The position numbers and the translations under genes are program-made. The notes below the pieces were generated by a model. It did no database searches and was not told the DNA's origin. It was given only the letters and a program-made list of their open reading frames with translations. From a virus (Duplodnaviria > Heunggongvirae > Uroviricota > Caudoviricetes), in the IMG/VR virus record IMGVR_UViG_2671180429_000002: a stretch of DNA of 7,761 nucleotides, one strand, 5' to 3'. How positions within the stretch are numbered: the stretch's first letter is position 1; each line of letters begins with the position of its first letter. This document shows, one piece after another, positions 1-7,761 of this stretch.

Positions 1-75
1 AAAACGAGTATTTTTAGTCATCCTGTTTACCTCTTTCTCAGTGAGTTTCGTCTCCAGGATTTCCGGGGCGGTTCA
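1..75 (-). mobile_element. IS3-family insertion sequence (IS629-like), left end: terminal inverted repeat plus first 7 codons of orfA; element body lies beyond the window start
   Basis: Reverse complement of 1..75 reads tgaaccgccccggaaatcctggagacgaaactcactgagaaagaggtaaacaggATGACTAAAAATACTCGTTTT, i.e. a TG-initiated terminal repeat followed by a Shine-Dalgarno (agagg) and an orfA start (MTKNTRF) as I recall for IS629/IS3-group elements. It is an imperfect inverted copy of the terminus at 7603..7628. Family identity is from memory, not a search. Confidence 0.75.
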
Positions 76-282
76 GAGCGCATAGAAGACGCTAAGCCAA
101 TTAAGTTCATGGCACAGGACGTGATCTGGCAACAGAAAGAATACAGACGCAATCTGGAGCGAGCGGCCATTGTGTACGCGAATGAGTTTGGACATAAGCA
201 ACCAGAAACTGGTGTATGTCTTCCAAACGTAGCCATTTACGCGGCAGGCTACCGGAAATCAAAACAACTGACGGCGAGGTGA
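76..282 (+). CDS. hypothetical protein; reading frame is open from the IS junction (76) to TGA at 280..282, so either the 3' remnant of a gene interrupted by the IS or a short 57-aa ORF from ATG 109
   Basis: Frame-1 translation ERIEDAKPIKFMAQDVIWQQKEYRRNLERAAIVYANEFGHKQPETGVCLPNVAIYAAGYRKSKQLTAR ends at 282. No convincing Shine-Dalgarno before ATG 109. I do not recognise the product. Confidence 0.3.
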   Translation, partial: ERIEDAKPIKFMAQDVIWQQKEYRRNLERAAIVYANEFGHKQPETGVCLPNVAIYAAGYRKSKQLTAR

Positions 283-340
283 CTTGTGTTGGTCGCCAGA
301 AAATGAAATTAGGCAGCAAACCACTTATTTGAGGTGAGAT

Positions 341-811
341 ATGACAAAATCATGGAGCGTACCTTTTCCTGAATCAGAAACTGAACATGATGGAATGCCT
401 GTTTTCTGGAGATTCCAGGCGACAGTTGAAGAAGATGGGATAAAAATATTCGCACTTCAATATATAGCTTTTCATCAGACAGAGCATTATGCATGGTTGG
501 TTCCTGCGCATTGGATTGTTAATTTTAAACCAGCACCAAATCAGTGGTTACAGGAATGGAAACAAAGGAGAAATAGATATGCAATTAAGAAAGTAGCAAA
601 AAATGCAGAAAGATCTTTTGCATTCCCAACGAAGAAACTTGCCATTGAAAGTTTATTGCGCCGGAAGAAATACCATTTAATGAGAATCAAACAAGATTTG
701 GCTGTTGTATCAACTCTTGTTGATGGTATGAAGAATATTGATACATCAACACCAGATATTGAATATAACTTTGGACACAACCAAGAAACAGAAAATTGGG
801 TATTTTATTAG
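341..811 (+). CDS. hypothetical protein, 156 aa, AT-rich orphan gene upstream of ea10 (position occupied by ral in phage lambda)
   Basis: ATG at 341 preceded by a strong Shine-Dalgarno GAGGTGA (331..337). Uninterrupted 156-codon frame. Visibly AT-rich relative to bet/exo. Basic K/R-rich segment in the C-terminal half. No motif I recognise. Confidence 0.7.
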   Translation: MTKSWSVPFPESETEHDGMPVFWRFQATVEEDGIKIFALQYIAFHQTEHYAWLVPAHWIVNFKPAPNQWLQEWKQRRNRYAIKKVAKNAERSFAFPTKKLAIESLLRRKKYHLMRIKQDLAVVSTLVDGMKNIDTSTPDIEYNFGHNQETENWVFY

Positions 812-915
812 TACGAATAAGCACTGTGTATTCATTCCAACGAGTGAATACACGGAGCAATGTCGCTCGTAACTAAACAGGAGCCGACTTGTTCTGATTA
901 TTGGAAATCTTCTTT

Positions 916-942
916 GCCCTCCAATGTGAGGGCGATTTTTTA
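916..942 (+). terminator. putative intrinsic terminator between the 156-aa ORF and ea10
   Basis: Stem GCCCTC (916..921), loop CAATGT, stem GAGGGC (928..933), followed by GATTTTTTA. Confidence 0.45.
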
Positions 943-961
943 TCTGTGAGGATATGAACAG

Positions 962-1330
962 ATGTCAAACATCAAAAAATACATCATTGATTACGACTGG
1001 AAAGCATCAATAGAAATTGAAATCGACCATGACGTAATGACAGAGGAAAAACTTCACCAGATTAATAATTTCTGGTCAGACTCTGAATACCGACTCAATA
1101 AACACGGCTCTGTATTAAATGCTGTATTAATCATGCTGGCGCAACATGCTCTGCTTATAGCAATTTCAAGCGACTTAAATGCATATGGTGTTGTGTGTGA
1201 GTTCGACTGGAATGATGGAAATGGTCAGGAAGGATGGCCTTCAATGGATGGTAGCGAAGGAATAAGAATTACCGATATCGATACATCAGGAATATTTGAT
1301 TCAGATGATATGACTATCAAGGCCGCCTGA
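962..1330 (+). CDS. ea10: lambda Ea10-like protein (ssb-like early protein), 122 aa
   Basis: 369-nt ORF of the same length and position (72 nt upstream of cIII) as lambda ea10. AT-rich. Identity recalled from lambda gene order, not searched. Confidence 0.75.
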   Translation: MSNIKKYIIDYDWKASIEIEIDHDVMTEEKLHQINNFWSDSEYRLNKHGSVLNAVLIMLAQHALLIAISSDLNAYGVVCEFDWNDGNGQEGWPSMDGSEGIRITDIDTSGIFDSDDMTIKAA

Positions 1331-1402
1331 GTGCGGCTTTACCGCATACCAATAACGCTTCACTCGAGGCGTTTTTCGTTATGTATAAATAAGGAGCACA
1401 CC

Positions 1403-1567
1403 ATGCAATATGCCATTGCAGGGTGGCCTGTTGCTGGCTGCCCTTCCGAATCTTTACTTGAACGAATCACCCGTAAATTACGTGACGGATGGAAACGCCT
1501 TATCGACATACCTAATCAGCCAGGAGTCCCAAAGAATGGATCAAACACTTATGGCTATCCAGACTAA
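1403..1567 (+). CDS. cIII: CIII protein (protects CII from FtsH), 54 aa
   Basis: ATG 1403 with Shine-Dalgarno AAGGAG (1391..1396). Translation [54 protein letters not shown] matches my recollection of lambda CIII almost exactly. The ORF-track entry 1331..1567 is the same frame with an upstream extension. Confidence 0.9.
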   Translation: MQYAIAGWPVAGCPSESLLERITRKLRDGWKRLIDIPNQPGVPKNGSNTYGYPD

Positions 1568-1679
1568 ATTCACTATCGCCACTTTTATTGGCGATGAAAA
1601 GATGTTTCGTGAAGCTGTCGACGCTTATAAAAAATGGATATTAATGCTGAAACTGAGATCAAGCAAAAGCATTCACTAA
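1536..1679 (+). CDS. kil: Kil protein (FtsZ-targeting host-killing protein), 47 aa
   Basis: Internal ATG 1536 of the 1410..1679 frame gives [47 protein letters not shown]. 144 nt, overlapping cIII by 32 nt in another frame, as in lambda. Confidence 0.85.
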
Positions 1680-1754
1680 CCCCATTTCCTGTTTTCCTAA
1701 TCAGCCTGGCATTTCGCGGGCGATATTTTCACAGCCATTTTCAGGAGTTCAGCC

Positions 1755-2051
1755 ATGAACGCTTATTACATTCAGGATCGTCTTGAGGCTCAGAGCTGGG
1801 CGCGTCACTACCAGCAGATCGCCCGTGAAGAGAAAGAGGCAGAACTGGCAGACGACATGGAAAAAGGCCTGCCCCAGCACCTGTTTGAATCGCTATGCAT
1901 CGATCATTTGCAACGCCACGGGGCCAGCAAAAAAGCCATTACCCGTGCGTTTGATGACGATGTTGAGTTTCAGGAACGCATGGCAGAACACATCCGGTAC
2001 ATGGTTGAAACCATTGCTCACCACCAGGTTGATATTGATTCAGAGGTATAA
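1755..2051 (+). CDS. gam: Gam, short form (GamS, RecBCD inhibitor), 98 aa
   Basis: ATG 1755 with Shine-Dalgarno AGGAG (1743..1747). Translation [98 protein letters not shown] is near-identical to recalled lambda GamS. Confidence 0.9.
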
Positions 2052-2056
2052 AACGG

Positions 2057-2842
2057 ATGAGTACAGCACTCGCAACGCTGGCTGGGAAGCTGGCTGAACG
2101 TGTCGGCATGGATTCTGTCGACCCACAGGAACTGATCACCACTCTTCGCCAGACGGCATTTAAAGGTGATGCCAGCGATGCGCAGTTCATCGCATTGCTG
2201 ATCGTCGCCAACCAGTACGGCCTTAATCCGTGGACGAAAGAAATTTACGCCTTCCCTGATAAGCAGAACGGCATCGTTCCGGTGGTGGGCGTTGATGGCT
2301 GGTCCCGCATCATCAACGAAAACCAGCAGTTTGATGGCATGGACTTTGAGCAGGACAATGAATCCTGCACATGCCGGATTTACCGCAAGGACCGTAATCA
2401 TCCGATCTGCGTTACCGAGTGGATGGATGAATGCCGCCGCGAACCATTCAAAACCCGCGAAGGCAGAGAAATCACGGGGCCGTGGCAGTCGCATCCCAAA
2501 CGGATGTTACGTCATAAAGCCATGATTCAGTGTGCCCGTCTCGCCTTCGGATTTGCTGGTATCTATGACAAGGATGAAGCCGAGCGCATTGTCGAAAATA
2601 CCGCATACACTGCAGAACGTCAGCCGGAACGCGACATCACTCCGGTTAACGATGAAACCATGCAGGAAATTAACACTCTGCTGATCGCCCTGGATAAAAC
2701 ATGGGATGACGACTTATTGCCGCTCTGTTCCCAGATATTTCGCCGCGACATTCGTGCATCGTCAGAACTGACACAGGCCGAAGCAGTAAAAGCTCTTGGA
2801 TTCCTGAAACAAAAAGCCACTGAACAGAAGGTGGCAGCATGA
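2057..2842 (+). CDS. bet: Bet (Red-beta single-strand annealing recombinase), 261 aa
   Basis: 786-nt ORF. Translation [44 protein letters not shown]... matches recalled lambda Bet. ATGA start/stop overlap with exo. Confidence 0.95.
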
Positions 2843-3519
2843 CACCGGACATTATCCTGCAGCGTACTGGGATCGACGTGAGAGCTGTCGAACAGGGAGA
2901 TGATGCGTGGCACAAATTACGGCTCGGCGTCATCACAGCTTCAGAAATTCACAACGTAATAGCAAAACCCCGATCAGGAAAGAAGTGGCCTGACATGAAA
3001 ATGTCCTACTTCCACACCCTGCTGGCTGAGGTTTGCACCGGTGTGGCTCCGGAAGTTAACGCTAAGGCTCTGGCCTGGGGAAAACAGTACGAGAACGACG
3101 CCAGAACCCTCTTTGAGTTCACTTCCGGCGTGAATGTTACTGAATCCCCGATCATCTATCGCGACGAAAGTATGCGCACCGCCTGCTCTCCCGATGGTTT
3201 ATGCAGTGACGGCAACGGCCTTGAGCTGAAATGCCCGTTTACCTCCCGGGATTTCATGAAGTTCCGGCTCGGTGGTTTCGAGGCCATAAAGTCGGCTTAC
3301 ATGGCCCAGGTGCAGTACAGCATGTGGGTGACGCGAAAAGATGCCTGGTACTTTGCCAACTATGACCCGCGTATGAAGCGTGAAGGACTGCATTATGTCG
3401 TGGTTGAGCGGGATGAAAAGTACATGGCGAGTTTTGACGAGATGGTGCCGGAGTTCATCGAAAAAATGGACGAGGCACTGGCTGAAATTGGTTTTGTATT
3501 TGGGGAGCAATGGCGATGA
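2839..3519 (+). CDS. exo: lambda exonuclease (Red-alpha 5'-3' dsDNA exonuclease), 226 aa
   Basis: 681-nt ORF. Translation [40 protein letters not shown]... matches recalled lambda Exo. Translationally coupled to bet (ATGA at 2839..2842). Confidence 0.95.
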
Positions 3520-3698
3520 AGCATCCTCACGATAATATCCGGGTAGGCGCGATCACTTTCGTCTACTCCGTTACAAAGCGAGGCTGGGTATTTCCCGGCC
3601 TTTCTGTTATCCAAAATCCACTGAAAGCCCAGCGGCTGGCTGAGGAGATAAATAATAAACGAGGGGCTGTATGCACAAAGCATCTCCTGTTGAGTTAA
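3516..3698 (+). CDS. lambda orf60a-like small protein, 60 aa
   Basis: ATG 3516 overlaps the exo stop (ATGA). 183 nt, same size and position as lambda orf60a. The track ORF 3510..3698 is the same frame starting two codons earlier. Confidence 0.65.
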
Positions 3699-3862
3699 GA
3701 ATGAGCATTGAGATGGCACATAGCCTTGCTCAAATTGGAGTCAGGTTTGTGCCAATACCAGCAGAAACAGACGAAGAATTTCATACGTTAGCCACATCCC
3801 TTTCACAAAAGCTGGAAATGATGGTGGCGAAAGCAGAAGCAGATGAGAGAGACCAGGTATGA
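3671..3862 (+). CDS. lambda orf63-like small protein, 63 aa
   Basis: 192-nt ORF overlapping orf60a-like by 28 nt, the same arrangement as lambda orf63. Confidence 0.65.
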   Translation: MHKASPVELRMSIEMAHSLAQIGVRFVPIPAETDEEFHTLATSLSQKLEMMVAKAEADERDQV

Positions 3863-3942
3863 CAACCACTGAATGCATTTTTCTGGCAGCGGGCTTCATA
3901 TTCTGTGTGCTTATGCTTGCCGACATGGGACTTGTTCAATGA
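3859..3942 (+). CDS. possible 27-aa hydrophobic peptide (MTTTECIFLAAGFIFCVLMLADMGLVQ), translationally coupled to orf63-like
   Basis: ATG 3859 overlaps the orf63-like stop (ATGA). Translation is dominated by a single hydrophobic stretch. Short, with no independent support. Confidence 0.3.
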   Translation: MTTTECIFLAAGFIFCVLMLADMGLVQ

Positions 3943-4154
3943 CACCTCAGCAAGAAAACGCCCTTCGCAGTATTGCCCGTCAGGCTAATTCTGAAATCAA
4001 AAAAGCCAGACAGCAGTTTCCGGATAAAAACGTCGATGACATTTGCCGTAGCGTACTGAAGAAGCACCGCGAAACGGTAACGCTGATGGGATTCACACCG
4101 ACTCATTTAAGTCTGGCGATCGGCATGTTAAACGGCGTCTTTAAGGAGCGATGA
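3939..4154 (+). CDS. hypothetical protein, 71 aa (possible counterpart of the lambda orf61 region)
   Basis: ATG 3939 overlaps the stop of the 27-aa ORF (ATGA). Translation MTPQQENALRSIARQANSEIKKARQQFPDKNVDDICRSVLKKHRETVTLMGFTPTHLSLAIGMLNGVFKER. The track ORF 3873..4154 is the same frame from an upstream ATG that lacks a Shine-Dalgarno. Confidence 0.5.
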   Translation: MTPQQENALRSIARQANSEIKKARQQFPDKNVDDICRSVLKKHRETVTLMGFTPTHLSLAIGMLNGVFKER

Positions 4155-4176
4155 ACATGAAAAGCAAAATCATCAG

Positions 4177-4197
4177 GGAGCTACAGGCTCCTTTTTT
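4177..4197 (+). terminator. putative intrinsic terminator
   Basis: Stem GGAGC (4177..4181), loop TACAG, stem GCTCC (4187..4191), followed by TTTTTT (4192..4197). Confidence 0.4.
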
Positions 4198-4252
4198 ATT
4201 ATTCGCATTCACCCTCAAGCGTATTAACCAACAATTCAGGGATTAATGAAAG

Positions 4253-4474
4253 ATGGCGGACATCATTGATTCAGCATCAGAAATTGAAGAATTACAGCGC
4301 AATACAGCAATAAAAATGCGTCGTCTGAACTACCAGACTATATCCGCCACTCATTGTTGTGAGTGTGGCGATCCCATAGATGAACGAAGACGTCTGGCCG
4401 TTCAGGGTTGTCGGACTTGTGCAAGTTGCCAGGAAGATCTGGAGCTTATCAGTAAACAGAGAGGTTCGAAGTGA
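4253..4474 (+). CDS. TraR/DksA-family C4 zinc-finger protein, 73 aa
   Basis: Translation contains CCEC...(14 aa)...CRTCASC, a CxxC/CxxC arrangement, in a 73-aa protein; size and Cys spacing are as in F-plasmid TraR and phage TraR-like proteins. Stop overlaps the GTG start of the next gene (GTGA). Confidence 0.75.
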   Translation: MADIIDSASEIEELQRNTAIKMRRLNYQTISATHCCECGDPIDERRRLAVQGCRTCASCQEDLELISKQRGSK

Positions 4475-5109
4475 GCGAAATTAACTCTCAGGCACTGCGT
4501 GAAGCGGCAGAGCAGGCAATGCATGACGACTGGGGATTTGATGCGGACCTTTTCCATGAGCTGGTAACACCATCGATTGTGCTGGCGCTGCTGGATGAAC
4601 GGGAAAGAAACCAGCAATACATCAAACGCCGCGACCAGGAGAACGAGGATATTGCTCTTACGGTAGGGAAGCTGCGTGTTGAGCTGGAAGCAGCAGAGAA
4701 CAACCTTATTGATAGTGAATGCCATGTTGCTGAACTGGAAGAAGCGCTACGCGATAAGCAGGCGTTACTTGAAGCCTCAGAAAAGCGCAACGCAAAATTA
4801 CAAAGCGAGAATGCATACATCCGCAACCGGTACAAAGAACTGGACCTGTTAATCGGGAAAAACATTCTTGTCATGCAGGCTGCGATTATCGAATGGCAGG
4901 CAACTGGCGACGCTAAAAGCGGACTGGCATGGATTTATAACACACTGTTTGGCCCAGGCGAATTGCCGGACGAATCTGAGAAAGATGCTCAGGCCTACTT
5001 TAATCGCAAATATGCACCGATTGACGAAAAGCTTATGGAGCTTCACAAGTGGTTTTGGGAACAAAGTGAAGCCGAGCGCGCCGCTGGCATTCGCATCAAA
5101 GGAGAGTGA
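4471..5109 (+). CDS. Ea22-like protein, 212 aa, with coiled-coil centre
   Basis: GTG start at 4471 coupled to the upstream stop. The N-terminus (MSEINSQALREAAEQAMHDDWGFDADLFHELVTPSIVL) and C-terminus (AGIRIKGE) resemble what I recall of the Ea22 family. The central region is rich in E/L/K/R heptad-like sequence. Confidence 0.7.
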   Translation: MSEINSQALREAAEQAMHDDWGFDADLFHELVTPSIVLALLDERERNQQYIKRRDQENEDIALTVGKLRVELEAAENNLIDSECHVAELEEALRDKQALLEASEKRNAKLQSENAYIRNRYKELDLLIGKNILVMQAAIIEWQATGDAKSGLAWIYNTLFGPGELPDESEKDAQAYFNRKYAPIDEKLMELHKWFWEQSEAERAAGIRIKGE

Positions 5110-5110
5110 G

Positions 5111-5866
5111 ATGATTCACTACCACGGTGGGCCTATTACTCCTGATACGTGCGCAATGAGAGCATGGAAAGGGCGACATGCGTTTATCAGTTTTGCGCAT
5201 TCAGGCCAGATCAATCTCGCGGCTGAATACTGTCAGTCGTTCGCGCTGGACAACGGTGCATTCACCGCCTGGAAAGCAGCTGGCAAAAACAAAATCGACT
5301 GGAGCGATTACTACGAGTTTGTTGCTCGCTGGAAGAATCACCCAGGATTCGATTTTGCCATTATCCCGGATGTTATTGATGGCGGAGAGGAGGAAAATGA
5401 TGCGCTTCTGAATGAGTGGCCTCACGGAAAACTAGCTGGCGTTCCAGTGTGGCACATGAATGAAAGTGACGAGCGATTTATTCATTTGTGCAATGAGTTT
5501 CCGCGAGTGGCTATCGGTAGTTGTGGCGACTATGACGTAAAGCGCCCAACTCTTGCGGTAGCCAGAATGAAAGACCTGATTCGTCACATTGTTGATGGGC
5601 ATGGTCAGCCGGTTACGAAACTACATGGATTGCGCATGTTAAATCCGCTGATATTCACAAAATTACCCTTAGCCAGCGCAGATAGTACGAACGTCGCTCG
5701 AAACATCGGTATTGATAAAGCCTGGTCTGGGGCTTATGCACCTGCAAGTAAAGAGACACGCGCAGCATTAATGGTAGAACGGATTGAGGCACACAATAGC
5801 CCTGGTTCTCTTGCGTATTGTGAACAACGCGACCGCTTTGAAATGCAATTGCAACTAGCACTTTAA
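5111..5866 (+). CDS. TGT-superfamily (queuine/archaeosine tRNA-ribosyltransferase-like) protein, 251 aa, lacking the zinc-binding subdomain; DpdA-like candidate DNA-guanine transglycosylase
   Basis: ATG 5111 with Shine-Dalgarno GGAG (5101..5104). By eye the sequence aligns to bacterial Tgt catalytic motifs: ALDNGAF (D47) to LTDSGGFQ, FAIIPDV (D87) to IVMIFDE, RVAIGSCG to GYAVGGLAVG, and ASADSTNVARN (D191) to MFDCVMPTRNARN. No CxCxxC...H zinc motif. The track ORF 4868..5866 is the same frame with an unlikely upstream extension overlapping the Ea22-like gene. Confidence 0.7.
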   Translation: MIHYHGGPITPDTCAMRAWKGRHAFISFAHSGQINLAAEYCQSFALDNGAFTAWKAAGKNKIDWSDYYEFVARWKNHPGFDFAIIPDVIDGGEEENDALLNEWPHGKLAGVPVWHMNESDERFIHLCNEFPRVAIGSCGDYDVKRPTLAVARMKDLIRHIVDGHGQPVTKLHGLRMLNPLIFTKLPLASADSTNVARNIGIDKAWSGAYAPASKETRAALMVERIEAHNSPGSLAYCEQRDRFEMQLQLAL

Positions 5867-5876
5867 GGACTAACAA

Positions 5877-6674
5877 ATGACCACTATTACCAAAGAACGT
5901 ATTGAATTGTTCATTAAAAATCCGCTTGAAAACGGGCTTACTCGTGGCGAACAAATGGAACTGGCACGAATTGCACTGGCATCACTGGAACGCGAACTGA
6001 TTCGCCACGAGCATGCCAAATGGTCTGACTCCACATTTGGCTGCGTTGGCCCCATTGGTCCACTGAAACACCTCTCAAAAGAGGCTCTGGAAGCCGCAGC
6101 CGAACCAGACGATCTCAGCGAGTGGGCTGATATGCATTTCCTGTTGTGGGATGCACAGCGCCGTGCTGGCATCAGCGATGCTGAAATTACCGCTGCTATG
6201 GAAGATAAATTGAAGATCAACATGGAGCGCCAGTGGCCTGAACCAAAAGATGGTGAGCCTCGCTTGCACATTAAAGAACCCGGCAACTCTCCGGTAATTC
6301 CGGATGGTTTATCCACGGTATGCGCTGAGGCTTATCAGGTTGTAGGAGTTATGGCAGATGCGCTTGGTGTATTCGGTGATGCAGCAGTACAGAAAGTTCT
6401 GGATAACCTGTCACAGCAAAAACTTGTTCACAGAGATGTGCTGCCGTTCTCGCTTCCGGTGACTCCGGATGGTTGGATAAGCTGTAGTGAGCGAATGCCG
6501 AAAGAAACGGGTGACATTATTGTTGTTTCGGATGGCATTGTAATGTCCGGGATTTCTTATTCTCGTCGTGACGGGTTCTATATAACCGCATTGGAGTACG
6601 ACGACGATGAGCCAATTGGCGGTGTAACCCACTGGATGCCTCTACCAGAACCGCCTCGATTAAAGGAGCTATAA
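5877..6674 (+). CDS. MazG-like (all-alpha NTP pyrophosphohydrolase, DUF550-type dATP/dGTP pyrophosphohydrolase) N-terminal domain fused to a DUF551-type phage C-terminal domain, 265 aa
   Basis: ATG 5877 with Shine-Dalgarno AAGGA (5865..5869). N-terminal region carries paired acidic motifs KEALE...(8 aa)...EWAD as in MazG/HisE-like pyrophosphohydrolases. C-terminus ends HWMPLPEPP, typical of prophage DUF551 proteins as I recall them. Confidence 0.7.
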   Translation: MTTITKERIELFIKNPLENGLTRGEQMELARIALASLERELIRHEHAKWSDSTFGCVGPIGPLKHLSKEALEAAAEPDDLSEWADMHFLLWDAQRRAGISDAEITAAMEDKLKINMERQWPEPKDGEPRLHIKEPGNSPVIPDGLSTVCAEAYQVVGVMADALGVFGDAAVQKVLDNLSQQKLVHRDVLPFSLPVTPDGWISCSERMPKETGDIIVVSDGIVMSGISYSRRDGFYITALEYDDDEPIGGVTHWMPLPEPPRLKEL

Positions 6675-6788
6675 TAGTGAACTATTATATCTATTTGTAT
6701 TAAAAGAGTTTTTATAAAATAAATCTTCCAAAGCATGTAAAAACACTGTTAATCTTAACGTGTGTGAAACGTGAAGAGAGGTGTTGAA

Positions 6789-7070
6789 ATGAGCATTCAT
6801 GATTTGTGTGAAGATCAAGAGCAATGGGCTATGCAGACCCTTATGGGATCAGGAGTTCTTGCAAGGTGCAGAATCCATAACGATGTAATTTTAGACAGCG
6901 GAAATGATGCTTCTTCTGCTTATAAATTAGGAACTTACCTATATCAAAAAGATAATAGCTGCAACTTATTCAATACTCTTACTGAAGCCCGCGACGCAAT
7001 AAAGGATGCATATGAATCGTATTGTGGGATCGATGATTGCCCACAATGCTCAAAATACATTGACGATTAA
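6789..7070 (+). CDS. ea8.5: Ea8.5-like protein, 93 aa, Cys-containing
   Basis: ATG 6789 preceded by AGAGAGGTG. 282 nt, the same size as lambda ea8.5 and at the same position relative to xis (296-nt gap). Contains CGIDDCPQC. AT-rich. Confidence 0.7.
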   Translation: MSIHDLCEDQEQWAMQTLMGSGVLARCRIHNDVILDSGNDASSAYKLGTYLYQKDNSCNLFNTLTEARDAIKDAYESYCGIDDCPQCSKYIDD

Positions 7071-7090
7071 TAATATGAACAAGTAACTAT

Positions 7091-7116
7091 CCTCGCACTC
7101 GCGGGGATTTCTTTTA
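7091..7116 (+). terminator. putative intrinsic terminator (first of a tandem pair after ea8.5)
   Basis: CCTCGC / GCGGGG stem (with one G-U pair), loop ACTC, followed by ATTTCTTTTA. Confidence 0.35.
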
Positions 7117-7120
7117 TCTG

Positions 7121-7146
7121 AACTCGCTACGGCGAGTTTTGTTTTA
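7121..7146 (+). terminator. putative intrinsic terminator (second of the tandem pair)
   Basis: Stem AACTCGC (7121..7127), loop TACG, stem GCGAGTT (7132..7138), followed by TTGTTTTA. Confidence 0.45.
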
Positions 7147-7158
7147 TGGAGATGATAA

Positions 7159-7326
7159 ATGCACTTCCGAGTTACAGGTGAATGGAATGGAGAACCATTC
7201 AACAGAGTTATCGAAGCCGAGAACATCAGCGACTGCTATGACCACTTGATGCTGTGGGCGCAGATAGCACATGCAGACGTAACCAATATTCGAATTGAAG
7301 AACTGAAAGAACACCAAGCCGCCTGA
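7159..7326 (+). CDS. hypothetical small protein, 55 aa, between ea8.5 and xis
   Basis: ATG 7159 with GGAG (7148..7151). Translation MHFRVTGEWNGEPFNRVIEAENISDCYDHLMLWAQIAHADVTNIRIEELKEHQAA. Its stop lies in the loop of a terminator hairpin. Confidence 0.45.
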   Translation: MHFRVTGEWNGEPFNRVIEAENISDCYDHLMLWAQIAHADVTNIRIEELKEHQAA

Positions 7327-7339
7327 TGGCGGTTTTTTC
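7318..7339 (+). terminator. putative intrinsic terminator upstream of xis
   Basis: Stem CCGCC (7319..7323), loop TGAT, stem GGCGG (7328..7332), followed by TTTTTT (7333..7338). Confidence 0.5.
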
Positions 7340-7365
7340 TTGCGTGTAATTGCGGAGACTTTGCG

Positions 7366-7584
7366 ATGTACTTGACACTTCAGGAGTGGAACGCTCGCCA
7401 GCGACGCCCAAGAAGCCTTGAAACAGTTCGTCGATGGGTGCGCGAATGCAGGATATTCCCTCCTCCGGTTAAGGATGGCAGAGAGTATCTGTTCCACGAA
7501 TCAGCGGTAAAGGTTGACTTAAATCGACCAGTAACAGGTAGCCTTTTGAAGAGGATCAGAAATGGGAAGAAGGCGAAGTCATGA
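7366..7584 (+). CDS. xis: Xis excisionase, 72 aa
   Basis: Translation MYLTLQEWNARQRRPRSLETVRRWVRECRIFPPPVKDGREYLFHESAVKVDLNRPVTGSLLKRIRNGKKAKS is near-identical to recalled lambda Xis. 23-nt overlap with the int start, as in lambda. Confidence 0.9.
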   Translation: MYLTLQEWNARQRRPRSLETVRRWVRECRIFPPPVKDGREYLFHESAVKVDLNRPVTGSLLKRIRNGKKAKS

Positions 7585-7603
7585 GCGCCGGGATTTACCC
7601 CCT
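7562..7603 (+). pseudogene. int: int (lambda integrase) 5' fragment: first 14 codons only (MGRRRSHERRDLPP), interrupted by IS insertion
   Basis: ATG 7562 encodes MGRRRSHERRDLPP, matching the recalled lambda Int N-terminus. At 7603/7604 the sequence switches to an IS3-family terminal repeat (TGAACCGCCCCGGG...) and the reading frame stops at 7638..7640. Confidence 0.8.
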
Positions 7604-7761
7604 GAACCGCCCCGGGTTTCCTGGAGAGTGTTTTATCTGTGAACTCAGGCTGCCAGATCATTATTTCCGATGGAAGCATAATAAGCTTTTTCTGCTTCTG
7701 CCGGAGGAATATGGCCCAGCCTTTCCAGCAATCGTCGATTGTTATACCAGTCCACCCACGT
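7603..7761 (-). mobile_element. IS3-family insertion sequence (IS629-like), right end: terminal inverted repeat and 3' end of the transposase gene; element continues beyond the window end
   Basis: TGAACCGCCCCGGGTTTCCTGGAGAG at 7603..7628 is an imperfect inverted copy of the terminus at 51..75. The minus strand of 7645..7761 encodes an IS3-type transposase C-terminus. Confidence 0.8.
7645..7761 (-). CDS. IS3-family transposase OrfB, C-terminal 38 codons (partial; 5' part lies outside the window)
   Basis: Minus-strand translation from the window edge gives TWVDWYNNRRLLERLGHIPPAEAEKAYYASIGNNDLAA, ending at the stop whose complement is 7645..7647. This resembles IS3-family OrfB C-termini as I recall them. 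Confidence 0.75.
   Translation of the reverse strand, partial: TWVDWYNNRRLLERLGHIPPAEAEKAYYASIGNNDLAA

Follow-up and report, generated by a model that had tools for sequence, protein, structure and literature searches.

Two IS629/IS1203-type ends interrupt N and int at the borders of a lambdoid prophage pL arm

Introduction

Insertion sequences of the IS3 family possess overlapping orfA and orfB genes, a programmed -1 frameshift and a DDE (rve) transposase. Members of the IS629/IS1203 group are recognized by imperfect terminal inverted repeats of ~25 bp beginning with 5'-TGAACCGCCCC and by a high nucleotide identity to reference copies. In O157 genomes 62% of the IS629 copies reside in prophages, and the target duplications measure 3-4 bp (PMC3271280). 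The same survey found matching target duplications at only 21/47 IS629 sites and documented IS629-associated deletions (PMC3271280). Activity of IS629 leads to gene inactivation and deletions, and excision that depends on the IS-excision enhancer (IEE) produces adjacent deletions (PMC9943667). IS insertions are among the defects of the lambdoid prophages of O157 Sakai (PMC2669165), and IS insertion is an ordinary, well-documented route to stuck prophages in Shiga-toxin-type E. coli.

Here we describe a stretch of viral DNA of 7,761 nucleotides (IMG/VR record IMGVR_UViG_2671180429_000002), in the following called the window, both ends of which lie within such elements. Its closest described counterparts are the lambdoid prophages of EHEC/STEC (Sp/CP-933 of O157 Sakai/EDL933), in which the same 1310-bp IS with ends that are 97-99% identical is found in the same prophage habitat and with the same outcome: inactivated phage genes and defective prophages that are prone to IS-mediated deletion. 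Gene order and content of the window are those of the pL operon of lambda and of the Stx phage 933W; in the window the two terminal genes of the arm are cut by an IS.

Results

Pfam, PHROGs and Rfam assignments revealed a lambdoid pL operon, with all phage genes on one strand in the collinear order N-ea10-cIII-kil-gam-bet-exo-...-xis-int. The window comprises the following features:

1-75, minus strand: orfA-proximal end of the left IS629/IS1203-type element (IRL 51-75), which runs on past the left edge of the window
76-282, plus strand: 'N, 3' remnant of a 127-codon 933W-type antitermination gene N (codons 60-127 and stop)
341-811, plus strand: phage ORF of unknown function, 156 aa (phrog_1636, E=2.7e-112; no Pfam match)
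914-935, plus strand: terminator-like hairpin with a T-run behind it, opening a series of at least six strong plus-strand sites
962-1330, plus strand: ea10 (DUF2528; PF10800, E=2e-47)
1354-1373, 4175-4193, 7089-7108, 7120-7139 and 7316-7335, plus strand: further strong terminator-like sites
1390-1448, plus strand: Lambda cIII thermoregulator RNA element (Rfam RF01804, 88.5 bits, E=3.7e-21)
1403-1567, plus strand: cIII (PF02061, E=9e-29)
1536-1679, plus strand: kil (PF06301, E=2e-20)
1755-2051, plus strand: gam (PF06064, E=3.4e-65)
2057-2842, plus strand: bet, RecT family (PF03837, E=2.7e-33)
2839-3519, plus strand: exo, lambda exonuclease with YqaJ domain (PF09588, E=2.6e-30)
3516-4154, plus strand: three small ORFs (DUF1317, 3516-3698; DUF1382, 3671-3862; phrog_303, 3939-4154)
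4253-4474, plus strand: TraR/DksA-type zinc-finger protein (PF01258, E=3.9e-9)
4471-5109, plus strand: Ead/Ea22-like protein (PF13935, E=2e-23)
5111-5866, plus strand: phage queuine tRNA-ribosyltransferase-like (Tgt-like) family, 251 aa (phrog_887, E=2.3e-103; no Pfam match)
5877-6674, plus strand: dATP/dGTP pyrophosphohydrolase and DUF551 protein (PF04447, E=1.1e-41; PF04448, E=7.5e-14)
6789-7070, plus strand: ea8.5-like protein (PF20735, E=9.2e-16)
7159-7326, plus strand: phage ORF, 55 aa (phrog_676, E=5.8e-39)
7366-7584, plus strand: xis (excisionase), intact, 72 aa (PF07825, E=3.9e-41)
7562-7602, plus strand: int', first 41 nt of a lambda-type integrase gene (by comparison with the intact relative L002)
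7603-7761, minus strand: orfB-distal end of the right IS629/IS1203-type element (IRR 7603-7627), which runs on past the right edge of the window

The block between the two IS ends thus starts with 'N and the 156-aa ORF, rather than with ea10 as described in the initial annotation. In total 20 terminator-like sites were observed, compared to 7.4 ± 3.1 in shuffled sequences. Phage 933W matches the window with 98.7% identity over 66% of the window length, and this match ends at position 7341. The xis-int module is of the lambda type, as in prophages adjoining torS and unlike that of 933W. Overall the arm is a mosaic between prophage types that are integrated at different sites. Intact collinear relatives were found, all of which carry the arm inside a prophage beside the attachment site.

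The IS ends were compared to reference copies, i.e. 1310-bp elements that carry the annotation "IS3-like element IS1203 family transposase". Positions 1-75 matched their IRL/orfA end with 97.3% identity over 75/75 bases (E=4e-30), and positions 7603-7761 their IRR/orfB end with 97.5-99.4% identity over 159/159 bases (E ~2e-78). The matching full-length copies have an annotated programmed frameshift and pseudoknot; the window itself contains 7 codons of orfA and 38 of orfB. The orfA codons occupy 1-21, with the start codon being the complement of 19-21 (the reverse complement of 1-21 is ATGACTAAAAATACTCGTTTT, encoding MTKNTRF), while the C-terminal orfB codons lie on the minus strand at 7645-7761, with the stop codon being the complement of 7645-7647. 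The inward-facing termini form an imperfect inverted repeat (51-76 versus 7602-7627, 26 nt, 88% complementary). In the terminal alignment, IRL (reverse complement of 51-75) and IRR (7603-7627) agree at the first 13 bases, differ at the next 3 and agree again at the following 9. The reference alignments and the inverted repeat agree with the previous assignment of 1-75 and 7603-7761 to IS ends that are both on the minus strand. Both junctions are located exactly at the terminal IS base (TGAACC...), as in a true transposition junction. Because the orientation of both ends is fixed, they represent, judged from their sequence, two directly repeated copies, which is the sole arrangement possible in a chromosome. 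With a single IS copy the segment would close into an 8.8-kb circle without an origin.

At the left junction the IS interrupts the 127-codon N between codons 59 and 60, with the boundaries of 'N being set by alignment to the intact N genes of two relatives (L001 and L002). The remnant matches PF25694 (N_peptide, E=1.3e-10) at profile positions 53-100 of 100. The ORF at position 76, which had been considered a possible gene remnant, is thereby identified as N codons 60-127. A functional prophage carries an intact N that includes the arginine-rich motif and is joined to pL/nutL. Here codons 60-127 are left, and the arginine-rich N-terminal motif TRRTQFKGNSRSRRRERLKAKA, pL and nutL all lie outside the window. 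The disruption of N by the left IS had been overlooked by the earlier reader.

At the right junction xis is left whole and int is cut at approximately 14 codons, both as originally proposed. The int ATG is found at 7562, which is one base downstream of the position implied before, such that 41 nt of native int remain. Codon 14 of int' is completed by the first T of the IS, and the frame stops after 26 codons (MGRRRSHERRDLPPEPPRVSWRVFYL, then stop). In intact relatives int comprises 1074 nt (357 aa). Instead of the intact tyrosine recombinase gene of a functional prophage, 41/1074 nt are thus contiguous with xis. Any int remainder past the right IS is regardless separated from the int start by 1.3 kb.

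With int cut after nt 41 and N cut after codon 59, the prophage carries, on sequence grounds, two separate disabling hits. The interruption of N is arguably the more severe defect, since it disconnects the entire arm, including xis, from N-dependent transcription from pL. The terms "defective" or "grounded" fit these data; "domesticated", which implies selection, goes beyond them.

No public record searched has both window junctions together, i.e. the junction at N codon 59/60 combined with that at int nt 41 in this orientation, and the sequences outside the two IS ends turned up in none of the collections searched. The right junction is also present in an IMG/VR contig (L022), which corresponds to window 1214-7628 at 100% identity and ends 26 bp into the IS. 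An NCBI draft contig (L012) corresponds to window 3784-7600 at 99.9% identity and ends 2 bp short of the right junction. For comparison we used complete E. coli genomes, in which lambda-type xis-int had independently acquired a 1310-bp IS629-group element in 13 cases. Twelve of them have a 3-4 bp target duplication (imperfect in one case) and the gene remainder directly behind the IS. The remaining one (L043, strain SW070919) shows an IS-adjacent deletion: the IS629-type element lies 4 bp upstream of the int site of the window, and the int sequence beyond it is deleted. At 1/13 comparable insertions, a rearranged flank is not rare.

Discussion

We consider it likely that an IS629-rich, STEC-like E. 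coli hosts the lambdoid prophage whose pL arm makes up the window, and that this arm is bounded by two separate, directly oriented insertions of IS629/IS1203-type elements. The placements after N codon 59 and int nt 41 can be read directly from the sequence. By analogy, each IS would have arrived by ordinary copy-out-paste-in transposition as a complete 1310-bp element, generating a target duplication of 3-4 bp. Just past the left IS one would expect pL, nutL and N codons 1-59 ending in ...CACGAAACGCCT, with or without a GAG repeat. Just past the right IS the remaining ~1030 nt of int, from (CCC)TAACCTTTATATAAG onward, and the attachment site should follow. The window probably ends inside the IS since the whole short-read contig broke at a multi-copy repeat; that L022 and L012 also end at or near the right junction argues for this reading.

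From lambda biology, 'N lacking the boxB-binding arginine-rich motif and severed from pL/nutL would not support antitermination through the intrinsic terminators of the arm. In this case gam, bet, exo and xis are predicted to remain silent upon induction. The 26-codon int' product would lack the catalytic domain, such that excision should not occur unless another prophage in the same cell provides this integrase in trans. The direct IS copies would further render the 7.5-kb block deletable: RecA-dependent recombination would leave N'::IS::'int, and the IEE-associated deletions known for IS629 may provide a second route.

Instead of two simple insertions, an IS-mediated rearrangement (adjacent deletion, inversion or IS recombination between prophages) might have placed unrelated DNA past one or both IS elements, in which case the N and int sequences absent here would have been lost or would lie at another place in the genome. 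The int deletion beside the IS629-type element of L043 provides a precedent, IS629-associated and IEE-dependent deletions are documented (PMC9943667; PMC3271280), and both the incomplete occurrence of matching target duplications in O157 (21/47 sites) and the mosaic of prophage types from different integration sites within the arm would be compatible with such events. Simple insertion is nevertheless favoured because 12/13 comparable xis-int insertions are simple, with target duplication and contiguous gene remainder, and we regard a rearrangement as unlikely.

The configuration could also be absent from the cell, if the assembler had wrongly joined one or both IS ends at a collapsed repeat. 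On either side the window terminates within a multi-copy repeat, and the left 75 bp contain substitutions at positions 42 and 49 that are absent from ~22,000 IS629-like copies in complete E. coli genomes; these two substitutions could be contig-end errors. Furthermore, the left junction is unique so far, being found in no other record among 5,426 complete E. coli genomes, phages, plasmids, IMG/VR, GTDB species representatives and JGI metagenomes. However, a chimera is very unlikely given that both junctions coincide exactly with the terminal TGAACC... base of the IS, that the homology of the relatives picks up again exactly at base 76, that the right junction recurs at 100% identity in the independent record L022, and that the same int phosphodiester bears an IS in O157:H7 (Z1830-Z1833).

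That the IS629 pair and the 7.5-kb block constitute a mobilisable composite or translocatable unit we hold to be highly improbable. If true, a phage recombination module (gam-bet-exo Red and xis) could be passed on by this unit independently of the phage. In a more modest variant, int nt 37-41 would be a preferred target of the IS629 group, and lambda-type prophages would repeatedly be grounded at this position. Composite transposons likewise consist of two direct IS copies flanking a passenger, with outer ends that form a valid IRL/IRR pair; here no second copy was found, no duplication around the unit is visible, and the passenger is simply a stretch of prophage enclosed by two independent insertions. 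We give next to no credence to the block moving gam-bet-exo-xis between replicons as a composite transposon or excised circle: the direct orientation leaves one IRR and one IRL as a formally valid outer pair, and both contig ends join the same repeat, topologically compatible with an 8.8-kb circle, but a search of 5,426 complete E. coli genomes, 50,697 phage records and 72,556 plasmids gave no second location of an IS-passenger-IS unit bounded by these junctions, the arm sits in every relative at its usual position within a prophage beside the attachment site, and a circle without replication origin could not be maintained.

With two separate insertions as the preferred reading, the window adds one further case to a known phenomenon, the disabling of a prophage by IS629. 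Its significance lies mainly in annotation, as one more IS629-disabled prophage with hits to N-dependent early transcription and to the integrase, and it shows how contigs assembled from short reads of IS-rich E. coli break off at IS junctions of this kind. For strain typing and risk assessment, the prophage of this arm is probably unable to excise or to be induced normally and prone to IS-mediated deletion.

As in the window, the lambda-type int is cut within nt 37-41 in O157:H7 Z1830-Z1833 (L042), AUSMDU00014361 (L003) and SW070919 (L043), which gives these positions the appearance of a hot spot for recurrent IS629 insertion. In L042 the IS sits at the identical phosphodiester, with the target duplication CCC and the int remainder next to it; in L003 it is located 2 bp upstream. 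The elements of L042 and L043 are oriented opposite to that of the window. These three prophages reside at ybhC, have early-left arms unlike that of the window and carry no IS in N. The recurrent use of int nt 37-41 may be of modest interest for research on IS target choice and prophage decay.

Gene content of the arm and identity of its ends

Open reading frames together with Pfam, PHROGs and Rfam assignments identified the window as a standard lambdoid early-left (pL) arm on the plus strand, with the following features.

Features of the window (coordinates, strand, assignment)
76-282, plus, N fragment
341-811, plus, 156-aa ORF of unknown function (phrog_1636)
962-1330, plus, ea10
1390-1448, plus, cIII thermoregulator RNA
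1403-1567, plus, cIII
1536-1679, plus, kil
1755-2051, plus, gam
2057-2842, plus, bet
2839-3519, plus, exo
3516-3698, plus, DUF1317
3671-3862, plus, DUF1382
3939-4154, plus, small ORF (phrog_303)
4253-4474, plus, TraR/DksA-type zinc-finger gene
4471-5109, plus, Ea22-like gene
5111-5866, plus, queuine-tRNA-ribosyltransferase-like gene, 251 aa (phrog_887, E = 2.3e-103, no Pfam match)
5877-6674, plus, dATP/dGTP pyrophosphohydrolase + DUF551 gene
6789-7070, plus, ea8.5-like gene
7159-7326, plus, 55-aa ORF (phrog_676)
7366-7584, plus, xis, intact
7562-7602, plus, int, first 41 nt

In complete genomes and phages the same arm is collinear in relatives, where it lies within prophages and next to an attachment site. 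Stx phage 933W shares 98.7% identity with the window over 66% of the window length, and an exact-protein look-up found the 265-aa and 212-aa proteins of the arm to be very widespread. The phrog_887 gene lies directly 5' of the dATP/dGTP pyrophosphohydrolase gene; this pair could be linked to nucleotide or DNA-base modification.

Bases 1-75 and 7603-7761 are opposite ends of annotated 1310-bp IS3-family elements (IS1203/IS629), with identities of 97.3% and 97.5-99.4%, respectively, each over the full length. Read as its reverse complement, 1-75 begins with the terminal repeat TGAACCGCCCCGGAAATCC... and runs up to the start of orfA (MTKNTRF). The right-hand end opens at 7603 with TGAACCGCCCCGGGTTTCC..., and the end of orfB is encoded on the minus strand of 7645-7761. 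Both elements are thus located on the minus strand, as the initial annotation had stated. The two termini are imperfect inverted repeats of each other: The left one is the orfA-proximal repeat (IRL) with the IS body extending leftward, the right one the orfB-distal repeat (IRR) with the body extending rightward. In any chromosome they must therefore come from two separate copies in direct repeat. Were there only one copy, the segment would have to be closed into an 8.8-kb circle, which would have no origin. The left IS end carries two substitutions, T42 and C49, which lie between its IRL and the start of orfA. This variant was absent from all of the ~22,000 IS629-like copies that 5,426 complete E. 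coli genomes contain and also from IMG/VR and JGI metagenome contigs, such that the substitutions reflect either mutations private to this copy or errors at the contig end.

No other IS is as abundant in EHEC O157 as IS629; a survey placed 62% of its copies in prophages, and it generates duplications of 3-4 bp (PMC3271280). IS insertions are among the defects of the lambdoid prophages of O157 Sakai, some of which can still move when other prophages assist (PMC2669165). IS629 is responsible for numerous inactivated genes and deletions, and its IEE-dependent excision leads to adjacent deletions (PMC9943667). The window is one more case of this pattern in prophages and as such an ordinary finding.

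Truncation of N and int

At the right junction, int begins with the ATG at 7562 and native sequence continues to 7602 (GGGATTTACCCCC), where the IS follows; the frame of the remaining int stub is closed after 26 codons. In intact relatives int comprises 1074 nt and continues with ...CCCCCTAACCTTTATATAAG past the break of the window. This confirms the earlier reading that the right-hand IS cuts int after about 14 codons and leaves the neighbouring xis intact. A possible gene remnant had also been suspected at base 76. Alignment with intact N genes identified it as the 3' part of the antitermination gene N, whose codon 60 of 127 begins at base 76. The missing part of N, MTRRTQFKGNSRSRRRERLKAKA..., includes the arginine-rich motif, and pL and nutL lie on the far side of the left IS. 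N and int are thus both cut, which leaves the prophage with two lesions that are independent of each other and each disabling.

Strong plus-strand terminator-like hairpins were found at 914-935, 1354-1373, 4175-4193, 7089-7108, 7120-7139 and 7316-7335. Counting both strands, the window holds more terminator-like sites than its shuffled versions (20 vs 7.4 ± 3.1). Such hairpins throughout the arm are consistent with an operon relying on antitermination by N. Given these hairpins and the loss of N, pL expression of gam, bet, exo and xis upon induction should fail, as judged from established lambda biology.

Frame 1 of the plus strand is open without a break from the first base of the window to position 282, crossing the antisense side of orfA and then IRL before it enters the remnant of N. 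On paper this yields a fusion ORF that may extend upstream of the window. In a related prophage at torS (AP024478.1) two IS629-type copies are present in inverted orientation in the corresponding early-left arm; the first separates N from ral and the second interrupts gam (2081-3294 and 4863-6076). Multiple IS insertions in this arm are therefore not unusual.

The observation and the structure described in the initial annotation thus hold, the latter being extended by the truncation of N, and the functional extrapolations are plausible predictions. Due to the two direct repeats it is reasonable to consider the segment prone to deletion. Mobilisation of the block as a composite unit is formally possible, since the unit would be bounded by an IRR on one side and an IRL on the other, but it lacks support given that the block was found at no second site in the complete E. 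coli genomes, phages and plasmids searched. The suggested domestication of the prophage is conjectural.

Sequence context beyond the window

A megablast search with the whole window against 5,426 complete E. coli genomes, phages and plasmids returned no record containing both junctions. The left junction was absent everywhere searched, i.e. with a junction-only query and in exact-pattern scans of GTDB representatives, IMG/VR and JGI metagenomes. The junction-only query likewise did not retrieve the right junction at its exact position and orientation, the closest case being an IS 2 bp off in AUSMDU00014361. In the exact-pattern scans of the same collections the right junction occurred elsewhere only in one IMG/VR contig (L022). 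This shorter contig corresponds to window 1214-7628 at 100% identity and likewise ends within the IS. An NCBI draft contig (L012) matches 3784-7600 at 99.9% identity and ends 2 bp short of the junction. As both contigs end at or near the IS, the window most likely represents a complete contig of a short-read assembly that was interrupted by a multi-copy IS. One full-length match (H1) with an apparent cover of 76-7761 was rejected as an artefact joining an IS copy from a different site.

Two simple insertions would produce the left flank ...CACGAAACGCCT(GAG)-IRR and the right flank IRL-(CCC)TAACCTTTATATAAG.... The predicted reciprocal junctions (the 5' part of N with IRR, and IRL with the 3' part of int) were not found in IMG/VR when the duplication length was allowed to vary. 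The look-ups of exact proteins (265 aa, 212 aa and the 57-aa N remnant) provided no flank, and that of the N remnant returned only contigs in which N was cut by the contig end or had a shorter called start.

Comparable insertions in xis-int

In complete genomes, two junction-shaped queries detected 13 independent 1310-bp insertions of the IS629 group in lambda-type xis-int. For 12 of them the remainder of the gene follows directly behind the IS and a target duplication of 3-4 bp is present (CCC, CCC, CTG, GCC, TGC, ATG, GTC, AGA, GGT, AATC, AAG and one imperfect). The remaining one, in strain SW070919 (NZ_CM129861.1, 2160-3500), has an IS629-type element after int nt 37 followed by sequence from deep within int. 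Since int nt 38 onward is absent behind the element, it represents a deletion next to the IS, of the kind that IS629-type elements cause. By analogy with these cases, which cover the xis-int site only, the IS at the right end of the window most likely arose by simple insertion and is followed by the remainder of int; rearrangement of this flank appears rather unlikely.

Including the window, the 14 sites are unevenly distributed over xis-int. Eleven fall in a stretch of about 125 bp that reaches from 60 nt upstream of the int start to 64 nt downstream, around the overlap of the xis stop with the int start, and four fall, in both orientations, inside 5 bp at int nt 37-41 (window 7598-7602).

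Insertions at int nt 37-41 (source, position, further properties)
Window, after int nt 41, minus orientation
O157:H7 Z1830-Z1833, same phosphodiester as the window, opposite orientation, duplication CCC
AUSMDU00014361, after int nt 39, duplication CCC
SW070919, after int nt 37, with deletion

For uniform insertion, a simple scan statistic gives P ~7e-4 for four sites in 5 bp over the detectable 800 bp and P = 0.015 over a narrower 270 bp, both values retaining an ascertainment bias from queries centred on this very site. Int nt 37-41 is thus a possible recurrent hot spot for IS629/IS1203 insertion at the start of lambda-type int. Insertion targeted to terminal repeats is known for other IS3-family members. 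A likeness of the site to the IS629 terminal repeats was rejected as an unsupported explanation: The local alignment score was 13 at the site, compared to 18 for the best position elsewhere in xis-int and 17.8 ± 2.1 for shuffled sequence.

Mosaic ancestry of the arm

Window 76-6503 is 99.1-99.2% identical to prophages at mlrA (yehV), which carry a different int, and 5077-7608 is 99.7% identical to prophages at torS, which carry a lambda-type int. Judged from these similarities the arm is a mosaic of the two prophage types. Since the two ranges overlap, the recombination joint lies somewhere within 5077-6503. Furthermore, 82% of the arm is found at 98.4% identity in NZ_CP130669.1 (strain SM107, 111,450 bp, positions 29322-36834), where the match extends into int (query coordinates 217-7608). 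This record is classed as a plasmid; it could be a phage-plasmid, or the replicon may have been misassigned.

Follow-up and report, generated by a model that had tools for sequence, protein, structure and literature searches.

The locus raises the question of what is made by a 156-codon reading frame that occupies the place of the small anti-restriction gene ral in a lambdoid prophage, and whether its product serves in defence or counter-defence, as a preliminary description of the DNA had proposed. The window, i.e. the whole stretch of 7,761 nucleotides that was analysed, covers the early-left (pL) operon, in + orientation, of a lambdoid prophage similar to 933W, as annotated by ORF, Pfam and PHROG searches. 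The gene order is N (3' part only), the ORF under study, ea10, cIII, kil, gam, bet, exo, the exo-xis genes and xis (Table 1). Over positions 76-1400, the DNA is 100% identical to that of phage 933W. This homology begins only from position 76, i.e. after the end of an insertion element, and the reverse complement of window 1-75 reads TGAACCGCCCCGG...ATGACTAAAAATACTCGTTTT. Matches to this element are annotated as 'IS3 family transposase' in E. coli genomes and as 'IS629 transposase OrfA' in phage Stx2a_F422. In the 933W record N is annotated at locus 3824-4207, equivalent to window -101..282, and in the present prophage the gene is interrupted by the IS629-like element after ~59 codons. The product of the remaining part matches PF25694 N_peptide (E=1e-10) as well as phrog_271. 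Because the IS629-like element cuts N, normal pL-driven expression is probably impaired in this prophage. The IS/N junction was covered to at least 80% in just 1 of 5,426 complete E. coli genomes, with an identity of 95.9%.

Further downstream, the exo-xis region contains a 252-aa protein (5108..5866, +), encoded within a longer TTG-initiated ORF (4868..5866), that has no Pfam match and matches phrog_887, 'queuine tRNA-ribosyltransferase' (E=1.7e-103). Judged by this match, it could be a TGT/DpdA-like enzyme, possibly with a 7-deazaguanine DNA-modification function. Directly 3' of this TGT-like gene lies a gene for a 265-aa protein (5877..6674, +) with a dATP/dGTP pyrophosphohydrolase domain (PF04447, E=1e-41) and a C-terminal DUF551.

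Table 1. Features of the window (nucleotide positions) and of the protein encoded at 341..811 (residues)
Feature	Position	Strand	Remarks
IS3-family (IS629-like) element, left end	1..75	-	inverted repeat and orfA start MTKNTRF
N antiterminator gene, 3' part (H-19B/933W/HK97 type)	76..282	+	codons ~60-127 plus stop
Shine-Dalgarno GAGGTGA	331..337	+	within left junction common to phages with other cassettes
156-aa gene (933W L0079 = HK97 gp45 = WP_000167595.1 = phi24B vb_24B_11c; PHROG 1636)	341..811	+	
Cassette-specific DNA	344..819	+	no homology to lambda-imm21, VT2-Sakai, PhiR57_1
12-bp hairpin in conserved 3' flank	826..853	+	RNA fold
Intrinsic terminator	914..945	+	8-bp stem, 5 G-C pairs, T-run
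Lambda_thermo RNA element (cIII thermoregulator), at cIII start	1390..1448	+	Rfam RF01804, 88.5 bits
xis	7366..7584	+	Pfam/PHROG annotation
Predicted long hairpin	residues 19-30 and 33-46		AlphaFold
Predicted strand	residues 50-55		AlphaFold; followed by two short helices
Predicted strands	residues 83-86; short one near 93-95		AlphaFold
Predicted 33-residue helix	residues 98-130		AlphaFold; followed by ordered C-terminal tail

The gene and its family

The basic features given for the ORF in the preliminary description were recovered. The ATG-initiated frame of 156 codons is present, and is preceded by a Shine-Dalgarno sequence with GAGG at 331-334, six nucleotides 5' of the ATG. It is also markedly lower in GC than the recombination genes, with a GC content of 35.7% and a GC3 of 26.8%, compared to 50-52% and 55-61%, respectively, for gam/bet/exo. 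An open frame of 156 codons is expected by chance at such a base composition with a probability of ~1e-5. Among homologues of 55-85% identity, 40 invariant columns are kept, and the gene is more AT-rich than its flanks in all 15 of the 15 loci compared. The ORF is an intact gene under purifying selection.

The ORF had been called an orphan, which it is not: its product is identical to L0079 of 933W, nearly identical to gp45 of HK97 and a member of PHROG 1636, with relatives that number 87 cluster representatives. Proteins with 100% identity are encoded by 933W, Min27, phi24B (vb_24B_11c), BP-4795, Stx2 phage 86 and many Stx1a/Stx2a phages, and WP_000167595.1 of strain EDL933 is likewise identical to the ORF product. 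The identity to HK97 gp45 is 99.4%, a value also found for an ORF of H-19B that lacks annotation (~863..1330 between N and gp17; L098, AF034975.3). In the phi296 record (L104, 1795..2211) the gene is called from an internal start, giving a protein of 138 aa. At the level of bacterial genomes, the ORF region is present (at least 80% covered) in 563 of 5,426 complete E. coli genomes, or about 10%. Relatives of 156-163 aa with 55-85% identity occur in Pectobacterium, Brenneria, Cronobacter, Rosenbergiella and Symbiopectobacterium. The 87 cluster representatives were obtained by an exhaustive profile search at E<=1e-3 and are mostly 125-160 aa in length, with 18-28% identity. Relatives detected by sequence are found in phages of Vibrio, Pseudomonas, Pantoea, Klebsiella and Salmonella and in E. 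coli phage Bas81, while relatives detected by predicted fold extend to phages of Erwinia, Sinorhizobium, Rhizobium, Delftia, Tenacibaculum and Cellulophaga, and thus include phages of Bacteroidota hosts. The family is both broad and phage-only.

Every one of these family members is annotated as 'hypothetical', including L0079 in the 933W record ('hypothetical protein'). PHROG 1636 is matched over the full length of the ORF product (residues 1-156 of a 156-position profile, E=2.7e-112) and by 77 of the 78 aligned relatives. Together with the distant PHROGs 13631, 25384 and 28215 it covers the family, and all four carry the label 'unknown function'. A literature search under L0079, WP_000167595, phrog_1636, vb_24B_11c and HK97 gp45 returned no study of the gene. 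In agreement with the statement that no motif is recognised, scans of the ORF product against Pfam, NCBIfam and PADLOC gave no significant match. The best PADLOC-DB v2 score was to Cas1_II (E=0.018, 12 bits), which is noise, and a Pfam scan of the 78 relatives, at both E<=0.01 and E<=10, returned scattered noise only. Apparent domain fusions were rejected: those in P0066 and P0080 are repetitive false matches, and that in P0051 amounts to an N-terminal extension rich in Cys, or else to a wrongly called start.

A mosaic cassette of the pL operon

The position of the gene relative to ral was examined by mapping blastn breakpoints against three phages with other cargo: lambda h434 imm21 (ral), VT2-Sakai (orf20, orf19) and PhiR57_1 (sieB and ral). 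The ORF was correctly placed at the ral position, since lambda h434 imm21, which carries ral there, is homologous to the window up to 343 and again from 821. The left breakpoint lies at the ATG (position 343) for both lambda h434 imm21 and VT2-Sakai, and at the N stop (position 282) for PhiR57_1. The right breakpoint lies at 820/821 for all three, 9-10 nt after the ORF stop. Whether the locus is a variable cassette had been raised as a check, and the comparison bears this out, with ral, sieB plus ral, or orf20/orf19 found between the same junctions. VT2-Sakai (L094, 425..773) and many Stx2 phages carry orf20 (83 aa) and orf19 (51 aa), both hypothetical, at the identical ATG, from which the replacing gene of VT2-Sakai starts. 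A second mosaic breakpoint is found at ~941-946, just 3' of the terminator, where homology to HK97 stops (946) and that to PA28 stops (941). Past this point follows cIII in HK97, and gp17 in place of ea10 in PA28 and H-19B.

The same picture emerges from 79 IMG/VR loci with the identical gene, which were compared to the window for collinearity. Of the 76 loci that could be scored upstream, 38 lose collinearity 40-70 bp 5' of the ATG, meaning that different N alleles precede the gene. On the other side, collinearity stops 130-140 bp past the stop codon in 40 of 69 scorable loci, and depending on the phage the identical gene precedes ea10, gp17 or cIII. Taken together, the breakpoints at the gene borders and the IMG/VR collinearity show that the ORF is a self-contained single-gene accessory module of the pL operon, which recombines at conserved linkers. 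It is nevertheless not a substitute for ral in the simple sense, as Ral and a homologue of the ORF occur in tandem in phi296 (Stx2 phage 86 type). Such modules are thus stackable rather than strict alternatives. The gene is dispensable, with the close relatives VT2-Sakai and lambda lacking it. The sharp breakpoints at gene borders with alternative cargo and the distinct base composition are moron-like. A promoter and terminator of its own, as in the classical moron, are however not seen: the promoter scan gave none for the gene, and the terminator is part of the flank common to lambda and the window.

The next gene downstream (962..1330, +) is ea10, and its product matches DUF2528 (E=2e-47). 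Ea10 carries the label 'ssb' in the 933W and phi24B records. The gene is also AT-rich (38.5% GC), and in related phages it is exchangeable with gp17 or is absent, with cIII following directly.

An intrinsic terminator had been described right after the ORF, at 916..942. The hairpin exists (stem 914..935, with a T-run to ~945), but it is not the cassette's own, as it lies in the lambda-shared flank. HK97 has a putative terminator annotated at the matching place, and the hairpin may correspond to the lambda tL2 group, which lies just 5' of ea10. The linker 812..950 is common to lambda and many lambdoid phages whatever cassette precedes it, and consists of a 12-bp hairpin, a second hairpin and then the terminator. 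RNA folding of 812-950 gave -48.1 kcal/mol (z=-5.8), and 0 of 200 shuffled sequences were as stable.

In the stretch from the N stop (282) to the ATG (341), the terminator scan and RNA folding detected neither a terminator nor significant RNA structure, and a consensus scan of positions 1-1500 on the + strand found no sigma-70-like promoter for the ORF. The first predicted terminator 3' of N is the one at 914..945. With no predicted terminator until past the ORF, N and the gene are probably co-transcribed on one immediate-early message, which would not depend on antitermination by N. This timing is judged from the terminator scan. In other phages, related genes frequently open an early operon or take its second place, as in Bas81, NX263, the metagenomic phage L105 and Vibrio PvVp04, and in HK97 and a Cronobacter prophage the gene is directly 3' of N.

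Across ~18 independent genomic contexts, the gene was found in early or accessory regions, with no neighbour gene conserved across these contexts. Ral adjoins the gene in phi296, and a Lar_restr_allev gene is one gene off in another locus (L106). C5 DNA methyltransferases are found one to eight genes away at loci L099, L100 and L101/102 and in phages Medea1 and Nafs113, the contexts being Marinobacterium, Pseudomaricurvus and metagenomic prophages in addition to the two phages. The association with anti-restriction genes, seen in 7 of the ~18 contexts, is only suggestive, and shared residence in accessory early regions may explain it. In Pectobacterium, the gene is situated just 5' of xis-int, and at one locus (L103) a homologue stands alone and in opposite orientation inside a structural module. 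Relatives are also present in phages without lysogeny genes in the inspected regions (Bas81, NX263, LIET2/Nafs113), which favours a role in the lytic cycle. In some phages the 3' neighbour is a DNA-binding protein, i.e. a ParB-HTH protein in NX263/Bas81 and Rha in a Vibrio phage.

Predicted structure and possible roles

The AlphaFold model made with 20 close homologues reached a pLDDT of 60 and was not used. With the 78-sequence alignment, the prediction has a pLDDT of 95.1 and a pTM of 0.83. In this model, five antiparallel strands form a sheet with a long beta-hairpin, accompanied by a basic 33-residue helix and an acidic tail ending in aromatics. A Foldseek search of the predicted model against 350,542 chains gave no match at E<=0.001, and sequence searches of the PDB, run with either the single protein or the profile, had best hits (E 0.13-0.34) that were coiled-coil noise. 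The predicted fold is without a solved counterpart and apparently new.

Residues conserved throughout the family are [Y/W]23-R24, G33, E/Q46-T47, K83/K84, K87, R91/92, T97, A101 and R108-K109, followed by the conserved C-terminal tail G...F-[D/E], in which a terminal aromatic precedes D/E. Within the clade of the ORF, the family-wide E46 is replaced by Q and C49 by H. No invariant catalytic residue set is present in the family alignment. The substitution of these conserved polar residues points to a binding protein and away from an enzyme. The C-terminal half had been described as rich in K and R, pointing to nucleic-acid binding. A basic block is indeed present, but it lies in the centre of the protein (residues 74-122, with 16 K/R versus 3 D/E, net +13), and is followed by an acidic stretch that comprises the last 34 residues (net -5). 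The overall pI is 9.1. Judged by its charge, the protein may bind nucleic acid. No membrane segment was detected, the maximum Kyte-Doolittle mean over 19 residues being 0.56.

With these features in mind, the explanation that is tentatively preferred is that of a non-enzymatic, immediate-early accessory protein, whose basic surface would bind nucleic acid or an enzyme acting on it and would counteract a barrier that the host sets against the incoming genome. The product would be a soluble binder, of which the basic sheet/helix face (R24, K83/K84, K87, R91, R107-K110, R115) may engage the nucleic acid or the nucleic-acid enzyme. During the first minutes after infection, it would serve the incoming genome, either in counter-defence of an anti-restriction-like kind or in host takeover, and its role would not be the protection of the lysogen. 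A more specific form of this explanation is possible, and is put forward with greater reserve: L0079/gp45 may be the first member of a widespread family of structurally new immediate-early counter-defence proteins that neutralise nucleic-acid-targeting host immunity, be it type I restriction or another system, with the basic sheet/helix surface gated by the acidic aromatic tail. Of the earlier suggestion of a defence or counter-defence function, counter-defence is thus kept as a reasonable candidate, but superinfection exclusion is unlikely, as no promoter of its own was found for the gene and the product has no membrane segment. No likeness to known defence or anti-defence proteins was found by sequence (Pfam, NCBIfam, PADLOC, PDB) or by fold (PDB). 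A DefenseFinder anti-defence run on phages that carry the gene lists only methyltransferases, Ral and Gam (PMC12502783). Given this DefenseFinder result, the protein, if it is a counter-defence factor, would be of a kind not catalogued so far.

A doubtful alternative is that the protein is a phage developmental regulator, which would bind DNA or RNA and adjust early transcription or translation, or the choice between lysis and lysogeny, comparable to cIII, Kil or the exo-xis genes. The strongly basic central region (net +13 over residues 63-122), the proximity of N, cIII and kil, and the DNA-binding proteins that follow the gene in NX263/Bas81 and the Vibrio phage would fit this role. So would a strand-strand-helix element in which the motif R-F-A-F-x-T-K-E-E-A (locally F-x-T-x-E-E-A), entering the helix, resembles the beta3/helix junction of AP2-type domains. 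However, an AP2-like DNA-binding domain was rejected, with an hhalign probability of 0.5% over 8 columns, and an AP2 or Arm identity was likewise dismissed, as none of the 78 members has a Pfam AP2 or Arm match. Neither an HTH nor another DNA-binding family was found with Pfam. A regulator is furthermore hard to reconcile with a gene that is dispensable, being missing from VT2-Sakai and lambda, and that varies in position, occurring after N, before xis-int and in structural modules.

More doubtful still is a host-takeover factor that inhibits, by binding to it, a non-immune host protein (protease, division or replication), for which the acidic, aromatic-ended tail would be a docking peptide. 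Kil, cIII and Gam, neighbours in the operon, act by binding or inhibiting host proteins. Early expression, the small size, the single-gene module, the conserved C-terminal tail and the presence in phages without lysogeny genes in the inspected regions are all in line with such a role, but it has no candidate target, and anti-restriction rather than takeover genes recur in the neighbourhood.

A prophage defence or superinfection-exclusion protein of the SieB/Rex type, made in the lysogen against other phages, would agree with the occurrence of sieB in the same slot of lambda-type phages, with the moron-like combination of low GC and a downstream terminator, and with the solitary, reversed homologue in a structural module. 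Against this stand the absence of a sigma-70-like promoter upstream on the + strand, the location within the repressor-controlled pL operon, the absence of a membrane segment and of a PADLOC match, the relatives in phages without lysogeny genes in the inspected regions and the fact that the terminator belongs to the shared flank and not to the cassette. For these reasons a lysogen-protecting or superinfection-exclusion role is unlikely and carries a low probability. Least probable by far is a decaying or selfish passenger ORF that is functionless now, which would account for truncated copies (phrog_18686, residues 1-61; phrog_37429, 1-53; JLK-2012, 1-138) and the disruption of the operon by an IS in this window, but not for full-length copies from Escherichia to Pectobacterium, Cronobacter and Brenneria with their invariant columns, the spread over many phage groups and covariation sufficient for a pLDDT-95 model.

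The preferred explanation, an early protein that counters a host barrier, lends itself to a direct test, given the genetic tractability of HK97 and 933W. Shiga-toxin phages of E. coli O157:H7 carry the gene, as does the model phage HK97, and its function could add a factor that affects the host range of Stx phages. An assigned function would also annotate a large block of phage 'dark matter'.

Comparison with known systems

The gene has long been annotated and belongs to the known type of lambdoid early-left accessory cassettes, while the fold is apparently new. AP2 and integrase-arm-type domains differ from the predicted structure, in which the sheet is five-stranded and carries an insertion of ~30 residues. 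The exclusion and anti-exclusion genes sieB and P22 gp17 are, like the ORF, alternative or adjacent cargo in the accessory region from N to cIII. The ORF product differs from them in having no membrane segment and no sequence similarity to them, and the gene lies on the pL strand without a promoter of its own.

T7 Ocr and ArdA, anti-restriction proteins that other phages express first, are highly acidic DNA mimics. They share with the ORF a promoter-proximal expression at the start of infection, which for the ORF is predicted. The ORF product, in contrast, has a basic pI and a strongly positive central block, and no fold match to these proteins was obtained in the PDB searches.

The closest parallel in terms of location is with lambda Ral and Rac Lar, with which the ORF shares the slot just 3' of N in the pL operon, the same mosaic junctions and the character of a small, soluble, single-gene early cassette. 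Lambda ral is located beyond tL1 and is N-dependent, whereas the ORF is not separated from N by any predicted terminator. The proteins also differ in size (66 aa for Ral as annotated in lambda h434 imm21, versus 156 aa), and neither the ORF product nor its 78 relatives match PF14354 (Lar_restr_allev), even at E<=10. Homologues of the ORF nevertheless stand beside Ral in phi296 or near a Lar-family gene in L106, and the tandem arrangement with Ral indicates that the gene is no mere replacement for it.

Follow-up and report, generated by a model that had tools for sequence, protein, structure and literature searches.

A zinc-less DpdA-family protein of the singleton phage clade, encoded beside an interchangeable DUF550-DUF551 cassette in the early-left operon of a lambdoid phage

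The window (the whole stretch of phage DNA that was analysed, 7,761 nt) contains two ORFs, with products of 251 aa (ORF251) and 265 aa (ORF265), which are flanked by an Ea22-like and an ea8.5-like gene within the early-left operon of a lambdoid phage. The features of this region are:

4471..5109, + strand: Ead/Ea22-like gene (Pfam Ead_Ea22, E=2e-23)
5111..5866, + strand: dpdA-like gene, encoding ORF251, a 251-aa zinc-less TIM-barrel protein of the TGT superfamily that belongs to the DpdA-only (singleton) phage clade
5867..5876, + strand: 10-nt junction GGACTAACAA, from the dpdA stop codon to the next ATG, read from the sequence
5877..6674, + strand: 'Eaa'-type modular accessory gene, encoding ORF265 (265 aa; PF04447 and PF04448)
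6771..7070, + strand: ea8.5-like gene (Pfam Lambda_ea8_5, E=1.1e-15), which closes the block
7089..7108 and 7120..7139: terminator-like hairpins after the ea8.5-like gene

The Pfam matches bear out the placement of the two ORFs between Ea22 and ea8.5 in the first-pass annotation, which had noted only a short gap at this point in lambda, where the two genes are indeed neighbours 191 nt apart. One nucleotide separates the stop codon of the Ea22-like gene from the dpdA ATG, and the gap between dpdA and the gene for ORF265, previously given as 4 nt, is 10 nt (5867..5876, GGACTAACAA). This junction and the MTTITKER start that follows it recur in most close loci, whichever domains come after, and so the junction acts as a recurrent mosaic joint. 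A scan of the + strand from 4200 to 7100 found no promoter-like site, consistent with transcription by read-through from pL, and there is no GC anomaly; on both grounds, the possibility that dpdA is a moron expressed in the lysogen from an internal promoter was rejected.

The N-terminal module of Ea22 adjoins dpdA in most close loci, but Ea22-like sequence was found in none of the 70 species-representative genome loci that have enough upstream sequence. The Ea22-like gene is context only, outside any conserved unit with dpdA. The C-terminus of the Ea22-like protein gives a PADLOC match to "DpdH", of doubtful meaning, which is the sole match to any Dpd-named component. It suggested a unit of Ea22-like protein and DpdA, which was rejected: of 45 close loci only 4 have this C-terminal variant beside dpdA, and no diverse locus does.

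The ORF at 5111..5866 stands as first annotated: it encodes 251 aa, beginning MIHYHGGP. This start is backed by an initial methionine that is invariant in 25 homologues, by an AGGAG sequence 6-10 nt 5' of it, and by a RefSeq gene model equal in length. Its assignment to the TGT superfamily and the DpdA family also holds. ORF251 matches PHROG 887, "queuine tRNA-ribosyltransferase" (E=2e-103), and aligns by hhalign with the DpdA of Iggyvirus Knedl (98.8%, E=4.6e-17, 151 columns) across the DNGAF, WH, IGS, KxHG and SxDS motifs; the Knedl gene belongs to a queE-queC-queD-folE-dpdA cluster. Matches in a BFVD search are in keeping with phage DpdA. By tblastn, ORF251 is 92.8% identical to its counterparts in BTP1 and SPN3UB, 67.6% identical to that of SfI, and 36-38% identical to those of HK106, 7-11 and MED16. 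The window carries the E. coli/Stx-phage allele, which has 99.6% identity to that of the Stx1a phage EH2115.

Searches of Pfam and NCBIfam with ORF251 gave no match, PF01702 (TGT) included; neither phmmer nor a profile search of PDB sequences matched a TGT, hhalign detected no similarity to E. coli Tgt, taken as a single sequence, and PADLOC gave no match for ORF251, DpdA included, nor for ORF265. The Iggyvirus, DMCA, HK106 and SfI homologues likewise have no PF01702 match in Pfam; since phage DpdAs of the validated type are among those missed, the PF01702 test is insensitive for this branch. ORF251 does belong among the zinc-less phage DpdAs, a branch of the TGT superfamily.

The candidate nucleophile of ORF251 is D191 (codon gat, 5681..5683) in the motif ADSTNVARN, accompanied by D47 (5249..5251) in the DNGAF motif, a candidate general acid/base, and D87 (5369..5371), a candidate base-recognition residue. 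Among 69 homologues with identities down to 34%, D47, H172, D191 and S192 are invariant, and conservation is 90% or more at D87, H115 and G136, so that the three aspartates picked out by eye as catalytic coincide with conserved positions. The order and spacing of the conserved residues parallel D95, D130, H181, G206 and D256 of the Salmonella Montevideo DpdA. Structure prediction, which had been proposed as a check, gave a TGT-like fold: the model of ORF251 is a (beta/alpha)8 TIM-barrel nearest to TGT-family structures, with D47, D87 and D191 at or just past strand ends. Foldseek comparison of the model with the PDB gave weak, generic TIM-barrel matches only. The best structural match to ORF251 is Cap10 (PDB 9NTN). 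The reported lack of a C-terminal zinc subdomain was confirmed, as the 251-aa sequence contains no CxCxxC...H motif, which canonical TGT and bacterial DpdA possess, and is shorter than E. coli Tgt (375 aa) and bacterial DpdA (413 aa).

The earlier rule that a zinc-less TGT homologue is a DpdA is nevertheless too simple, because bacterial DpdA has a zinc site and the zinc-less Cap10 acts on protein. The bacterial enzyme (S. Montevideo, PDB 7UI4) is a 413-aa protein that has a structural Zn site, carries a large Ins8 insertion and needs the DpdB ATPase, whereas ORF251 has no Zn site, Ins8 or DpdB; neither DpdB nor DpdC is encoded in the window. Cap10 of type IV CBASS works with Cap9 and a CD-NTase on protein-linked 7-amido-7-deazaguanine, and such partners (the QueC-like Cap9, and a CD-NTase with an N-terminal Gly-rich tail) are absent from the window. 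The DpdA1 enzymes of phages 9g, CAjan and Pseudomonas iggy/Knedl have a catalytic core homologous to ORF251, are zinc-less and act without DpdB. At 312 aa the Knedl protein is longer than ORF251, of which the hhalign match leaves out the C-terminal ~50 residues. Plasmid DNA acquired dPreQ0 in E. coli that expressed the 9g DpdA alone, and the Iggy DpdA is a dPreQ0 insertase that has been studied experimentally (PMC10484667). Phages of the 9g/CAjan/iggy type carry folE, queD, queE and queC beside dpdA and replace 16-32% of G; none of these four genes is present here, as previously stated for the window, and modification at a low level is therefore expected.

ORF251 is thus a member of an already catalogued group of DpdAs that lack precursor genes of their own. 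This DpdA-only, or singleton, group in gamma-proteobacterial phages comprises BTP1 gp23, SPN3UB, SfI gp34, HK106 gp29, Salmonella phage 7-11 and Pantoea phage MED16 (Hutinet et al. 2019 Nat Commun, PMC6884629). The first-pass annotation took the lambdoid context to be new, which is incorrect, as BTP1, SPN3UB, SfI and HK106 were already listed there as DpdA-only phages. Singleton phages resemble the phage studied here in protein family, in the absence of preQ0 genes and in the early-region site of dpdA between the recombination genes and xis/int, and BTP1 has the same order, Ea22 - dpdA - eaA; nothing essential differs, except that 7-11 and MED16 are virulent and distant relatives. Phage 7-11 DNA contains 50 dADG per 10^6 nt (0.02% of G) and MED16 DNA contains 354 per 10^6 nt (0.13% of G), the latter still being cut by the enzymes tested, and the singleton mycobacteriophage Orion, the host of which has no preQ0 pathway, has no DNA modification. 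Literature searches found no DNA analysis of lambdoid or P22-like DpdA phages and no study of a lambdoid DpdA.

This dpdA gene was found in 204 of 5426 complete E. coli genomes (~4%), Stx-converting prophages among them, with an intact ORF in 201 of the 204. Relatives of ORF251 form more than 7800 clusters at 90% identity, with 813 representatives at 50% identity. Directly upstream of dpdA in 10 of 77 diverse loci, among them that of an 86%-identical copy in Erwinia, is a gene of the YhhQ/Vut_1 type; YhhQ represents a family of preQ0 transporters. A QueD-like gene abuts the dpdA homologue of phage DMCA, and diverse homologues otherwise lie next to genes for DNA methyltransferases, PAPS reductases and replication. 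The setting of the diverse homologues is a DNA-modification one. Reliance on host precursors, as earlier suggested, is reasonable given the transporter-type genes beside relatives of dpdA and the presence of queC in 5425 of the 5426 E. coli genomes.

The downstream gene (5877..6674) encodes an N-terminal module (aa 1-40), a DUF550 cassette of the MazG-like NTP pyrophosphohydrolase family (aa 42-137; PF04447, E=1.1e-41, 141.4 bits against a cut-off of 23), a linker, and DUF551 (aa 199-260; PF04448, E=7.5e-14). In MazG-like enzymes, metal is bound by acidic residues arranged as E...E and ExxD. In an alignment of 20 sequences that includes the SH-Ab 15497 protein, E69, E82 and D85 of ORF265 are fully conserved, and E72 reaches at least 90% conservation. 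No PDB sequence matched ORF265, and its AF2 model, made from a shallow alignment, has a pLDDT of 39.5. The dATP/dGTP label that it had been given does not carry over, for it is based on one distant fusion protein, the dATP/dGTP pyrophosphohydrolase of the Z-genome Acinetobacter phage SH-Ab 15497 (MazZ-2 type), which is the sole member of the family to have been characterised. That enzyme has the same PF04447/DUF550 domain and an aligned ExxD motif (EWAD and EFAD), but is 34% identical over 71 aa only, and has an extra catalytic domain, PF18909 (DUF5664), where ORF265 has DUF551; in phage Wayne, PF18909 by itself acts as a hydrolase of dATP, dGTP and dUTP. The SH-Ab 15497 gene adjoins PurZ and DatZ, and no PurZ is encoded in the window.

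We hold with fair confidence that ORF251 is a DpdA-type guanine transglycosylase of the singleton clade that would modify phage DNA sparsely, and that the downstream gene is independent and dispensable for this function. By analogy, DNA modification by a lambdoid DpdA is plausible, and from the relatives we infer a substrate, a DNA target, and a level and purpose of modification as follows. The location of dpdA in the pL early-left operon implies expression after induction or infection. The enzyme would take a 7-deazaguanine base from the Que pathway of the host, either preQ0 or its 7-amido precursor or derivative, and exchange it for a small fraction of the guanines in duplex phage DNA by the double-displacement mechanism of TGT, with D47 as the putative general acid/base and D87 and H115 probably reading the base. 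If 7-11 and MED16 are a guide, the product may be sparse and probably motif-specific dADG or dPreQ0, at ~0.02-0.13% of G. Such marks would offer at most narrow protection from, or self-marking against, particular restriction systems. Caution is warranted, as the analogy is to tested relatives that are 36-38% identical to ORF251 and have very low modification.

The proposal of the first-pass annotation, that DpdA and the MazG-like hydrolase form one guanine-directed module, is largely refuted by the distribution of the two genes and is now highly improbable. In such a module the hydrolase might, for example, lower dGTP or supply a nucleotide, thereby favouring DpdA-modified DNA. The two genes share a strand and an operon with 10 nt between them, BTP1 has the same arrangement, and Z-genome phages do use a DUF550 enzyme to supply a base-replacement pathway; but the adjacency decays quickly with divergence. 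DUF550 comes next after dpdA in 20 of 47 near-identical loci (43%) and in 3 of 30 loci at 90-94% identity (10%). Among 68 species-representative genomes there is no such case, and in only 3 of them does DUF550 lie anywhere within 8 kb. SfI and HK106 carry dpdA without DUF550, and in 17 of the 47 close loci the downstream gene lacks the DUF550 cassette and keeps DUF551. Viewed from the other gene, of 76 loci whose DUF550 domain is 96-100% identical, 55 (72%) have no dpdA and only 21 have it upstream, and the DUF550 allele is present in 512 E. coli genomes, compared with 204 for dpdA. Moreover, DpdA works on DNA post-replication with a free base, and hence requires no step at the dNTP level. The gene for ORF265 (DUF550-DUF551) is an interchangeable mosaic cassette, independent of dpdA and with no functional tie to it.

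Other alternatives to sparse DNA modification concern ORF251 itself. It is unlikely to be a silent passenger, that is, an inactive or nearly inactive remnant that the exo-xis accessory region carries along and that leaves DNA unaffected. The unmodified DNA of Orion, the tiny modification and little restriction protection in 7-11 and MED16, and the small fraction of E. coli genomes that have dpdA would all suit a remnant; against this, the catalytic residues are invariant or nearly so even in distant homologues, the family is large at both clustering levels, almost all of the E. coli ORFs are intact, dpdA recurs beside a gene for a precursor transporter, and the host of Orion, unlike E. coli, has no preQ0 pathway. 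Slightly less credible is a Cap10-like role with a target other than phage DNA, in which ORF251 would transfer or remove a 7-amido-7-deazaguanine that is linked to a protein or small molecule, perhaps to counter deazaguanylation by type IV CBASS or QatABCD, or would act on host tRNA and so alter translation. Cap10 is also zinc-less, with an Asp/His catalytic pair (D248/H226) 22 residues apart compared with 19 for the invariant H172 and D191 of ORF251, and binds the 7-amido base, while the singletons 7-11 and MED16 carry dADG and not dPreQ0. However, the window encodes no Cap9/QueC-like protein or CD-NTase, ORF251 is without a PADLOC match, its sequence relatives are phage DpdAs and not Cap10, its diverse homologues adjoin the DNA-modification and replication genes listed above, and the DNA of 7-11 and MED16 is modified. 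Quite improbable, finally, is a specialisation of the singleton clade for the 7-amido base (ADG), to make rare, motif-specific dADG or to intercept conjugates. This idea derives from the binding of 7-amido-7-deazaguanine by Cap10, the closest solved structure, and from the occurrence of dADG rather than dPreQ0 in 7-11 and MED16 although these phages have no DpdC. If it were true, dADG marks of temperate phages could mimic the self-mark of host Dpd systems or, alternatively, the protein could intercept the deazaguanine conjugates of type IV CBASS or Qat and serve in counter-defence, not in general restriction evasion.

ORF251 can be named a DpdA-family DNA-guanine transglycosylase, where the RefSeq genome records inspected say "hypothetical protein". 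The two-gene "module" should not be propagated, its second member being a shuffled cassette. For DpdAs that have no precursor genes, a convenient test-bed would be inducible lambdoid prophages, whose queC+ host is genetically tractable.

The window is the early-left (pL) arm of a lambdoid prophage, oriented opposite to the lambda map, and near-identical DNA is carried by many E. coli prophages, among them Stx1a phage EH2115. Its features are as follows.

1755..2051, gam
2057..2842, bet
2839..3519, exo
between exo and the TraR/DksA gene, small exo-xis genes
4253..4474, TraR/DksA zinc-finger gene
4471..5109, Ead/Ea22-like gene
5111..5866, + strand, ORF251
5877..6674, + strand, ORF265
6771..7070, ea8.5-like gene
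7366..7584, xis
4175..4193, 7089..7108, 7120..7139 and 7316..7335, + strand, terminator-like hairpins bracketing the block 4253..7070

In lambda, ea8.5 is the gene next to ea22, 191 nt away; ORF251 and ORF265 therefore occupy an accessory slot, as the first-pass annotation had proposed. Its coordinates for both genes and for the D191 codon (5681..5683) are also correct, but the spacer between ORF251 and ORF265 is 10 nt, not 4 nt. The true start of ORF251 is the ATG at 5111, 1 nt beyond the Ea22-like stop codon and just 3' of an AGGAG; M1 and the opening MIHYHGGP are invariant among homologues, and the RefSeq gene model is of equal length. A scan of the + strand from 4200 to 7100 found no promoter-like site, the ea8.5-like gene is followed by terminator-like hairpins (with 12 terminator-like sites in 3800..7761 versus 3.9 expected from shuffles), and the GC content of the block is that of its flanks. 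Thus, the block would most simply be transcribed from pL, upon induction or infection.

Directly upstream of ORF251, the C-terminal half of the Ea22-like gene product (residues 101-199, window 4771..5067) matches the PADLOC model PDLC02890, "DpdH" (E = 6.9e-36). The name may be misleading, because genuine DpdH is an ATPase-domain protein (according to a preprint) and the model has only 127 positions. Of 45 close loci, only 4 have this Ea22-like variant beside dpdA, and no diverse locus does.

ORF251 has no match in Pfam or NCBIfam, but several combined grounds place it in the phage DpdA branch of the TGT superfamily. It matches PHROG 887, "queuine tRNA-ribosyltransferase" (E = 2e-103), and tblastn against phage genomes identified relatives in BTP1 (gp23) and SPN3UB (92.8% identical), SfI (67.6% identical), Pantoea phage MED16 (38% identical), and HK106 and Salmonella phage 7-11 (36% identical), with weaker matches to DpdAs from phages of Arthrobacter and Pseudomonas. 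A profile built from 69 homologues matches the DpdA of Iggyvirus Knedl (probability 98.8%, E = 4.6e-17), the gene for which lies directly 3' of queE, queC, queD and folE. The 69 homologues share D47, H172, D191 and S192 without exception, and D87, H115 and G136 almost without exception, in the order and spacing of the active-site set of S. Montevideo DpdA (D95, D130, H181, G206/207, D256), and ORF251 contains no zinc motif. Its family, fold, residues and gene context are established in this analysis. A 92.8% identical copy of the enterobacterial dpdA also occurs in the 1719-bp record OR850331.1, "Staphylococcus phage SA 1298 Kay", which is probably a contaminant or carries the wrong label. In several distant genomes (L153, L114-L116, L127, L150, L156, L157 and L162) the longest ORF with the DpdA-like domain is 381-689 aa, which could reflect fusion to upstream domains or an artefact of using the first possible start codon.

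In 77 diverse loci, drawn from species-representative genomes (38-90% identity) and three phages, the ORF directly upstream of the homologue was scanned against Pfam. The family found most often, Vut_1/YhhQ (10 of 77, each above the Pfam cut-off), is that of the preQ0 transporter. In a prophage of Erwinia sp. S63, whose dpdA is 86% identical to ORF251, a 155-aa Vut_1/YhhQ-like ORF (L089:7537-8004) runs 4 nt into the start of dpdA. Short YhhQ-like ORFs likewise lie before the homologues in genomes of Amaricoccus, Actinomycetota and Solirubrobacterales; the short ORFs align to the Pfam model in its C-terminal half only. A QueD-like gene abuts the homologue of a Caulobacter phage, and DNA methyltransferases and PAPS reductases are further frequent neighbours. 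These neighbours tie the singleton clade, which lacks preQ0/G+ genes of its own, to 7-deazaguanine precursors and DNA modification. The precursor is available from E. coli: 5425 of 5426 complete genomes have queC.

We infer the target, base, modification level and benefit of ORF251: expressed early from pL, it would carry out a TGT-type double displacement on DNA guanines with a host-made 7-deazaguanine, resulting in sparse modification. A role away from DNA, like that of the type IV CBASS protein Cap10, keeps some weight, since no structure matches better than that of Cap10, which likewise lacks zinc and binds the amido base; Cap9 and CD-NTase are absent from the window and the sequence relatives of ORF251 are DpdAs. 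That ORF251 is a silent passenger is unlikely, because the catalytic residues are invariant throughout a very large family.

ORF265 is a modular protein (PF04447/DUF550, E = 1e-41, plus DUF551) with conserved acidic residues. Its proposed partnership with ORF251 in a guanine-directed DNA-modification module is unsupported. Close loci share the same 10-nt junction, GGACTAACAA (window 5867..5990 region, loci L005-L084), and the MTTITKER start, after which 20 of 47 encode DUF550 and DUF551, 17 DUF551 alone and 10 neither. DUF550 adjoins dpdA in 3 of 30 loci with 90-94% dpdA identity and in 0 of 68 species-representative genomes (within 8 kb in only 3), and dpdA is missing upstream in 55 of the 76 viral contigs whose DUF550 domain is 96-100% identical; among complete E. 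coli genomes, 512 have the DUF550 allele and 204 have dpdA. The dATP/dGTP label goes back to the SH-Ab 15497 protein, which shares 34% identity over 71 aa and also bears PF18909, a domain that hydrolyses dNTPs by itself. Furthermore, DpdA swaps bases in finished DNA using the free base, so a dNTP step is not required. Thus, the pairing is a mosaic coincidence within one lineage.

The gene 3' of dpdA encodes a domain-shuffled "Eaa" protein, which may have the DUF550 cassette, lack it or carry something else in its place. Elsewhere, DUF550 forms a 108-aa ORF by itself (L107:11118-11444, L110:10162-10488) or the C-terminal part of a 411-aa ORF (L089:5215-6450). BTP1 has an ASCH-domain gene (L001:5725-6009) 3' of dpdA-eaA (DUF550) that is not in the window. 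In E. coli OkiPb01711, the complete genome that matches best (L004:8801-8920 and 9809-11022), the opening ~40 codons of the post-dpdA gene are annotated as an incomplete pseudogene that lacks the C-terminus, a separate CDS with a dATP/dGTP pyrophosphohydrolase domain comes next, and an IS3 element lies just downstream, which shows this slot undergoing decay and rearrangement.

The first-pass identification of ORF251 as DpdA-like is correct but not new, having already been published. Hutinet et al. 2019 (PMC6884629, Supplementary Data 1) list DpdA without preQ0/G+ genes in HK106, SfI, BTP1, SPN3UB, SEN1, SE131, 7-11, PEAT2 and Athena1, and discuss the gamma-proteobacterial singleton cluster, the function of which "will require more studies". 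In RefSeq, the proteins of BTP1, SfI and HK106 already go by the name "queuine tRNA-ribosyltransferase"; the copies shown from E. coli genomes bear the label hypothetical. Experimental data are confined to distant singleton relatives: dADG is found in DNA of 7-11 (50 per 10^6 nt, ~0.02% of G) and MED16 (354 per 10^6 nt, ~0.13% of G; the enzymes tested still cut), and Orion DNA is unmodified, the pathway being absent from its host. When produced by itself in E. coli, one phage DpdA (that of 9g) inserts dPreQ0 into DNA. A literature search found no study of a lambdoid member, and the remaining value of the finding lies in the tractability of lambdoid prophages for asking what role a precursor-less DpdA plays.
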